Below are positions 1 through 64,000 of a stretch of 64,000 nucleotides of DNA, in pieces. The translations under genes were made by a program, and so were the position numbers. The notes beneath the pieces are model-generated. The model was not told where the DNA came from, made no database searches, and saw only the letters and a program-made list of their open reading frames with translations. Each line of letters opens with the position of its first letter. Position 1 is the first letter of the stretch. The stretch is from a virus: positions 1 through 64,000 of IMG/VR virus record IMGVR_UViG_3300041809_000801; one strand, given 5' to 3'.

Positions 1-72
1 ATAGGCGTAATGTCACGACCGCAATAACTGCCGGTGTGTCCAGTGAACGGGATGTACCAGTGAAGTTTCATG

Positions 73-1500
73 TTACGCTGTCGCTGCGGCCTCCTGCATG
101 TACTCATCGTATTTCGCGGCAGTTTCGCGAACTTCCGCCAGCGTATAATCCTTCTTCAACACGCCGTCGATAAATACAGTGTGCATGATGTTGCCGTAGC
201 ACTCCTCCTCCGTGCTCTCGATGGTGTGGATGTCGTTGCCCAAATCCACGGTGCAAAAACGTCCGCCCATCGAAGCCTTGGTGAGGTCGGTCTTCGGGTT
301 CTTGTTGACGTTGTGCCAAACCCCTGCACGATCAATTGCGGAGCACTTAATGGCGAAGCGCATCGTGTCACGGTTCTGCTGCTGCAATAGGGCACCGCCC
401 ATGCCATAGCCCCAGTTGTCCATCGACCACCCCGCCCGAGTAAGGGCCGAATTGATGCGAAGGATGTTCTGGTAGTTCACACCGTCGCCCTGAATGACGC
501 GAATCTGCTGCGGAAGAACTTTCCAGCCCTTGGTGTTGGTCTCGAAGCCGAACTTCTCGGCCACCGCGTTGAAGATGTCTTCAATGACCACAACTGGGTC
601 GCCCGAGTCGGGACGAAGAACCACCGTGCCGGGACGGCGAAGAACCTTCTCGCGAAGTTGGCTACCAAAAATCTCGACGACGGCGTTGTGCGTGTCGTAG
701 CTGTCGATAACACAAGCGGTCAGCGGCGTTGGCGACTTGTCAAGCATGTTCTCGTAGGCATCCTTCTCGTGATCCTCACCCCATGAAGTCACAGTGCTGT
801 GCTCCATGGCCGAGATGGAGAACCCCGGCATACCCGGCTCATTGTAGAACTGCCGGAGCATGGTAATGGCCGCGAGAGTATCAGTGCCCATGAAGTTCAC
901 CAGATGGGCTCCACCGCCGATAGCCGCCGTCTCACGCGAAGAGACGCCGCGATAGCCAAAGTCGTGCAGCTTGAAAGGCAACAGGCTTGGGTCGCCTGTG
1001 CGAACGAGGTCCTTGCCAATCTCCTGCTTGATTTTCCACGACAGAGTGCCGACCGTGATAGGGTACCAGACCTGCAACAGCAAAGTCTCCGCCCAATTGG
1101 TGAGCCATGGGAATTCAGGGTCGGTGTTCTCAATGGTCATGAGCGCGTTCTTGACTGGGACAACCGTGCCCTCGGGAACTGCACGAACCTTGAGAGGCAA
1201 CATACCGCCGTGCTTTTCGAGCAGCCGTGTCCAGCCCACCGTATTGAACACCTTGTCGGTGCCGAAGTGCAAGGCCGAGAGCATCTGAGCCTCGTCAATG
1301 TCTTCCTTGGTGAACACCTTGCCGACGAAGCAGGACTTCAGGATGTACTGGAGACCGAAGAACATCGTGTCTCTCCAGAAGCCGCCACGCGACATCAGGT
1401 GCGAGTAGACATGTCGAGCGTCAGGCGGATACTGCCACCAGTGAGAAAGTTTGTAGCTGTCGGTTTCGAGCAATGGGTTATAGCGAATTGCTTGCGGCAT
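73..1500 (-). CDS. nadV: Nicotinamide phosphoribosyltransferase (NAMPT)
   Basis: 475 aa; motifs TDSYKLSH, LHDFGYRG, HLVNFMGTD, AMEHS, DSYD, LRPDSGDP, IQGDG, GMGGALLQ..RDT..FAIKCS. Confidence 0.95.
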   Translation of the reverse strand: MPQAIRYNPLLETDSYKLSHWWQYPPDARHVYSHLMSRGGFWRDTMFFGLQYILKSCFVGKVFTKEDIDEAQMLSALHFGTDKVFNTVGWTRLLEKHGGMLPLKVRAVPEGTVVPVKNALMTIENTDPEFPWLTNWAETLLLQVWYPITVGTLSWKIKQEIGKDLVRTGDPSLLPFKLHDFGYRGVSSRETAAIGGGAHLVNFMGTDTLAAITMLRQFYNEPGMPGFSISAMEHSTVTSWGEDHEKDAYENMLDKSPTPLTACVIDSYDTHNAVVEIFGSQLREKVLRRPGTVVLRPDSGDPVVVIEDIFNAVAEKFGFETNTKGWKVLPQQIRVIQGDGVNYQNILRINSALTRAGWSMDNWGYGMGGALLQQQNRDTMRFAIKCSAIDRAGVWHNVNKNPKTDLTKASMGGRFCTVDLGNDIHTIESTEEECYGNIMHTVFIDGVLKKDYTLAEVRETAAKYDEYMQEAAATA

Positions 1501-2473
1501 AGGTTGCCTTCCCTTCTGTTAAGTTGAAATGCTTTTTGACAAGGTTCCAAATGGGCTTGTGCGTGTCGATGAACATCGACTCTTCAAGTTCCGCCGCCTT
1601 GACCCACTTCACTTTGGCAATATCGTCGTTCGCCTTGCCACCCATAGTCATGGACGTGCCGGTAAAGACGAGTGTCTTGATTTGGTCGGGCTCTCCTGCC
1701 CAACGCCAGTCAGGAATGAGAGCGGAGCCAATGTACTTCAAATCCTCAATCGGCAAACCAGTCTCTTCCATAGCTTCCCGCACGGCGTCGAACTCATAAG
1801 TCGGAGTCGTGGGTTCGGAGAAACCGCCGATGAAACGCCACAGGTTTTCCCCCGGCTTCATACCGAGGAGGAAATACTGAACCCGTTCTTTGCCCCCAAA
1901 CACACCATCTTGACGCTTGCCGGTGCCGGGACCTTCCGCAACAGCCCAGTGGGTGATTACAACATCCACAGTGGCTTTGCACTGAGGGCGCAGATTGGTG
2001 ATGGCGTGGATAACACCGGCCCGAAAATCGGGAGACTGGAGAACGCTGTTGGTAATCTCTGCCCGGATGTCCGTGCCGTTGATGGTGCGAAGAGCATGGG
2101 GCATCGTTAATTCAACGGGTTTGTAGCTGCCGGTATAGTGGGCGGTGAAAGAATCGCGAGAGCCGTAGAGAGTCACATCGCCATAGTCGGCGAGTTCGCG
2201 GATACGATTGTCGAGGTTGCTCGACCACTGCTCATCTGTCTTCGTATCAGGCAGTGGGAGAATATTGAAATCGGGAAATTCAGCCTGAACCATCGCTTTG
2301 CGTGTCTCGAAGTCGAGAGGGTTCTTGTAGGTCGCTCCAATCGGGCGGACGCCGAGGAACAGAATGACGCGGTTGTGGCGAGATTTGACTTCATTGAACA
2401 GCCACAGATGCCCCTCGTGCAACTTATGCACTTGGCACCGGGCGACGAGACAACCGTAAGAGGGTCTTTGCAT
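1478..2473 (-). CDS. Bifunctional NMN adenylyltransferase / Nudix hydrolase (NadM-Nudix, NatV-like)
   Basis: N-terminal HEGH motif (ARCQVHKLHEGH), KNPLDFETRK, NGTDIR; C-terminal Nudix box GGF...AVREAMEETGL; overlaps nadV. Confidence 0.9.
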   Translation of the reverse strand: MQRPSYGCLVARCQVHKLHEGHLWLFNEVKSRHNRVILFLGVRPIGATYKNPLDFETRKAMVQAEFPDFNILPLPDTKTDEQWSSNLDNRIRELADYGDVTLYGSRDSFTAHYTGSYKPVELTMPHALRTINGTDIRAEITNSVLQSPDFRAGVIHAITNLRPQCKATVDVVITHWAVAEGPGTGKRQDGVFGGKERVQYFLLGMKPGENLWRFIGGFSEPTTPTYEFDAVREAMEETGLPIEDLKYIGSALIPDWRWAGEPDQIKTLVFTGTSMTMGGKANDDIAKVKWVKAAELEESMFIDTHKPIWNLVKKHFNLTEGKATYAASNSL

Positions 2474-2503
2474 CACTTCTCCTTTTTCTTGTACACTCGG
2501 GAT

Positions 2504-2818
2504 TCATGACTGTTTCCTCAATACAACAGTGAGTGTGTCATTCGTCAGTTCCCACGAGACAACATCTGCCTCATCAATTCCGAAGGAACCTAAAACATCT
2601 TGAGAAGTGATGCGTTGACGAGTGCCAACTAGACGTGGCTTGTCTACGCCCTCCCGCTGGTCGCGTTCAATGTGGTGTTTCCAGTGTTTCCTGATTTTCG
2701 GCCACAACAAACGGAAACCGAGATAGCCAATCACACCATCGAAAACAACCATCAGGAAGACTTCAAATTCCCAATGGGCAGCGTCGTGCAGTAGCGTCCA
2801 GAAGGTCTCAGGTTGCAT
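2504..2818 (-). CDS. Hypothetical membrane protein
   Basis: 104 aa with one hydrophobic segment; downstream of the promoter at 2839-2868. Confidence 0.6.
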   Translation of the reverse strand: MQPETFWTLLHDAAHWEFEVFLMVVFDGVIGYLGFRLLWPKIRKHWKHHIERDQREGVDKPRLVGTRQRITSQDVLGSFGIDEADVVSWELTNDTLTVVLRKQS

Positions 2819-2838
2819 CAGGTCTACCTTTCATTTCC

Positions 2839-2868
2839 AGTATACCTGAACCAGCCGAGTTTTGGATA
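2839..2868 (-). promoter_or_regulatory. Phage early/middle-type promoter
   Basis: TATCCA-AAA...GG-TATACT with 18-bp spacer; same pattern at 18014-18043, 22061-22090, 57544-57573 and 60853-60882. Confidence 0.6.
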
Positions 2869-3084
2869 CTAATTTTTTGGGATTATGCGTCTTTCCACGA
2901 CCAGCCGTGGCACAGCCGGTAAATCTTTCGAAATGGCTGAGTTCCAGAACACCAGCCCTCGCCTTCCACATCGGATAGGCACCGAAAACACGCAAATGGG
3001 CTGGAGGAATCCACTGGGTCATAGGCACAGCCGAATAGCCAACAGGCGATTTTCACCTTTTCATGCCAAAACAGCCAACAGGTA

Positions 3085-5907
3085 TCATTCACTGAGCACT
3101 CCTGTCTCAACCAAGAACCGTGACGGCTTCTGCCGAATCGTATCCGTGCCATTCTGAGCCATCGCCGGAACGCAGAGAGTCAACCAATCCTTCGCACGGG
3201 TACAGGCAACGTAGAACAGACGCCGCTCCTCTTCAACTTCTTCCTCAGAGCCCATGGAGAAGCGGTGGGGTAGGGAACCTTCAACGATATTGGTCACGTA
3301 CACTCGTGTCCACTCCAGCCCCTTGGCTGAATGAATGGTGGACACTGTAACCATGCCGTCCTTGTCATCCTCACGCGCCCGGTCGAGCGTAAGCTGAAAC
3401 ACGAGGTCTTCAGTGGACATCTTCTGATCCTCGGAAAGATTCCGCACAAGTTCCCGGAAACGTTCGATATTTTCCAGCTTGGATTTTACCTTGTCCGGTT
3501 CCTTTTTGTACTTGGAGGCGATGTAGGTTTTGTAGTTCATGTAGTCAATGATTTTGTCAAGAGCCTGAACTGGATACTCTCCAAACTTCTGGATATTCTC
3601 CAACGCAGACACGAATGTTGACAACTTATCAATTGACGTACAACCCTTAATCAGGTCACCACCAAACTTCTCATTAGCCGTCTTGCGGATTTTCTCCAGC
3701 GTCACATCACCAGCGCCTGTCTTAGGAACTGTCACAGCACGAGCGAGGGCTGTGAAATCCTTGGGATTGGTCGCCAGACGCAAATAGGAGAGCACGTCAC
3801 GAATCTCTTCAGTCTGAAGCAAGCCACGACCGCCGCGAACTTGATATGGAACGCGGTGACGAACCAAGGCACTTTCGATGTCTGGAACCTGACGAGCGGA
3901 GCGGACAAGAATGCAGTTTTCTTTGTACGGAATCTGGTCACGCTTGCGTGCATTGTCCTTGTAAATCTCTCCCGCGATAATCATCGCAACGTCCAAAGGC
4001 AGCGAGGCCCGAGTGATTTCAAGTGTGCCCTTGGTCTCTGCGTCTCCACGGAAGACCTGCATCTTCAAGGGAATCGTTGCTGTCATTTTTGATTGAATGT
4101 GGTTAGCGAGATACACAATGCGGGGGAGACTGCGATGGTTACGAGCGATGCGATACAGCATGGGACTATGCCCACGCCAGCCTTCGCTGTAGTCCTTGAG
4201 AATCTTTGGCACGGCCCCATTGAAGGCATAGATACAGTTACCTACCACCAAACCATCAGCAATGTAGGTATGGTCTTTCTCAACGTCAAGAGAGTATACT
4301 TGACCCTCAAACCACGCACTGGTAACAGAAGATATGGGCGTTGATTGGTTCACTCCGGGTAATGGAATGTCTAACAGAGAAGCGATGGGAACAGCATTAG
4401 CGGCGATGGTTTTGAAATACCCACGCCATTTGCGATTGCACTGATTTACAGTCGCATCATTCGACCGCTCTACTAGTGGCGTGTTTACATCCAACCCATA
4501 ATCTTCCAAACACTGTACTGCCTTTTTGGGGTCAGCATGAGAAAATACAAGCTTAATGAAATCTTGAGTCTTGTTTACACAGGCATGTTCAGCGTTGAAC
4601 ACACTCTCAGGGATGCCATATTTAATTGAGACGATTTCTTCCCACGCTTCTGCTTCAGGTCGAGAATCACAAACCCTTAAAATCCAAGCCCGATTGCCTC
4701 GTTCACAATTGAGCCGACTACTTAAACCAAACCCTGTCTGGCTCATGTTCTTTTTGAATTTACTCATCCCGACACGGAAACCATAACCGTCCTTCTGCAT
4801 CAGATACACAATGTACTTATCTCGGGTATTCTTGTTAAACCGTACCCACAACCAATGGTTTGGTGTAACGCGAGTGGACAAATTGTTCGCGGCGTGGATG
4901 GTAAGCAACGGCCCCTTATAGAAACGACTAGCTGCACGCACACCACGTTCAGCCGCATAAGTGCGTTGGTCACACTTTGTCCAAGAAACCACCCCCACAT
5001 CTGCCAATTGAAGTTCTCCTGTAAACGATTCAATTGAGACATCCTTATAGGTGGCGGGGTGTGTCCCATGTCCCGGTTTGTCTAAAGTTCGTACCATAGT
5101 TCCGGCTGGTTGACACTGGCTCATGTCGCCGACGACATAGAAGTTCTTGTTCGTTGGTGAGAGCAAGGAGTTCACAAACTCCCATTGCACAGGGTTGGTG
5201 TCCTGAGCCTCATCCATAAGCACATGTTCAAATCGCTTTCCCATGGACTCGCGGTAAGAGTCGTCTGTGCGGAGACGGCGGACAACCAGATGTAACATGT
5301 CATCGAAATCCACGACAGAGTTCTTTTTCTTTTCCTCTTCGTAGGCTTTCCAGATTTGCATGTCTAGCGGTTCGAGAGCGTGGTAACCGGCGTGTTCTAT
5401 CTGAGCCCGTTCATGAACTTCGTCGGTGTACTCTTCAGAAAACCCAAGACCACGAGAGCGGTGGAATCCCACTTTCTCAAGCAGGTTGTACACATAGGAG
5501 CCGAGACTGATGCCTTTCTCCTTGATGTCCACTTCCCGCTCCACAATTCTGCGAAGCATCTGAGTCTGGTCGTAGTCGTCCAGTGGAGTTACCTTGTTCT
5601 GAAGTCCAAAGCCGGGAGGGCTCTGACGAATGGAGCCAAGAGCCAAAGAGTGGATGGTGGACACCTTGGGAATGTCGAAGGATGCCTCCTCCAGTTCAAG
5701 CCGTTCCAATAGCTCGTTTGCGGCTTTGTTGGTAAATGTCACGCAACAAATTTTTCTAGGTGGCACCCCTTGGTTGATAAGATACCGTACCCGTTCAGTA
5801 AGAACCCGAGTCTTACCACTACCGGCCCCTGCAATTAAACACGCTGGAGAATCCACAGGGTGTTGCACCGCCAGCATCTGCTCTTCATTCAATTGTATTT
5901 GCGGCAT
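3085..5907 (-). CDS. uvrD: UvrD/PcrA (SF1) DNA helicase containing an intein
   Basis: AGAGSGKT, TFTNKAA, DEAQD, VVGD..Q|intein|CIYAFNGA, TIHSAKGLEW, EEERRLFYVACTRAK; ATG 5907 preferred as start. Confidence 0.93.
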   Translation of the reverse strand: MPQIQLNEEQMLAVQHPVDSPACLIAGAGSGKTRVLTERVRYLINQGVPPRKICCVTFTNKAANELLERLELEEASFDIPKVSTIHSLALGSIRQSPPGFGLQNKVTPLDDYDQTQMLRRIVEREVDIKEKGISLGSYVYNLLEKVGFHRSRGLGFSEEYTDEVHERAQIEHAGYHALEPLDMQIWKAYEEEKKKNSVVDFDDMLHLVVRRLRTDDSYRESMGKRFEHVLMDEAQDTNPVQWEFVNSLLSPTNKNFYVVGDMSQCQPAGTMVRTLDKPGHGTHPATYKDVSIESFTGELQLADVGVVSWTKCDQRTYAAERGVRAASRFYKGPLLTIHAANNLSTRVTPNHWLWVRFNKNTRDKYIVYLMQKDGYGFRVGMSKFKKNMSQTGFGLSSRLNCERGNRAWILRVCDSRPEAEAWEEIVSIKYGIPESVFNAEHACVNKTQDFIKLVFSHADPKKAVQCLEDYGLDVNTPLVERSNDATVNQCNRKWRGYFKTIAANAVPIASLLDIPLPGVNQSTPISSVTSAWFEGQVYSLDVEKDHTYIADGLVVGNCIYAFNGAVPKILKDYSEGWRGHSPMLYRIARNHRSLPRIVYLANHIQSKMTATIPLKMQVFRGDAETKGTLEITRASLPLDVAMIIAGEIYKDNARKRDQIPYKENCILVRSARQVPDIESALVRHRVPYQVRGGRGLLQTEEIRDVLSYLRLATNPKDFTALARAVTVPKTGAGDVTLEKIRKTANEKFGGDLIKGCTSIDKLSTFVSALENIQKFGEYPVQALDKIIDYMNYKTYIASKYKKEPDKVKSKLENIERFRELVRNLSEDQKMSTEDLVFQLTLDRAREDDKDGMVTVSTIHSAKGLEWTRVYVTNIVEGSLPHRFSMGSEEEVEEERRLFYVACTRAKDWLTLCVPAMAQNGTDTIRQKPSRFLVETGVLSE
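4237..5115 (-). mobile_element. Intein (293 aa) in UvrD motif III
   Basis: Begins CQPAGT, block B TRVTPNHWLWV, ends YSLDVEKDHTYIADGLVVGN followed by Cys+1; removal restores GDMSQ-CIYAFNGA. Confidence 0.92.
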
Positions 5908-5945
5908 TACGATTACCAATCCCTATTGTAGGGAGCCTCTCATTT

Positions 5946-6596
5946 ATGAATACTGGTGTTTATCGAATTCGAAACCTGCAAAATGGAAAAGTCTACATCG
6001 GGAGCAGCAAAGACATTGAAGAACGTTGGCGGCAACACACGTTGAAACTCAATCGTGGAACACACCCTTGTCGCAAACTTCTAAATGCTTGGAAGAAGTA
6101 TGGCTCTTCTACATTTCAGTTCGAGATAATAGAGCTATGTAGCCTCGCTGAACTCCTCGACAGAGAGCAGCATTGGATAGATACCACGATGGCTTATACG
6201 ACCGGCTACAACAGCCGACCGAAAGCTGAGAGTTGCCTTGGATACAAACGGGGAGCCCCAACCGAGGAACACAAAAGAAAGAACGCAGAGGCTCACACAG
6301 GCTCAAAGAACTCTAACTGGGGTAAACCCCGTTCTGAACAAACCAAAGCCAAGATAGCCTCCGCTCAAAAAGGAAAACCACGGGCCAAACACTCAGAAGC
6401 AACCCGTGCATTGATGTCTCAAAATCGTAAACTTCGCTATTCAACAGGTGTGACCAAAGAGCACCGACAACAACTAATTGAGGCTCGAAAGAAACGAGTG
6501 TATCATCCCCACTCTGAGGAGACTAAGGCAAAGATGCGTGCTTCCCATACCGCTCGTTTAGCAGCGCAAAAGAAAACTACGCACTGTACTTCATGA
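5946..6596 (+). CDS. GIY-YIG homing endonuclease with NUMOD3-like repeats
   Basis: GVYRIRN..NGKVYIGSS, REQHWID, GYN, repeated HSEETKAKM-type motifs. Confidence 0.9.
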   Translation: MNTGVYRIRNLQNGKVYIGSSKDIEERWRQHTLKLNRGTHPCRKLLNAWKKYGSSTFQFEIIELCSLAELLDREQHWIDTTMAYTTGYNSRPKAESCLGYKRGAPTEEHKRKNAEAHTGSKNSNWGKPRSEQTKAKIASAQKGKPRAKHSEATRALMSQNRKLRYSTGVTKEHRQQLIEARKKRVYHPHSEETKAKMRASHTARLAAQKKTTHCTS

Positions 6597-7346
6597 CGGT
6601 CCATCCGCAACTCCGGGTGCCATGGCGTCTTCATGTAGCTGTCGAATATAGGACTCTTCCGCGCTGACCGTCTTAGCCCCACCAGCCGCCTTCCACGCAT
6701 AGTGGGCAGTCTCTTTCAAATCTTTCAACGTGACGGGTTTGTTGCTGAACCAATTTTGATTGTTGGTGCTTGACCACCACGATTCAAAGGATGTGTCTGC
6801 GACTGTCGGCGGAGGCTCGACTTCAATCCTCGTTGCTTCGTGTATGCGATAGATTGTGCCATCAGAGCCCTTGATAACGCATGGAGTTGGCACCGGCTTG
6901 TCATTGATATGAGAGTTGTCTTCTCCCTCAATCGCAAACTTGCGATGCACGTCGTCCCTGACAAACTCGCAGAACTCACACTTGCACGGGCCAAAATCAT
7001 ACTTCGTAATGCGACCCTGACGGTGTTCTTCGTGTTGAGCAGCGATGGGTTTGCAGTAGGTTAGTTTTTCAGCATACGATGTGAAGAACTTAGGCAACTC
7101 ATCCATGGACTCCAACGCCAACAGCCACAGCTTGATGTGCGGGACTCTCGCCATTTCTTCGATACGTTCGTGGCAGATGCAGCCGCAACGCTGGTATAGC
7201 TCGTTGTCTGACCATGTGATGCAGCAAGCACAGTCGTAGGGAGACTCTTCAGAGTCCTCCCGTTCACCGTTCCAACACAGCAAATAACGGTGCTTATTTC
7301 CGTTGAGGATTTTTTCGAGGAGAAGTCCTGCTTTGGTACGATGCAT
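6591..7346 (-). CDS. Hypothetical Cys-rich protein
   Basis: Long ORF; ATG 7346 chosen because the upstream extension overlaps a terminator and an ncRNA copy. Confidence 0.55.
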   Translation of the reverse strand: MHRTKAGLLLEKILNGNKHRYLLCWNGEREDSEESPYDCACCITWSDNELYQRCGCICHERIEEMARVPHIKLWLLALESMDELPKFFTSYAEKLTYCKPIAAQHEEHRQGRITKYDFGPCKCEFCEFVRDDVHRKFAIEGEDNSHINDKPVPTPCVIKGSDGTIYRIHEATRIEVEPPPTVADTSFESWWSSTNNQNWFSNKPVTLKDLKETAHYAWKAAGGAKTVSAEESYIRQLHEDAMAPGVADGPS

Positions 7347-7370
7347 ATTCACTAATACCCACCTTAAACG

Positions 7371-7400
7371 AAGAACTCCGGGAGTTACCCCGGAGTTCTT
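7371..7400 (-). terminator. Probable intrinsic terminator
   Basis: 12-bp perfect stem AAGAACTCCGGG/CCCGGAGTTCTT just 3' of the last Y-like RNA copy. Confidence 0.6.
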
Positions 7401-7411
7401 CGATGCTATTG

Positions 7412-7477
7412 GCGGAGAGTAGGAGACCTTTGTTTGATTAAGAGTCAAGTTTTAGAAGGAAGGGTTCCAATAGCCGC
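7412..7477 (-). ncRNA. Y-RNA-like stem-loop, copy E
   Basis: GCGG-CTATTGGAACCCTTCCTTCT...AGGTCTCCTACTCT-CCGC; same motif as the copies at 10380-10774. Confidence 0.7.
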
Positions 7478-8068
7478 GCAATGTCTAATAATACCACGAT
7501 TCAATCGAGATTGTCGTATTTTTTCTTTAGTTTCCTCAGATAGAACCTTGCCCTTGTTAGCGACACGTATCTTCTCTCTGGTATCTTGGGTACGTTCACC
7601 CAATACCCGACCTTCCAGAGCCTTCCGTAACTTGAGTTTTGTTTCTTCTGAACAAGGGTGAGAGCGTGGGTGCGCCACCAGACCTGCTTTGACCGCTTCA
7701 ATTCGCTTAGGGTTTAACCTGTTGTCAGCAGCCAGCCCGTTGGCATTTATGTAGTTAAACCCCGGTGATAGCCCCGCCTGATTGATGTAGTCGAAACCCC
7801 CGCTACCCCCTTGTCTCAGGTTATAGCATAGTGGGTCTTTTCGATACGACTCAATCAGTTCAAACTCTTTGGCGAAAGCTTCTTCGGCGTTGTCAAAGAT
7901 AAAGCACACATTCTTGATGAATGACTGCTCACCATACTTTTGAATCGCCGACCGGAGCACTTTACCCGACCCAAGGTACCCATCATACGGATTCCTAGTC
8001 TTGTGGACGCCGAGGTAATACTTGCCGTTTACAAGATTTTGTGTGCGGTATACCGTGTAAAATATCAT
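7445..8068 (-). CDS. GIY-YIG homing endonuclease (Seg-like)
   Basis: YTVYRTQNLVNGKYYLGVHKT...YLGSG, YNL..GG, SEETK repeats; ATG 8068. Confidence 0.88.
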   Translation of the reverse strand: MIFYTVYRTQNLVNGKYYLGVHKTRNPYDGYLGSGKVLRSAIQKYGEQSFIKNVCFIFDNAEEAFAKEFELIESYRKDPLCYNLRQGGSGGFDYINQAGLSPGFNYINANGLAADNRLNPKRIEAVKAGLVAHPRSHPCSEETKLKLRKALEGRVLGERTQDTREKIRVANKGKVLSEETKEKIRQSRLNRGIIRHCAAIGTLPSKT

Positions 8069-8134
8069 GACTATCACCCTTAGTAGGAAGGGCTTCAATA
8101 GCCCCTCTAATTAGAGGGTGATAGTCAAGAAAAC

Positions 8135-10357
8135 TTAGACTGCTACCGCCTTCTTCTTCACAACCGGAGCCTTTACAGCGTCAGCCATGAATTCCGAAGC
8201 GATACGGTCGAGTTCGAAGGGCGTTCCAGCTTCCACCGAGAACACCACATCCGCTTCCTCTGCCTCATCGACCAACGTGCCACGTGCTTCCACATGGAGG
8301 TTGAGCAAATCGTAGAGGTTAGGCTTCTTGATGTTAGTGAACGCCTTGCCCAAAAGTTCAATGGTTCCACGAGTGGACGCCACGTTGTTTCCACCACGCC
8401 AGCTATAACGGTAGTTGTTCCCAGTGGTCATAGTCGCATCAACCCAAATGACCTTGCGGTCAACGAGGTCGATAATCATCGGGACAACAGAGGTTGCCTC
8501 AGTCGTCACATCAGCCCGGTCAACTACAGTACGCGGGTCATAGACCTCGCCAGACTGCGGCTTCTCGCGAAGCATAAATCCAGCGAAGCACTCCGGCACA
8601 TCGGCGAACTTCTGTCCGGTGAAGCTGTGAACAGTCTGAACGATGTAACGCACACCCGCCTTTAGGGCTTTCGCAATGTCCACGTCGATGAACTCACTCG
8701 CACCCTTCGGTGCCGAAGTGATGTCGCCGCTGTGAACTGCGAACTGCTCACGCAAGTTGTAGTATGTCACCGCGCCCTTGCTCACCCAGTTCTCGTCATA
8801 GGCACACGCCGAGAGGTCAAGGTCAACACGATTCGAGTGATACCCGTAGAAGTTTTCTTCAAGGTCGCTGTCGGCCTTGCCAGACTTGCCTTCCTTCCAC
8901 CAGATGAAGAAGCGGACGGTGCCCTTCTCATCGCCGAACGGCAGCTTGGAGCCACGCACTAAGGTGCGGAACGTCTTGCTGGCCGAACGCTGCGAGAACG
9001 GCAGGAGACAATCCTGCAACGCAGAGTCGATGTACACGTTGCCCAACTCAGGCAGGATAGAGAACCGCTCGACCAAAACTGCCTTGATACCTGTAGCAAT
9101 CTTGCGAGTGACCGCCTTGGACATATTCTCCAAGGTCTTCTCCAGAGACATGACCTTCGCCACGTTCCCCTTCGGGAACACAACGCGCATGTCAGTCTCA
9201 TCGCGGTGCTCGAAGTGAGCCAGTACCTGCAACAGCACCGGGGTCGAAACATCGTGAGCAACAGCCAAGAAAGCATCCACAACACGGCCCTGCTTCGCCG
9301 GGGTGCCAGCCTGACGCAGAACGTGATCGAGACGACGAGCGAACTCGCCGGGGCGCTGAGTCAACAACGTGGTTGCCTGAAGAGCGTTGCCACTACGAAC
9401 AGCAGCTTCAACATGGGTGCGGAAAGTTTCCACAGTCTCATTGTTGCGAAGCGTAGTGAAAGCCTTCAGCGTAGTCGGGAAACGCTTCGCGAATTCGCCG
9501 GGATGCAGACGCTCACCGAGACGAACCCAACGAGCCGGGAAGCGGAGCATATCCTCTTCCTTGCTTCCTGCGGCTTCCAACAAACCAAGCAAGAACTTAC
9601 GCTCCGAACGCTTGAAGCTGCGGAACTTGGAGTCATCCTTGAGCGACACATCGCCGTTGCTCATCGCGGTCGCCAGACGCAGAACGTCCGTGGCCGTCTT
9701 GAAGTACGGGGCAATGTCAATCGCCGTGCCCTGAAGCAAGGCCCCAACATACGCGAGATTTTCCTTATTTGGAATCGCGGGAAAGATGTCGAGCAACTTT
9801 CCATACCCGTTCTTAATCAGGGTGGACAACTCTTCCTTGTCCGACGCTGACAGAGACGTATTGGACGTAGCCAGACGAGTGGTCAATGTGTCGATGTCTT
9901 CCGTGGTAGCAAGGTCAACAACACGCAACTCCACCTTTTCATCTAGCGGCTCACGCTTGTCCTTGACATACTTCGGCAACCAGATGTTGTCCGGGTTGCC
10001 CGTGATGTCTACGACCAAAAAAGAGAAGTAGTGGCAGATGGCGTTGATGTACAATTCCGCGTCCGAAGCCTCGATAACCTGCTTCGGGAAGTTCGGGTAC
10101 ATCGGGCGGTAGTTCTTCACGCCCTTAGCTTCCTTGAGTGCGGTAAGAATTTCATCGAAGAGAAGCACAGCGGACGCTTCGCCCAAACGCAGGAAGCCCT
10201 TGATGGCGTCGGGGGACAGAGTATAGCCAAGTGCTTGAATGTTCAGATTGAACGTGGCAACAAGCGCCGGGTATGGCGTGGGGGCAGACACACGCTTCCC
10301 TGAAACTGGAAGCAAAATCTTGTTGAGGCGGCGAAGAACAATCGACTGTACATTCAT
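8135..10357 (-). CDS. ROT/TROVE-like repeat protein with C-terminal TerD domain
   Basis: 740 aa; helical part with TATDVLRLA, RLGERLHPGE, RPGEFARRLD; TerD-like C-terminus RVDLDLSA...HSGDITSAP.GASEFIDVD; strong SD AAGGAG. Confidence 0.75.
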   Translation of the reverse strand: MNVQSIVLRRLNKILLPVSGKRVSAPTPYPALVATFNLNIQALGYTLSPDAIKGFLRLGEASAVLLFDEILTALKEAKGVKNYRPMYPNFPKQVIEASDAELYINAICHYFSFLVVDITGNPDNIWLPKYVKDKREPLDEKVELRVVDLATTEDIDTLTTRLATSNTSLSASDKEELSTLIKNGYGKLLDIFPAIPNKENLAYVGALLQGTAIDIAPYFKTATDVLRLATAMSNGDVSLKDDSKFRSFKRSERKFLLGLLEAAGSKEEDMLRFPARWVRLGERLHPGEFAKRFPTTLKAFTTLRNNETVETFRTHVEAAVRSGNALQATTLLTQRPGEFARRLDHVLRQAGTPAKQGRVVDAFLAVAHDVSTPVLLQVLAHFEHRDETDMRVVFPKGNVAKVMSLEKTLENMSKAVTRKIATGIKAVLVERFSILPELGNVYIDSALQDCLLPFSQRSASKTFRTLVRGSKLPFGDEKGTVRFFIWWKEGKSGKADSDLEENFYGYHSNRVDLDLSACAYDENWVSKGAVTYYNLREQFAVHSGDITSAPKGASEFIDVDIAKALKAGVRYIVQTVHSFTGQKFADVPECFAGFMLREKPQSGEVYDPRTVVDRADVTTEATSVVPMIIDLVDRKVIWVDATMTTGNNYRYSWRGGNNVASTRGTIELLGKAFTNIKKPNLYDLLNLHVEARGTLVDEAEEADVVFSVEAGTPFELDRIASEFMADAVKAPVVKKKAVAV

Positions 10358-10379
10358 GGCGTTACTCCTTTCAAGAGTA

Positions 10380-10462
10380 AGGTTGGAGAGTAGGAGACCT
10401 AATTCGTAGCGATGCCCTTTCGGGCGTCAATGAGTAGAAGGAAGGGCTCCAATAGCCAACCT
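10380..10462 (-). ncRNA. Y-RNA-like stem-loop, copy D
   Basis: AGGTTGG/CCAACCT closing stem, conserved core, internal GCCC-GAAA-GGGC hairpin. Confidence 0.75.
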
Positions 10463-10466
10463 AGAA

Positions 10467-10594
10467 GACTGGAAAGCATCAAACCTTTTTGAGACCGCTG
10501 TCCTACCATTGGACGACAACCCCGAAGGGAGGCCGGATTCGAACCGGATTCGCGGTTTTGGTCATTTGAGAAGGAAGGGTTGAAATAGCCAGCC
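10467..10594 (-). ncRNA. Y-RNA-like RNA with circularly permuted tRNA domain (YrlA-type architecture), copy C
   Basis: Conserved core enclosing T arm CCGG-TTCGAAT-CCGG, UUCG-capped acceptor-like stem, then D arm GTCC-AATGGTA-GGAC. Confidence 0.8.
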
Positions 10595-10603
10595 TGTGTT
10601 ATA

Positions 10604-10684
10604 GAGCCGGAGAGTAGGAGACCTAACACCATCGAACCCGCCGAGGCGGGAATTGTTAGAAGGAAGGGCTCCAATAGCCGGTTC
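10604..10684 (-). ncRNA. Y-RNA-like stem-loop, copy B
   Basis: GAACCGG/CCGGCTC closing stem, conserved core, internal CCCGCC/GGCGGG hairpin. Confidence 0.75.
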
Positions 10685-10703
10685 AACTTGTGTTGCAAAA
10701 CTC

Positions 10704-10774
10704 GTGAGTCGGAGAGCAGCAGACCTAGCTCTGTCCATTAGATGTAGAAGGAAGGGCTGCAATAGCCGACTCAC
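10704..10774 (-). ncRNA. Y-RNA-like stem-loop, copy A
   Basis: GTGAGTCGG/CCGACTCAC closing stem; GCAG/CTGC compensatory change in core; 5' end about 6 nt from an extended -10 TGG-TACTAT (10780-10788). Confidence 0.75.
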
Positions 10775-10820
10775 TGTGTATAGTACCACAAACTCTGTGG
10801 AAAAATCTGAAAACTGCAAA

Positions 10821-10985
10821 TTATTTTCGCAGTCTCAACATCCAGATTACCAGACCGGCGACGAGCATCCAGAATCCAACAGTGCTCAACTCTTTGTTAG
10901 CAGTCATCTCCGATAGAACTAGGACAACAAATCCACCGCCAGCCATGTAGATGACATCTTGCCACCGCTTCAAAAAAGCAACCAT
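10821..10985 (-). CDS. Small membrane protein (54 aa, not in ORF track)
   Basis: MVAFLKRWQDVIYMAGGGFVVLVLSE...LVIWMLRLRK; SD AAGGAG; two hydrophobic stretches. Confidence 0.6.
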   Translation of the reverse strand: MVAFLKRWQDVIYMAGGGFVVLVLSEMTANKELSTVGFWMLVAGLVIWMLRLRK

Positions 10986-11058
10986 GAGAACTCCTTGCAG
11001 GGTGCCGGGGCGTCTTCGCCTCGCTGTCTTTGCAGACCGGGACCTGTCTCCGCACCGC

Positions 11059-11132
11059 TGGCTCCGTCGCAGGGATTCGAACCCCGATAAACAGATTCAA
11101 AGTCTGCTGTCCTACCGTTGAACGACGACGGA
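11059..11132 (-). tRNA. tRNA-Gln(UUG)
   Basis: Cloverleaf, loop CT-TTG-AA, U1-A72, G73, encoded CCA. Confidence 0.92.
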
Positions 11133-11133
11133 A

Positions 11134-11355
11134 TTAAATATTCCCAGCCATGAGTTGGTCTTCAGCGTCAGCCAGCTTCCTTACTTCTCGACACAGAAAC
11201 GACACATACTCGCGACAACTTTCAAATGACAGCGACTTTGCGATTTCTGCTCTTCCTGCCGAGGTCTTCAATGCCTGACCCACAGCCTCAAGACCGAGAC
11301 GATGAAACCGCTCCTGCCCCAACTCATTCAGCAATTCAGAAAGTTCCGACATCAA
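11134..11355 (-). CDS. Hypothetical protein
   Basis: 73 aa; coupled to the upstream small ORF. Confidence 0.5.
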   Translation of the reverse strand: MMSELSELLNELGQERFHRLGLEAVGQALKTSAGRAEIAKSLSFESCREYVSFLCREVRKLADAEDQLMAGNI

Positions 11356-11531
11356 CCCTCTACGATGGCGACCGACGCCTTCTTCCGGGCCTTCCCAATT
11401 TCAACCGTCACAGCCTTGCCCGTGTTCTCAGCCTCAAGGATAGCGTTGTACAATTTTGAACCGAAGGATAGGTCACCGTTCAATTCCAATATTGCACTTC
11501 TCGGTATCTCGACTTGAATTGTCTTCGCCAT
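11352..11531 (-). CDS. Hypothetical protein (59 aa, not in ORF track)
   Basis: MAKTIQVEIPRSAILELNGDLSFGSKLY...; fills the gap between tRNA genes. Confidence 0.5.
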   Translation of the reverse strand: MAKTIQVEIPRSAILELNGDLSFGSKLYNAILEAENTGKAVTVEIGKARKKASVAIVEG

Positions 11532-11551
11532 CTAATCTAATACTCCAAACT

Positions 11552-11640
11552 TGGCTAGGGAGGCCGGATTCGAACCGACAAGGAGCAATTACGCTCAACA
11601 GCTTCAAAGACTGCGGGGCCTACCAATGCCCGACTCCCCA
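11552..11640 (-). tRNA. tRNA-Gln(UUG) with long variable arm
   Basis: 89 nt; TGGGGAG/CTCCCTA-G-CCA, loop CT-TTG-AA, variable stem GAGCG-TAAT-TGCTC. Confidence 0.85.
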
Positions 11641-12148
11641 ATAAAAACTAAAACCTCTCTACAATGTACGGCATCAAATCAACCGACACTTCTGAACTTG
11701 TGTTCCAGTTATCCCCGTCGCGGTTATCATAGTAATAGACTGTCCCGCACAGGGGGCACCAACCACCTTCGAGTGAATGCCTTCCAACTTTCCCCTTACT
11801 ACGTACATGCTGTAGTTTTTCACGAAACGGCAAGTCGTTAAAGTTGCTTGGCCAGTTGAACAAACTTGCAAAACGATCCGGCCACAGCCGATGCTTTTGT
11901 CTTTGCCACCACCAGCGCAACTCATCTCTCATTTCCACACCCCGACCAACCAAACAACCGCAGTGAGGAGCAACCAAACAATATCTGCAACAGCGAAAAC
12001 TAAACAGTACGCCATAGCCGCATACCCCTCAGTACCAGTTCCACGGCCAGCAGCAAGTTCAGCCTTCTCGACGCGGGTAGTGTGAAGCACCCACAAAGCC
12101 TGTACAACCAAAGCAATCAACAGAGTAAGAAACATGAAACCCATGACA

Positions 12149-12745
12149 TCACTCCCAGTACGGTCCGATGTTTCGCCCGTACACTTCACTCAGTTTGGCA
12201 AAGTACGCTTTGGTCTTTATCTTACACATCCAATCGTCGCCCTTGCAGACAACCCCCTCCCACACTGGGTAGCGTCCTTCACGAATATCCTCGATGAACT
12301 GCTTGTTTAGATTACCCTCATACACTACTTCAGCAGAGTATGGTAGGTCTCCAAACACTTTAACGAACTGCCGGGGCTTCATCAACCCCCGCTTGAACAG
12401 GTACACATCAAAGAGACGAAGTTCTTTTGGCTCTCCTGCTATGTGCGACCCGGTGAAACTGCTCGGCCCGAAAAACTCAGTGAACGCCGTGATTCGCTGC
12501 GGCTGTCGCTCTACACTTTTCACGCGGCGGACAATTTCGTCGCCCATCTTCATGAAGAGTGGAATCGCCTCTCCGAAAATCTCGTCCGACTGGTCAAACA
12601 ACTGGGTACGAGTGCCGAACTTGAACCAGCCCTTCTTCGGGTTCCATTCCCATCGAAGGTTCGAACCGTCGTACTTATAGAAGGCGATGCACGGCTGACC
12701 AAACGGTGCCTTGGAGCTATTCTCGATGCTTGGGTACTGTTCCAT
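12149..12745 (-). CDS. Minimal ATP-dependent RNA ligase-like nucleotidyltransferase
   Basis: Motif I KYDGSN, III EFFG, IIIa FDV, IV EGVV, V KIK; about 198 aa. Confidence 0.75.
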   Translation of the reverse strand: MEQYPSIENSSKAPFGQPCIAFYKYDGSNLRWEWNPKKGWFKFGTRTQLFDQSDEIFGEAIPLFMKMGDEIVRRVKSVERQPQRITAFTEFFGPSSFTGSHIAGEPKELRLFDVYLFKRGLMKPRQFVKVFGDLPYSAEVVYEGNLNKQFIEDIREGRYPVWEGVVCKGDDWMCKIKTKAYFAKLSEVYGRNIGPYWE

Positions 12746-12796
12746 ACATCCCTTCAATCATTTTTGACTACCACTTCCCTAATCAGGGAGTGGTTT

Positions 12797-13189
12797 ATGA
12801 ATTGCCTTCAATGCGACCGAGAAACGAGCAACCCAAAATTCTGTTCCAACAAGTGCCAAGTGGCCCTTCGAAAATCTAAAATCGTTGAGCGTTGGCTCAC
12901 CACTGGTGAGGCTCGGCTCGAAACCCATGCAGGGCATTGCTATCGCGAACACATCATGCAAGAGCAAAACAACCGTTGTGCTATCTGCCAAATGCCCAAC
13001 GTCTGGAATGGCAAGCCACTAACCTTCAACCTCGACCACATCGACGGCAACTCTACCAACAACCAGAGAGAAAACATTCGATGCATCTGCCCCAACTGTG
13101 ACAGCCAGCTTCCAACCTCCAAAGGTCGCAACCGGGGGAACGGCAGACACTGGAGACGGACTCGCTATGCTGAAGGCAAATCCTGTTAA
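12797..13189 (+). CDS. HNH homing endonuclease
   Basis: CAICQ...LDHIDGN..NN..ENIRCICPNC; ATG 12797 with SD. Confidence 0.88.
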   Translation: MNCLQCDRETSNPKFCSNKCQVALRKSKIVERWLTTGEARLETHAGHCYREHIMQEQNNRCAICQMPNVWNGKPLTFNLDHIDGNSTNNQRENIRCICPNCDSQLPTSKGRNRGNGRHWRRTRYAEGKSC

Positions 13190-13191
13190 AT

Positions 13192-13267
13192 TGGAGCCGA
13201 CGACGGGAATCGGACCCGTGACCTCTTCATTACCAATGAAGTGCTCTACCAACTGAGCTACGTCGGC
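13192..13267 (-). tRNA. tRNA-Thr(GGU)
   Basis: Cloverleaf, loop TT-GGT-AA, T-loop variant TCCGATT, CCA. Confidence 0.92.
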
Positions 13268-13272
13268 TTTTT

Positions 13273-13473
13273 TTACAAAATACGAAAAGAACAAGAGGAA
13301 ACTTCATCATAGCCATCATCGTAATTCGTTTTGAAAACGTTCCAAACGCATCCATCAGAAGACTTAGCCTTGAAACCCGGAGCTATAACTGTTTGAGGAA
13401 GGGACAACATACCAGTAGGATGCTGACTCTTCAAAATGGAAACCACTATGGCTTTGTAATCCTCTGCTTTCAT
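13273..13473 (-). CDS. Hypothetical protein
   Basis: 66 aa, SD AAGGA. Confidence 0.5.
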   Translation of the reverse strand: MKAEDYKAIVVSILKSQHPTGMLSLPQTVIAPGFKAKSSDGCVWNVFKTNYDDGYDEVSSCSFRIL

Positions 13474-13486
13474 TTTTCCTTTCGAG

Positions 13487-13963
13487 CTACGGTAGCTTAA
13501 GGTGGGACTTAATTACGTGGATACAAAAGTCCGCACCCATCCAATCCCACTTGTCATTCGTCTCGTCGTTGTCCTGAAGGTCGCGAAAAATCTGCTCCAA
13601 CTTCTTAACAGCGTCTTCGACTGTCATGTGCTCCTCAACTGGAGGCACCCTGCAATACTGTCCGCCATGCGGAAAAGCGCAAGGCTGAGTTGCTGCCAAA
13701 TCTTCGGCGGTTGCCTGAGCCGCCCACTCATCAAACTCGCAAGCCAAACAAACCTTGCGACGGTCGGCCATTTGCTGCGCCCATGTTACGTAGTTCATTG
13801 AGAGGCACTCCCAACCAACATAGCTGGAATCCTCCCCGAAATCTTTTTCCTTCCTCGCACACTCAGTGCAGAAGGGGTGAGTACCGGCGAACTGCGTGTG
13901 ACGAATCCACGTGGCTTGCTTGCCACAACCGTTAATGCACGTTTCAACAGCAACAGTTGCCAT
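13487..13963 (-). CDS. Hypothetical Zn-finger-like protein
   Basis: 158 aa, CxxxC/CxxC pairs, SD AAGGTG. Confidence 0.55.
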   Translation of the reverse strand: MATVAVETCINGCGKQATWIRHTQFAGTHPFCTECARKEKDFGEDSSYVGWECLSMNYVTWAQQMADRRKVCLACEFDEWAAQATAEDLAATQPCAFPHGGQYCRVPPVEEHMTVEDAVKKLEQIFRDLQDNDETNDKWDWMGADFCIHVIKSHLKLP

Positions 13964-13981
13964 GAAATCACCTTCAAACTT

Positions 13982-14055
13982 TGGAGCCGATAACAGGAAT
14001 CAAACCTGTGTCTACTGCGTACCAAGCAGTTGCACTGCCACTATGCTATACCGGC
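13982..14055 (-). tRNA. tRNA-Thr(GGU), second divergent copy
   Basis: Loop TT-GGT-AC, T-loop TTTGATT, CCA. Confidence 0.85.
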
Positions 14056-14259
14056 TTACTTACAACACAATCCATTTGTATGTGCTCGAATCACTTCTTC
14101 GACCGTGCCCTGTTTCACAACCCCGTCATCAGTCCACGTCATCGCACCATCGTTCACAGTTGCAAAATGCTCCGGTCCGTGATCTTCATGCCCATCACAT
14201 TGAGTGCCCTGATACTCCGACTGGCAAAGTGCCATCCCAAACTCATCTTCTCTTTTCAC
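14056..14259 (-). CDS. Hypothetical protein
   Basis: 67 aa with SD GAGGAG upstream. Confidence 0.45.
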   Translation of the reverse strand: MKREDEFGMALCQSEYQGTQCDGHEDHGPEHFATVNDGAMTWTDDGVVKQGTVEEVIRAHTNGLCCK

Positions 14260-14402
14260 AAATGCTCCTCACACCACCAGCGGAAACGGTCGATGGGATA
14301 CGTCACTGGTTCCCACGCCGACTTAGGTAGAACATACCATAATGACTGGGCAAACCGATAGGGTACTCACCATCGCGTTCAATGTCATCTAATACCCAAC
14401 CT

Positions 14403-14478
14403 TGGAGCCGAGTAGGAGAATTGAACTCCTGACCTTCTCGTTACAAGTGAGACGCTCTACCAACTGAGCTAACCCGGC
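14403..14478 (-). tRNA. tRNA-Thr(UGU)
   Basis: Cloverleaf, loop CT-TGT-AA, CCA. Confidence 0.92.
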
Positions 14479-14484
14479 CAATCT

Positions 14485-14567
14485 TGGAGCCACGGGAGGG
14501 ACTCGAACCCCCGATGTTTGTATGACGGTTTACGATACCGTTGCAGTCGCCGCTGAGCCACCGTGGC
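14485..14567 (-). tRNA. tRNA-Thr(CGU), atypical (long variable loop, weak D stem)
   Basis: 83 nt; loop AT-CGT-AA; variable region CATACAAACATC; GCC/GGC-U-CCA acceptor. Confidence 0.8.
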
Positions 14568-14580
14568 AAAATCAAATTGT

Positions 14581-14663
14581 TGGAGCCGGTGAAGGGAATC
14601 GAACCCCCGGTGTTTGTATGGCAGTTTACAAAACTGCTGCTGTCGCCACTGAGCCACACCGGC
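14581..14663 (-). tRNA. tRNA-Thr(UGU), atypical (long variable loop, weak D stem)
   Basis: 83 nt; loop TT-TGT-AA; variable region CATACAAACACC. Confidence 0.8.
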
Positions 14664-14855
14664 TTAATGCTTCTTGTTCTTTCTCGGTCCCTTTCGAGAC
14701 CAAGACATGTCCGCGTTCTTACCCGCTACATACTCGCGACATGCGGCGTACTTCTTACACAGTTCACGAATATAAGAGCAGTCATCTTTGTGCAGCCGGA
14801 GATTCCCTCCGGCTTTCTCACCACACGCGAAACATGGACGTTCTTCCAACATACT

Positions 14856-14932
14856 TGGTGGGCGAAGGTGGGCTCGAACCACCGACCTCAGTCTTATCAG
14901 GACTGCGCTCTAACCAACTGAGCTATTCGCCC
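14856..14932 (-). tRNA. tRNA-Ile(GAU)
   Basis: Canonical cloverleaf, loop CT-GAT-AA, A73, CCA. Confidence 0.95.
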
Positions 14933-14933
14933 A

Positions 14934-15329
14934 TTACAACTCGAAATCTTTTGCCAAAGTCACTCTCTTGCTCTGATGGTTCTTTGAAGCTTCGAATCGC
15001 AAACTTATCGACCGTCGTTTTCCAAACACCACCATTGGCACGAGGTAGCATTTATCCAACTCAGTACAATAAGCAGCTATGTGGTCTACCTGCCCATGAT
15101 ACCAATTTGTGCCTTTAGTAGAGACACTTTTTGCATCAACCACTACAGCACCGCTAATGATACGCCCGGTCTTTACTTGGACTCTTTCAAAAGTCCCCTC
15201 GTTATCAATGACCAAATCGTATCGCTCATTATCTCCCCATGGGGTTAAAACCACATACCCCCGCTTCAACAGAGCAGCCAATACAGCCGCTTCACTCACA
15301 TTACCTACACGCTTTGTATCTTGAGGCAT
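14934..15329 (-). CDS. PD-(D/E)XK homing endonuclease (I-Ssp6803I-like)
   Basis: TKRVGNVSEAAVLAALLKRGY.V..PWGDNERYDLV...RVQVKTGR; ATG 15329. Confidence 0.85.
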   Translation of the reverse strand: MPQDTKRVGNVSEAAVLAALLKRGYVVLTPWGDNERYDLVIDNEGTFERVQVKTGRIISGAVVVDAKSVSTKGTNWYHGQVDHIAAYCTELDKCYLVPMVVFGKRRSISLRFEASKNHQSKRVTLAKDFEL

Positions 15330-15349
15330 GTGGTCTAATACCCTAAACT

Positions 15350-15423
15350 TGGTGCGCCTTATAGGAGTCGAACCCATGTCTTCCGCTAATCGGGCGGAGG
15401 CTCTACCGTTAAGCAAAAGGCGC
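15350..15423 (-). tRNA. Atypical tRNA with GAU anticodon (C33, U37)
   Basis: Intact stems and CCA; anticodon loop CC-GAT-TA. Confidence 0.7.
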
Positions 15424-15658
15424 AAAAACTTTTCGACACTTGCACTCGGCGACGTTATCTCCGCCGAACCCGAAACAATCGGGGTTAGTTGCTATCAAAC
15501 TCTCGGCTTCCACTGGAGGAGGCGTCTCTTTCAACTTCTCCTGCAAATCTTCAAGCGCCGAGATTGCTTTCTTGTACGTGGATATTAAAGCACCCGCGTA
15601 CCCAAATCCGTCTCCGCGTACTGCATTTTTCTCAGCCCGGAGTTGACTGATAACTGCA

Positions 15659-16045
15659 TCAATGTCCATCGCTGTCCAACGCCTTCCGGGCTGCGGTGTC
15701 AAACTTCTCCGCATTCCAAAACCCTGCAAAAGAACCGCTGGAAGTGATGAGCAATTCACCTTTCGAAACTTTCAAACTGATGCCGAGGCTATCAACTCTT
15801 TGCTCCTCCCAATCTCGCGTCGAAGGCACATGTCCACAATCTTTCATGATGTGAACGATTGCTGCCTTGCGACCGAGAACCCCAAACAATTTTTCTGCCT
15901 CATCAACCCCACGTGAGTGGTGTCGCCAAAATCTGTGCAACGGACCAAACCGTTTGAATCCCGCATCCAACCAATGATTCACTTCTTCGCATCGGTCGCC
16001 GAGGATGCGTTCACAATCTCGACAATGCTCATCGAATGACGCCAA
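15659..16045 (-). CDS. His-rich hypothetical protein (DUF6915-like)
   Basis: HWLD...HRFWRHHSRG..EAEKLFG...HIMKDCGHVPS..DW; TTG 16045 after GGGGGAG. Confidence 0.55.
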   Translation of the reverse strand: MASFDEHCRDCERILGDRCEEVNHWLDAGFKRFGPLHRFWRHHSRGVDEAEKLFGVLGRKAAIVHIMKDCGHVPSTRDWEEQRVDSLGISLKVSKGELLITSSGSFAGFWNAEKFDTAARKALDSDGH

Positions 16046-16054
16046 AACTCCCCC

Positions 16055-16086
16055 TAAAAACACTAAAGCCGCCTGTTCAGGCGGCT
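16055..16086 (-). terminator. Attenuator terminator hairpin
   Basis: AGCCGCCT-GAAC-AGGCGGCT followed by TTAGTGTTTTT. Confidence 0.8.
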
Positions 16087-16110
16087 CATCGCATCTCAGA
16101 TTGAATCTTT

Positions 16111-16191
16111 TCAGATTCGTACGAAAACACGAGGCCGCAGAACGCTGGTTTGCGTTGTAGTGGTAATTCGTGTTTGGTTTGTGAGACGCAT
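16111..16191 (-). CDS. Thr-rich leader peptide MRLTNQTRITTTTQTSVLRPRVFVRI
   Basis: SD AAGGA 7 nt upstream; 7 Thr codons including tandem ACC ACT ACA ACG; followed by antiterminator/terminator. Confidence 0.8.
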   Translation of the reverse strand: MRLTNQTRITTTTQTSVLRPRVFVRI

Positions 16192-16230
16192 TGATGATTC
16201 CTTCTTGGTACCTTTCAGAAACTTAATGCT

Positions 16231-16406
16231 TGGTCGGTGGGGACAGACGTTAGCCTACCCCCACCGATGGAGCCGGTCGAATAGTTTCCCACTCTCCCGG
16301 CTTGGCCCCCGACCCAAGGTTGCCCTCAGGCCGGAGTTGGCACCCGGCTTAAGGTTTCCCTCGAACCGGGTATGGTGGGTGACTCAAGGTTTCCCTCTAA
16401 TCACCC
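16231..16406 (-). ncRNA. Tandem array of five NCCA-ended tRNA-minihelix-like hairpins
   Basis: Units 16373-16406, 16338-16371, 16303-16336, 16268-16301 (34 nt each) and 16231-16266 (36 nt), each separated by 1 nt. Confidence 0.85.
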
Positions 16407-16414
16407 TCATCTAC

Positions 16415-16443
16415 ATAATACCAGCGAAAGTTGGTTTTTGCAA
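16415..16443 (-). promoter_or_regulatory. sigma70-type promoter
   Basis: TTGCAA-17 bp-TATTAT; predicted start 2-3 nt before the first minihelix. Confidence 0.8.
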
Positions 16444-16541
16444 CTAACTTGTGAATTATTTTTCCACAGCTTTATGGAAAAATGTCTGTGGGGTGAGTAT
16501 CCCACCCCCTAATCGGACATGAAACCAGACATCGTGTCCGA

Positions 16542-16958
16542 TTAGGTGGCGCTCAAAGTCCCAAGGACAGGAGCCGCTGGATGAAACGGTGTTGTAATGG
16601 TAGCACAATTCGACGGGGCAGAATTTGCAGCAGTGTTTGCGGTCGGGGCTGCTTCCACATCGTAACTGTACTGAGTCGTTGGGCTCACTGTGTTGTCCAA
16701 ATATTGCGTAGCCGAGGGGACGGCGACAGTTCCCAACACAGTCCAACCGGCTGATGCAGCCAGCGTTGAAGGACAAGTTCCGGCGATACGGTAAACAGCC
16801 AGCAAGCAAGTATTCGTGGATGTGCAGGAAGTGTCGGTGACCGGAACAGTCACAGAGCTAGTTGCTGCCCCCGGCAGATTGGTTGTTTGAGCATGAACTG
16901 ACGATATGGTCAAACCGAAAACCATCAGCAGTGCGGTTGAAAGAAAAAGTTTCTTCAT
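16542..16958 (-). CDS. Secreted FN3-like beta-sandwich protein
   Basis: Signal peptide MKKLFLSTALL..VHAQ; VYR...YLDNTV..TQYSYDVEA. Confidence 0.65.
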   Translation of the reverse strand: MKKLFLSTALLMVFGLTISSVHAQTTNLPGAATSSVTVPVTDTSCTSTNTCLLAVYRIAGTCPSTLAASAGWTVLGTVAVPSATQYLDNTVSPTTQYSYDVEAAPTANTAANSAPSNCATITTPFHPAAPVLGTLSAT

Positions 16959-16971
16959 GTGTAGCTCCTTT

Positions 16972-17409
16972 TTATGTGGCGTGCAAAGTTCCAATAACAG
17001 GTGGAGTGGGAACAAACAACGTAGCGGGAATGGGTACAGTTACTGTGTTCGAGGGAACGCTCGTAGCTCCCGAGGCGTCCACGCTTTCAACATAGTAAGT
17101 ATACGTATTGCCCTCTACAACAGTTGAATCAGTGTAGGCGACAAGTGTTACAGGTGTGGCATTCAACAAACCACCAGTTGGTGAACGATAAACGTTGTAA
17201 CCGGCAACAGGGTCCCAACATGGGTCGGAGGCCGCAATTAGTTGTGTGGTGCATGTGGGTAAATTAGCCGAGTTGACTGGAGCATTCCAAGTCAAACCAA
17301 CCCCGTACCCTGTTACCCCTTTAGGAAGTGCGACAGTTGACTGTGCCTGTGCGGTGAGCCCACACAAGAACAGAACCATTAAATATGAACGAAGCCCCAT
17401 GCAGTCCAC
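16972..17409 (-). CDS. Secreted FN3-like protein
   Basis: LTWNAP...GYNVYRS...YTDSTV..GNTYTYYVESVD...S.PSN. Confidence 0.7.
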   Translation of the reverse strand: MDCMGLRSYLMVLFLCGLTAQAQSTVALPKGVTGYGVGLTWNAPVNSANLPTCTTQLIAASDPCWDPVAGYNVYRSPTGGLLNATPVTLVAYTDSTVVEGNTYTYYVESVDASGATSVPSNTVTVPIPATLFVPTPPVIGTLHAT

Positions 17410-17437
17410 TCCATACTACAGACTTCCAGAGTCAAAA

Positions 17438-17803
17438 TTATGGTGCGATGAACGTACTACACGAGGACGGACCGGAAGTAGGAATACTGCCAGCCCCTGA
17501 CTCCACATCATAACTGTACTGTGTTCCTGACACCACTGACGTATCGGTGTAAGACGTTACCTGAGTAATAGGGGTAGTGGTCAAAAGAGTCCAGCCGGGA
17601 GAGCCACTCAAACCCAAAGGGCAAACACCCCCAATTCGATACACCCAAAAATTGCAAGGCGTGGTTGAAGTACAGCCCGGAGGTAGTTGCCACGGCACCA
17701 CGATACCTGAGATGGGTGGTGGGGGAGGGGGAGGCGGTGGTGTAACTACTTTACACCCAACGCAGCATCCAAGAAGAATCAAAAGAAAACTGAACCGCTT
17801 CAT
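17438..17803 (-). CDS. Lipoprotein-like FN3 paralog with poly-Pro linker
   Basis: MKRFSFLLILLGCCVGC, P9 run, VYRIGG.CP...YTDTSV..GTQYSYDVE. Confidence 0.65.
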   Translation of the reverse strand: MKRFSFLLILLGCCVGCKVVTPPPPPPPPPISGIVVPWQLPPGCTSTTPCNFWVYRIGGVCPLGLSGSPGWTLLTTTPITQVTSYTDTSVVSGTQYSYDVESGAGSIPTSGPSSCSTFIAP

Positions 17804-17820
17804 AATACGACCTCAATAAT

Positions 17821-17898
17821 TGGTGCGTCCTGAGGGAGTCGAACCCCCGACCTTCTCTGCGTCAAAGAGTTGCTCTAAACCCACTGAGCTAAGGACGC
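17821..17898 (-). tRNA. tRNA-Val(GAC)
   Basis: Cloverleaf, loop TT-GAC-GC, A73, CCA. Confidence 0.85.
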
Positions 17899-17916
17899 AG
17901 GTACAGCATATCATAA

Positions 17917-17994
17917 TGGTGCCCCCGGTGGGACTCGAACCCACGACTCGCAGAAATTTAGAGTTTCCGGTTCTACCAACTGAACTACAGGGGC
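17917..17994 (-). tRNA. Amber-suppressor tRNA (CUA)
   Basis: GGAAA-CT-CTA-AA-TTTCT anticodon arm, canonical D/T arms, 7-nt variable loop, A73, CCA. Confidence 0.88.
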
Positions 17995-18013
17995 GCTGGA
18001 AACCTTCATTCTT

Positions 18014-18043
18014 AGTATACCTAATTAAATGAAAGTTTGGCTA
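18014..18043 (-). promoter_or_regulatory. Promoter for tRNA-CUA/tRNA-Val
   Basis: TAGCCA-18 bp-TATACT. Confidence 0.65.
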
Positions 18044-18099
18044 GTTTTTGACTATTGAACCCTAGAGCAGAAGCACACTCTGAATGCAATGGGGTTCAA

Positions 18100-18759
18100 A
18101 TGGAAACAACAGATGCGGAATTCATCGAAATCGTGAAACAGGCAACCAGTATTTGCGGGGTACTTAACCTCCTCCACAAGGCACGTGTGGGCACCAACTA
18201 CAAGATGGTGCGAGAACGGTTGACTAAACTCAACCTACAGCCGCACTGGGTAAAACCAACGCCCAAAAAAGTTCCTCTGGAGGAACACCTGTGTAAAAAC
18301 AGTACGTATTCCCGTAATCGGCTGAAAAAACGACTAATTGCTTTGGGTATTCTAAAGAATATCTGTGCTCTGTGTGGTCAATTGCCTGTGTGGAATGGTA
18401 AACCCCTCGTTCTTCGACTCGACCACATCAATGGGGTTAACGATGACAACCGCATTGAGAACTTGAGACTGCTTTGTCCTAATTGTGACAGCCAAACCGA
18501 TACCTTCTGTGGTCGGAACAGAAAAATGGTTGAAATAGAAAAAGCACAACGCACCTGTGAGGACTGTAGGACAAACATCTACGCCCGTTCCAAGAGATGC
18601 CGATCCTGTCAAAACAAACAGCGGTATCAGTCGCCCAAAATCAACTGGCCCTCACTTCCTGACCTTCTAAAAATGATCGAGGAGACCAGTTATCTTCAAT
18701 GTGGTAAGCTGCTTGGAGTATCCGATAATGCGATACGAAAACACATCAAGACGTGCTGA
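18100..18759 (+). CDS. HNH homing endonuclease with C-terminal HTH
   Basis: CALCG...LDHING.NDDNRIENLRLLCPNC; C-terminal GKLLGVSDNAIRK. Confidence 0.88.
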   Translation: METTDAEFIEIVKQATSICGVLNLLHKARVGTNYKMVRERLTKLNLQPHWVKPTPKKVPLEEHLCKNSTYSRNRLKKRLIALGILKNICALCGQLPVWNGKPLVLRLDHINGVNDDNRIENLRLLCPNCDSQTDTFCGRNRKMVEIEKAQRTCEDCRTNIYARSKRCRSCQNKQRYQSPKINWPSLPDLLKMIEETSYLQCGKLLGVSDNAIRKHIKTC

Positions 18760-18882
18760 GGGGTTGGCTAAACCTGAGGCACCGGGTTCCCGCGTTACCG
18801 CAGGAGGCCGTCCGGTCTTCGCTGAACACCTATTCGGTGCAGACCCCGCTTCCTCAGCACGTCACTTACATGATACCGGGGT

Positions 18883-19227
18883 CTACTTGGTTTTGGCTAG
18901 TAATTTTTTGCCCAAACCCATAATCTCTTCCACCCTGCGTTTTTCTTCCTCGGGTATATCGAGATGGTTCCAAACAGATACCGGGCGACCGTAACAGTCG
19001 TTAAACACGTCTTGCCCACAGATTCCGCATACTTTATATGTACACGCTTTCTGTGAGCCCCGCTTTGGTTGCCGTTTCGTCTTCAGCCACAGCTTCCCAT
19101 CGGGCGTGCGATGGTCGCACTCCCGTTTCAGTTCGCTGAACCTGACTTCCAAGTCGCACCACTGCTCATGGGCTTTTTGGGCACGCTTCGCCAGTACAGT
19201 AGTTTTCGAGATGAATGTTTTGTTCAT
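18883..19227 (-). CDS. Hypothetical protein
   Basis: SD GAGGAGG; CxxC motif. Confidence 0.55.
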   Translation of the reverse strand: MNKTFISKTTVLAKRAQKAHEQWCDLEVRFSELKRECDHRTPDGKLWLKTKRQPKRGSQKACTYKVCGICGQDVFNDCYGRPVSVWNHLDIPEEEKRRVEEIMGLGKKLLAKTK

Positions 19228-19415
19228 ACCTCCTCTAATACTCGTTGGGCGACGAGAACAGGGCATTCGCTATCGTGCTCAATTTCTGTAATACTGGGCA
19301 CTCCATAACCGCCACAGTAGTGACAGGTGTAGAATGTCCGTCCGCTGTTTCCCGATTCATACTGGTCGTACCAGTTGTTGAGAATTGCCTCGGCAAGAAT
19401 CTTGCTGTTTTCCAT
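19224..19415 (-). CDS. Hypothetical small Zn-binding protein
   Basis: CHYCG...EHDSEC. Confidence 0.55.
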   Translation of the reverse strand: MENSKILAEAILNNWYDQYESGNSGRTFYTCHYCGGYGVPSITEIEHDSECPVLVAQRVLEEV

Positions 19416-19600
19416 TTCCTATGTCATTTTGTTTTCCTTCCTTCTTGTTTTCCTTCCTTCCTTCGTTGTGTTAAATTGAAGTTGATGCTGACTCGGGCTT
19501 CATCCTTTCACCGAGTGCAGCAGGAGAGGGGCAGACGGTGATGCACCTGTACTTGCGTTAGACTTCGGTCTTCTGCCCCTCAAGTTTTTCGAGGACGCCC

Positions 19601-20229
19601 ATGAAACGATTTTGGCTGCTACTCCTGTCTCTCGTCATCATGGTTCTGTGTCTCCTGTGTCTTTCATGGTTTTTGGATCACCGCCCAGTCCTCCTCCATG
19701 TGTACAGCCGGAATTGTCCGTTATTGAAAAAGGCCCGGGACGCTTCTATCACCACGAAGACGTTCTTCTCCCCAACCCCCAAATCTCGCCCGGTGCCATT
19801 CGCTCTGATGCAACCGAGACTGAAGTTTGCACTGACTCCACCAAAGAATTCCGGCACACATCCAAAAAAATGAAGGATGATGTGTACGCCGCCTACTTTG
19901 TGATGCCCCACTCTGGCATCTGTGCGGATGTTTACCGCACCACCAAAACCGGCAAGCAAGTCAAAGAGTCGTGCGAGGTTGACCACATCATTTCTCTCGA
20001 ACTCGGCGGTGCCGACGACGAGAAGAATTTGTTTCCTCAACCATACGACCCACCCAACGGGGTGCCCGGTGCCCACGCTAAAGACGCCGTGGAAAACTGG
20101 CTGCACCGTCAGGTATGTGTCACGCACACCATGAGTCTTCAAGAGGCTCAAAAAGAAATCTCGACCGATTGGTATCAGGTCTACTTGGACAATCATCTTG
20201 CCCCCGAAGACGACACCAACGAGAACTAA
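19601..20229 (+). CDS. Exported HNH-like nuclease; signal peptide and body in different frames
   Basis: Body: LPNPQISPGA...EVDHIISLELGGADDEKNLFPQ...KDAVENWLH..VC; SD plus ATG 19601 opens a hydrophobic leader in another frame. Confidence 0.55.
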
Positions 20230-20302
20230 TCTTTCTTTTTCAACTCCCAATACCCAGTCCAACAAATTGCAACTCGGTCGTCCCATTCTGACTCACGCCG
20301 GT

Positions 20303-20369
20303 CAGGCTACGAACAACACAATGAACGCAATGACTATCAATACGCTCATGCCTTCACCCCCTGAACAGC
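20303..20369. repeat. 67-bp perfect direct repeat, copy 1
   Basis: Identical to 21961-22027. Confidence 0.95.
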
Positions 20370-20834
20370 TTCAAGCGTGGCAACAAACTCCTCGCGGGCC
20401 TGCTGCTTGATGGCGGGACGCATCATTTCGATGGTCTCCATAACCTTCGCCTGAGTAAGCCGGTCGGATTCGGCTTGCTTGGCAGCGAAGAAATCATTGA
20501 CAGACTTCTCCCACCGAGTAACCTCGGCTTTGAAGTACGTCTGTACAGCGTCCTTGACGAGGCTTTCGATGATGGCTTTAGCCTCGGGTGGGAACTTGTA
20601 CGTGCTGGTGATGCTCTTGTTGAATTCGGCGATGGACTTATTGATAGTAGCTTGCATCTCCGACTCAAACTTGTCGAGTGAGATTTTCTGTGCCTTGCGC
20701 TTGAGTTCCTCGGCAATCTTTTCGATAGCCATGGTCTGAAGCTTAATACGAACTTCCGGCTCTTCGTCAAGAATCTTACGAAGCGTTGCGGTGCGAACGA
20801 GAAGTTCAACGGGTGCGATTGTTGTCGTAGACAT
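20346..20834 (-). CDS. Hypothetical coiled-coil protein
   Basis: 162 aa, helical, SD present. Confidence 0.65.
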   Translation of the reverse strand: MSTTTIAPVELLVRTATLRKILDEEPEVRIKLQTMAIEKIAEELKRKAQKISLDKFESEMQATINKSIAEFNKSITSTYKFPPEAKAIIESLVKDAVQTYFKAEVTRWEKSVNDFFAAKQAESDRLTQAKVMETIEMMRPAIKQQAREEFVATLEAVQGVKA

Positions 20835-20835
20835 A

Positions 20836-21354
20836 TTACTCTCCCTTCCGTGAGAACGTCGTGATAACCATGGACTGAGCCGGTGAGGTCTTCTGCTCGT
20901 CCGCCTTCTGGCCCTTCATCGTGAACTTGAGGTTGCGGCCATCGTACTTGTTCTTGACACCGCTGAACGTGTGTGGCGATGGTGACTGAGCATCGAGCCA
21001 CACATCCCAGTTAACGACCACTGGAAGATTTTCATCCATGGCCTTGTAAATGGTGTACTCCCAATCGGGGTACTTTTCCTTCCAGTACACCATGTCCTTG
21101 TTCGCCCACGTCCAAGCGTCGAGATTGTAGTAGGTGCTCGACCAGTAGAGAAACGTGCGGTTGGGCTCAACACCGAGGCTTAACGAATTCTCAACCGGAC
21201 CGTAAAGCTGGTCGTCGTTCGGCTTCTTGATGAGGATGATGTATCCGGCCTTAGCAACCTCCATGAGGCGGTTGTTCCGTGCCACGTCCTCGTCAGTAGC
21301 GACAAGGGGCTCCTGCGGCTCGATGAGACGCACAACTTCATTAGGCTGCTGCAT
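20836..21354 (-). CDS. Hypothetical protein
   Basis: 172 aa, SD GGAGG. Confidence 0.65.
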   Translation of the reverse strand: MQQPNEVVRLIEPQEPLVATDEDVARNNRLMEVAKAGYIILIKKPNDDQLYGPVENSLSLGVEPNRTFLYWSSTYYNLDAWTWANKDMVYWKEKYPDWEYTIYKAMDENLPVVVNWDVWLDAQSPSPHTFSGVKNKYDGRNLKFTMKGQKADEQKTSPAQSMVITTFSRKGE

Positions 21355-21685
21355 AGCAAACCTCCGGCGACCAGAGGCGATAGGTGCCCATGGCTTTGCG
21401 CTGCTTTTTGTTTTGGATTGGGTAGGTGGAGACCGCCGTCAAGCCGAGGTCATTGTCAGGCTCATAGAAAGCCTCGTAGTCAATGCCATAGCGTTGGAGC
21501 CGTTCAATGACGGCCTCAAGTTCTGACTTGTCGGGAACTCCGATAAGAACGACCGATGGAGTCTCGGTGCGTTCGGAAAGGCGGGATGCCATCTCAAAGG
21601 TGGCGTGGTTGGACTGCACGATTTGTTGAGCGAGACTGATGTCAGTCCGCACGAAAACGAAAGTGTGGTTGCTTACCTAGTGCAT
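21341..21685 (-). CDS. Pth2-like peptidyl-tRNA hydrolase with in-frame TAG at codon 3
   Basis: ATG CAC TAG then VSNHTFVFVRTDISLAQQIVQSNHA...VVLIGV...FYEPD...GLTAV..YP; SD AGGAG before ATG 21685. Confidence 0.7.
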
Positions 21686-21741
21686 TTTCCTTCTCCTCAT
21701 TACTGGATTTGGTAGTTCTCGGATTTCTCCGACTTGCGCTT

Positions 21742-21771
21742 ACTCTACACGGAAGAGTCGCCGGTTGTCAA
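21742..21771 (-). promoter_or_regulatory. sigma70-type promoter for the pth2-like cassette
   Basis: TTGACA-18 bp-TAGAGT, just after a GGGGCGG/CCGCCCC terminator-like hairpin (21784-21807). Confidence 0.65.
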
Positions 21772-21824
21772 GAAAATTTTTCAGGGGCGGTCTGTCAACC
21801 CGCCCCCAGTTTTGGATGATGAAG

Positions 21825-22007
21825 CTACGCCGCATCTCGTTTCCGGGGATGTCCAACGTTGTTCACGCAGACCTCCACTTCCCCTGTCGGGTCTTCTTCC
21901 AACAGCTTAATGAGTTCCTTGATACCACGATTGTACCCAAGCCTGTCTGCCATAAACAAACAGGCTACGAACAACACAATGAACGCAATGACTATCAATA
22001 CGCTCAT
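21825..22007 (-). CDS. Small membrane protein
   Basis: MSVLIVIAFIVLFVACLFMADRLGY...; its 5' end lies in the direct repeat. Confidence 0.5.
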   Translation of the reverse strand: MSVLIVIAFIVLFVACLFMADRLGYNRGIKELIKLLEEDPTGEVEVCVNNVGHPRKRDAA

Positions 22008-22027
22008 GCCTTCACCCCCTGAACAGC
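21961..22027. repeat. 67-bp perfect direct repeat, copy 2
   Basis: Identical to 20303-20369. Confidence 0.95.
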
Positions 22028-22354
22028 CCATCGTGCGGCTGGTCTTCCGCGTACAACCATATAATACACGGGGGTGGCAAGTTTTGGCTACATTTTTTTC
22101 AACAAATCGTTTTTTCTTTTGAGAACCTCAGAAGCGTAAAGCGCGGCCCACTGCAAGTCACGCTCTGTGAGTCCAACTCCTTCAACATCCACGTGGATAC
22201 TGCCGAGAGGCATATCCTGTCGCAAATGAATGATGTGCTCGACGCCTTCTTTGGTGTTGCCATCCAGCCAGACCTGAGTAACACCCGTCCAGCCGTTGCC
22301 ATCCATGATACATCTCAGGGTCAAAACAAGTACAACGCATTCTACCCTCAATTC

Positions 22355-22484
22355 GGTACGCTGGGCAGGGCCTCTCCTGCGACCTCCCCATTACCAATGG
22401 GTGCTCTTGGCTTTTACCTCTCCCTCCGGAGTCGTGGGTACCCCCCTCGTCCGTCCCTTGAGGCGTAATTCTGAGCTACCAGCG
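22355..22484 (-). ncRNA. tRNA-Thr(GGU)-like RNA with large D-loop insertion
   Basis: CGCTGG/CCAGCG, TA, GCTC...GAGC, CCCA-TTGGTAA-TGGG, AGGTC, GCAGG/CCTGC. Confidence 0.6.
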
Positions 22485-22487
22485 AGA

Positions 22488-22886
22488 TTAAACTTTGTTG
22501 AACTCCCCTCCATCATACATCACGGCGAAAGCCAAAGCACCACGAAGTTCAGTATACTCTTCGTCAGTACCAAGGTTGAACTCTCGCATCACTTTATTTT
22601 TGACGTAGGCTTCCACCTTGTTGTATTTGAGCCCGTCGATGAAAGCCTTCACAGATTTCAAGAAGGGATACCGCTTGCGTTTTTCTACAATGCAATCAAC
22701 GATGGCTTCGGCGTCCCTTTGATAGCATCCGCATACCTCGCAGGGTGCGGGGTCCCCCGGTCCGCTGAAACGAAAGACTTGAACCTCAGAGCCACAGTGA
22801 CATTTTACTGTAGCGTAGCCCTCTTGCAGAGTGTCGTACTCCGCCCTTGACATCGTGACTTCGGAACCGTCCTCAGACCACTTCAT
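22488..22886 (-). CDS. Hypothetical Zn-ribbon protein
   Basis: 132 aa; CHCG and CEVCG; SD AAGGAG. Confidence 0.6.
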   Translation of the reverse strand: MKWSEDGSEVTMSRAEYDTLQEGYATVKCHCGSEVQVFRFSGPGDPAPCEVCGCYQRDAEAIVDCIVEKRKRYPFLKSVKAFIDGLKYNKVEAYVKNKVMREFNLGTDEEYTELRGALAFAVMYDGGEFNKV

Positions 22887-23034
22887 CTTTTGACTCCTTG
22901 GTCTCGGTCAAATCTACGCGAAAATATGTGGCCTCATCCTCCGTCCAATGCACAGACATGGACGGGTAGTGAGAATTCTCAAGTCGCGTTCTTGTTCCAA
23001 CTCTACGAGACATATTGACGCCCAAAAATCGGTA

Positions 23035-23326
23035 GGGGTCGCTTTTGGCGACCCCATCCTAGTGAACTATTCTTTCACAGAGTCAGCCCACGAACTCCGA
23101 GTAGCTGGTTATTAAGCAGCCGCTGCAAGTGCCATTGGTTCGGCAGATGTTATTTTTCCCACCATATAACGGATAGCGAGAGAACGAGTTGTTGACGGCT
23201 TCCTTCCAAAACATCTGTCGAAATCTTGGCGGGCCCATAGATTTTATTGGTGGACCCGGTGGGAATCAAACCCACGTCCAAATGCTGGTTAGAACGTCTT
23301 CAGCCTCTTGCGAAGCACACAACCAT
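23035..23326 (-). ncRNA. ssrA: Circularly permuted (two-piece) tmRNA
   Basis: Acceptor piece ends GTGGG-TTTGATT-CCCAC-CGGGTCC-ACCA at 23248; 11-nt spacer; coding piece starts GGGCCCG at 23236 (G3.U70); tag AEPMALAAAA** at 23144-23109; outer ends approximate. Confidence 0.88.
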
Positions 23327-23332
23327 ATACCA

Positions 23333-23361
23333 ATAATACCCGTAGTCGGGAAATTCTGCAA
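23333..23361 (-). promoter_or_regulatory. sigma70-type promoter for tmRNA
   Basis: TTGCAG-17 bp-TATTAT. Confidence 0.7.
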
Positions 23362-23364
23362 GAG

Positions 23365-23730
23365 CTACGTGCGTGCAATATTCTGAGGAAAGTACGTTTT
23401 CATCAATTGCGTTCCAGTCGTCATCGCCGGGTCGTAGGGGTAATCAATCCAAAGTCCAGTCCATTCGCCTTCCTTATTCTCATGAAGGCACCAGCGGCAA
23501 CCCAACACTGGGGAATCTGGTCTGCCGTTACACCAGACGTGGTGATACGGGCGGGGCGGGGGAGTGAGTGCTTCTCCGGTGAAGGCAACTCTTTGACAGG
23601 CTACGAGGATTCCACACTCGCACACCATCGACACTGACTTAAGCTTCTCCTGTTCCAACTCTGGACGCAGGATTCGCTCATGACATTTTGGGCACAACCC
23701 AATCCAGACGATTCGTGTCCTTCTATCCAT
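23365..23730 (-). CDS. Hypothetical Cys-rich protein
   Basis: 121 aa, several CxxC motifs. Confidence 0.5.
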   Translation of the reverse strand: MDRRTRIVWIGLCPKCHERILRPELEQEKLKSVSMVCECGILVACQRVAFTGEALTPPPRPYHHVWCNGRPDSPVLGCRWCLHENKEGEWTGLWIDYPYDPAMTTGTQLMKTYFPQNIART

Positions 23731-23739
23731 ACAACAATA

Positions 23740-23988
23740 CTACTCCTCTTTTTTCACTTCTGTTCCGTGAACAAATGCCCGGTGCATAGACACCAACTGT
23801 ACAAGCGGCCAAATGAGAATAGTGAAGAATGAGTATAGGTGGATGACGAATCCAAACGCCGGGTCTTGGTCTATCCTTTGTCGATAATCAATCTCGATGA
23901 TTGCCTGATTCACACGCCATGAGAGCCACATCCCGAGGAGCCAAATGACCAGAGCAACGTACCAGCCAAACAAAGGTATAGTCATCAT
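23740..23988 (-). CDS. Small membrane protein
   Basis: Two hydrophobic helices. Confidence 0.5.
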   Translation of the reverse strand: MMTIPLFGWYVALVIWLLGMWLSWRVNQAIIEIDYRQRIDQDPAFGFVIHLYSFFTILIWPLVQLVSMHRAFVHGTEVKKEE

Positions 23989-24788
23989 AGAAAGTCCACA
24001 TCCACATCCTGTACGTTCATATCAGTACCACCCCTCTGCCATTTGACGTGGAGACGCCATTTAGCTCCCGGCTTAATCCAAGTTGCTGCTGCGGGAAATT
24101 CTTCCAACATGTGTTCAATGTTCTCACGCTTCATGATGACGCCCTTCATCCCGTCAGACTTTCTGCGAACCTTAGCCCCAACCTCACCGGGCTTCGCGAG
24201 AGAAGCACTGATTTCATAAATGCGATTCGGATCGTAAACACAAATCTGGTCGCCATCGAGCAGTTTGCGAATTCCCTGTCCCTTGTACCACACCGCATTC
24301 CACTTAGACTTCAATACTGCCGTTAGCCTCTTTGTAGCCTCAACTCGATTCTTTTTTGCCAAGTCAGGCTCATATCCATTCTTTATCCACCACTGCATCA
24401 TCGTATTCGGAGCGCCGAAATTGATAGTCTCGTAGTTGGGAATGTCCAAGTAGTACGTTCTAATCCCGGCTCCGCCGAAGTTGAATTCCTTGGCGATGGC
24501 TTTCTTGGTGGTGAAGTATACTCCGTACCCTAGATGATGTACGGGGGCAGGTACGTGGGGGTGCTTTGTACTATAGTCTTGGTATCCAGAGTAGCCATTC
24601 TGAATATCCCCCGAGCCTTCCTCACCCTCGAATATCTTGAAACCCTCGCGGTCGATGACCTCACGGCGGTCATTTGTGGTGCCGTGGTAAACCGGACCGA
24701 AGTAACCACGGTCTTGTGCTTCCTGCAAGCTGATGACATGGCTGCTGGGAAGAGCGACTTTTGATAGGAACCCTGACTTAAATTTCAT
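23985..24788 (-). CDS. ADP-ribosyltransferase-fold protein (putative)
   Basis: VYHGT...LGYGVYFTT...AKEF pattern typical of ART-like domains in phage polyvalent/virion proteins. Confidence 0.5.
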   Translation of the reverse strand: MKFKSGFLSKVALPSSHVISLQEAQDRGYFGPVYHGTTNDRREVIDREGFKIFEGEEGSGDIQNGYSGYQDYSTKHPHVPAPVHHLGYGVYFTTKKAIAKEFNFGGAGIRTYYLDIPNYETINFGAPNTMMQWWIKNGYEPDLAKKNRVEATKRLTAVLKSKWNAVWYKGQGIRKLLDGDQICVYDPNRIYEISASLAKPGEVGAKVRRKSDGMKGVIMKRENIEHMLEEFPAAATWIKPGAKWRLHVKWQRGGTDMNVQDVDVDFL

Positions 24789-24919
24789 CTGTCCCCCTTC
24801 CAAACTTCACGAAATTTGGGCTTCAACGCTTCAATGTTCCCACTCACGGTCAACGTTCCATACGTACTCAAAGTATCCTCCCACGAATTCGGTTCAGGGT
24901 CGCGAGGCTGTAAACTTCA

Positions 24920-26299
24920 TTAGACCCTCGCAACGATCATCTGACCTTGGACTTCAGCATCGCCGAATACCTGCTGTACTTCTTCGAGGTAAGTCTTGAT
25001 GGGGCGGTTTTCTTGCCAACCATTACAAGTCGGGCCGGAGCACTCGCCCCTGCCGCGATAACACATGACGTAAACGAAGCCACCCGGCTTGACAAGCCCC
25101 CTCACTTTTCGCATGACCTGTTTGCGAATCTCAGGCTCCTTAATGACGTTCAACACATTAGCAATCGTTGCAGTGTCGGCTTTCCGCTTCTTCAACTTGT
25201 GCATGATGTCCTTGTTGTGCTCCGCCGCACGATTATATGGGTCAAACACGAGGTTGGTGACACCTTTGCCTTTTAAGAACTCAACCGCGTTATCGAATCG
25301 GCCACCGCCGTAATCAAGGTTCACCGTTTTCGGTTGCCACTCTACGCGATTGAACACCGCAGGAAGCTGATTCACAGAAGTGCGCTCCGAGGTATACTCC
25401 TGCTTGGGTCTTTCAGCAGCGACGTGTTGCTCCACCGGAACGTACGCAAAATCAGGTGAAATGCGGATGATGTCCTTCTTCGGGGGCTCCTTGCCTTCAG
25501 GCACGAGCGACAACTCATACCACTCTGCCCCCAGCACAACGGGGTCTGCTCCAGTGTTTCGAGCAACTTCCTGAGGAGTGTACCAACCCTGATATGCTCT
25601 CTTCTTTTTCTTGAGTTGCGATTCAAGGTATTCTTTCTCTTCGGTGAGGTCATCCATCCAGAGTGGCTCCCCGAACTTCTCCATATACAACCTCAGATTG
25701 AGACTACTTGGAACGGCGTGCTGATTGATGAAGTCAAGACGGGCTTGTATGTCTGCTCTCCGCTCGTCTGCCTTGCTGGGCTTGTCAGATTTCGGGCGTG
25801 GCGGACGCGGTTTGGACTCCTTCTTGGTGGGGTTGACAAGGTTCTTCGTGAGACCAGCAAAAGTGTTGGGTGCCATGATTTCCCAACTCTCTTCAGGAGT
25901 CAGAATGTAGACATCCATGTCTTCAAACCCCATACGGAGCCGCTTCTTCGCTCGATGGTTGCCGTCGATGAGGATGTAATTGGTTGATTGTTCAGGAAAT
26001 GATTTTGACGGTTTGAAGGTGATGACGGCTACGATACCCGGCTTGTTCTCATCTACCTCATCAACATGCTCCTTCTTCAACCCTACGTTGAGCATACTGA
26101 ATGTCCCGGTCTCTTCTTCTCTCTTATCCTGCTCTATTGAACCAACAAAAGCTTCGAGGAATTTCTTGGGGGCCTTCTGTGATGGGCGTGGGTGGGCAGC
26201 GATTATTTGCTCCGCTTTCTCAATGTCGAACACCATACCGACATAAGTGAAGAGTTCGCCCTCCCACGCTTTTTTGAGAAGCTTCGATGTGAAAGCCAT
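24920..26299 (-). CDS. ParB/Srx-like domain fused to class I SAM methyltransferase-like domain
   Basis: ILIDGNHR in N-terminal half; LDYGGGRFD, FDPYN, NVLNVI, VKPGG in C-terminal half. Confidence 0.65.
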   Translation of the reverse strand: MAFTSKLLKKAWEGELFTYVGMVFDIEKAEQIIAAHPRPSQKAPKKFLEAFVGSIEQDKREEETGTFSMLNVGLKKEHVDEVDENKPGIVAVITFKPSKSFPEQSTNYILIDGNHRAKKRLRMGFEDMDVYILTPEESWEIMAPNTFAGLTKNLVNPTKKESKPRPPRPKSDKPSKADERRADIQARLDFINQHAVPSSLNLRLYMEKFGEPLWMDDLTEEKEYLESQLKKKKRAYQGWYTPQEVARNTGADPVVLGAEWYELSLVPEGKEPPKKDIIRISPDFAYVPVEQHVAAERPKQEYTSERTSVNQLPAVFNRVEWQPKTVNLDYGGGRFDNAVEFLKGKGVTNLVFDPYNRAAEHNKDIMHKLKKRKADTATIANVLNVIKEPEIRKQVMRKVRGLVKPGGFVYVMCYRGRGECSGPTCNGWQENRPIKTYLEEVQQVFGDAEVQGQMIVARV

Positions 26300-26301
26300 G
26301 A

Positions 26302-26709
26302 TTACTTCCTCTCATAGTTGTGGTAGCCCACAACCACCCCGCCAACATTCTTCAGTGCAAATTGTTTGACTCTATCCGCGTCAAAAGACTCACAAGAAAA
26401 AACGTTGATGAACACCTTATTGAGTTCGTCAATTGCATGGATAGTGATACTGCTGGAGTGCAAGAACTGAATACAGCTTATCCCGTCTATTTTGGGCTTC
26501 TCAGGATGAGCATGGAGGTCTTTCTTCTCCCCGCCCCATGTGTACATCGGTCCCCGAATCATGCCAATCTCATCGCATAAGGTCTCTGCGAACTGCCGCA
26601 CCGTCTTCAGTTGAAAGAACTCGTCGGGGACATCGTGTATGTCCAGTACAGTTTCCTGTCCATAGTTTTCCTCGCGAACTTTCCTAAGCAACTTAGATTC
26701 AAACGGCAT
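26302..26709 (-). CDS. S-adenosylmethionine decarboxylase-like protein
   Basis: YGQETVLDI...GISCIQFLHSSSITIH...FINVFSC. Confidence 0.7.
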   Translation of the reverse strand: MPFESKLLRKVREENYGQETVLDIHDVPDEFFQLKTVRQFAETLCDEIGMIRGPMYTWGGEKKDLHAHPEKPKIDGISCIQFLHSSSITIHAIDELNKVFINVFSCESFDADRVKQFALKNVGGVVVGYHNYERK

Positions 26710-26711
26710 AT

Positions 26712-29354
26712 CTATATCTCTTTGTACCCAGTGGTGTTGTCGCCGACATACACACGAGGAGTTTTGACTTCAGGAAGTTGTTCATGTAGTGCTGGCTTCA
26801 CTCCCCCCCCCCTAACCACAGGTGCCTCGACCTGCAAAGGAAAATCCAAAGCTGGCTTAACCACGTTAGCCGGTGCTTGCTCTACGATTGCTGGTGGAGG
26901 AGGGGTGGGTGGAAGTGCTGCTGCCATCTTATTTCCTTTCGCCACATACTGCTTGCATGTGTCAGGGTGATTTTTGCATTCGTAGTAATCCTCGCCACCA
27001 TCTTCATACGAAACCCGGTGGTCGCCCTTGTCGCAGCCACAGTTAGCACACCTGTAGGCATCATTCACTGTAGCCACGGAAGCCTTGGCTTTTTCATCGT
27101 AAGGAATGACATGCACCCCTTCACAAATGAACTGCCCGACCGGCGTATCAAAAATGTCACCCTCTTTAAGGTGGTCATTGATTTGGAATTCGTCATAGAG
27201 CGATGAGTAAAGCCCCGCCGTCAATCCAACTGCATTGGCAGTGGAGTAGTTCATGCCGGGAATGATGAAGGTGTCTGGTACTTCCTTGACAACACCTTGC
27301 TCATCGGTGGAGGCGCTCCAGTCCCTGCTTGGAAGCCCTTTGATGTACCACTCACCGCCCTCCTTAACGACTGAATAGACGGCTGCGGTTTTCACAGCAG
27401 CTTCCTTATCAAACACTGGCTCCCACTTTCGTTCATCGCTAACGCGATTTTCCACTTCATCTGCCGCTCTTGGCTCTCGTTCATTTAGCAACACATTACT
27501 GCCGTCATTCTCCTTACGGAACTTCTCAGCATCCTCAGGTGAAAAGAAGGACTTTTTGGAGGTTGGGTTATTGATCCCGTCTACAATGCCGTGATCCCAA
27601 TTCTTGCCGCACTCTTCGCACTTGGCGGTTTCAAAGTCAGTCGGCATGAGCGCATACTTGGTCGAGCCACAGTGAGGGCACTTGGGTTTTTCTGAACTCA
27701 GTTTTGGTTTTCCACTGGATGCAAATGAACCCGTTTCGTGGCATCCACAATGGACACGACGAGCGTGGCTCAACGCGCTTCTGATATGACCGACACTCTC
27801 CTGCCAAAACGGTTTGTTTAAGCACCCTTGAGCAGATTCCGCCTTAGAACATTTTCCAAGGAACGTGCCCTTTGCATCTTGACGAAGCTTATTCAAGAAC
27901 TTTTGAGCGTCATCCAAGGAGTTGATAGAGTTAAGAACAAACCCCTCGAAGTGAGCATCTCTAGCATAATCATGCTCACTTAACACACCAGCGGCACGCA
28001 ATGTTTGTTCGACAGTCGCCAAATTGGATTGCGGTGGGATCGGGGGAACTTGAGATGCGGACTTACTACCCCTAATCCCATTGTCCCTTAAAAATTTGCT
28101 GTCGAACTTCTTTACATCCTTTTTACGCTGCTTCACTTCAGAAACATCGGCGTCAGGTGCGATACCTATGCTGCGAAGTTCACTATTGTCCTCCGACGTG
28201 AATTCCATACCAGCGTCTTCCCGCTCTTCAGCCATGAGGTCTTCATCATGGTCAACCATGTTCTCGGGAACACCATACTCTTGTGCCATCTCCTTGGCTG
28301 TGGTCTCTGCAAACCCCAGTAGACGCTTATACTCGATAGCGTCGTTGTCGGTGCGGTTGAATTGACTCGTAGAATCGAAGGGTGAGTTACCGCCGTTGTA
28401 CTCATCAATGGTGCTGTTACCCCGCATGACACGAACCGTGTAGCTCTCTGGACCGGCATCATAGAGAACGTGAGTAGCCTTCGCGGCTTTCTTTGCGAGA
28501 CTCCCCATCTTGTCCAATGTGCGGTTACTAACTACTACTACCTTGGCAATCTCCTTCACCGCAGCCTCATGAGCCGAGGCACGCTTTGGAACATGGCGGC
28601 GGTTCAGCGTACAGTTGATACGCACCACTGTGTCCTTAAGATAGTTAATCGCGGCGACGTTGGCATTCTTGGTAAAGCTGTAACGATTCGCGGAGAATTC
28701 AAGCATCCCAGCACGAATGGCTTTATCCCATATCGGCTGAAGAGAGGCTTCAACGCCGAGGCCGTGAAGAGAAATTTTATCACCCTCACTGAACTCTGGA
28801 GTCTTACGAATTTTCTTATCGCGTGGAGTCTTAAAGATGTCACCCAAGGTTCTCTTTCTTGGCTTGGGTTTGTTGGGAAGAACCGAGAGAGCCGCCTCGA
28901 CCGCGCCATTCTCATCATCGTGAAAGAAGGCATTAGACTCGTTATGCGTTGCTTCATTCCACACCGTCGCCATACCTCCCTCTTCCACGGTGATGAAGAG
29001 GCGACCTTGGTCAGTGTCAATGTAGGGACCTTGGTATTGATCGAAGGGCTCGACAGTCCCACCTACAGCGTCGGCGATTGCAAAATGGATTGGGTACGCT
29101 TCACGAGTGACTTCCGAACGAGACATCTCACCCGTGGCAAGCTTGGAACGACGCTGACCCGTTTTCACAGAGCCAAAAATAACCTTCTTGGCATATTCAC
29201 GCATCTCGGGAGGGAAGTCTTTTCCATCCTCAAAGAGTCCACCCCGATACTTGTTGAGGTAGACTTTGGACATGCTATTTCTCAGCTTTGAATCCCACCA
29301 ATCCGCATCGGGATAGGAAAAGCGATTTGCACTTTTGAAAAGTGGATTTTTCAT
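26712..29354 (-). CDS. Large modular hypothetical protein (probable virion/internal head)
   Basis: About 880 aa; Zn ribbons (CPHCG/CEECG, CANCG); modules separated by Lys-x-Ala/Ser-rich linkers. Confidence 0.6.
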   Translation of the reverse strand: MKNPLFKSANRFSYPDADWWDSKLRNSMSKVYLNKYRGGLFEDGKDFPPEMREYAKKVIFGSVKTGQRRSKLATGEMSRSEVTREAYPIHFAIADAVGGTVEPFDQYQGPYIDTDQGRLFITVEEGGMATVWNEATHNESNAFFHDDENGAVEAALSVLPNKPKPRKRTLGDIFKTPRDKKIRKTPEFSEGDKISLHGLGVEASLQPIWDKAIRAGMLEFSANRYSFTKNANVAAINYLKDTVVRINCTLNRRHVPKRASAHEAAVKEIAKVVVVSNRTLDKMGSLAKKAAKATHVLYDAGPESYTVRVMRGNSTIDEYNGGNSPFDSTSQFNRTDNDAIEYKRLLGFAETTAKEMAQEYGVPENMVDHDEDLMAEEREDAGMEFTSEDNSELRSIGIAPDADVSEVKQRKKDVKKFDSKFLRDNGIRGSKSASQVPPIPPQSNLATVEQTLRAAGVLSEHDYARDAHFEGFVLNSINSLDDAQKFLNKLRQDAKGTFLGKCSKAESAQGCLNKPFWQESVGHIRSALSHARRVHCGCHETGSFASSGKPKLSSEKPKCPHCGSTKYALMPTDFETAKCEECGKNWDHGIVDGINNPTSKKSFFSPEDAEKFRKENDGSNVLLNEREPRAADEVENRVSDERKWEPVFDKEAAVKTAAVYSVVKEGGEWYIKGLPSRDWSASTDEQGVVKEVPDTFIIPGMNYSTANAVGLTAGLYSSLYDEFQINDHLKEGDIFDTPVGQFICEGVHVIPYDEKAKASVATVNDAYRCANCGCDKGDHRVSYEDGGEDYYECKNHPDTCKQYVAKGNKMAAALPPTPPPPAIVEQAPANVVKPALDFPLQVEAPVVRGGGVKPALHEQLPEVKTPRVYVGDNTTGYKEI

Positions 29355-29365
29355 TTTTACCCTTC

Positions 29366-29968
29366 TTACCCGACATACCAATTCACACCATCACTCCATA
29401 CAGGCATAATGTAACTCCCGCCGCCTGTATAGACAGCGCCAAATGTGTTAGCTGTCGCATCAAGTACAAGTGCTCTTTCTCCAATTGCAGGGGGCGGAAT
29501 CGGCGAGGGAGGGCTTCCAATGCTGCTGTAAATTTGACTGGTGCCGATTCCCGCCAGAATATTCCACTTGGAGAGATTGGAATCCGGGGGCACATCAATG
29601 ACACCGCTGGAGATGCAGATGTAAGAATTGCCATCGACGTAAGATACGCAATCGTAGGCATTGTAGGTGACGGTGGAGAGCCACGCATTACGCCACGTGA
29701 ATCCCTGTCCGGTCGCCCCCGGTACTCCGGGGTTGCCTTGAACTCCGGGGTCTCCCTGAACTCCGGGATTGCCCGGAATCCCTTGTTCACCCTGAGGGCC
29801 GGGAGAACCAACTGCAAATGTATCCCAAATTGTTCCGATGTTAGCCTGTATCGGGGCTTGGTTGGTGTTAATGTCCAACGCGACATACGAAACTGTAAGG
29901 TAAAAAACTACATCGTCAATTTGATAAGTGGCACCCGCATTCCACGGTCCACGCCAGTTCAATGCCAT
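29366..29968 (-). CDS. Collagen-like repeat protein with carbohydrate-binding-type repeats
   Basis: About 12 Gly-X-Y triplets flanked by WRG.W...Y..DD.V repeats. Confidence 0.75.
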   Translation of the reverse strand: MALNWRGPWNAGATYQIDDVVFYLTVSYVALDINTNQAPIQANIGTIWDTFAVGSPGPQGEQGIPGNPGVQGDPGVQGNPGVPGATGQGFTWRNAWLSTVTYNAYDCVSYVDGNSYICISSGVIDVPPDSNLSKWNILAGIGTSQIYSSIGSPPSPIPPPAIGERALVLDATANTFGAVYTGGGSYIMPVWSDGVNWYVG

Positions 29969-30080
29969 AGCAGGAATCCCCCTATTAGTAGGTGTCAATA
30001 GTTCAGTTTAGGGGTATTTTTGAGGAATTTTTTGTTGGTTGGGGGACTTCTGAATCCAGTGTTAGGTAGGAGAATAAACT

Positions 30081-30275
30081 ATGCTGCATCTCATCATTTC
30101 ATTGATTGTGATTGGAATTCTGCTTTGGCTCGTCAACACGTACATCCCAATGGACGCCAAGATTAAGAACATACTGAATATCGTGGTGGTAATCGCGGTA
30201 GTTCTGTGGTTGCTAAGTGCCTTTGGCGTGCTCGACATTAGCTCCGTAACCCATCATCCACTCTTCCACAACTGA
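30081..30275 (+). CDS. Small two-TM membrane protein (Thivi_2564-like)
   Basis: LIVIGILLWLVNTYIPMDAKIKNILNIVVVIAVVLWLL. Confidence 0.75.
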   Translation: MLHLIISLIVIGILLWLVNTYIPMDAKIKNILNIVVVIAVVLWLLSAFGVLDISSVTHHPLFHN

Positions 30276-30277
30276 CT

Positions 30278-30763
30278 TCAAGCCTGAAGATGCGCCTGAA
30301 GGAACCACAAGTCCTTGTCCGCTTCTCGGACGAGTTCGATGAAAATATCACCAGAAGCTTGGTCGCCGAGATTGATACAGTCGTCAATGTTCCGACGCAT
30401 GGCATTTGCTGCTTGAGCGAGGCGCGTGGAAAGAGCAAGAACGTGGTCGGAGCCCCTGACAGCTTCCATCGGGTACTCGGGGATAGACGACCTCGCGGCT
30501 GTTTGCCGTGCCGTGCCTTCAGCAACCCCGCCCAAAGCAGTTACACGTTCGGCGAGTAGGTCGGATGCACTTTCAAGATGTCCCGCCACAGAGTCGAACA
30601 GAAGATGAAGTTCATAGAAGGCCATGCCTTTGACGTTCCAATGGGCTTGCTTCGCCTGAGTCTTCAGGTCGATTGAATCCGCCAGACGAGCATTGAGAAT
30701 TTGGATTATCTGTACCCGCTTATCCTCGGGGATGCTCACTGAAGTTGGAAACATACTTGCCAT
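30278..30763 (-). CDS. dps: Dps (DNA starvation/stationary-phase protection ferritin)
   Basis: KQAHWNVKG..FYELHLLFD, DLLAERV.ALGG, DKDLWFLQAH. Confidence 0.93.
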   Translation of the reverse strand: MASMFPTSVSIPEDKRVQIIQILNARLADSIDLKTQAKQAHWNVKGMAFYELHLLFDSVAGHLESASDLLAERVTALGGVAEGTARQTAARSSIPEYPMEAVRGSDHVLALSTRLAQAANAMRRNIDDCINLGDQASGDIFIELVREADKDLWFLQAHLQA

Positions 30764-30779
30764 GGGGAACAGCCTCTAT

Positions 30780-31190
30780 TTAGGTGATTCGAATTTGGTA
30801 ATTCGGAGTAGTGCGGGTGAGTCCGGGGAATCCGCTAAAAAGAGGACAAGTAAGGTCAAAACTCCCGGCAAACTGAAGCCAGAACCCTCTCAAAGGGTCG
30901 TACCCGGAGTTGAGCAGGGTCATGATGCCGAAAGCTACTGGGGGCGGTGTCTGCGGAACTGGAATGAGATAGATGCGAGAACTTTGAAGGAGTGGGTTAG
31001 GCGGCGGGGCGCTTAATTGGTCCCACTCGTAGGGCTTGTTATAGAACTGCTTACAGAAAAAGGCGAAGGAATCCTGCACAGTAAGTTGACCCACATCATA
31101 ATGAATCATGTACAGGGTTTGACCGTAACACGTATAAGTTGAAGTGTCAGCCCGAATGAAATTGACAGCCAACAACGCCCGGAGCCCCAT
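30780..31190 (-). CDS. Hypothetical protein
   Basis: ATG 31190 preferred; no motif recognised. Confidence 0.45.
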   Translation of the reverse strand: MGLRALLAVNFIRADTSTYTCYGQTLYMIHYDVGQLTVQDSFAFFCKQFYNKPYEWDQLSAPPPNPLLQSSRIYLIPVPQTPPPVAFGIMTLLNSGYDPLRGFWLQFAGSFDLTCPLFSGFPGLTRTTPNYQIRIT

Positions 31191-31261
31191 ATCAATGCCA
31201 CCGTTGCCCAAATTCTCCGGTGGGGCGAGACGGACTGCCAAAATGTTTGCGGGTTGTCCCA

Positions 31262-31531
31262 CTAATCCCTCACTTCTGGAAGTTCTGGAGGAGGAATTTT
31301 TAGCCACCAACCGCCAATATCTTCACACCAGCGACACCACAAACTGTGTTGTTGGGGGTCGCCACTCGCTCTCTCATAACTCTGAACAAAACACCGACCA
31401 CCAGCAGTTCCACTCACCATAACCGAATAAATAAACGGGGCGTCATCGAGGTTACCATTCCAATGCCAGTACCACGCTTGCTCAGTTGGGGGCTCTTGTG
31501 TCCAGTTTACTCGTTTGTTTTTGCGTTTCAT
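31262..31531 (-). CDS. Hypothetical Trp-rich phage protein
   Basis: WTQEPPTEQAWYWHW...IPPPELP. Confidence 0.55.
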   Translation of the reverse strand: MKRKNKRVNWTQEPPTEQAWYWHWNGNLDDAPFIYSVMVSGTAGGRCFVQSYERASGDPQQHSLWCRWCEDIGGWWLKIPPPELPEVRD

Positions 31532-31538
31532 ATCATTC

Positions 31539-32279
31539 CTACCTAGAATTCAATACTCGTAAATTATCCAAAGCAAGTTCTTTTGCTAAGCACCCACAAC
31601 TTTTCTTATGCCCGGTACGAAGGAGAGTTGTGGTTGCTATAGTTGTACCACCACAAGAGCACTGACAATTCCACTGAATCAATCCACGTTTATTACGACC
31701 CACTTCAGATTCAACAGTGAGACGTTCAAAAATTTGACCAACAAGAGAGTGAGTGCTCCAGCGTTTGGCGGAACTCTTCTTGAAGGCTTCACTGATAGCT
31801 GTGTGCCCTGCGGGGGACATCCTGTGCTTCATGCCGGTGTGGGTTACAGCGGCCCTCTTACGACGTTCAGCACCGTGCTCAGCTTCAAACTTACGGTAGC
31901 CTTTGAGACGATGGATTTCGTCTTGGTTAGCTCGTGCCCTTCTCAGCTTATCTTGTATTTCAGCAGTGGGTGTAACCCCGCGACCCCCAGCACATAGGTT
32001 GTACCCATGTTTCTGCGCTCCCAACATTTCTACCAACAGTTTCTCTAACTCGAACAGTTTTTCGTCAGATTGGACATTAGAGATGAGAGGGTAGATTGAA
32101 AATTTATCCCACCCATATTTTCGCACTGCATTGTACAAATAGGGCTTAGCAGTGCTAGGTTTGTCGCTTCTAAAAATACTGCGCTTTTGTAGCCGCCAGT
32201 ATTGCTGCAAATCTCGGTTACGAGTTTTCCCGATGTAATACTTACCATTGACTTGGTTAACTATGACGTAGACAAACAT
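31539..32279 (-). CDS. GIY-YIG homing endonuclease with C-terminal Zn-ribbon
   Basis: MFVYVIVNQVNGKYYIGKT, GYNLCAGG, W.CQCSCG...SCGC. Confidence 0.88.
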   Translation of the reverse strand: MFVYVIVNQVNGKYYIGKTRNRDLQQYWRLQKRSIFRSDKPSTAKPYLYNAVRKYGWDKFSIYPLISNVQSDEKLFELEKLLVEMLGAQKHGYNLCAGGRGVTPTAEIQDKLRRARANQDEIHRLKGYRKFEAEHGAERRKRAAVTHTGMKHRMSPAGHTAISEAFKKSSAKRWSTHSLVGQIFERLTVESEVGRNKRGLIQWNCQCSCGGTTIATTTLLRTGHKKSCGCLAKELALDNLRVLNSR

Positions 32280-32340
32280 AATGGGCTCCTACTTAAGAAG
32301 CCCATATTTTATTTTGTATGTAAGTTGTTGAAAACAAAGG

Positions 32341-32979
32341 TCAAAAACTTAAGACCCAACTGAATATGATGTTCACGCCGGGTGGGAGCAATAAGGGGGG
32401 TAGAGTTTTGTAGTTGATGAGCGTAATTGTGCTTTGTGCGGCGGACACGCTCGGATAGTTCGAAATGTTGCCAGTGAAATAGGGAGCAGTCTGCATGTTA
32501 GTTACAGGCGAGGTTGTGTTTGTGCCACCACCGATGAGACCCATTTCACGGATGCTCTGTGTGATGTTATCCGTCGTTGCATTTACGACGCACTCAAAGT
32601 CAACGTAGGTCGAGAGTGTATTGACAGAAGTCCACCCTCCACTATTGTTCGGCTGCACAAAGTTGATTGCAGAGAGCGGCTTGCGGAGGAACTCTTGAAC
32701 GAGAGCAGTCTGAACCGGGGTTTCCTGCGGCTGCGTCTCAGGAGCCCACGTAGGCGAACCTGCGCCAAGAGCAAGACCCCACACAGAGTACAAGGGCTCA
32801 TGACCGAGAGGGTAAGGAACGGAGGCGTCTGTGGGATTGGCGTTCGCCATCAACCGGGCGAACAACCACTTCACCACGTTCACGATGACGTTGTGCTTGG
32901 AGTATAGTACCTCTCCGGTATCCTCCCGCATGATGCGGATGTTACAGGTCGGGTAGTGCTTGGAGAAGTCTTCAATCAT
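32341..32979 (-). CDS. Putative baseplate/tail structural protein
   Basis: HNVIVN...LALGAG...TAL..E..RK...IREMGL.GG...FSWVLSF pattern of tail-fibre-anchoring domains. Confidence 0.55.
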   Translation of the reverse strand: MIEDFSKHYPTCNIRIMREDTGEVLYSKHNVIVNVVKWLFARLMANANPTDASVPYPLGHEPLYSVWGLALGAGSPTWAPETQPQETPVQTALVQEFLRKPLSAINFVQPNNSGGWTSVNTLSTYVDFECVVNATTDNITQSIREMGLIGGGTNTTSPVTNMQTAPYFTGNISNYPSVSAAQSTITLINYKTLPPLLLPPGVNIIFSWVLSF

Positions 32980-32989
32980 ATTCTGCCCT

Positions 32990-33211
32990 CTAGTTAATGT
33001 CCACGATAGTTCCAACACGCGATTTTGTTGGTAAATCGCTGAGATTCCTCAATGTGGTGAACACCCGATTCACCCGAAAGTATGGAGTCTCTTCACGAAT
33101 TCTGATTCCATGACCGGCCTTAAGCTTTGGTTGAGTGTTCAAATTGTTGTAAAGCCAGTAGACAAGGGGTTCGTCATTGCGTATAGAGACAAGTTCAACT
33201 TGGGTATACAT
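32990..33211 (-). CDS. Hypothetical protein
   Basis: 73 aa, SD present. Confidence 0.5.
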   Translation of the reverse strand: MYTQVELVSIRNDEPLVYWLYNNLNTQPKLKAGHGIRIREETPYFRVNRVFTTLRNLSDLPTKSRVGTIVDIN

Positions 33212-33213
33212 AG

Positions 33214-35556
33214 CTACCCTCCTGTTGACCTATTACTGGCTGCTTCGCAAATTTCGCAAATTTCATGAATCTGGTCACCAGATTGTTGCAACAGCTTCAG
33301 TACACCGGAGTGATAGTCGCCGGGGCTTGACTGTGTGTCCCGTTGCAAGTCGTCCCATGTGAACCATGCGATGGCGTCCGTTTCATCCGTGAATTGAAGA
33401 TTACTTGAACCGCCCTGCATGGGGTTGAGACTAAACTCTGACGGCACAAGCCCAAGAAAATTATGGTACTTGAACTTACCATGGGTGAACACAAAGGCTG
33501 GAATGAGGCGAATACTCCCGTGGTACCCTACTTCCTCTTTCAACTCTTCTTGAGCACTCTCCGCAGGAGACATCCCAGCTTGAATGGCTCCGCCGACAGT
33601 CCCCCAGCAGTCGCCCTCGTCCACGTAGCTGCTCCGCCACGCGAGACAGATGCGTCCCGTGGTAGTGCAGATGGGAAGAATGCCCGAGGCTCCCCCACCG
33701 GCTCCAGCCCAGTACCCATTCTCATCAATGTGGTCTGCTTTCTTCTTAGCGGCTGATGATTCTCGTTTAACACAAGCAGCATCCTGCCTAGAGATAAATA
33801 TTTCTTGCCCAGTTGCACGTCTAAACAAATCTCCATCATCTTCACTGCTTAACCATTTCAGCTTTTCACCAATCCTCAACATTTGTTGCCATTGTCGTTT
33901 CGGGAGGGGTTGAACCACCACATAAATTCCCCCACGTGACTGATTACTGGACTCCTTGATGCCGAGCGACTTCATGAAGTCCTTATCGTAATCTGTCTTA
34001 GTTGTATCCTGCTTTGCGGGGTTGGCATATCGCAGAGCCTCGATGAGAGTTTGACGGGTCGGGATTTTCTCCCAGTCTCGAACCACATTGCCTTCCGAGT
34101 CAGTTGCTCGGCCCTGACGTGGAAAGAACGGGTCAACTTTGAGCACCGCTTGCCAGAGAGTTAACATACCCTCTCCACGAATAATGACAGAACACGCATC
34201 ATTCCAAGTTTTTTTATTTGGAGTTCTGAGGACACGTTCCAGCTTTTTACGCATGTCAGGTTTCAGCTTTCCCCATACGTTAGTTAGCGGATCAATGTAT
34301 TGGGCTGGGTCGAACTTTCCCTCGTCTTCCTTCCGTTTACGCAGAATGGCTTGCCATGATTCACGAGATACGCCGGGTGGGCGCTTGGTATAGTCATCGT
34401 AGTAGCCAGAAGTTTTTTCCTGTCCCTCTAATGCTTCGTGTGTCTCTTCCACACCTTCCTCAAGCTGTTCGTTCTTTTCATCATCTGGCTTGAGGTCAGC
34501 AACCGGGTTGGTTTCCGTCTCTGTTCCTTCGATGACCTCGGTGCCACGTTCGTCTACAGCTTCGCTGTCATCTGAAGACTCAGGTACCGCATCCTTAGGA
34601 AGCATTGTCCAATTGGTGTAAACGGTCGGCACTGGGTAGTTCTCATCCTTTAGTTGCCCGACCGTATGAAAATCCGTGAATGCAACACAACGACCATCCG
34701 GGAATTTTACAATGTACTCATCCTGTTCACTGGAATAGAGAGCCATGTCATCGCTGATGGTAGCGACCGGGGTGTACTTCTCATCCCCCACTAAAATACT
34801 TTTCGGGACGCCCTCGGCGTTGGTTGTCTTCATCTCAATGTCGTTATCAAACTTGATCGTTGGAGTGAACTCAACTTTCGATGAACCCTTTTTATAGACG
34901 GTGTTGAGCAATTGATTTTTGAAGTTCGGGCCGATGGGAATCGTGCCACGCGGCTTGCCGAACGAATCATACACAATGACGTACATTGGAGAGGGCTGCG
35001 ACTTTATACTGCGATTGCGAAACTGCTTAATGACCGAACGCGCATCCTGCACTGTAGTCTTCGAAGGCTTCTCGTAGGTCAATTCAAGATGACGATGAAC
35101 GGGTGGACGCTTGATATTCTTCCCTGCGGCGGTTACCACCTTGTCATACGTTTCATTGATGAAATCCATGGGGAGTTTGAACGTGCCCTCAAAGGTTTTC
35201 ACTGTTGGGTCTTTGCTGATAGCCGACTGAGACTTGTTGGTGTCAGCTTCGCCGGTCATTCCCTTGAAACAAGTCAAGACAGCAGCATAGATGTTCACGA
35301 TAATTTTCTCTTCGTACCCGAGAGAAATCATAAACGCCGACATCTCATCCAGCAGCACGTGAACCGCCTCAGCGACGAGTTCGCTCATAGTCGAAGGCTT
35401 GTCTTCAACAAGCGGAAACTTGAGAGAAAACACAGTAAAATTGGGAATTCCGAGGTCTAAAGAGATGGTCGCATAGGGGCGTGAATCTCGAATAACCGAG
35501 ATGTCAAGAGACCCATTCGCTGGGCTAAGGTACGCTTGCTTTGTTGTATCATTCAT
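33214..35556 (-). CDS. Large modular protein with C-terminal Nudix hydrolase
   Basis: 780 aa; WGTVGGAIQAGMSPAESAQEELKEEVG Nudix box. Confidence 0.7.
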   Translation of the reverse strand: MNDTTKQAYLSPANGSLDISVIRDSRPYATISLDLGIPNFTVFSLKFPLVEDKPSTMSELVAEAVHVLLDEMSAFMISLGYEEKIIVNIYAAVLTCFKGMTGEADTNKSQSAISKDPTVKTFEGTFKLPMDFINETYDKVVTAAGKNIKRPPVHRHLELTYEKPSKTTVQDARSVIKQFRNRSIKSQPSPMYVIVYDSFGKPRGTIPIGPNFKNQLLNTVYKKGSSKVEFTPTIKFDNDIEMKTTNAEGVPKSILVGDEKYTPVATISDDMALYSSEQDEYIVKFPDGRCVAFTDFHTVGQLKDENYPVPTVYTNWTMLPKDAVPESSDDSEAVDERGTEVIEGTETETNPVADLKPDDEKNEQLEEGVEETHEALEGQEKTSGYYDDYTKRPPGVSRESWQAILRKRKEDEGKFDPAQYIDPLTNVWGKLKPDMRKKLERVLRTPNKKTWNDACSVIIRGEGMLTLWQAVLKVDPFFPRQGRATDSEGNVVRDWEKIPTRQTLIEALRYANPAKQDTTKTDYDKDFMKSLGIKESSNQSRGGIYVVVQPLPKRQWQQMLRIGEKLKWLSSEDDGDLFRRATGQEIFISRQDAACVKRESSAAKKKADHIDENGYWAGAGGGASGILPICTTTGRICLAWRSSYVDEGDCWGTVGGAIQAGMSPAESAQEELKEEVGYHGSIRLIPAFVFTHGKFKYHNFLGLVPSEFSLNPMQGGSSNLQFTDETDAIAWFTWDDLQRDTQSSPGDYHSGVLKLLQQSGDQIHEICEICEAASNRSTGG

Positions 35557-35559
35557 CTA

Positions 35560-38208
35560 TTATTCCATCTCATAGCTGTTGAACATGTCGTTGCCACCAA
35601 TCTCCCAAACGAGGTCCGTTCTCGGAGCGAGTAGACCCATCTGGTGGTTTACATCCCAGTTCGCTACCTCTCCCGTTGGAGTGTTAGCGTTACCTACCAC
35701 CTGAATCCATTTGGCCGGATTGTTGATGTAATTGGAACCAAGGAACTGCCACAAGACTGTCCCATCATAAGTCGGCACGTCGTTGGTTGTACTGAAAGCG
35801 ATGCGAACGATGGCGCTTCCCTCGGAGTTGGTTCCCGAGCTATAATCCGCGTGAACAAACGGCATCGAGATAGAATTCACTGGAGGACTAAGCGCCGTGC
35901 CAACCGCAACAACGGGCAATGTGAGGTTGTTCAAGAATGTGGAGAAGGCGAAGTTCAGAAGAGTCACACTGCTAACCCCGGCGACGAGTCCCATCTGTGC
36001 CAAAGTGCTTGCCACATTCACAGTAAGTACATTGTTCGAAATCGTGACTGCCGAGGGGGATGTCAACACACTTACTACTGGAGCGGTCGTTCCTCCGATG
36101 ACAGCAAGTTCCAAGTTACCGTTGTTGTCAATAGCGTATTGCCCCGTGTAGAACGAGAGTCCCGGAGTCCACTGCTGTAAGTTGCTGGCTATGTACTGCC
36201 CATTCGTGGCTAGATAGTATGCTTGATACACAGAAGGGGCGAACTGTCCACCAACACCAGCCAGAGGAATCCAGTAGGTTGGACTGGTCAGCGGGTTTTG
36301 AACCCCACCAGCGGACCCAATTCCATTTTTCTTCAACGCTCGATACAACTGCCAGCCACCCGGCGTCCATACCCCTAAGCTAAAGCTGCCGGGGGTTGAT
36401 GCACTCACGGCACGCACTAAAGTGCCCTTGGAATAGGTGCCTAAATCGTTCCACACCTGAGGGGTGTTTTGCAGCGCCAGCCAATTTGCCGAACTCAACG
36501 GCGAAAGAAGCATACGACCATACGCAGCTAGTGTAGTAGTCGGGTTGTTCACATCGAAGATAGGAGCCTGATACAGCATTGGGTCGAACGGCGGCTCCTC
36601 GTACTGCTGAATGATGATGCGAAGAGTGTCATTGATTCCCGTGCCAACGCAGTTCAAATCTTGATAGTAACCCTGATAGTGCGGCTTTTGAGACGCGGTA
36701 AGAGCAGCGTATGCGGCGATTGTAATTTGTGGTGTGCCAATGTTGACCCATGTCACTTGACCGTCTGTGGTCACACCCTGAAGACTCGCGTTCCAAACAG
36801 GCTGGGTCACCCCTGATACTCCGCCTGTTACAGCGAGTTGGATGTTTCCATTGGTGTCCTGAATGGTGGTGCCCACCACATAGTTGGTGGATGTAATCCA
36901 AGCAATCTCGGGCGAACCTATGTTTTCCCATTCTGCCAGATTGTCAGGAGTCACCGCATCGAGTATGGTCGTCCAATCCGGTTCCACTGCTCCTGAGACT
37001 CCGGCAGTGATTACTCTCTGGAGATACCCATTCGAGTCCTGAATAATGGTTCCCAAGGCGTAAGATGTGTTCGCTGCCCATGAAATCGGGGCTGCAACGT
37101 ACGCGATAAGAACATAGTAAACTTGTTGACTACTGGGCAGCGTATTCAACTGTGCCTGTGTCAAATATTGGGGACTGATGAAACAATCAATGTTCTCATC
37201 AGAACCAAACACCGTAGTGAATTCCAATCCAACGTGAGCCGGTTTTGAGAGGTCGATAGCCCCATACAGGGAGTTGGTAATCTGTTGCAACTCTTGGAGA
37301 CTCTCAATGTCAACCAGTGGGTCGTCACCGCCAACATTGACGCTGACCTTTACTGCGTTACGGTCGCTCTGGTCATAGAAGCCTTCAGATATTAGCTTGT
37401 AGAGTTCTTCTACAACGATGTTCTTCCCGGTGTAAGCATAGATGACATCCTGAATGGACTTAGGTGTAGCTCCTTCCTGATAAGCCGCCAGAAGGTCTAC
37501 AAGCATATCACGATACCCAATCGGATAGGCGAGAGTGGCCGGAGCCGCTCCGGCATTTGTCCAAATCACAGAACCATCAATGGTCGTCGCTCCGGTTGTA
37601 AGAGCCCACGAAGGTTCCACACTCCCCGTTTGACCGGCTGTGGTTGCTATCTGGACGTTTCCATTACTGTCCAGAATCGCCGTGCGGAGAATCATTCCGG
37701 TGTCTGCTGCCCACTGTCCAAATGAAGCGCCAAAATCCCCCGAATCAAACTGAGACAACTGTTGAAAGTTGCCTGTAACAAAAAGAGGATTGGCATACTC
37801 ACGCTTGATGTCTGGAGGCGTAAGATATTGGGGATTTTTTGCAACGACATCGTATGAGTACATGTACTCAATGCGTGCCAATTCGATAGCCACGGCACGC
37901 AAGAATGAACCCCAAATGCTCTGGTCATTACGCATGGTATAGTAGTTCGCCATGGCGTTAATGAGGGATTGATACCGAGCGTCTTCGTACTGAAGCAAAT
38001 CTTCACGGGAGCGAAGATAGTATTGGTCTTCCTGCGTTACGATAGGCATCGGTACCCATACTGTCAAATTCTGGCTGGGCTCCTGATTCAAAGAGCCCAA
38101 GGAATCCACGCAAATATAGGTGACCTTGCTGTAGGTCACTGCATCGAGGTAATTGTACTGTATCGTGGAGGACCAAGTTCCCCGCGAATTGTAAAGTGGC
38201 GAGGCCAT
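35560..38208 (-). CDS. Baseplate wedge/tail protein with repeated W-x6-G..I.DSNG..Q....G.SG..P.W modules
   Basis: 882 aa; GATPKSI..., IDLSKPAHV (KPAH motif of baseplate wedge proteins); 4 internal repeats. Confidence 0.65.
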   Translation of the reverse strand: MASPLYNSRGTWSSTIQYNYLDAVTYSKVTYICVDSLGSLNQEPSQNLTVWVPMPIVTQEDQYYLRSREDLLQYEDARYQSLINAMANYYTMRNDQSIWGSFLRAVAIELARIEYMYSYDVVAKNPQYLTPPDIKREYANPLFVTGNFQQLSQFDSGDFGASFGQWAADTGMILRTAILDSNGNVQIATTAGQTGSVEPSWALTTGATTIDGSVIWTNAGAAPATLAYPIGYRDMLVDLLAAYQEGATPKSIQDVIYAYTGKNIVVEELYKLISEGFYDQSDRNAVKVSVNVGGDDPLVDIESLQELQQITNSLYGAIDLSKPAHVGLEFTTVFGSDENIDCFISPQYLTQAQLNTLPSSQQVYYVLIAYVAAPISWAANTSYALGTIIQDSNGYLQRVITAGVSGAVEPDWTTILDAVTPDNLAEWENIGSPEIAWITSTNYVVGTTIQDTNGNIQLAVTGGVSGVTQPVWNASLQGVTTDGQVTWVNIGTPQITIAAYAALTASQKPHYQGYYQDLNCVGTGINDTLRIIIQQYEEPPFDPMLYQAPIFDVNNPTTTLAAYGRMLLSPLSSANWLALQNTPQVWNDLGTYSKGTLVRAVSASTPGSFSLGVWTPGGWQLYRALKKNGIGSAGGVQNPLTSPTYWIPLAGVGGQFAPSVYQAYYLATNGQYIASNLQQWTPGLSFYTGQYAIDNNGNLELAVIGGTTAPVVSVLTSPSAVTISNNVLTVNVASTLAQMGLVAGVSSVTLLNFAFSTFLNNLTLPVVAVGTALSPPVNSISMPFVHADYSSGTNSEGSAIVRIAFSTTNDVPTYDGTVLWQFLGSNYINNPAKWIQVVGNANTPTGEVANWDVNHQMGLLAPRTDLVWEIGGNDMFNSYEME

Positions 38209-38210
38209 CC

Positions 38211-41200
38211 TTAGCTCCCTGTTGTCACGTAGTTAATCGTAATGCGTCCGGGCACAAGATACTCTGTCGAAGACATAGTAATGTCGCTTGCCCCGCCCTC
38301 TCCATATACCTGATACGTGACAAAGAAGGAAAGAAGGGAAGGATTCGTCAAAGTTTGTGGCAATGTGATGATGACCTTCTGGTTGTACGCGGAACTCAAA
38401 GCCGTTGTTGTATTGATTTGGTCATTGGTTCCAATGATGTAAAAATAGCCATTACCAGACACAGTTGCCGGAGCGGTTGCGGTAGTCAAAAATTGCTGAA
38501 CCGAACTGGTGCGGGTGTAAGCCTGACCCTGATATAGGAACCCAACAAACGCATCTGCTTGACCGCCTGAAGGAAGCGTACTGTCAGGAAGGACTGGGCT
38601 CTGCGTTATGAAGCTGTGCGCCGGGGTCGCAACTCCAGCAAAAGCTGGGTCAGAGGACAGAGGAATCCACGTAGTCGCGGTCGGAATGACCACTCCAATA
38701 TCGTAGGAACCATCACTCTTAGCACACTTAACCAGCGGAAGGTTGACTGTTTGCACTCCGGTGACCCCCATGACTTGTTGAACAAGTTCCGATTGATACA
38801 AAGTGCCACTGGCATTATCGAGAACAAGGTCTATGGTGCTGCGAATAATTGGGTCAACCACATCCGCTGAGGCGTTTGATTGCAAAGTCACAGTCATGGT
38901 GATGTCAACCGGATTGGCAATCATCGCCTTCACAAGGACATCAGCCGCAGCGTGCTTAAACGTATCAATTTGGTTAGCAAGAACCTCTACGAAAGCGGGG
39001 TACTCGGTGGCAAATGTGAATGCCTCAGTAATGAAATAGGACACGCTCACCGCTGCCCCATCCGGGATACGGGTGGTTCCAATATTCGCCGCCGAGCGTG
39101 CGATTGCTGCTGTGCCTGAAACTGAATCCACCGTGAGAACGAAATCCTGATTCTCCACCATCACGGTGCCGTTGTAAGTAACCTTGATGTAGCGATTGTC
39201 GTGTGGAATCAACGCCCCCACCAACCCAGTGGAGGCCGAAAGATTGACCGTTCCATCAGGGTTCAACGAGGCACCATCCAACGTGAGCGTTGTGTTTCCA
39301 TAGCTTTCAGGGAGCCACGTGTTATGTACGAATCCTTGATTGTCAAGAGTGGAGTATGTTGTACCTGAGAGGGTCTGAGATTCGTTCGATACGAACGTCA
39401 AATTTTCAGCTACCTCAAACTCATTGTAGGTCACTAGAAGCTGCTGATTATTTTGAATGCTGCTTCCCGTAACTGTGCCTGTAGTGGGGATAACAGCAGT
39501 GTTCAGGGATGACGTGAAGGTCACCGTAAAGGACGTTCCATTTGAAGAAGAAACAGTCAGGACTGTACCAGAAGGGAACTGAGTTGCGAGTTGTGGGTTC
39601 GTCAAATTATTGACAGTAATCTGAGCCCCGATGCCAAACAGGTTATTGCAGGTAAAAATTGCCTGACTGGTAGCGCCCAAAATCTGAATTGCCGTAACCG
39701 GATAAGTCACTGTCAACGGCTGAATGCCATAGGTGTGATACGGTCCTGTCGAAACGATAGTGTAATCTGCACCGAATCCATATAAAGTAGATTGGTCAGT
39801 GGAGCGCACCGATACCACATTACCAAGAACCCCGTTAATACCTACCGTCAAACTCATAGCCGAGGCGATTGTCACAGGAGTGCCAGTGATGGCTGTAACT
39901 GTTGTTGTGACCGGGGCAGTTGTCGTGGTGGAAACATCAACCATGTCTCCGGCTTGGTTGGAACCGCCATTCAACAAGAAGTCAGAAGTATGAATGAGGT
40001 CTATGAGGTTTGTAGCCACCGTTCCCGTTTGATTTTCCTGACCTATGACAGAATTCACCGAAATGACTGGCTGAAAAGCGGGGGTATCAGTAAGAGGAGA
40101 CTGGTATCGAGCCAACAACTGATACGTTGTGCTCCCCGACTGAGTGGACAAGCTGGCGATTGCCGCCTTGTTAGTCGCCGGGACGCCGTTGAGCACTAAG
40201 GGAACAGAAATTTGAGAAAGCGAATCGCCAACAATCTGATAAGCCAAGTCAGTTGGGCTCAAAATGATATACCCAGCGACGTTATCAAACTGAGAATTCT
40301 CCAAACCAAGATAGAAGCTGCCGTTAGAGCCAGTGACAAGAAGCTGCACAGCTTGATACAACGGGTATGAGAGCGATGAGTTCGGAATTTGAGCGTTCAG
40401 CGTGTTTCTATTGAATGCGTTAAGCGTGATGTAGGTCGAGGGTGTTCCAAAAGTGCCTGTATTTTGGTATTGAAAAGCGATGACCTCATCCTGCTCAGAG
40501 AAACTAACACCCTTTGTGTAGATGTCCACACAACCATATACATGTTTCTGACGGATTGGGTCCCAATCGCGGAGCATCTCAGTGTCCCCGGCAGCTACCA
40601 CAATCGCGTCAACAATTCCGGGCGTAGCCAGAGCCGTGGTGCGGTATCCGTTGCGAGTACCGGAGTCAACCCCTGTATCAAGTCGAATGAGGATACGAGC
40701 AGCGAAACTGGAATTGATTTCGTCATCTTGTCCAAAAGCGGCGGCTGTCAAATTGGTGCAATACCATCCAGAGGGGGCTCCAGTGCCGATATTGTTGATA
40801 GTCCCCGCCCCCACGTTCGTATTACTGCCTGTGGATTGACACGAAGCTGGAACACTAACTGCCCACCACCCATTAACCGGGTCGTAGTAAGTGTTGATAG
40901 AGTTGGCTGCGATACTAGCCGAGCCTGTTGTCACAAAATTCAAGGCTGGGGTTTCTGCGTCAGCAACCGTTGAGACAACAAGGCCGATAGGGAAGGTTAC
41001 CGAAGAAGTAGGCTTAACATACGTGTAGAAAGTGATGTTGACAACAGAACTAGTCGCTCCCTTACGAGTCAACCCAGCCCGTTCGCCCAGCACATCGAAC
41101 TGGTTGTCGATGAATGTTTGAGTGTCAGCGGAGTTTAACCCATACGCACGCGAAATCTGTTGCTTTATTGGAGAAGAATTGAATGGATCACTGATGCCGT

Positions 41201-42395
41201 TCCCACTCGTATTATCTATCTGTGCAAGCCCCGATACTGATTGACTCACACGAGAGAACCATTCGCGTACGCTCATGTTCGAGAGTTCAATCGAAACCGG
41301 ATCAATCATAAGGTCGCGGAGTTCGGAACGCGGTGACAGGTCGAGATTCGGATAGTTGCGGTTGACCTGCGTAATCATCCGACCTGCGATGTCTTCTTTA
41401 CGCTGAAGGGCAAGAAAATCCGTAAGCTGTACAAGCTTGAGATTTACATAGCCGCATGTAATCGGACCGTTCTGTTGTGATTCGAAAATAGCCTGAGTGT
41501 TGGGGTCTTGAATCACCGTGGAGAGCATCGCATAGAATATGTCCGCCCCAGCCACATCTGACTGTGGGACATCCACGTAGTTGTAGTTGTTCTGTTGAAC
41601 CGTGTTGATAGTCGTCACAGTTTGAGTTCCACCAAGCCCGTCGTAAGAAGTGGCAGACTGAGTAGACAGTACAGAAGTATCCGACCGGCTCAATTGTGAT
41701 GGCGGAACAACGTCTCCATATTGAACATAGGTGGGGTTGATGCCATCCGAGTCAGTGCTCAACAAAACACGGGTACCAACGGTTCCGGGGTATGTTGGTT
41801 CTAGCCATTCAATACGACAGATGTTTTGTGCCATGTAGGAGCGCACCGCAGAGGGAGGACCGATAACAATCCCGGAACCACTCACGTAAGGAATGAGGAT
41901 GAACTTCAATGTAGGAGTGACAGCAATGTAGCCGAGATTCTCCCACACCACCCCATTGTCCGTTGTAGAAGCACCAACGGTTGTATTGAAGTTTGGAATG
42001 ATTAGACCCGAGGTTCCGGCTGTAGTCACAAGCTGAACATATCCGTTGGGGTCAACCAGCCGAAAGTTGAGAATGTACGCTGTGCTTGCTGCCCATGAAG
42101 CGGCGAGTGGGTCGTAGTTGCGACCAAGAATTTGAACGGTAAGGTCACCCTGCGTGGGATCAATCGTTATAGTTCCACCGAACTGGTTTTGCCCATTGAC
42201 CAGAAGAGGGTCTTTGTTGTAGGTGATTTCATTGTACGCAAGAACCTCAATCTGGCTCGTATTTGCATCGGCGTAGATGATGTAAGGAAGGGCTGTCGTA
42301 TCAACAGAGATAGAACTCGTCTGTCCCTGCGTGATTGTGGGCAGAATTGGAGTCACCGATATGAGAGCCGTCAATGAAACATCTGGTGTGGGCAT
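38211..42395 (-). CDS. Baseplate J-like protein
   Basis: 1394 aa; GLTRKGA, GSNTNVGAGTI, FGQDDE....ARI, SGTRNGY...ALATPGI, GCVDIY. Confidence 0.75.
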   Translation of the reverse strand: MPTPDVSLTALISVTPILPTITQGQTSSISVDTTALPYIIYADANTSQIEVLAYNEITYNKDPLLVNGQNQFGGTITIDPTQGDLTVQILGRNYDPLAASWAASTAYILNFRLVDPNGYVQLVTTAGTSGLIIPNFNTTVGASTTDNGVVWENLGYIAVTPTLKFILIPYVSGSGIVIGPPSAVRSYMAQNICRIEWLEPTYPGTVGTRVLLSTDSDGINPTYVQYGDVVPPSQLSRSDTSVLSTQSATSYDGLGGTQTVTTINTVQQNNYNYVDVPQSDVAGADIFYAMLSTVIQDPNTQAIFESQQNGPITCGYVNLKLVQLTDFLALQRKEDIAGRMITQVNRNYPNLDLSPRSELRDLMIDPVSIELSNMSVREWFSRVSQSVSGLAQIDNTSGNGISDPFNSSPIKQQISRAYGLNSADTQTFIDNQFDVLGERAGLTRKGATSSVVNITFYTYVKPTSSVTFPIGLVVSTVADAETPALNFVTTGSASIAANSINTYYDPVNGWWAVSVPASCQSTGSNTNVGAGTINNIGTGAPSGWYCTNLTAAAFGQDDEINSSFAARILIRLDTGVDSGTRNGYRTTALATPGIVDAIVVAAGDTEMLRDWDPIRQKHVYGCVDIYTKGVSFSEQDEVIAFQYQNTGTFGTPSTYITLNAFNRNTLNAQIPNSSLSYPLYQAVQLLVTGSNGSFYLGLENSQFDNVAGYIILSPTDLAYQIVGDSLSQISVPLVLNGVPATNKAAIASLSTQSGSTTYQLLARYQSPLTDTPAFQPVISVNSVIGQENQTGTVATNLIDLIHTSDFLLNGGSNQAGDMVDVSTTTTAPVTTTVTAITGTPVTIASAMSLTVGINGVLGNVVSVRSTDQSTLYGFGADYTIVSTGPYHTYGIQPLTVTYPVTAIQILGATSQAIFTCNNLFGIGAQITVNNLTNPQLATQFPSGTVLTVSSSNGTSFTVTFTSSLNTAVIPTTGTVTGSSIQNNQQLLVTYNEFEVAENLTFVSNESQTLSGTTYSTLDNQGFVHNTWLPESYGNTTLTLDGASLNPDGTVNLSASTGLVGALIPHDNRYIKVTYNGTVMVENQDFVLTVDSVSGTAAIARSAANIGTTRIPDGAAVSVSYFITEAFTFATEYPAFVEVLANQIDTFKHAAADVLVKAMIANPVDITMTVTLQSNASADVVDPIIRSTIDLVLDNASGTLYQSELVQQVMGVTGVQTVNLPLVKCAKSDGSYDIGVVIPTATTWIPLSSDPAFAGVATPAHSFITQSPVLPDSTLPSGGQADAFVGFLYQGQAYTRTSSVQQFLTTATAPATVSGNGYFYIIGTNDQINTTTALSSAYNQKVIITLPQTLTNPSLLSFFVTYQVYGEGGASDITMSSTEYLVPGRITINYVTTGS

Positions 42396-43168
42396 TATTG
42401 ATTACCTACTAACTGGGATGACGTGGTTAATGAAAAACTGACCGGGGTTGCATTGGGAGTGCCATAGGATGTAATGTCCGCCGAAACAGCAATGGAGTTC
42501 GGGTCGATTGTGTTCGTCTGCAAGTTCTGTATGTCTTTCAGCATCTCCTGTGGGTCGAGAGACTGCACTGTTCTTTGGGCCGATTGGATGCTCTTCAAGT
42601 TCTGAAGAGCGGTCAAAATCTGGTTCGAAACATCGGCATCTGTAATCGTCACTCCCCATTTCTTTCCGACATACGTCTTAATCGGACAAGTGAACTGCGG
42701 GTAAAACTGACATTGGGAGGTCAGCACCATCTTCAGCACTCGCTGAACCATTTTGTCGGTGCCAACGATGTGAATAACTGAACCATTGCTGGCTGGTTTA
42801 ATGTCGTTCAACTGCCCCGCCGTACCACACTTCAAGCAAAAGTTTTTGATGGTGGTGTAGGAGACTTCAATGAGCGGCACATACCAACGAACCGGCTTCC
42901 TGAACATGATTTTGTAAAACTGGTCAGAAGTTGTAACTCGGTTAATGTCCGGGGTCACAGTGTACCCATACGTCGGGTCATCCGCCTGAACCAACTGACC
43001 TCCAATGTAAACCTGCACCTGACTAGCCCCATTGATAGGCGCACGCATGTTCAATGCCACGTTGCTGGCAAGATGGAAAGTCATAAAGTCCTGCCAGTCA
43101 ATGACATACCTTTCAAATGACTGCTGATGGTTACATGGAGCTAACCGAATATTGAAGTCATAACTCAT
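42395..43168 (-). CDS. Putative baseplate wedge subunit (gp25-like C-terminus)
   Basis: KMVQRVLKMVLT...FYPQF.C.I; position next to baseplate J-like gene. Confidence 0.55.
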   Translation of the reverse strand: MSYDFNIRLAPCNHQQSFERYVIDWQDFMTFHLASNVALNMRAPINGASQVQVYIGGQLVQADDPTYGYTVTPDINRVTTSDQFYKIMFRKPVRWYVPLIEVSYTTIKNFCLKCGTAGQLNDIKPASNGSVIHIVGTDKMVQRVLKMVLTSQCQFYPQFTCPIKTYVGKKWGVTITDADVSNQILTALQNLKSIQSAQRTVQSLDPQEMLKDIQNLQTNTIDPNSIAVSADITSYGTPNATPVSFSLTTSSQLVGNQ

Positions 43169-43857
43169 TAAGTTTCGACGGCTCCTTGTTCCTTGATAGA
43201 AATTGGCAGTCCCAATGATGGGTCAGAGTGGTTCATCTGCTCCAACTCCCAAATGGTTGGAGTGTCGGCCTGATTGACGCGGAAGTACGGCTGACCCTTA
43301 TACAGGCTGTTAATGTCGTCTACTAGAACAGCCACGTACTCAGGTTTCGAGAAATAACTGTTGATTTTTGTCAAGAGCGGTTGAAGCGTGTCAGGAATAC
43401 CATTCGCGGTGCTAGTGGCTGGCTGGATGAAATCGTGAGCATACTGGGCCCTGTCTTCACTTTTTTCAATCAAACAGCGAATTTGGTTCATGTGAAAAAC
43501 AGCCTCTTCATCTCGTTGAAGCATGTCTTTGAACTGAGTCTTAATTTTGCTCATCAACACCATGGGCAATTGGTCATTATCATAGGGGTAAGCGAAATGC
43601 CCATACTGCCCCGGCTTCCATAGGGTCTTAGAGAACGTTGGAGCAAGCGGCTGGTCGTTGACGGTGCTGTAATATTTTTCCAACACTCCCGCCGTTTTGC
43701 GAAGTTGCTGTGCTCGAATCTGATGAAACTGAGAGATGGGAGTGAGGTTATTTTGACGAGCGGAGACCCATGCTTGGAAGGCATTCCACTGGCTGGCCGA
43801 AAAATGCCCCAAGAAATGAAATGGAGGATGTGCGTAAGCGTATTGAAATGCCATCAA
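43168..43857 (-). CDS. Hypothetical structural-operon protein
   Basis: 229 aa, translationally coupled. Confidence 0.6.
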   Translation of the reverse strand: MMAFQYAYAHPPFHFLGHFSASQWNAFQAWVSARQNNLTPISQFHQIRAQQLRKTAGVLEKYYSTVNDQPLAPTFSKTLWKPGQYGHFAYPYDNDQLPMVLMSKIKTQFKDMLQRDEEAVFHMNQIRCLIEKSEDRAQYAHDFIQPATSTANGIPDTLQPLLTKINSYFSKPEYVAVLVDDINSLYKGQPYFRVNQADTPTIWELEQMNHSDPSLGLPISIKEQGAVET

Positions 43858-46049
43858 TCTGTCTCGTAGTACGTCGTCGTTGTGTAAGAGCAGGTCAACC
43901 CGCCCACTTCATTTGTTGCGGTATATCCCAGCGTCCCGTTGTAGTCGGAGTATCCGCCTTGACCATCGCTGGTGCTCTCAGGAATAATGTTGCTTGCTAT
44001 GGCGGTGATGGAATAGGTCTGCAAATACCCCGACTGACCGCCGACTGTGGCGGGAGTGGATGAGGTTGGAGTCGAACTAGTTCCTATATCCTGAGTGTAG
44101 TTACTGCTGCTGGTATCCCCAAAGTCATCACTGTAGTTCAAGGTTATGTTGGCAGAAAAATCTACCGACAGCGGATCGTTGCCCCCCGGCGTGAAAACTT
44201 GAGCCGTGATCGTAACAGGGGTTGAACTTGTCCAGAATGATGGGTTCACTGTGAAGTTGTACGGCACAGGAGCAACATACGTCACACCAGTTGCTGTGAT
44301 AGTCCCGACGTTGCCGTTAATGTAGGTCACCGTGCCGGTTGTGAACGCATTGCCGCTCAAATATGTGAGCGTACCTGAGACCATAAGGCTGACCGTCAAG
44401 GTCTGATTTGTGGTTGATATGGGGGCGACGAATGGAACATTCCATCCTGTGAGCCAACCATTAGAATCCAAATTGGGAACAGGTGTGCCGGTCGAAGTCG
44501 CTCCCGCAATTGCACAAGAGCAATTGACCGTGTTCCCTGTTCCAAACGCGCCCTGCTGCTGTGGAGAGAACGCCTTATTCAAAGAGATGACCAGTGTGTT
44601 ATTACCACCATTCGCTGTGGTTGTAGATGGCGATACAGCAGCGACCGCTGGCATGTTCATGTAATCCACTTCGAAATTGAACGTGTTTCCACCTGTTGAA
44701 CCCGAGGGCACAAAGAGGTCAAAAGAGTTGTTGGCGCTATTGAACCAAGAAACATCGTCCGCCGTGACTATCAAACTAGTGGAGAGCACACGAGATGTAC
44801 TAATGGGGTTGGCGGTATACCCATTGTAGTTTAGAGTAAAGTTTGTGCCATCATACCCGACCGAAAGCAGCCCTAAGTAAGCTGTATTATCGGATGAGGA
44901 AAGTTGAAACCCTGCTGGGAAATACGCCGTCTTGCTAACAGGTTGTCCATTGTATGTCTGGAACGTGTACGTGTTAGAACTGGCACTGTTGTACAAATAC
45001 AAGGTGCCTGTCGTCCCTTCGAGAATGGGGCAGTAGGACTTCGAAGTGTACACAATGCCGGAGACATTGACCGTCAACGTAATTGGATTGCCGGTCAACT
45101 GAAGATTGGTCGGGCCTCCAGCCGGGGTAATCGTCAGATTTCCAGTGGGTGTGCTTGCTGCCGGTGCTGAAATCAAAATAACTGGGTCGAGTTCGCCAGA
45201 ACCAGATTGGATGTGCAGCACACGTCCACTGTGATACCAGTAATCCCAGTCAGCCTCAATTGGATACACTCCGGGTTGAGGGAACGTCACTGAGACTGAA
45301 CTGGTACCGATGTAGCCACCCGAGCCGCTTGTTAAAGGAGGAGCAGGAAGCAGTGGGTACCCATTAACGACAGTCATGGTTTGGTGCGAACCACCCAAGA
45401 CTGAACCCTTCCCTGACCATGTTGGGAGTCCGCCTGTGGCTGAAGCACCCAAGCCCCATATTGAACTATCCTTGTAGGTATGGGTCAGGGTGTAAGCACC
45501 GGCTGCGGGTACCAAAATGTAACCAGTGATGCAAACGTTGAAATTCTGAGTATAGGGAGGGAAGCTAACATAACTGGCTACAGTTCCTGTTGCAGTCAGA
45601 GTAGCCCAGTTCGGGTCGCTCCCGTTTCCCACGCCGCTTACGAAGGCGTCAAAGGCCAGAGAATTGTTTGTTCCTGTGGCGGTCGCTGTGCTGATATAGC
45701 GAACTGTAGCCCCGTAGCCGATGGCTGTTGAGTCACTCGGATTACACCAAATATACGAAGCAACTGGACCACTCGTAGGAGAGTCACCCCAAGCGGCGGC
45801 ATTCACGATGCTTCCAACTTGAATGAACCCATTCGTTGTTTGCCAGTTGACCTGCGCTACAGGCGTCGTGTAGTGCGTCCCGGCAATGGTTGCAGCCCCC
45901 GTGAGGTTATCCGTACCACCATTCGCCCCCGTGTAGGAGAACGTTGCTGACCCAGCACCTGTGGTTGTATCAACAGGCACCGAAACAGAAATGGTTTGAG
46001 GGTTTGCTCCCCCTACTGTGACTGTAATTGTTTCGTATTGAGTTGCCAT
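43854..46049 (-). CDS. Ser/Thr/Gly-rich virion protein (Ig-like plus PA14-like)
   Basis: 731 aa; FNVCITGYILVPAAGAYT..YKDS...PGVYPIEADW. Confidence 0.55.
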   Translation of the reverse strand: MATQYETITVTVGGANPQTISVSVPVDTTTGAGSATFSYTGANGGTDNLTGAATIAGTHYTTPVAQVNWQTTNGFIQVGSIVNAAAWGDSPTSGPVASYIWCNPSDSTAIGYGATVRYISTATATGTNNSLAFDAFVSGVGNGSDPNWATLTATGTVASYVSFPPYTQNFNVCITGYILVPAAGAYTLTHTYKDSSIWGLGASATGGLPTWSGKGSVLGGSHQTMTVVNGYPLLPAPPLTSGSGGYIGTSSVSVTFPQPGVYPIEADWDYWYHSGRVLHIQSGSGELDPVILISAPAASTPTGNLTITPAGGPTNLQLTGNPITLTVNVSGIVYTSKSYCPILEGTTGTLYLYNSASSNTYTFQTYNGQPVSKTAYFPAGFQLSSSDNTAYLGLLSVGYDGTNFTLNYNGYTANPISTSRVLSTSLIVTADDVSWFNSANNSFDLFVPSGSTGGNTFNFEVDYMNMPAVAAVSPSTTTANGGNNTLVISLNKAFSPQQQGAFGTGNTVNCSCAIAGATSTGTPVPNLDSNGWLTGWNVPFVAPISTTNQTLTVSLMVSGTLTYLSGNAFTTGTVTYINGNVGTITATGVTYVAPVPYNFTVNPSFWTSSTPVTITAQVFTPGGNDPLSVDFSANITLNYSDDFGDTSSSNYTQDIGTSSTPTSSTPATVGGQSGYLQTYSITAIASNIIPESTSDGQGGYSDYNGTLGYTATNEVGGLTCSYTTTTYYETD

Positions 46050-46060
46050 TTTTAGACCTC

Positions 46061-49000
46061 TTAAGCCTCAGTAAATTGCGTCGGGAATGCGTTGCTGGCC
46101 GCGATTCGAAGAACCCCGTCGTTATAAACCAACCACTTAAAGGTTCCAGTAGCCGTTACACCTGAATCCGTTACCGAAATTCCAAATGTGTTATCTCCAG
46201 CGGTTCCTGAAGAAAACGGACCAGTGACAGCGATGTAAGCAACGCCACCGCTCAACGATGTAACCGCAGCGGTAAACCCGGAGTTGCTAATCACAATCCC
46301 ACTTTGCAGAGTGGTGGGACTTGTTGTAATCACCCCAGTCGCTACCACATAGAATGAGTAATTAGGACGCGGGTTAATGGATGAAACACTGCCTGTGTCA
46401 ATGTACCCGAGGTAGTTGGTTGAAAGGCTATCTGTGTAATCAATGCCCGTGTACAGCTTAAGACCACTGATGACAGTAAGCGGGAGTATCTTATCAACAT
46501 GCGACCCAATGTTATCGGTCACACGGAAAGTGATAGGAAGCGCACTAACAACCTGACTAGTTGTACCGGAAATTATTCCAGTTCCCGAAGCCAAACTCAA
46601 CCCGGATGGAAGCGGGTTAGCTGACGCCGGGGAGATTGACCACGTATATGGTGTGGCTCCTCCAGTTGCTGCCAATGCTGTGGTGTACGCAATTCCTGCC
46701 GTGCCCTGAGGCAGAGAGACAGTTGAGATTTGCAAAGTAGACGCTGAAATAACAAGACTCAATATCGCTTGAGCCGTATCAGCGGGGGTCAAACTATCCG
46801 TAACTTGGAAAGTCACATTGCTATTGAACGCCGAACTGACAGTGCCAGACAAAGTGGCGCTCGTCGTCGGGCTATTGGGGGTGAGTGTGAGCCCGGAGGG
46901 CAACCCAACCGAAGACCACGCGAACGGAGTGTTATATCCCGTGGCAGTCAATGTTGTAGTGTAGAACACCGATACAACCCCTTGCGGCAGCGAGGTTGTA
47001 GTTATGGCAAGACTGGAATCGGTGCTTAACGAAAGCGTAGCTGACGCCGGGTTTCCGATAGAGTCTGTTGCATCTACAATCACAGCATAATCAGTCAACA
47101 CACCAGTGTATGACCCCGAGATTGTAGCGGTGGCTCCCTGATTACCCGAGTTCGCCTGTAGAATGAGACCCGTAGGAAGTGGGTTCGGGCTGGCGGGATC
47201 GACCTGCCATGAAACAGGAAGGTTCGGGACGCCAACAACCGTGCCAAGGGCTTTCAACGTTCCTTGGTAAGGAGCGCCACGGTCGATGGGACCAACACCG
47301 GAGTCATCAATGTACATGCCACCCTGTGCTCCTGTCTGAAGCGTAAATACTCTTGGGAATGTGCCCCCAAGGTGGTCAGTGACTGTGACTGTAATCAGTG
47401 TGGGGATAATGATGCTGGATGTAGTGCCTGATAGCACACCTGTGGAAGCATTGAGTGAAATTCCGCTGAGGGGCAATTGAGGACACGACCAAGTATAGGG
47501 GAGAGTGCCTCCGACCGCTTGAATGGTGAAAGAGTAGGCGGTGCCCACCTGAATCGTCGGCAGTGTTGTTGTTGTGATAGTCACAGAATTGATTACTGTG
47601 AATGGAATGGCTGCTGATGCCGTAACTCCCCGTGAATCTGTAACTGTGAAGTTCAGAGTGGTGGTGCCGATTGTTGTCGGCGTGCCTGACAAAGCACCCG
47701 TACTGGTATTGAAAGACATACCTGAGGGGGTTGATGCCAAAGACCAAGTGTACGGTTGAGCCGGTGGCGAGAATGGTATGCCGCCAAACCCCTGAAGCTG
47801 GAAGCCACCTACAACACCATTGTAGATTTCTCCTACAACCCCTGTTGGCAGAGATGAGGTCAAAACGACAAGTGGGTTGATGTAGTCAATAAAGAGACGA
47901 TGATACAAGAACGCCGTCTGGTTGCTTGAGTTAGTGAGGGTGAACCAGATGTCAAAGTACCCCGCTTCAAGTGGTGTACCAACGATAGAGACATAAGCAC
48001 CCGACCCAGCAACTTGCGTTGAAAGACCGACAGGAAGACGACCGCGATAGATACCACACCCGGTGATAGTAGCTGACGATGAGATGGTACTCGTACCTGC
48101 GACAATGGTAGTCTGCACTTGTCCATCAAGAATGTTGTCATTAACCTGAAATGCACTAGCCTGTGTATCCCATGTGATTGTAACTGTCCCTTGAATTACA
48201 TTGTTCACATCAACGTATTCGATGACGCTCTGAGTCAATGCGGTTGAAATGAGCGTGCCATAAATCAACATGGTGTTGACATCAAAAGAGAGTCCGGGTG
48301 GCAGCGATGACCCAACTTGAACACGAGCAGTAAGCCCGGTCAAATTCACGGTTGGAGAGTTGAACCATGGCTTCAATGGATTCAAACCAACGAAACTACC
48401 CACAATGTATGGGCGAGTGAAACACTGCGTCGTGCCGATGTTGGTTGTTCCGTTGTGTGACAACAAAGTGTACTCGCGGGTGATGGTAGCAACCTGCGTG
48501 CTGCCCTGAAGAATTGGAAGTTGAATTGGCTGTTGAATATTTGAAAATGAAGTCGGTGGTCCGCTCACGGCCACAGTCGGCGGAGTTGAACCGTTGATAT
48601 TCAAAACCAGACCATCGCTCAACGTTACAGTGCTCGATTGAATCGAGAACCCAGCCAAATTCCCAATGACGTTGTGAGTCACAGTTGTGCTATCACTCGA
48701 ACCCCAAAAATTGTCGAAGAACGCCTCTTCAATGTAAACGGCGCTGACTGGTTCCTTGACACGATACTGAACTGGTCCAGATGCAACGGCTGGGGTGGGG
48801 CTGCTATCGAGTGCTGTGACGTTGAATGAAACCAAGTTGCCAACATTTTGAGTTGTGGGAATGACAAGATATTCAATCTGACCATTCACAAGACTGACAC
48901 CCGAACTTGTGGGGGCACTCAACGAGTACGGGTAGTGACCGCCGTAGATTGGAACTGCCAGTTTGAACTGTTCACTTGCGGAGACGGTAAGCTGGTCGAT

Positions 49001-52000
49001 TGGCCCAAGCGAAAAGACAGCGGGAGCAAGTTCGAGAGTAAAATTCTGCGAAGCTTTTGCATTGATAGCATCCGTTACTTGCACAACAAACGTGTAGGTT
49101 TCGGTGTAATCCGAGTTGGGGAATTCTGAGGTATAAGTACAGGGAACCCCGCCCAAAATCCCTGAGACTGGATTGATGGTCATGCCAATAGGAAGCTGAC
49201 CGGCGACGACTGCCCAAGTATATGGAGCCAGACCGCCAGTGTTTGTAATCTGTGTGGAGTTGCCCGGATACGGCACACCCACAACTGCGTCAGGCAGGGG
49301 AAGAGAAACAATCTGCAAGTCAGTCGGAATTGTGAAAGTCAGGATGGTCTCTGCAATGTAAGCGGGGCTGCTGCTGTCCATACAGGCGAAGTTCACCGTG
49401 TACGCACCTAGTGCGGTCGGCGTACCACTGATAGTGCCATCCACATTCATCTTTAAACCGGGCGGTAGCCCCGTGGAGAACCAACTATACTGAAGCGTTC
49501 CGCCTGTTGCTTGCATCTTGAATTCTGTCATCGGCTTGCCAACGTAGGAGTTCGACGGCAGCGTAACTGTAGTAATCGTCACAGGAACGGAGGACGTTGC
49601 TGAGTTCGTTTCAAGAATGTAAATAGGTTCGATAAGTTCCTTGGCATGTGGACGGCCCATCATCGGAAACACATCAATCGCCATAGTGTTGAGTAACGAA
49701 CTGGCGTTGGAGAACCGAGAGGTTGCTACCATCAGTTTGAGTTCATTTGTGACCGTATCACGAGCGACAGAACGAACGACCACTTCATACGGCTGCGGAG
49801 TAACGGCGGTGGTGGAGGCATCCACAATTTCGAACATGACATTACCACCGATGCCAAGTGTCCCAGTCAATGCTCCCTCTGTGGCTGCGCCGGGGTTGTA
49901 TTGTTGGTCAAGCACGTAAATCTGCTGCGTGAATTGACGGCGGAGTTTTACAGGCGGGTTGGCCGTTCCAAAATCATTCTGAGTCTGAACAATGACATTC
50001 TGAGCCCCCGGTGTATTGAACGACTTCGCTACTGAACGGCTACTGAGAGGCAACCATCCAGTTGAAGTGTTGTCAGGGAACAAAATCTGCCATGCTCCAG
50101 CCACATCATAGTTTGCATTCAATGTGATAGTCAGCGTCTGACCGAGCAACAGATTTGTGTTGTCGAAGGTCACATTCGCCGCTTGCAAAGAAGCTGGAAA
50201 TACGTGACTGAAATCCCATGGAGCGGAATTGAGAGCTACTGAGCTATTGGAAGACAACGCCGTCATATTCATGGTGTAATCGCCAGTAGCCAATTCCTCT
50301 TCGAACACACGAGCAGAAGCAGTTCCGCCATTCTCTAAACCGTCCGTGAACACCGTAACTGGAGTTCCAATGCCCGGTGGTGTTTGAAGAACAATGTTCC
50401 ATCCCAAATAGGCTGTATACACGCCATTCACTGTGTAAGGTTGCCAGTTCGCCGTCAGGTTGTAGTTTTCATCAATGACAGCGATAGTGGGCGCTGGTAG
50501 AAGAGGACTTGCCTGAGCGATGGAACTGGAGATAACAACCAGCGGTATCGAATAGGACGTACCGTAGTAGTTGTTGCCATACACTCCATACACATTGGAG
50601 CCCACCTGTTGCACAGTTGCTGAGTTGTTACCAGTTACTGTGGTCACGGGAGTGACAGAGGGTTCTTGTGCGAGGTAAAGGTTTGTAGCCGTTCCCGATG
50701 TCGCCCAAGAAACAGTAAACGTGGTGTTGTCTTGAACCGAGTTGACAGAAGTCGTTGGGTTTGTAATTTCCAACTGGGTGCCAACAGCAGTCACAGTCAT
50801 GGTAACAATCTGACTGTAGCTGCGCTGAAAACCTGCGGCTATAGAAGCAACGACAAACTTGTATGTGCCGGGTGTTAGCGCGTTGCCAGCAATCTGATTC
50901 GAACTATTGATGTACAACCCATCCGGGGCTCCACTGATAACGCCCGGACCAAACTCTGAGCCCCCAATCAACTCGAAAGTTGCGCTTGGAACTACAGCAC
51001 TCGTCAGGAAGTTGGTCGCTGACAACTGAATTGGGGTAATGTTTGTGCCTGTGGACGTATTGAGAGTGGGAAGTACACCACCCACAACCAAGGGAGTGTT
51101 CCCCAAGCATTCGAACAAAACCTGAGCATACCCCTGTCGAGTTGGGGAACTAGCTGAGTTCGCGACATCAATCTCCAATACCCACTTGTTACCAATTGCA
51201 ACACCGGCGGGAAATTGGAAAGAAACTGTAGTGGTTGGTGCGCCTGAGTTAATCACCAATCCCGTGTTTGTAATTAAAGGGGAGGGGAGGGCTGACTCAA
51301 TCGGAGACTGATTCTGTGTAGTCAGTGTGATGTAGAGAGTCTCCGAAACGTTGAATCCATCAGGAGAAGAGAGTGTGATAGTGAGAGTCTGACCAAAATA
51401 CCCCACCACTTTATCTGGCGTGGAGCCAACAGGGGGAGCAATACCAACTTTAATGGCCGGTGTCCCCAACCAGCTACCGCCACCACTAGGGCCTAATGAA
51501 TTGAAGTCAATGATCTTAAGTCCACTCGCAACTGGAAGAGAATTGCTATCCAGAATCTGAAGACTTACAGAACCGGATGTGGTCGGGGCAGAGATGGTAT
51601 ATGTCGCAAATGTGCTGGTAAGTGTACCGCCACTATTAAGTGTAAGAGGACTTGTCCACTGATATTGAAGTGGAAGAGCAACTGGAGAGCCTCCCGACTG
51701 TAAAAGACCAAGAAGCACATCAACTTCAGCATCTACCTCAAGAAGACCAGAGGTTGTATTGAAGTATGCTCCAAGACCAAAATCTAAAGTACCGGCCTTT
51801 TGCGTCTGAGAACTAATGATGAGATTGAGTTGATAAGCCCGGTCGGGCTCATCATACATAGAGCCGGGTTGGTATGCTTGAATCGTAAGGGGGACTGTAA
51901 CCGGCGACGTGGTGTAGATTTGCAAACCACCTATAAGGTCAATAGTTTCTAACGGAGCGTTTCCAAAATGCGGCTCCGACACACGAAGTACCAATTGGCT

Positions 52001-52513
52001 TTCGTTTGAAGTGACGAAGTTCAACCCTGTGGGAAGACTTGATGGAAGAATAAAATTGCAACCAGTTGTTTGCTGTACCCCATTCAGTCCATAACCGAAG
52101 ATTTGAATGTCACTGACTGTGCTGTCATAAGAGGGAATGGTCAGCGTCGTCAATCCACTTGCAGTGGCAATTGAGAATGGTGTTCTGACTTCCATGAAAA
52201 TCGGGAAAGAGACAGCGGGGTTAATACCATCGGTGCAGGACACAAAAAATTCATAAGGATTCGACTGATACTGCGCCCCCGCAAAAGACAAAGTGCAGAT
52301 GGTACCTGCGGAGTTAACCGTGGAAGTGACCCACGAGGGCGCTGCGGGGCTCAACGTCCATGTGGCTGTCCCTTCGAGGCCGGTTACACTCAAGGTTCCG
52401 AGTGTGGCTGATCCAAGCGATGCAACACGGACAGCCAGCCCATTGTTGCTCGATGCTAGAGGGAGAACCAAATTGACTTGCGTTGCGAAATTTGCTGTTA
52501 GTGTGAGACTCAT
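46061..52513 (-). CDS. Giant tandem putative-Ig-domain virion protein
   Basis: 2150 aa; many ITTTSLP.G.VG..Y...L.A.GG..PY.WS...LP.GL.L...G.ISGTP repeats. Confidence 0.85.
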   Translation of the reverse strand: MSLTLTANFATQVNLVLPLASSNNGLAVRVASLGSATLGTLSVTGLEGTATWTLSPAAPSWVTSTVNSAGTICTLSFAGAQYQSNPYEFFVSCTDGINPAVSFPIFMEVRTPFSIATASGLTTLTIPSYDSTVSDIQIFGYGLNGVQQTTGCNFILPSSLPTGLNFVTSNESQLVLRVSEPHFGNAPLETIDLIGGLQIYTTSPVTVPLTIQAYQPGSMYDEPDRAYQLNLIISSQTQKAGTLDFGLGAYFNTTSGLLEVDAEVDVLLGLLQSGGSPVALPLQYQWTSPLTLNSGGTLTSTFATYTISAPTTSGSVSLQILDSNSLPVASGLKIIDFNSLGPSGGGSWLGTPAIKVGIAPPVGSTPDKVVGYFGQTLTITLSSPDGFNVSETLYITLTTQNQSPIESALPSPLITNTGLVINSGAPTTTVSFQFPAGVAIGNKWVLEIDVANSASSPTRQGYAQVLFECLGNTPLVVGGVLPTLNTSTGTNITPIQLSATNFLTSAVVPSATFELIGGSEFGPGVISGAPDGLYINSSNQIAGNALTPGTYKFVVASIAAGFQRSYSQIVTMTVTAVGTQLEITNPTTSVNSVQDNTTFTVSWATSGTATNLYLAQEPSVTPVTTVTGNNSATVQQVGSNVYGVYGNNYYGTSYSIPLVVISSSIAQASPLLPAPTIAVIDENYNLTANWQPYTVNGVYTAYLGWNIVLQTPPGIGTPVTVFTDGLENGGTASARVFEEELATGDYTMNMTALSSNSSVALNSAPWDFSHVFPASLQAANVTFDNTNLLLGQTLTITLNANYDVAGAWQILFPDNTSTGWLPLSSRSVAKSFNTPGAQNVIVQTQNDFGTANPPVKLRRQFTQQIYVLDQQYNPGAATEGALTGTLGIGGNVMFEIVDASTTAVTPQPYEVVVRSVARDTVTNELKLMVATSRFSNASSLLNTMAIDVFPMMGRPHAKELIEPIYILETNSATSSVPVTITTVTLPSNSYVGKPMTEFKMQATGGTLQYSWFSTGLPPGLKMNVDGTISGTPTALGAYTVNFACMDSSSPAYIAETILTFTIPTDLQIVSLPLPDAVVGVPYPGNSTQITNTGGLAPYTWAVVAGQLPIGMTINPVSGILGGVPCTYTSEFPNSDYTETYTFVVQVTDAINAKASQNFTLELAPAVFSLGPIDQLTVSASEQFKLAVPIYGGHYPYSLSAPTSSGVSLVNGQIEYLVIPTTQNVGNLVSFNVTALDSSPTPAVASGPVQYRVKEPVSAVYIEEAFFDNFWGSSDSTTVTHNVIGNLAGFSIQSSTVTLSDGLVLNINGSTPPTVAVSGPPTSFSNIQQPIQLPILQGSTQVATITREYTLLSHNGTTNIGTTQCFTRPYIVGSFVGLNPLKPWFNSPTVNLTGLTARVQVGSSLPPGLSFDVNTMLIYGTLISTALTQSVIEYVDVNNVIQGTVTITWDTQASAFQVNDNILDGQVQTTIVAGTSTISSSATITGCGIYRGRLPVGLSTQVAGSGAYVSIVGTPLEAGYFDIWFTLTNSSNQTAFLYHRLFIDYINPLVVLTSSLPTGVVGEIYNGVVGGFQLQGFGGIPFSPPAQPYTWSLASTPSGMSFNTSTGALSGTPTTIGTTTLNFTVTDSRGVTASAAIPFTVINSVTITTTTLPTIQVGTAYSFTIQAVGGTLPYTWSCPQLPLSGISLNASTGVLSGTTSSIIIPTLITVTVTDHLGGTFPRVFTLQTGAQGGMYIDDSGVGPIDRGAPYQGTLKALGTVVGVPNLPVSWQVDPASPNPLPTGLILQANSGNQGATATISGSYTGVLTDYAVIVDATDSIGNPASATLSLSTDSSLAITTTSLPQGVVSVFYTTTLTATGYNTPFAWSSVGLPSGLTLTPNSPTTSATLSGTVSSAFNSNVTFQVTDSLTPADTAQAILSLVISASTLQISTVSLPQGTAGIAYTTALAATGGATPYTWSISPASANPLPSGLSLASGTGIISGTTSQVVSALPITFRVTDNIGSHVDKILPLTVISGLKLYTGIDYTDSLSTNYLGYIDTGSVSSINPRPNYSFYVVATGVITTSPTTLQSGIVISNSGFTAAVTSLSGGVAYIAVTGPFSSGTAGDNTFGISVTDSGVTATGTFKWLVYNDGVLRIAASNAFPTQFTEA

Positions 52514-52521
52514 TTTTTACC

Positions 52522-55500
52522 CTACGAAAGCAAAGTTACGGTGTTTGAAGATGAGTCGGCTGTAACTCCACCCAAGAATGGGTTGATAGTGACAGTACGA
52601 GCCAAGGTTGAATTCGCTGAAAGCACTGCGGCTCCATTAGTTTGAAAATCCGACGTAACAACCACGCTTGAGTTAAACTCCACCTGAGCGACCACAGTCG
52701 TATTCAAAACGTTTGTTTCCTCAAGATTGGTTGCAGAGTGTGCCTGAAGATTCAGGGTTGAATTCCGTTCACCAATGAAGAACTGACCGGGAATCGCTCC
52801 TACATCCACTGCTAGATTCATGTTTGAAGCTGTAATCTCCGATGAACTAGCTACCATGCCGGTGCCGCCGTCTGGAAGAGTGATGCTGCCTCTATCGAAG
52901 ATGGCGTTGCATCCCTGTGAGAATGCACCGGCCTGAAGATTATTCGTGAATATGCAATCCACAAAATCAACATCCGAGTCAATGGCGTAGATGGCTGGAT
53001 TTGAAAACCCTTGGAACGTTATGTTGTTGAAAATGACGCGGCTGTTGTCTATAAAGAAGGCTGAAGTCGGTCCATTGCCAAATCCTGTAAATCCGGTAGC
53101 GTCAATCACCACTGGATTTGTCGCCCCGGCGACCGCCGTGATGACCAGACGACCAGCTTCCTGAATTGTGAAGGCAAGGTTGCCCAACGCATAGTAAACC
53201 GCTGACCGAATATCCCCATCCCCCAAAGCAATCTCTTGTAGGGTGCTTTGAAGATTCGTAATCGAAAACGGCACATTTGTGTCCACAAGCTGAATCGAGC
53301 ACGGGTCGCGAAGGACTGGCGGCAGAGCGTCCAGAGCCGCTGTAATCGTAGCCTTCGGTGTGTTCAAACTCAGACCATCGTTACTGTCGTTCCCGGCTGG
53401 TCCATTGTTGACATATAGAACAATGGGGGCTGTCGTGGCCTGAAGGTTCTGACCCAACACAGTGCGAGGAGCCGGAGGAGCAATAGCAAAACCAACGTGT
53501 GGTGTCGCCTGAGAAAAACCACGCCCCCCGCCAGCATTGATAAACTGAATCTCCTTACGAAAATCCTTATTCATTGGCGGGATGAAATCGTTAGTGTGAA
53601 GCGGCACTTCGAAAGTGTGCTCCACGTTGTTCTGTCGCATCGCCACATAGTTGGAATCAAACAAGGAAGCCAACGGGGTGTTTATCAGCGTAGCATCCGA
53701 CCAATTCACCAAAGCCGGTAGCGTAGTCGCGATTGGAATTTCACGATTGTACGGGTACACATCCTCAAGACCAACGAGTGGTGCAGCCCCGGAGCCGTTT
53801 GTGGTAACCAAAGCGTTGTCGTCGTTGTGAATGACTTCATAATTGCGACTCAGCACTCCTTCACCTTGGTAGGGGATGTAGCGTTCAACTATCGTCAAAC
53901 TGGAGGTCGGTGTGAACGCAGGAAGAATCGAGCCGCAGAACATAAATTGGTTGAGGGGCTTGGCTGGTACTAACCCAGTGCCAAGGACATCGCCAATTAC
54001 CGTAATTGTCGCCAAACCACTATTGAAATTCACAGTTGAACAAACTGTAGAGTTCAGATTTCCTGTAGAATCGAGTATCCAGATTAGCCGATTCGAATCG
54101 TTTCCAGAGATTCCTTTGATAATGGCGTTACTTGCTGCCACCACGATTGTGGTGAGGTTTGTGGTGGCGTTGTAACAAGTGGTGTCGTATTGGGAAGATG
54201 GTACCTCCACCACCACTCGACTATCCATAGGAAGAGTAGAGTCGGCGGTGTATGTGCCGAACAGCACTGTCTCTTCAACCTCAGTCACGCCTTTAACAGG
54301 AGCGTTGTATGCAAGCTGCGCCGTATCTTGAGCAAGGAAGGTCATAACAAGGGTCGATGTAGAAGGAACAAGTTGACTGAGAGTGATAACGCAGTTCGGT
54401 CCCTTTACCAACATGCCGGAGATTGTGTATGGAACTCTGGTGGCCGCGTCTACGACGCTGATGGGATAAAGACCGTTGACTGTGGAATTCAAGTTGGTAC
54501 GATTGACAATAAACACCATCGTAGTTCCGAGCGCCGTCCCAGTCGAACCCGGTACGAGAATTTCAATTCTTGTACCAAAAACAAGGTTGGAATATTCAGG
54601 ATTGTATGCTGTGACGTTGTACGCCTGAACTGCCAGTGGGTTAGTAAAAATTTCGTACTCAGATACGCCGTACACTGGCAGGTTCTTGCCTGAAGTTGCA
54701 TCCGAGACAATGCCTCCATCGACTGCAATAGGGGTCTTCTTCAAATCCGAGCCGGAGTTTGCAGGATACTGAACGCCGAGGGTGCAGTACATTTTGTTGC
54801 TGCCGGGATCAAATGGTGTGCCCTGCAAGTTCTTGATAAGAGTCAAAGTCACCGACTTGGTACCAACTCCGTTGACTTGAAATTGCCCATCTGTCGCAGG
54901 GTAGATTGCTACAGGCATGTTGATGGGGGTCTTTGCAATGATGCCTGAGTTAAAACTCTGTACCGTGACAGATTGAATCGTTGCATTTGATGAAGTCGGG
55001 AGCGTAAAGGTGAAAGCATCTCCCTGCATCCACGGGCCACTTTGAGCACTGGAAGAAAACCAAGCGGTCTTCATGCTAGTTGTAACCTGCTTGGTCACGT
55101 AAAAAGTGCGAAGGTCGGAACTGAATCCGTTCGCAAAACCATCCCAACCACCAGAAAGAGTATTTGTGTTGGGGACGGCTGTTGGAGCCACTGAAATGTA
55201 GTAATCCAATGCCGAGCCGAGCCCTTCCGTTTTGAGACCGTAACCATCACCACGACCGATTGCGATTCGACCATGACCTGTAATTAAGTCCACAAACCCT
55301 TCCCGCATAATCTTGTCCAAGTCCCATGCATCGAGAGTCACCGTTTGACGAGTATCTACCACGTCGTCCGGGAAAATCTGGTCAGCCAATCTCCCATCAA
55401 ACCGACCTGAAACGCCAGAAGCCCCCGGCGTGGTTGATTGAAGAAGACCTGAGCCCGAAACCGAAGGGTCGCCACAACCGAAAATGTTGTTTACAAGGCT

Positions 55501-56409
55501 GAACGGACCGTAGTTACGCTGGAACATGACAGCGACGGGAAAGGCATAGGTATAGCCATCCATCGTTCCCATGGAGTTGTTTACATTGCCATCACCCGCA
55601 CGCCAAATTCCAGTGTCACCGTTGATGGCTCCCATGTTGGTGAATTGATAAGTTGAATCGACAATAGGGGCTAGGTTGGTCGCAGTACCTTGACCATACA
55701 CAATCTCCGTGGGGATAGCGCCGGGGTCTAAACCAAACTGATACTTTGTAAAATTGTAGGTTAGAGCAACCCGCTGAATGTTGAACCGCCACTGAATCTG
55801 AGCACGCTCTGTAGTCAGGAGCCCCGTCCCTGCGGTTGTAGTTGCAAAGATGTCAACGGAGTCATCCGGCATAGTTTCTGCGTTGGCTTGGTCAGGTGAG
55901 GTACAACCATACGGGTAAAAGTAGCGAAGCTGAGTCACGGGGTCGAGGTAGTAACCCTGTCCCGTCGTCGGGTCGAGAGACTGATACCAAACTTCAAGGA
56001 AGATGACGTAAAGACGCGCATCCTCATCAGTGAACCCGTTCGCCCAATATACCGGCTTCTGAGCCGTGGAGAGCGTAATACGATTTTGCGTGAGGTCGGC
56101 GGAGTTGAACCCGGAGATAGAGACAACCTCTCCATTGAACAAGACATCGAAAGCTGGGATGACAAAGGTGTTGGAAACCAGTGGCGTGAATGTCAGTGGA
56201 GCATAGGTCAAACACCCGGAAGTTGCTGACTTATCTGCGAGAAGAAGATGACGCTTGTAGTCTTGAAGGTCCTGAATCAGGTTTACGTCTGCATCAGAGA
56301 GTTCGTGGTCATGTAGTCCCACAATTGTTCGGAGTGAACGACCGAACGGGTCGAGAGTACGACTTACGACAGAAGGATACTGAAATGAAGCGTCGTCTAT
56401 ATTTGCCAT
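52522..56409 (-). CDS. Large tail/baseplate protein with C-terminal beta-helix-like region
   Basis: 1295 aa; LSDADVNLIQD, IFLEVW, YVNN...GNDSNDGLS..TPKATI..AL..LP. Confidence 0.6.
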   Translation of the reverse strand: MANIDDASFQYPSVVSRTLDPFGRSLRTIVGLHDHELSDADVNLIQDLQDYKRHLLLADKSATSGCLTYAPLTFTPLVSNTFVIPAFDVLFNGEVVSISGFNSADLTQNRITLSTAQKPVYWANGFTDEDARLYVIFLEVWYQSLDPTTGQGYYLDPVTQLRYFYPYGCTSPDQANAETMPDDSVDIFATTTAGTGLLTTERAQIQWRFNIQRVALTYNFTKYQFGLDPGAIPTEIVYGQGTATNLAPIVDSTYQFTNMGAINGDTGIWRAGDGNVNNSMGTMDGYTYAFPVAVMFQRNYGPFSLVNNIFGCGDPSVSGSGLLQSTTPGASGVSGRFDGRLADQIFPDDVVDTRQTVTLDAWDLDKIMREGFVDLITGHGRIAIGRGDGYGLKTEGLGSALDYYISVAPTAVPNTNTLSGGWDGFANGFSSDLRTFYVTKQVTTSMKTAWFSSSAQSGPWMQGDAFTFTLPTSSNATIQSVTVQSFNSGIIAKTPINMPVAIYPATDGQFQVNGVGTKSVTLTLIKNLQGTPFDPGSNKMYCTLGVQYPANSGSDLKKTPIAVDGGIVSDATSGKNLPVYGVSEYEIFTNPLAVQAYNVTAYNPEYSNLVFGTRIEILVPGSTGTALGTTMVFIVNRTNLNSTVNGLYPISVVDAATRVPYTISGMLVKGPNCVITLSQLVPSTSTLVMTFLAQDTAQLAYNAPVKGVTEVEETVLFGTYTADSTLPMDSRVVVEVPSSQYDTTCYNATTNLTTIVVAASNAIIKGISGNDSNRLIWILDSTGNLNSTVCSTVNFNSGLATITVIGDVLGTGLVPAKPLNQFMFCGSILPAFTPTSSLTIVERYIPYQGEGVLSRNYEVIHNDDNALVTTNGSGAAPLVGLEDVYPYNREIPIATTLPALVNWSDATLINTPLASLFDSNYVAMRQNNVEHTFEVPLHTNDFIPPMNKDFRKEIQFINAGGGRGFSQATPHVGFAIAPPAPRTVLGQNLQATTAPIVLYVNNGPAGNDSNDGLSLNTPKATITAALDALPPVLRDPCSIQLVDTNVPFSITNLQSTLQEIALGDGDIRSAVYYALGNLAFTIQEAGRLVITAVAGATNPVVIDATGFTGFGNGPTSAFFIDNSRVIFNNITFQGFSNPAIYAIDSDVDFVDCIFTNNLQAGAFSQGCNAIFDRGSITLPDGGTGMVASSSEITASNMNLAVDVGAIPGQFFIGERNSTLNLQAHSATNLEETNVLNTTVVAQVEFNSSVVVTSDFQTNGAAVLSANSTLARTVTINPFLGGVTADSSSNTVTLLS

Positions 56410-56793
56410 CTATTTCCTCTTTAAGCAACCGCAACTTTTGGTCTTCCCCGACCGAAGACTACTCCCTGCTACACTGACAACCGTTCCGCAATCGCATCGG
56501 CAGTCCCATATCATTGACCGCCCATTCTTTTTCTTGCCCTTCCAGAGAACCAGCAACCTACCAAACCTTTGATTGACCAAGCTATACTTCTTTTCAGCCT
56601 TGGCCTGTTTGAGTTGCAATTGCACACAACCACAGCTTCTGGTTCGACCCTTCAACAAATCTTCTTGACGGACGTTAGTTCGACCGCCGCAACGGCAGGA
56701 GCACACCCATTTTGAACGCCCACCTTCAGTCACTCGGGTGAGAGCTACTAACAACCCAAACTGTTTACCAGCGAGATTATGTGGTTGCCGCAC
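56410..56793 (-). CDS. Homing-endonuclease-type Zn-ribbon repeat protein with no nuclease domain
   Basis: Two copies of L.G..FG.L.....W.C.C.CG...L..G.T.SCGC. Confidence 0.65.
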   Translation of the reverse strand: MRQPHNLAGKQFGLLVALTRVTEGGRSKWVCSCRCGGRTNVRQEDLLKGRTRSCGCVQLQLKQAKAEKKYSLVNQRFGRLLVLWKGKKKNGRSMIWDCRCDCGTVVSVAGSSLRSGKTKSCGCLKRK

Positions 56794-56880
56794 ACTGTAT
56801 TCCCATGCCCCTACTACTCAGGGGGCAATAGTCGGAGAACTTCTTTGACTTTCGAAAATCCTTTTGTAGAGAGGAATTTG

Positions 56881-57525
56881 ATGGCAACTGTCCCTTATAA
56901 TTACATCAATCAGTCCATAGTGGCTTCGTGCTTAATCCAGCCCAAGGACATCGACTCCTTCTATAACCCTGTTCTTTTGTCGCACACGGGTTACGCCTCA
57001 GATGGCACTCTGTACTCCGCTGGGGTGCAACAGCCCGGACCTATTTATGCCTCGTGGTACTCAGAATCGCCGGGATCGTATCGAGGGAGTCTCGCCACTT
57101 TTCCTCAAACCGGGCTTGTTCTTCTTTCGAACACCGCAATGACTATTCTCGATGGGAGCAGCCTTGCTCTAAATCTATGGATGCTCTTTCTACTTCAAAA
57201 TGTGATAGTCGCCCCCGTGCCGCCGCCACTTTCACCGCCGCTATCTCCTCCGTTGTCTCCACCACTTTCACCGCCGCTGTCCCCTCCGCTTTCTCCTCCT
57301 GTTTTTGCGGGTGGGTATGCGCTTGTAGACAATTTCAATAGTGAAGTCAATGGGTGGGTGCCCAGCGGGTTGGCTTACGCAGATGGAGTCGTTTCTGTTA
57401 TCTTTGCCCCCGATTTTGGCAATGAGAGCAGAAATATCACAGGAGACAATTACGACATCGGCTCCAATATGGTTGTTAGCATTGACTTTTCTCAAGATGC
57501 GGTGTATCTCGATGTTGCTGTGTAA
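56881..57525 (+). CDS. Hypothetical virion protein with (PPLS)n repeat
   Basis: ATG 56881 with SD GAGG; six PPLS units. Confidence 0.65.
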   Translation: MATVPYNYINQSIVASCLIQPKDIDSFYNPVLLSHTGYASDGTLYSAGVQQPGPIYASWYSESPGSYRGSLATFPQTGLVLLSNTAMTILDGSSLALNLWMLFLLQNVIVAPVPPPLSPPLSPPLSPPLSPPLSPPLSPPVFAGGYALVDNFNSEVNGWVPSGLAYADGVVSVIFAPDFGNESRNITGDNYDIGSNMVVSIDFSQDAVYLDVAV

Positions 57526-57579
57526 CAAAAATTTCTCAAAAACTAGCCAAAACCATGGCTAAACGGGTATACTACAGTT

Positions 57580-58614
57580 ATGGACGAGATTCTTTCCACA
57601 CCCTTTGTTGACGCAGCCATTGCCAATGACCCCCGACGCCAGATGAAGTTCGAAGAGGGAAAGCAAACTTTGGTGGACGGCATTGCCAGTCATCAGATTT
57701 ACAATCCCGAATACGTCCAAGCCAAGGATGCCATTCGTCGGGCACTGGACGATACCTTCCGCAAGGCGCACGACGCCATCGTTACGGCTCAACGTTTGAA
57801 TAACTTCGCCGGAACTTATGACTACTGGGATTTCGGCATGAGTTTCGATTCAGCCTCCGTCCCCAAGCAGTACCGTACTCTGACCAAAAAATTCGATAAG
57901 TACACTCCCGGCAAGGTGGCCGAGCCGCATCAGGTCGGTCTGAACGTCATTTACCGTTACATGGACATCCTCAGTGACGCCGTGAAGATGGTCAACCTTC
58001 TCAAAGAAGCAAAACCTTTCATCATCAAAGGCCGCAAACCTCCGGTTCTAACCGAGGCACAGCGAGTGCAGCAAGAGGCCGACCTGAAAAACACAGGCAT
58101 CTGCCCAGTTTGCATGAGGCGGCAGAAGCTGACCTTTGAGAGCACACTGGTGGCTCACGGATACACTATCCCTCGCGGATGGGGTGGTCGGAATGGAATG
58201 TGCGTCGGTCGTGGACATCAAGCGTGGGAACTCTCTCCTGAGGGGGCTGTAGCCTACAAAGAGATGCTGGAAAAGTATCTTGTGGATTTGAAAAAGCTGC
58301 TAGTCAACTTGCAAGACAGCAAGTCCCCCACTCTCTCGGAGATGGTTCAAGTACGTAAGCCGAAGACTGTTGGCGGGTTTACATCGCTACAGTATCAGAA
58401 TGAGCAGCGTACCTACGACAAGGGCACGCCTGAGTATGACCGTGTACGGCGCACGGAACTTCGCAAAACCGAAATCGCCATCGAGGGCATCAAGGCCGAA
58501 ATTGAAGCGGTCAGCGGACGCATTGCCAATTGGAAGGCGGAGCCGCTGAAATACGGCGGTGCCGAAACTCAGGAACGTTGGCAGTCCCGATTACTTAAGA
58601 AAACCGATAAATAA
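57580..58614 (+). CDS. Hypothetical protein (probably leaderless mRNA)
   Basis: 344 aa; GICPVC...AHGY...C.G; ATG 7 nt after TATACT. Confidence 0.65.
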   Translation: MDEILSTPFVDAAIANDPRRQMKFEEGKQTLVDGIASHQIYNPEYVQAKDAIRRALDDTFRKAHDAIVTAQRLNNFAGTYDYWDFGMSFDSASVPKQYRTLTKKFDKYTPGKVAEPHQVGLNVIYRYMDILSDAVKMVNLLKEAKPFIIKGRKPPVLTEAQRVQQEADLKNTGICPVCMRRQKLTFESTLVAHGYTIPRGWGGRNGMCVGRGHQAWELSPEGAVAYKEMLEKYLVDLKKLLVNLQDSKSPTLSEMVQVRKPKTVGGFTSLQYQNEQRTYDKGTPEYDRVRRTELRKTEIAIEGIKAEIEAVSGRIANWKAEPLKYGGAETQERWQSRLLKKTDK

Positions 58615-58683
58615 CGGCAAAAACGCAGTTCGCAAAAAAGCAGCCTGAAACAAAACCTCTACCAAACTCTTGGTAGAGGCTCC

Positions 58684-59199
58684 ATGGCTGACTTTCAAAC
58701 CTGCTACAAATTCATGCTACCGAACGAAGACGCGGTTCCGACGTACGCGGTCGCGCCTGACCCGCCTCCCGGTGCGTATGCTATCAGCGGGATTAACAGC
58801 TTCTCGTTCCCCACACAATATGCTGCCATCGCTGCAATTCCACAGGCTGAACGCGGTCCAGCGGTGATGCAGTTCTATCTGACAACCTTCTGGAATCAGT
58901 GGCTCGAACAACTGACCTCGGATGCGGTCGCAATGAGGGTCTTCGATGCTAGTGTCAATATGGGAGTGAAGGAAGCGATTGTTCTTCTGCAACAGGCGGT
59001 GAATTCTCTCTCCACTACACCCCTTGTTGTAGACGGTAAGATAGGACCAAAAACTGTAGCTGCTGCGAATGCCTGTGTAGACACGAGTCTCGTATCTGCG
59101 TTTCAACATGCCAGAGTCAGTTATTACGAAGAGATTGTCGCCAAGAATCCTGCGGATGCAATCTACCTAAAAGGCTGGACGGCTAGAGCCCTCAAATAG
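58684..59199 (+). CDS. Glycoside hydrolase family 108-like endolysin with PG-binding C-terminus
   Basis: F.....F.L.NE...D...GI, FY...FW, FDASVNMG, LLQQA, VDGKIGPKT, YLKGW..R. Confidence 0.85.
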   Translation: MADFQTCYKFMLPNEDAVPTYAVAPDPPPGAYAISGINSFSFPTQYAAIAAIPQAERGPAVMQFYLTTFWNQWLEQLTSDAVAMRVFDASVNMGVKEAIVLLQQAVNSLSTTPLVVDGKIGPKTVAAANACVDTSLVSAFQHARVSYYEEIVAKNPADAIYLKGWTARALK

Positions 59200-59738
59200 G
59201 ACTAACGCTGCTTGTGGTTTCTCTTCTCTTCAGCTTCACGTGCGGAAATCCAACTGGTTTTACATTCATCGAGCCATGAGCCCGACTGAATTTCTGCGTG
59301 ACTTAAACGATGTCGGAGAGTCCACCACTCCAGACCTGTCGCATCCCTATCGAAAATATTCTTCAAGCCGTCGTTGAGTATTTCAATGGCGTTGCAGCAA
59401 CTGGAATAGTTCCCGTTGGCTGAGTCACGCAAATAGTCCATCGCATGAACTACCATTATCATCAGTCGCACACGGTCGGATAGGTTGGGCAACAACCTCT
59501 CAATGGTTTCTTGAGGCCACTGTTCGTTGTATAGGCTAGAAGAGTTCAAGGTAGGCAAAGTCCTTTTTATTGCGGAATCTCTCCATCCACAGAACATACG
59601 GGATTACAGACGCGACGAAGCCAAGAGCCCAAAGCAGAGCAAGAATATTGCGGCGGAACCACCCACCCTCATTACAGTAGTGGGCAGAGTAGAAGCACAG
59701 CCGGATACACCCTTCCCATAGATTGTAACGCCCATTCT

Positions 59739-59972
59739 TCACTGTGGTGCAATCTCGATGGAGTAATGTTTACGTTTGCTCTCTCGTCTCTGCTCTCCTT
59801 CAATCTCAAGAAGGAGAGAGTTGTCTTGAGGAATGAATAGCCAATCGACATTAGTATAGTTGGAGAGCACCAACCCCATCTCTTGTGGAGTGAGCCCAAC
59901 CAAAGAATGACAGAGAGGGTTAATCTCGGCATCTCTCAACGCTGTCGGTATTTCATTCATTTCATCAAACAT
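59739..59972 (-). CDS. Hypothetical protein
   Basis: 77 aa, SD GGAGG. Confidence 0.5.
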   Translation of the reverse strand: MFDEMNEIPTALRDAEINPLCHSLVGLTPQEMGLVLSNYTNVDWLFIPQDNSLLLEIEGEQRRESKRKHYSIEIAPQ

Positions 59973-60196
59973 CAAACCTCCGGGTGTGTGCCCATCCCAT
60001 CAGAGATGGGACCAACCTCAGTTGCCTTGATTTTAGCGACCTGTGCCTCATCCACCGTTTGGACACTCTTGAGTGCTTGATTGAATTGATAAACAGCGAG
60101 AGCCTCTTCCGGGTCTATCCCATTACTGGTGTACGCCCGGAAGATGTGCTGGAGATAGCCAAACAGGTCGTCCTGCAAAATCAAAACCTTCATCAT
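59972..60196 (-). CDS. Hypothetical protein
   Basis: About 74 aa, SD GAGG. Confidence 0.5.
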   Translation of the reverse strand: MMKVLILQDDLFGYLQHIFRAYTSNGIDPEEALAVYQFNQALKSVQTVDEAQVAKIKATEVGPISDGMGTHPEV

Positions 60197-60201
60197 AAAC
60201 C

Positions 60202-60846
60202 TCAATCCCCTAATACTCCCTTAAATGGGGAATTCAACATAGAAATGTTGACAGCGTAGTAGTCTGACCTGCGCCCCCACAAAATGGCTTGTCGGGCATC
60301 AGTGAAAAAGACATCCACTACTGGTCGTGTTTCGGCTGGCGACGTGAGGTCAACAAATCGAGCAATAGTCTGACGGTGACTCCTCTTGTGAATGAGAACG
60401 AGGTAATCATTCATCCGAGCGTGAAGCTTGGCTGCTGCGGTCGGCGACAAGGCCACATTCACCACCCTATCTTCTGGTAGTGTGTGCTGCGGGACCGAGT
60501 ATGCATGAGTAACGCTCTTCCCGTCAGCAAAAACTGCTGACTGAGACGACCGTGTGTAGGCGGTTACCTGCACTGCTGTTTTGTATTTTTCGAGGAATCC
60601 GAGTTGTCTTTCAGCAACCGCGAGGCGGATTTGGATTTGCTTTAACTCAGTTTGTGAAGACGAAAGTTGGTTGGTTTTTTCGTTCAGTTGACGGGCAAGT
60701 GCGTGGTTCTGCTCATGCAGAATTCCAATGGTCGCACCAAAGGCGAGGGCAATGAGTAGTGCTACTCCTAGCTTGAACTTTTTCATAGCGAGTTTGGTAA
60801 GGTGTTGCTTCCCGAACGCTCGTATTGCTCCTTTCGCCGAAGTCAT
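60202..60846 (-). CDS. Membrane-anchored coiled-coil protein with 3D/RlpA-like domain
   Basis: TM helix, coiled coil, VQVTAYT...FADG...VALSP...VDL...VDVF. Confidence 0.55.
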   Translation of the reverse strand: MTSAKGAIRAFGKQHLTKLAMKKFKLGVALLIALAFGATIGILHEQNHALARQLNEKTNQLSSSQTELKQIQIRLAVAERQLGFLEKYKTAVQVTAYTRSSQSAVFADGKSVTHAYSVPQHTLPEDRVVNVALSPTAAAKLHARMNDYLVLIHKRSHRQTIARFVDLTSPAETRPVVDVFFTDARQAILWGRRSDYYAVNISMLNSPFKGVLGD

Positions 60847-60973
60847 TCTAATAGAATACCTCAACGGCGTGGTTTTTGGTATAAAAAAATGTTAAGGTTT
60901 TTGGTTTCAGTTAGTTAACTGAGCCACGTAAAAAGCATTGCATACCTATAGTTTGGTATTGTGGAAACTCGAC

Positions 60974-63900
60974 CTAGAAAGTACCGAGGTTCGTCAGATT
61001 CGGAATGTGCGGCTCGTAAACGAACTGGTTAGAACTGATTGCTCGACCGACGATGACTGTCCACTGACACGGAGGCAATGGGGGCGACAGGGGTGGTGAG
61101 AGTGGAGGGGATAGTGGGGGTGACAGGGGTGGTGAGAGCGGTGCGGAACCGTTAATCAGAAGCGCGTAGTTTTGCGTGAGCACGCCACCCGGTCCAGCAT
61201 AGATGAGCCCACCTGTAGTGAAGTTGGCACCATCATACTCATACACACCACCAAAATATGTAGCCACAATAATGCTCTCTCCCGCGACTGCCGAAGAAAG
61301 CGCAACGCCTGTAACAATGGGATAGATGGGGTCACCATAGCCATCTGTTTGAACAGTAGTTGGGTCGATGGCTGACACATTACCATCGGGAGAGACTGCC
61401 ACGGCTGTGAGCGGACCAATCGTGGAATCTGCGATGAAGGTACGAGTGGAACTCGTGCCAGTGTTGGAAGGAACACCGCCGCTTGAACTGGGCGTAGTGG
61501 TATCAGTGAGAGTGGCTGCAACATAGCTCCCAACAACAATGTTTTGAGACACTGAGAGATTATGTGTGGCCACGACTGTCATGACATCCCCGACATTGAA
61601 ATATGGGGCGAGAGATATTTGGAGCGAGGTTGGACCGGATTGAGTTCCATCGGTGGAGGATGTGGCAAGCACCGTGCCATTCAAGAACACTGTACCAGTA
61701 CGAACCCCGGCGAGACCCGTGTCCCAGTTCAATAGAACAGTCACAGCGTAATTACCTGCTGTCTGAATTGTGAACGTGTTGGGACTTGTGACGTTCCCAC
61801 TCATGTCGAAATCAACTTGGTCAAAAGATACTTGGAGCCCTGTCAATCCGGGAGGGACTACGTTTATAGCCGAAACAACTTCTACCTTGAAGCCAACGTT
61901 TTGAAAAGTCTTAATGATGGACTGGCTCTGCTGAATCGAATTTTGAATAGCATTGCTGACCGTTGAGGCCATCTGAAGAGTCGCCGCGTAGCTCAGGTTA
62001 GTGCGAAGCATAGCAAGCTGCGTCGGGATAGGAAGTTGCTGAATATCGGGACGGTTCAGATAGGTGGCGGGATCAAAAGAAATACCATCCCAACCATTCT
62101 CAACACCGGGACCAAGAGTGGTGGTGTAGCTGACAACAGGTACTTCTGGAATCGTAAGCAGGTCGCTTCCCGGCAACCAATTGCGATTGCGTGTAGCTGC
62201 ATCGGATTGAATCTGGTTGTAAATTGCCAGACTGCCTAAGGGGTCAATAGCCGAATCCAAAGCAGCCGAATAGGTAACAACAAACGAGATGAGATACGGG
62301 TCTTGCAGCAACAACGCTTGAAGGTTCGCATTGAATGTCCGCCAAAACTGCGTGAAGCGGTCAACCTCTGTGGCAACAGCGAACTGATTGAAGATGTACT
62401 TGAACTGCGGACGGTTCGTGGTGTAATTGGGGGTGTTCTGAATGTTGATACTTGCGATGTCAATGACTTCTTGCAACACAGCACCGATAGCAGAGGGGAA
62501 TGTGCAGTCAACCGGGTACTCGGCAGTAGTGGCTCCAAGTGTAACCGTGCTTGTGACCGTTGCAGCAACCGCTGTTGCCTTGTAGTCCAAATCAGTTCCA
62601 GTAAATCCCGACACATAGTTCCCACTCGCATACGCATCCCATGTCGTGTTGCGGGTGTAACCAAGAAGACTAGCCTCAATGTATGACAGCATCCAAAGAA
62701 GATTTCCCCTTACGAAAGGAGAAGCCCCCGTGAGTGTCACCAAAAGAGGAATGGCGTGTGGAGCATCATTTACTGTAGTGCTTGGCAAAACGCAGTTCCA
62801 AGGCACCGGATTATCCGCCAAGTAAGTAAGCGACGGTGTAATGTATGTTGTATAAGCTGTCTGAAAACTAGTCAACCAATTACCAGCGCGACCGATGCGA
62901 TTGAGGTTCAAATAGAACAGCCACTCTGCCGTGAGATTGGGATCAAAATTGGATGCAACAATCTGCCCGAGATTGACAAACTCCACCAGCGTCCTCTGCA
63001 AGTCCGTGGGGTCTGTAACATAACGAGTTTGGGGCACCACGCAGACGATGTTGTCTTGATACGTGGTAGAAGGCATCTGATAGTTGGAGATAATCGTAGA
63101 GGGGTCAGGCACTGAGCCCAACATCGAACTATTCACATTGAACGGCGTAGCGTCGTTGTATGCTTCATCTGCTGGAGAGAGATAATTGGGTGTCGCAATA
63201 GTTCCCTGCATCAAAGATACATAAGCCGGGTCAGCAAGGTTCTGCCCTGTCGGGGAAATCGTCCCACTCAACGGCGGGGCAATCAAAGTTGTGCCAAGGG
63301 TCAACCCGCTATATGTTGTAATGCTTGCTGGTGGTGTCTGAGACGTAGGGCCTGTAGTGGCTCCAGTGCTTGTACTAGGCGGGGACGGGCTTATGAAAAT
63401 ACAGTTGCTGAACTGAAAGTTGGACAACAAAGAAGGAATGGCGTTCAGGTTGCTGAGTGACCCCAAGCTTTTAATCGTGTTGAGAAGAATGTTGAAAGAA
63501 GTCAGAGGAGCAAAGACGACCCCATTCCAATGCCAGATCGTATCCTTAAACTGCGACCCGAGATAATTTGGAAGTGAGGCAAGCGAAGGCAAATGCCAAT
63601 TACAAATTTGCTGTAGAAGATTTGCCAATGAGTTGAGATTCTGAGACACCAAACTCAACATACTCGACTCTATGCCCTTAAGTATAGCGATGTTCTGGTT
63701 TACCGCCAGAATGAGATTGGTGATTTCATTCTGGAATGTGTTGATGTCTCTGATGATTGTGCCGGAGTCGATGGCGTACTTGATAGCTCTAGCAGGATTC
63801 GACAACTGCCCGTTTACCGCGAGAGAGTTCATGCGAGTGTGGGTAAGAATTTGCCGCATGAGTTCTTTTTGTTTCTGAGCCAGCCAGTGTTGTGCGTCTG

Positions 63901-64000
63901 CGATATTCCGCTCAACGAAACGACCTTGCTCCATCGCTTGATGGTAGAACTGTTCAATCTCAGGGTCACCGAGCGGGTTTAGACGCTGCACCGCGCCCTT
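60974..64000 (-). CDS. Large virion protein with (PPLS)n repeat, 5' end outside window
   Basis: More than 1005 aa; five PLSP-type units near the C-terminus. Confidence 0.65.
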   Translation of the reverse strand, partial: KGAVQRLNPLGDPEIEQFYHQAMEQGRFVERNIADAQHWLAQKQKELMRQILTHTRMNSLAVNGQLSNPARAIKYAIDSGTIIRDINTFQNEITNLILAVNQNIAILKGIESSMLSLVSQNLNSLANLLQQICNWHLPSLASLPNYLGSQFKDTIWHWNGVVFAPLTSFNILLNTIKSLGSLSNLNAIPSLLSNFQFSNCIFISPSPPSTSTGATTGPTSQTPPASITTYSGLTLGTTLIAPPLSGTISPTGQNLADPAYVSLMQGTIATPNYLSPADEAYNDATPFNVNSSMLGSVPDPSTIISNYQMPSTTYQDNIVCVVPQTRYVTDPTDLQRTLVEFVNLGQIVASNFDPNLTAEWLFYLNLNRIGRAGNWLTSFQTAYTTYITPSLTYLADNPVPWNCVLPSTTVNDAPHAIPLLVTLTGASPFVRGNLLWMLSYIEASLLGYTRNTTWDAYASGNYVSGFTGTDLDYKATAVAATVTSTVTLGATTAEYPVDCTFPSAIGAVLQEVIDIASINIQNTPNYTTNRPQFKYIFNQFAVATEVDRFTQFWRTFNANLQALLLQDPYLISFVVTYSAALDSAIDPLGSLAIYNQIQSDAATRNRNWLPGSDLLTIPEVPVVSYTTTLGPGVENGWDGISFDPATYLNRPDIQQLPIPTQLAMLRTNLSYAATLQMASTVSNAIQNSIQQSQSIIKTFQNVGFKVEVVSAINVVPPGLTGLQVSFDQVDFDMSGNVTSPNTFTIQTAGNYAVTVLLNWDTGLAGVRTGTVFLNGTVLATSSTDGTQSGPTSLQISLAPYFNVGDVMTVVATHNLSVSQNIVVGSYVAATLTDTTTPSSSGGVPSNTGTSSTRTFIADSTIGPLTAVAVSPDGNVSAIDPTTVQTDGYGDPIYPIVTGVALSSAVAGESIIVATYFGGVYEYDGANFTTGGLIYAGPGGVLTQNYALLINGSAPLSPPLSPPLSPPLSPPLSPPLPPCQWTVIVGRAISSNQFVYEPHIPNLTNLGTF

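What the first reader, a model, noticed from the sequence alone, without database searches (positions are those of the whole stretch)
21341..21700. Pth2-like gene gated by an amber codon at position 3, in a genome with its own CUA tRNA
Seen: promoter, SD AGGAG, then ATG CAC TAG (21685-21677) in frame with VSNHTFVFVRTDISLAQQIVQSNHA. The tracked GTG start (21652) has no SD and would cut off the first beta strand (hVhVRxD) of the Pth2 fold. Inference: full-length hydrolase is made only by UAG read-through (phage tRNA-CUA at 17917-17994, or RF1 shortage); otherwise a Met-His minigene is translated. Established: very short minigenes (lambda bar) generate peptidyl-tRNA drop-off, the substrate of Pth, so the arrangement could be a feedback sensor.
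Basis: partly seen in the sequence, partly recalled or inferred. Interest (0 to 1): 0.8.

Follow-up and report, generated by a model that had tools for sequence, protein, structure and literature searches.

The report
Amber-gated phage Pth2-like gene
A wetland phage that uses the normal genetic code has the stop codon UAG as codon 3 of a small tRNA-hydrolase-like gene and carries its own UAG-reading tRNA; about a hundred distant phages, some lab-grown, keep this layout, which suggests what the puzzling suppressor tRNAs of such phages are for.

Summary
On the minus strand a promoter-like site and an AGGAG Shine-Dalgarno (SD) site precede ATG CAC TAG (21685-21677). This is in frame with a 111-codon ORF ending at 21341.

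An independent DNA run and three RNA libraries show the same TAG. The read-through protein models as a Pth2 fold, and a start at GTG 21652 would delete its first strand.

The early stop is strongly conserved:
- 71 of 77 distinct close homologues have an early in-frame TAG, 54 of them as ATG-NNN-TAG. Protein identity among them falls to 27%.
- 67 of 72 gated genes have no usable start codon after the stop.
- 67 of 69 have a purine right after TAG.
- 32 of 37 loci with enough flank hold a tRNA-CUA.
- The two TGA-gated homologues each sit beside a tRNA-UCA instead.
- Cultured phages ME3, GAP32, Arash and RsoM2USA share the gate.

The contig otherwise uses the standard code: 17 of 74 genes end in TAG.

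Best reading: a read-through gate served by the phage's own suppressor tRNA.

Other families share the gate, including an HD-like enzyme and a second ORF in this window (19427-19224).

I found no published description. This scan has already reported the same phenomenon on other genomes.

The parts
21742..21771 (-). Sigma-70-like promoter: TTGACA (21771-21766), 18 nt, TAGAGT (21747-21742). It would give a 5' UTR of about 50 nt.
   Evidence: 10 of 12 matches, the best site in 17700-23500. This is a consensus match only. RNA-library contigs run across it, so read-in from upstream is also possible.
21693..21697 (-). Shine-Dalgarno AGGAG, 7 nt before ATG 21685.
   Evidence: An SD-like tract precedes the leader ATG in 36 of 55 two-codon-leader homologues. 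Ten others have a -10 box 3-10 nt before the ATG and so look leaderless.
21677..21685 (-). The gate: ATG CAC TAG, with the amber stop as codon 3, followed by G (GTA).
   Evidence: Reads from 4 studies agree. Conserved in 71 of 77 distinct homologues. The base after TAG is G in 34, A in 33, C in 2 and T in 0.
21341..21685 (-). Full read-through ORF of 114 codons plus TAA, encoding a Pth2-fold protein. Database gene calls take only 21341-21652, from the GTG.
   Evidence: pLDDT 85; Pth2 structures, TM 0.64-0.69.
17917..17994 (-). tRNA with anticodon CUA (amber suppressor). It has a canonical cloverleaf, U33, A37, discriminator A73 and an encoded CCA. The amino acid it carries is unresolved.
   Evidence: 59.6 bits.
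18014..18043 (-). Promoter-like site TAGCCA-18-TATACT, directly upstream of the tRNA-CUA/tRNA-Val pair. It suggests the tRNA has its own promoter, of a different kind from the gene's.
   Evidence: The same TAGCCA-18-TATNNT pattern occurs at 22090-22061 and 18899-18870. Consensus match only.
18271..18286 (-). Terminator-like hairpin with a T run, lying between the gene block and the tRNA-CUA promoter-like site.
   Evidence: Consensus match only.
19224..19427 (-). A second ORF with the same gate: SD, ATG ACA TAG GAA ATG GAA..., 67 codons, small Cys-rich protein. An ATG follows one codon after the TAG.
   Evidence: ATG ACR TAG NNN ATG is kept in all 5 distinct homologue loci: L036, L043, L001, L004 and the window.
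20836..21354 (-). 172-aa gene of unknown function whose ATG (21354) overlaps the end of the Pth2-like ORF by 14 nt. It has its own GGAGG, so translational coupling is possible.
   Evidence: no family hit; conserved only in close relatives.
23021..23340 (-). Phage-encoded permuted tmRNA, 1.3 kb upstream on the same strand. It recurs upstream of the gated gene in 16 of 71 homologue clusters.
   Evidence: RF04321, 59.2 bits.

Best explanation
The UAG at codon 3 is a conserved translational gate.

How it would work:
- Ribosomes start at the SD-served ATG 21685.
- After one elongation step they meet UAG.
- RF1 then ends a Met-His dipeptide, unless the phage's own tRNA-CUA (17917-17994) decodes the UAG. 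Only in that case is the 114-residue Pth2-fold protein made.
- The protein's level therefore follows the amount of active suppressor tRNA relative to RF1.

Why the gate sits at the N-terminus: the truncated product is trivial there, and any inserted amino acid is tolerated.

The same gate heads other genes of these phage tRNA islands, so the suppressor tRNA appears to have a small private set of target genes in a phage that otherwise uses the standard code.

What is shown and what is inferred:
- Shown: the sequence, its conservation, the fold, and the linkage and co-variation with the tRNA.
- Inferred: that read-through happens at all, its efficiency, the inserted residue, and the enzyme's substrate. 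The likely substrate is an acyl- or peptidyl-tRNA ester, but the canonical Pth2 lysine is missing.
For: 1. The stop is real and conserved. 71 of 77 distinct homologues have an early TAG while protein identity falls to 27%. In a second, more distant sample 26 of 62 are TAG-gated.
2. The segment after the stop is coding. It carries the conserved Y-x-F-V-R strand, which is beta-1 of the model. 67 of 72 gated genes have no ATG, GTG or TTG between the stop and that strand.
3. No homologue has a sense codon in place of the stop within a retained leader. Ungated members simply start at an ATG further on.
4. tRNA linkage. 32 of 37 TAG-gated clusters with at least 3 kb of downstream flank hold a tRNA-CUA, at a median of about 0.8 kb from the gene. 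87 of the 291 distinct tRNAs near these genes are suppressors.
5. Co-variation. The two TGA-gated genes (L014, L200) sit with a tRNA-UCA and no tRNA-CUA. For L014, all tRNA regions found on the 143-kb contig were checked: 35 tRNAs, and UCA is the only suppressor. Fisher p = 7e-4, uncorrected for relatedness.
6. Context. The base after the gate TAG is a purine in 67 of 69, against 11 of 17 after this contig's ordinary TAG terminators (p = 6e-4). From my own recollection of Bossi 1983 and Miller and Albertini 1983, a 3' purine favours amber suppression.
7. The contig is not recoded. 17 of 74 confident genes end in TAG, including genes of 889, 780, 1295 and 1028 aa, and no long gene is split by TAG.
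8. Cultured standard-code phages have the same layout: ME3 (ATG ACT TAG plus tRNA-CUA), GAP32, Arash and RsoM2USA.
Against: - Nothing here is experimental. Expression, charging and decoding by the tRNA are all inferred.
- Two related phages keep the TAG gate but have no tRNA-CUA among all detected tRNAs: G002 (121.7 kb, CheckV 100%, 36 tRNAs) and G001 (105 kb, 89%, 30 tRNAs). The phage tRNA therefore cannot be an absolute requirement, unless those contigs are fragments or the host supplies a suppressor.
- L108 and L109 have a TAA at the gate position, and no tRNA-UUA was seen within 4 kb.
- A strong suppressor should be costly, because 23% of this contig's own genes end in TAG. Their contexts show no adaptation.
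- The codon after TAG is mostly GTN or ATH, and is ATG or GTG in 5 lineages. This also fits a re-initiation reading.
- Ungated and fused homologues sit beside a tRNA-CUA nearly as often as gated ones: 12 of 22 and 7 of 11 against 18 of 26. The protein-tRNA tie is therefore not explained by the gate alone.
Confidence: 0.68

Rival explanations
1. Mini-ORF with re-initiation. ATG-NNN-TAG is a tiny upstream ORF. After termination the ribosome, still held by the SD, restarts at the very next codon or at a nearby ATG. No suppressor is needed, and the mini-ORF only sets a low or regulated initiation rate.
For: - The codon after TAG is start-like more often than expected: ATT/ATC/ATA 25, ATG 4, CTG 2, GTG 1 of 69.
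- Where an ATG directly follows the TAG (L030, L077, L104, L114), the mini-ORF is still kept.
- The second gated ORF of the window always has an ATG one codon after the TAG.
- G001 and G002 have the gate but no tRNA-CUA.
Against: - 31 of 69 have GTT, GTC or GTA after the TAG. These are not start codons in bacteria, having two mismatches to the initiator anticodon.
- 67 of 72 have no canonical start before strand beta-1.
- This reading does not explain why the stop is TAG in 71 of 77. Any stop would serve.
- It does not explain why the two TGA cases carry a tRNA-UCA.
- It does not explain the tight tRNA-CUA linkage.
Confidence: 0.12
2. A sensor of termination capacity that does not need the phage tRNA. 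The UAG is read at low level by near-cognate host or phage tRNAs (such as Gln, Tyr, Lys or Trp). Output rises when RF1 is scarce or blocked, so the rescue-type enzyme is made when termination at UAG fails. This is the logic of prfB, but by read-through.
For: - G001 and G002 keep the gate without a tRNA-CUA.
- The gene lies between a tmRNA and tRNAs, that is, in a ribosome-rescue neighbourhood.
- The early position of the stop resembles prfB.
- No RF-1 domain gene is present on the contig.
Against: - The strong linkage with tRNA-CUA, and the anticodon switch to UCA where the gate is TGA, would be unexplained.
- Near-cognate read-through is normally well under 1% (my own knowledge), which is very low for a conserved enzyme.
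Confidence: 0.1
3. Not a gate. The gene is a pseudogene or an assembly error, or the protein really starts at GTG 21652 as database gene calls have it.
For: Gene callers give the 103-aa GTG form (P0002-P0004). Several cultured-phage records leave the gene unannotated.
Against: - Reads from four studies agree on the TAG.
- The ORF is intact and conserved in about 100 lineages.
- GTG is not conserved: 19 of 77.
- There is no SD before it.
- A GTG start deletes strand beta-1 of the fold.
Confidence: 0.03
4. General code change. The phage reads TAG as an amino acid everywhere (code 15), and this TAG is just one of many.
For: A suppressor tRNA is present. Large phages with TAG recoding exist (bioRxiv 10.1101/2021.08.26.457843).
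Against: - 17 of 74 confident genes end in TAG, and ORFs of up to 2150 codons contain none.
- Re-assigning TAG does not merge coding segments.
- Cultured relatives with the gate are ordinary standard-code phages of proteobacteria.
- A freely used sense codon would not stay fixed at one N-terminal position across proteins 27% identical.
Confidence: 0.03

Closest known systems
Stop-codon-recoded phages with their own suppressor tRNAs (TAG read as Gln, 'code 15'; crAss-like and Lak phages; bioRxiv 10.1101/2021.08.26.457843; PMC9523058)
   Same: A phage-encoded tRNA-CUA is proposed to read in-frame TAG. In-frame stops are proposed to hold back translation of certain genes until the tRNA is present.
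   Different: - Here the genome keeps TAG as an ordinary terminator (23% of genes).
- The in-frame TAG is a single codon at position 3 (range 3-14) of a few specific small genes next to the tRNA.
- The position is conserved across very distant phages.
- The gated genes are tRNA-end enzymes, not lysis or structural genes.
- That paper mentions neither a hydrolase nor a tmRNA.
prfB (release factor 2) autoregulation through an early in-frame UGA
   Same: An early in-frame stop codon in a translation-related gene makes the yield depend on how well that stop is recognised.
   Different: - prfB escapes by a +1 frameshift at a defined slippery site. Here the ORF continues in the same frame with no shift site.
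- In prfB the product itself reads the stop. Here the product is a Pth2-fold protein, and any feedback on UAG decoding is unproven.
Archaeal/eukaryotic peptidyl-tRNA hydrolase 2 (Pfam PF01981; structures 2zv3, 3erj, 1xty, 1q7s)
   Same: - Same fold (TM 0.64-0.69, probability 1.0).
- Shared motifs: h-V-R-x-D, Q-x-x-H-A and D...G.T.
   Different: - The 'KMGKGK' loop that carries the catalytic Lys (Lys18 in Sulfolobus Pth2, from my own recollection of Fromant 2005) is deleted. The aligned residues are Gln-Gln.
- The window protein does not reach the Pfam threshold.
- In the collections I searched the family turned up in phage and metagenome DNA; my one pattern scan of bacterial and archaeal genomes found none. 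Other reports of this scan place a related cassette in soil Acidobacteria (not checked here).
- The family is tied to suppressor tRNAs.
Lambda bar minigenes (two-codon ORFs that load Pth with dipeptidyl-tRNA)
   Same: An SD-served two-codon ORF, and a thematic link with peptidyl-tRNA hydrolase. Early drop-off of peptidyl-tRNA is well documented (PMC10192219).
   Different: - bar minigenes stand alone. Here the stop is in frame with a conserved ORF.
- The leader length varies.
- Families unrelated to Pth use the same device.
Laboratory amber mutants of phages grown on suppressor hosts (T4 and lambda 'am' mutants with supD/E/F)
   Same: The logic is identical: a gene is expressed only where an amber suppressor tRNA is present.
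   Different: Here the arrangement is natural, is conserved by selection, and the suppressor is supplied by the phage itself.

Membership tests
PTH2 superfamily (PF01981) | Pth2 alpha/beta fold | tested here: met
   AF2 model pLDDT 85. The 14 Foldseek hits with E <= 0.001 are Pth2-family or related structures (2zv3, 3erj, 1wn2, 1q7s, 1rlk, 1xty, 2gax), TM 0.64-0.69, probability 1.0.
PTH2 superfamily (PF01981) | Sequence match to the Pfam model above its curated cut-off | tested here: inconclusive
   The window protein has no PTH2 hit even at E <= 10. 12 of 24 relatives hit below threshold, best E = 3e-4. The fused XacN1 homologue scores 25.3 bits against a cut-off of 23. A profile search against PDB sequences finds a peptidyl-tRNA hydrolase (24bt_A) at E = 0.0026.
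PTH2 superfamily (PF01981) | Catalytic Lys in the G-K-G-K loop after V-V-R-x-D-L (Lys18 of Sulfolobus Pth2; from my own recollection) | tested here: not met
   The loop is deleted. In the HMMER alignment to 24bt_A, its 'stgKKcVQScHA' aligns to 'slaqqivqsnHA'. The position is Gln20/Gln21 in the window protein, and 'AQQ' is the family consensus.
PTH2 superfamily (PF01981) | Catalytic Asp in the D-x-G-x-T motif (Asp86 of Sulfolobus Pth2; from my own recollection) | tested here: inconclusive
   Asp77 (in E-P-D) and Thr87 are invariant and Gly81 nearly so. The equivalence rests on motif order, not on a residue-level superposition.
PTH2 superfamily (PF01981) | Hydrolysis of peptidyl-tRNA or N-acyl-aminoacyl-tRNA | not testable with these tools
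   Needs an enzyme assay.
Stop-codon-recoded (code 15) phages | In-frame TAG in many genes, and TAG not used as a terminator | tested here: not met
   17 of 74 confident genes end in TAG. No long gene is interrupted by TAG. Only 29% of the genome is in hand.
Stop-codon-recoded (code 15) phages | Phage-encoded suppressor tRNA | tested here: met
   tRNA-CUA at 17917-17994.
prfB-type autoregulatory recoding | Escape from the early stop by a +1 frameshift at a slippery site with an internal SD | tested here: not met
   The ORF continues in the zero frame directly after the TAG, in the window and in all homologues.
prfB-type autoregulatory recoding | The gene product acts on decoding of the same stop codon (closed feedback loop) | not testable with these tools
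   There is only circumstantial linkage of the protein family with suppressor tRNAs, which holds even for ungated members.
Pyrrolysine or selenocysteine insertion | Specialised tRNA shape (tRNA-Pyl with short D loop and 3-nt variable loop; tRNA-Sec with long arm and 8+5 acceptor/T stems) plus dedicated machinery | tested here: not met
   The tRNA-CUA has a canonical cloverleaf with a GG-containing D loop and a 7-bp acceptor stem. The UCA tRNA of L014 is 76 nt with a short variable loop. ARAGORN's 'Pyl' and 'SeC' labels reflect the anticodon only. PylS and SelB were not searched for.
Lambda bar-type minigene | A stand-alone two-codon ORF whose only product is a dipeptidyl-tRNA | tested here: not met
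   The stop is followed in frame by a conserved 111-codon ORF. Leaders of 3-13 codons also occur.

The most novel reading that the evidence does not exclude
The suppressor tRNA and the Pth2-like protein form a self-limiting pair. The protein hydrolyses the acyl or peptidyl ester on the suppressor tRNA itself, and its own synthesis needs that tRNA to read codon 3. Charged suppressor is thereby held at a low set-point. This would let a standard-code phage keep a private 'codon' that switches on a small set of tRNA-end repair and rescue genes (the Pth2-like gene, the HD-like phrog_14850 and others) without wrecking termination of its own TAG-ended genes.

This reading would explain two things: why the protein family stays beside tRNA-CUA even where the gate is absent (12 of 22 ungated and 7 of 11 fused homologues), and why the canonical Pth2 lysine is replaced.
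Probability: 0.15. Interest if true: 0.9.

Novelty: new variant of a known kind. Interest (0 to 1): 0.76.

Why it matters
Many standard-code phages, including well-studied jumbo phages, carry 'suppressor' tRNAs whose targets have been reported as unknown:
- The XacN1 paper read through all 18 amber stops and found nothing (PMC5852040).
- The Summit announcement says that possible targets were not identified (PMC9022506).

This finding names targets: genes that open ATG-NNN-TAG and that gene callers truncate or miss. It also suggests a small, natural, tRNA-dependent expression switch.

It bears on three further points:
- It gives a plausible first step on the road to full stop-codon recoding.
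- It corrects annotation of a family with about 2,800 cluster representatives.
- It is directly testable in cultured phages: ME3, GAP32, Arash, RsoM2USA and XacN1.

A natural codon-3 amber gate could also be useful as a design for suppressor-dependent expression.

Tried and rejected
DNA around the closest protein hits (P0003, P0004; 90-92% identical) could therefore not be read.
- Megablast of the region against phage records found no match.
- A pattern scan of 185,579 bacterial and archaeal genomes for the family found none. The pattern is narrow, so this is not evidence of absence; other reports of this scan mention Acidobacteria.
- A simple anticodon-loop/T-loop DNA pattern for tRNA-CUA proved unreliable. 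It missed the known GAP32 suppressor and gave many chance hits. I dropped it in favour of Rfam plus ARAGORN on fetched regions.
- Assigning an amino acid to the tRNA-CUA by nearest typed tRNA was inconclusive. The CUA tRNAs fall into at least three classes (A73, G73, U73) with weak similarity to Arg, Lys, Pro and others.
- RNA structure around the gate: the minimum-energy fold of 21735-21600 is no better than shuffles (z = -1.1). There is no sign of a read-through-stimulating hairpin.
- ATG(5943)...TAG(5925-5923) before the 944-aa helicase-like gene is a chance hit. That gene has a normal ATG at 5906.
- The TAG at 13021-13019 between two 'coding-like' segments lies over a tRNA-Thr gene, so I took it as an artefact.
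- Neighbouring genes (172, 162, 202, 127, 68, 87, 132 and 121 aa) have no Pfam or PHROG hits.
- The odd 'tRNA-Thr(AGU)' downstream of the gene in L009 and L023 was checked as a hidden suppressor. Its loop GCAGUCU contains no CUA.
- RNA-library contigs cover only 21573-22388 of the stretch laid. Nothing can be said from this about transcript ends or expression level.
Full report
**1. What is in the window**

The minus strand reads as follows:
- TTGACA (21771-21766), 18 nt, TAGAGT (21747-21742)
- about 45 nt of spacer
- AGGAG (21697-21693), then 7 nt
- ATG CAC TAG (21685-21677)
- GTA AGC AAC CAC ACT TTC GTT TTC GTG (21652) CGG ACT GAC, running on to TAA 21343-21341

The listed ORF is only the 103-codon GTG form, and protein databases hold that form.

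The window also holds:
- a tRNA with anticodon CUA at 17917-17994(-), scoring 59.6 bits on Rfam tRNA
- a permuted tmRNA at 23021-23340(-)
- ten further tRNAs

The contig is 88.9 kb, and CheckV rates it 29% complete. It is therefore a fragment of a large phage.

**2. The stop is real**

Contigs from an independent wetland DNA run (X2) cross 21677-21679 without a single difference. So do contigs from three metatranscriptome libraries belonging to other studies (X5, X7, X8). This excludes an assembly error and argues against RNA editing. Because these are contigs, they say nothing about transcript ends or expression level.

**3. What the protein is**

- Read through the TAG, the protein aligns over its whole length with homologues.
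- The AlphaFold model has mean pLDDT 85.
- All 14 Foldseek matches with E <= 0.001 are Pth2-family or related structures: M. jannaschii MJ0051, A. fulgidus AF2095, P. horikoshii PH1539, human Bit1, S. solfataricus Pth2 and Atu0240. TM-scores are 0.64-0.69.
- A profile of the family finds a peptidyl-tRNA hydrolase among PDB sequences at E = 0.0026.
- Pfam PTH2 is hit below threshold by 12 of 24 relatives, and above threshold by the fused XacN1 homologue (25.3 bits against a cut-off of 23).
- Strand beta-1 of the model is residues 7-13 (HTFVFVR), so a start at GTG 21652 (Val12) would remove it.
- The family keeps the R-x-D, Q-x-x-H-A and E-P-D...G..T motifs.
- It lacks the Lys-bearing loop of canonical Pth2. 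The aligned residues are Gln-Gln.

I therefore call it Pth2-like in fold and descent and leave its substrate open.

**4. The early stop is a family trait**

I fetched 114 homologous loci from viral and metagenome contigs and 7 from cultured phages. They collapse to 77 distinct sequences.

| Start type | Count of 77 |
|---|---|
| Early in-frame TAG | 71 |
| Early in-frame TGA (L014) | 1 |
| Ordinary ATG start | 5 |

- 54 of the TAG-gated genes have exactly ATG-NNN-TAG. The rest have leaders of 3-13 codons, such as MRKAIGDL*, MKLQLEGL*, MSQH* and MRPDR*.
- Two of the five ordinary-start genes are the fused XacN1/RAS14 form, whose N-terminal domain itself opens ATG AAG TAG.
- Two further loci (L108, L109) have TAA at the gate position.
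- Gated proteins are as little as 27% identical, with a median of 50%.
- On a tree the gate covers the whole family. One nested loss (L016) and the TGA case sit inside TAG clades.
- In 67 of 72 gated genes no ATG, GTG or TTG lies between the stop and strand beta-1.
- The codon homologous to GTG 21652 is GTG in only 19 of 77.
- No homologue replaces the stop by a sense codon while keeping the leader.

A caveat on method. I found the stop by walking upstream in frame, so 'in frame' holds by construction. The non-trivial facts are that the stop is TAG, that it sits right behind an SD-served ATG, and that no start codon follows it.

**5. Link with suppressor tRNAs**

- Among TAG-gated clusters with at least 3 kb of downstream flank, 32 of 37 have one to three tRNA-CUA genes in the locus. 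The nearest lies at a median of about 0.8 kb. In one clade the tRNA abuts or overlaps the 3' end of the ORF.
- 87 of the 291 distinct tRNAs found around these genes are suppressors.
- L014 has ATG CAT TGA. All tRNA regions found on its 143-kb contig (CheckV 100%) hold 35 tRNAs, and the only suppressor has anticodon UCA.
- L200, from a different clade, has ATG GAA TCN TGA and also a tRNA-UCA with no tRNA-CUA in its locus.
- No TAG gate is paired with a non-CUA suppressor alone.
- The base after the gate TAG is G in 34, A in 33, C in 2 and T in 0. After the contig's own TAG terminators the counts are 11 purines and 6 pyrimidines.

**6. Not a recoded genome**

- 17 of 74 confident genes on the contig end in TAG, among them genes of 889, 780, 1295, 1028 and 635 aa.
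- ORFs of up to 2150 codons contain no TAG.
- Treating TAG as sense does not join coding segments.
- The cultured phages that share the gate infect ordinary proteobacteria:

| Phage (host) | Gate | tRNA-CUA |
|---|---|---|
| ME3 (Acinetobacter) | ATG ACT TAG ATT | 450 nt upstream |
| GAP32 (Cronobacter) | ATG GCA CAA TAG | 2.8 kb downstream |
| Arash (Salmonella) | ATG CTG TAG | 1 kb downstream; the record calls it tRNA-Phe |
| RsoM2USA (Ralstonia) | ATG TTG TAG | none in 3 kb; gene unannotated |

**7. The same gate on other genes**

A blind scan of all loci looked for ATG-NNN-stop followed by an open frame of at least 55 codons:

| Stop | Hits | Hits with SD |
|---|---|---|
| TAG | 149 | 84 |
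| TGA | 28 | 8 |
| TAA | 42 | 6 |

Besides the Pth2-like family, three families recur.

- **A 67-codon Cys-rich ORF that is also in this window.** It reads SD, ATG ACA TAG GAA ATG GAA... at 19427-19224(-). The pattern ATG ACR TAG NNN ATG is kept in all 5 distinct homologues.
- **phrog_14850, about 190 aa.** It is gated in 10 of 16 distinct loci, including RsoM2USA, XacN1 and RAS14. Its model (pLDDT 90) is closest to bacterial 'tRNA processing enzyme' structures 3wfo-3wfs and to HD-domain hydrolases, at TM about 0.6 and E about 0.03, so this is a lead and not a proof. Its alignment shows H...HD...H...D motifs. In XacN1 and RAS14 this domain is fused to the Pth2-like domain.
- **A 150-aa family** (L011, L020).

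The amber gate is therefore a device used on several genes of these tRNA islands.

**8. The protein goes with the tRNA even without the gate**

A second sample of more distant homologues gave 62 distinct loci:

| Class | Loci | With a suppressor tRNA in the locus |
|---|---|---|
| TAG-gated | 26 | 18 (CUA) |
| TGA-gated | 1 | 1 (UCA) |
| Ordinary ATG start | 22 | 12 (CUA), 1 (UUA) |
| Fused to another N-terminal domain | 11 | 7 (CUA) |
| Unclear | 2 | 1 (CUA) |

In several of these loci the suppressor is the only tRNA present. The family as a whole is large: 2,775 cluster representatives at E <= 0.001. This points to a working relationship between the protein and suppressor tRNAs that goes beyond the gate.

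**9. Exceptions**

- G002 (121.7 kb, CheckV 100%) and G001 (105 kb, 89%) have ATG ACG TAG and ATG CAT TAG.
- I fetched every region where Rfam finds a tRNA in these two. ARAGORN shows 36 and 30 tRNAs and no CUA.
- Three explanations remain: the contigs are fragments of larger genomes, the host supplies read-through, or the gate can work by low-level natural read-through.
- This is the main reason my confidence stays below 0.7.

**10. Mechanism**

The best-supported reading has these steps:
- Initiation is at ATG 21685.
- tRNA-CUA and RF1 compete at codon 3.
- The full-length product appears only on read-through.

In the window the gene has a sigma-70-like promoter. The tRNA-CUA/tRNA-Val pair lies 3.3 kb downstream, behind a terminator-like hairpin (18286-18271). 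It has its own, different promoter-like site, TAGCCA-18-TATACT at 18043-18014, a pattern seen three times in the region. If these sites are real, the protein needs two inputs: its own mRNA and the separately controlled tRNA.

Several features fit the N-terminal position of the gate:
- The truncated product is only a dipeptide.
- Any inserted residue is tolerated, which matters because the CUA tRNAs belong to at least three acceptor classes.
- Termination on very short nascent chains competes with drop-off (PMC10192219 on early drop-off), which may favour the tRNA.

Whether the output is a feed-forward or a negative feedback on the suppressor cannot be decided here. A feed-forward would mean rescue and repair enzymes are made in step with suppressor load, which fits the neighbouring tmRNA.

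**11. Prior knowledge**

- Full-text searches found no description of an early amber codon in a phage Pth2-like gene.
- The recoding preprint does not mention a hydrolase or a tmRNA.
- The XacN1 paper states that read-through of its 18 amber stops revealed no target for its two CUA tRNAs.
- The Summit note says the same for its suppressor.
- The CBB paper lists CBB_392 as a peptidyl-tRNA hydrolase without comment on its start.
- Within this scan the same phenomenon has been reported several times on other genomes. My analysis was done independently before I saw those notes, and it agrees with them.
- New here, as far as I can see:
  - the read evidence for this window
  - the second gated ORF in the window
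  - the two suppressor-less exceptions
  - the finding that ungated and fused homologues keep the tRNA-CUA neighbour

Noticed in passing
window 19224-19427 (-): A second ORF in the same island opens SD-ATG ACA TAG GAA ATG GAA. It has 67 codons, is Cys-rich, and gives a weak DUF3222/zinc-ribbon hit. The ATG ACR TAG NNN ATG opening is kept in all 5 distinct homologues.
   Followed up: partly
window 22061-22090, 18870-18899, 18014-18043 (-): Three promoter-like sites share the unusual -35 hexamer TAGCCA, an 18-nt spacer and TAT(T/C/A)(A/C)T. One sits directly before the tRNA-CUA/tRNA-Val pair. This may be a phage-specific promoter class distinct from the TTGACA site of the gated gene.
   Followed up: no
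L009:3016-3681, L014:3001-3489, L023:2971-3423, L034:2968-3393, L031, L087-L090, L100-L103 and others: In many homologues the ORF has no stop codon before the next tRNA gene and runs into it. The C-terminal tails, such as ...SSVGRAP..GGPRFES.., are translated tRNA. After tRNA 5' processing the mRNA would lack a stop, which is a substrate for the tmRNA encoded just upstream.
   Followed up: no
L009:3353-3428, L023:3314-3389, L014:3337-3414: The 'tRNA-Thr' genes right after the gated gene in this clade have non-canonical anticodon loops. Two read GCAGUCU, with C33 and C37, and one has A33 and a G.A pair. They may be tRNA-like processing signals rather than decoders.
   Followed up: partly
L010:4639-4957, L020:5458-5708, L052, L054, L075 and others: Up to three different tRNA-CUA genes sit in a row. 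Across all loci they fall into at least three acceptor classes: A73 with GCCCC.., G73 with ACxCC.., and U73 with GCGCG... They could insert different amino acids.
   Followed up: partly
L130:4295-4369 (Salmonella phage Arash, OQ632216.1): A tRNA annotated as tRNA-Phe in the record has anticodon CUA according to ARAGORN.
   Followed up: no
L127 (RsoM2USA), and hits H4-H14 (Erwinia SNUABM phages, Serratia BF, Yersinia fHe-Yen9-04): The Pth2-like gene is not annotated at all in these cultured-phage records, and it is truncated in ME3, GAP32 and Arash. The early stop is the presumable cause.
   Followed up: partly
L131:2443-3303 (Xanthomonas phage XacN1 ORF364) and L133 (RAS14): The phrog_14850 (HD-like) and Pth2-like domains are fused in one protein. 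An SD-served ATG AAG TAG lies in frame 5 codons before the annotated ATG. XacN1 carries two CUA tRNAs whose targets its authors could not find.
   Followed up: partly
L214, L217-L221, L225, L226, L229-L235: Another architecture. A 130-180-aa N-terminal domain (MKDFR..L..TKQ....H.VQYAILRA...) is fused to the Pth2-like domain. A tRNA-CUA is often the only tRNA in the locus.
   Followed up: no
L201 (about 2289-2297): One homologue has the leader reduced to ATG TAG ATC, a start codon directly followed by the amber stop, with a tRNA-CUA in the locus.
   Followed up: no
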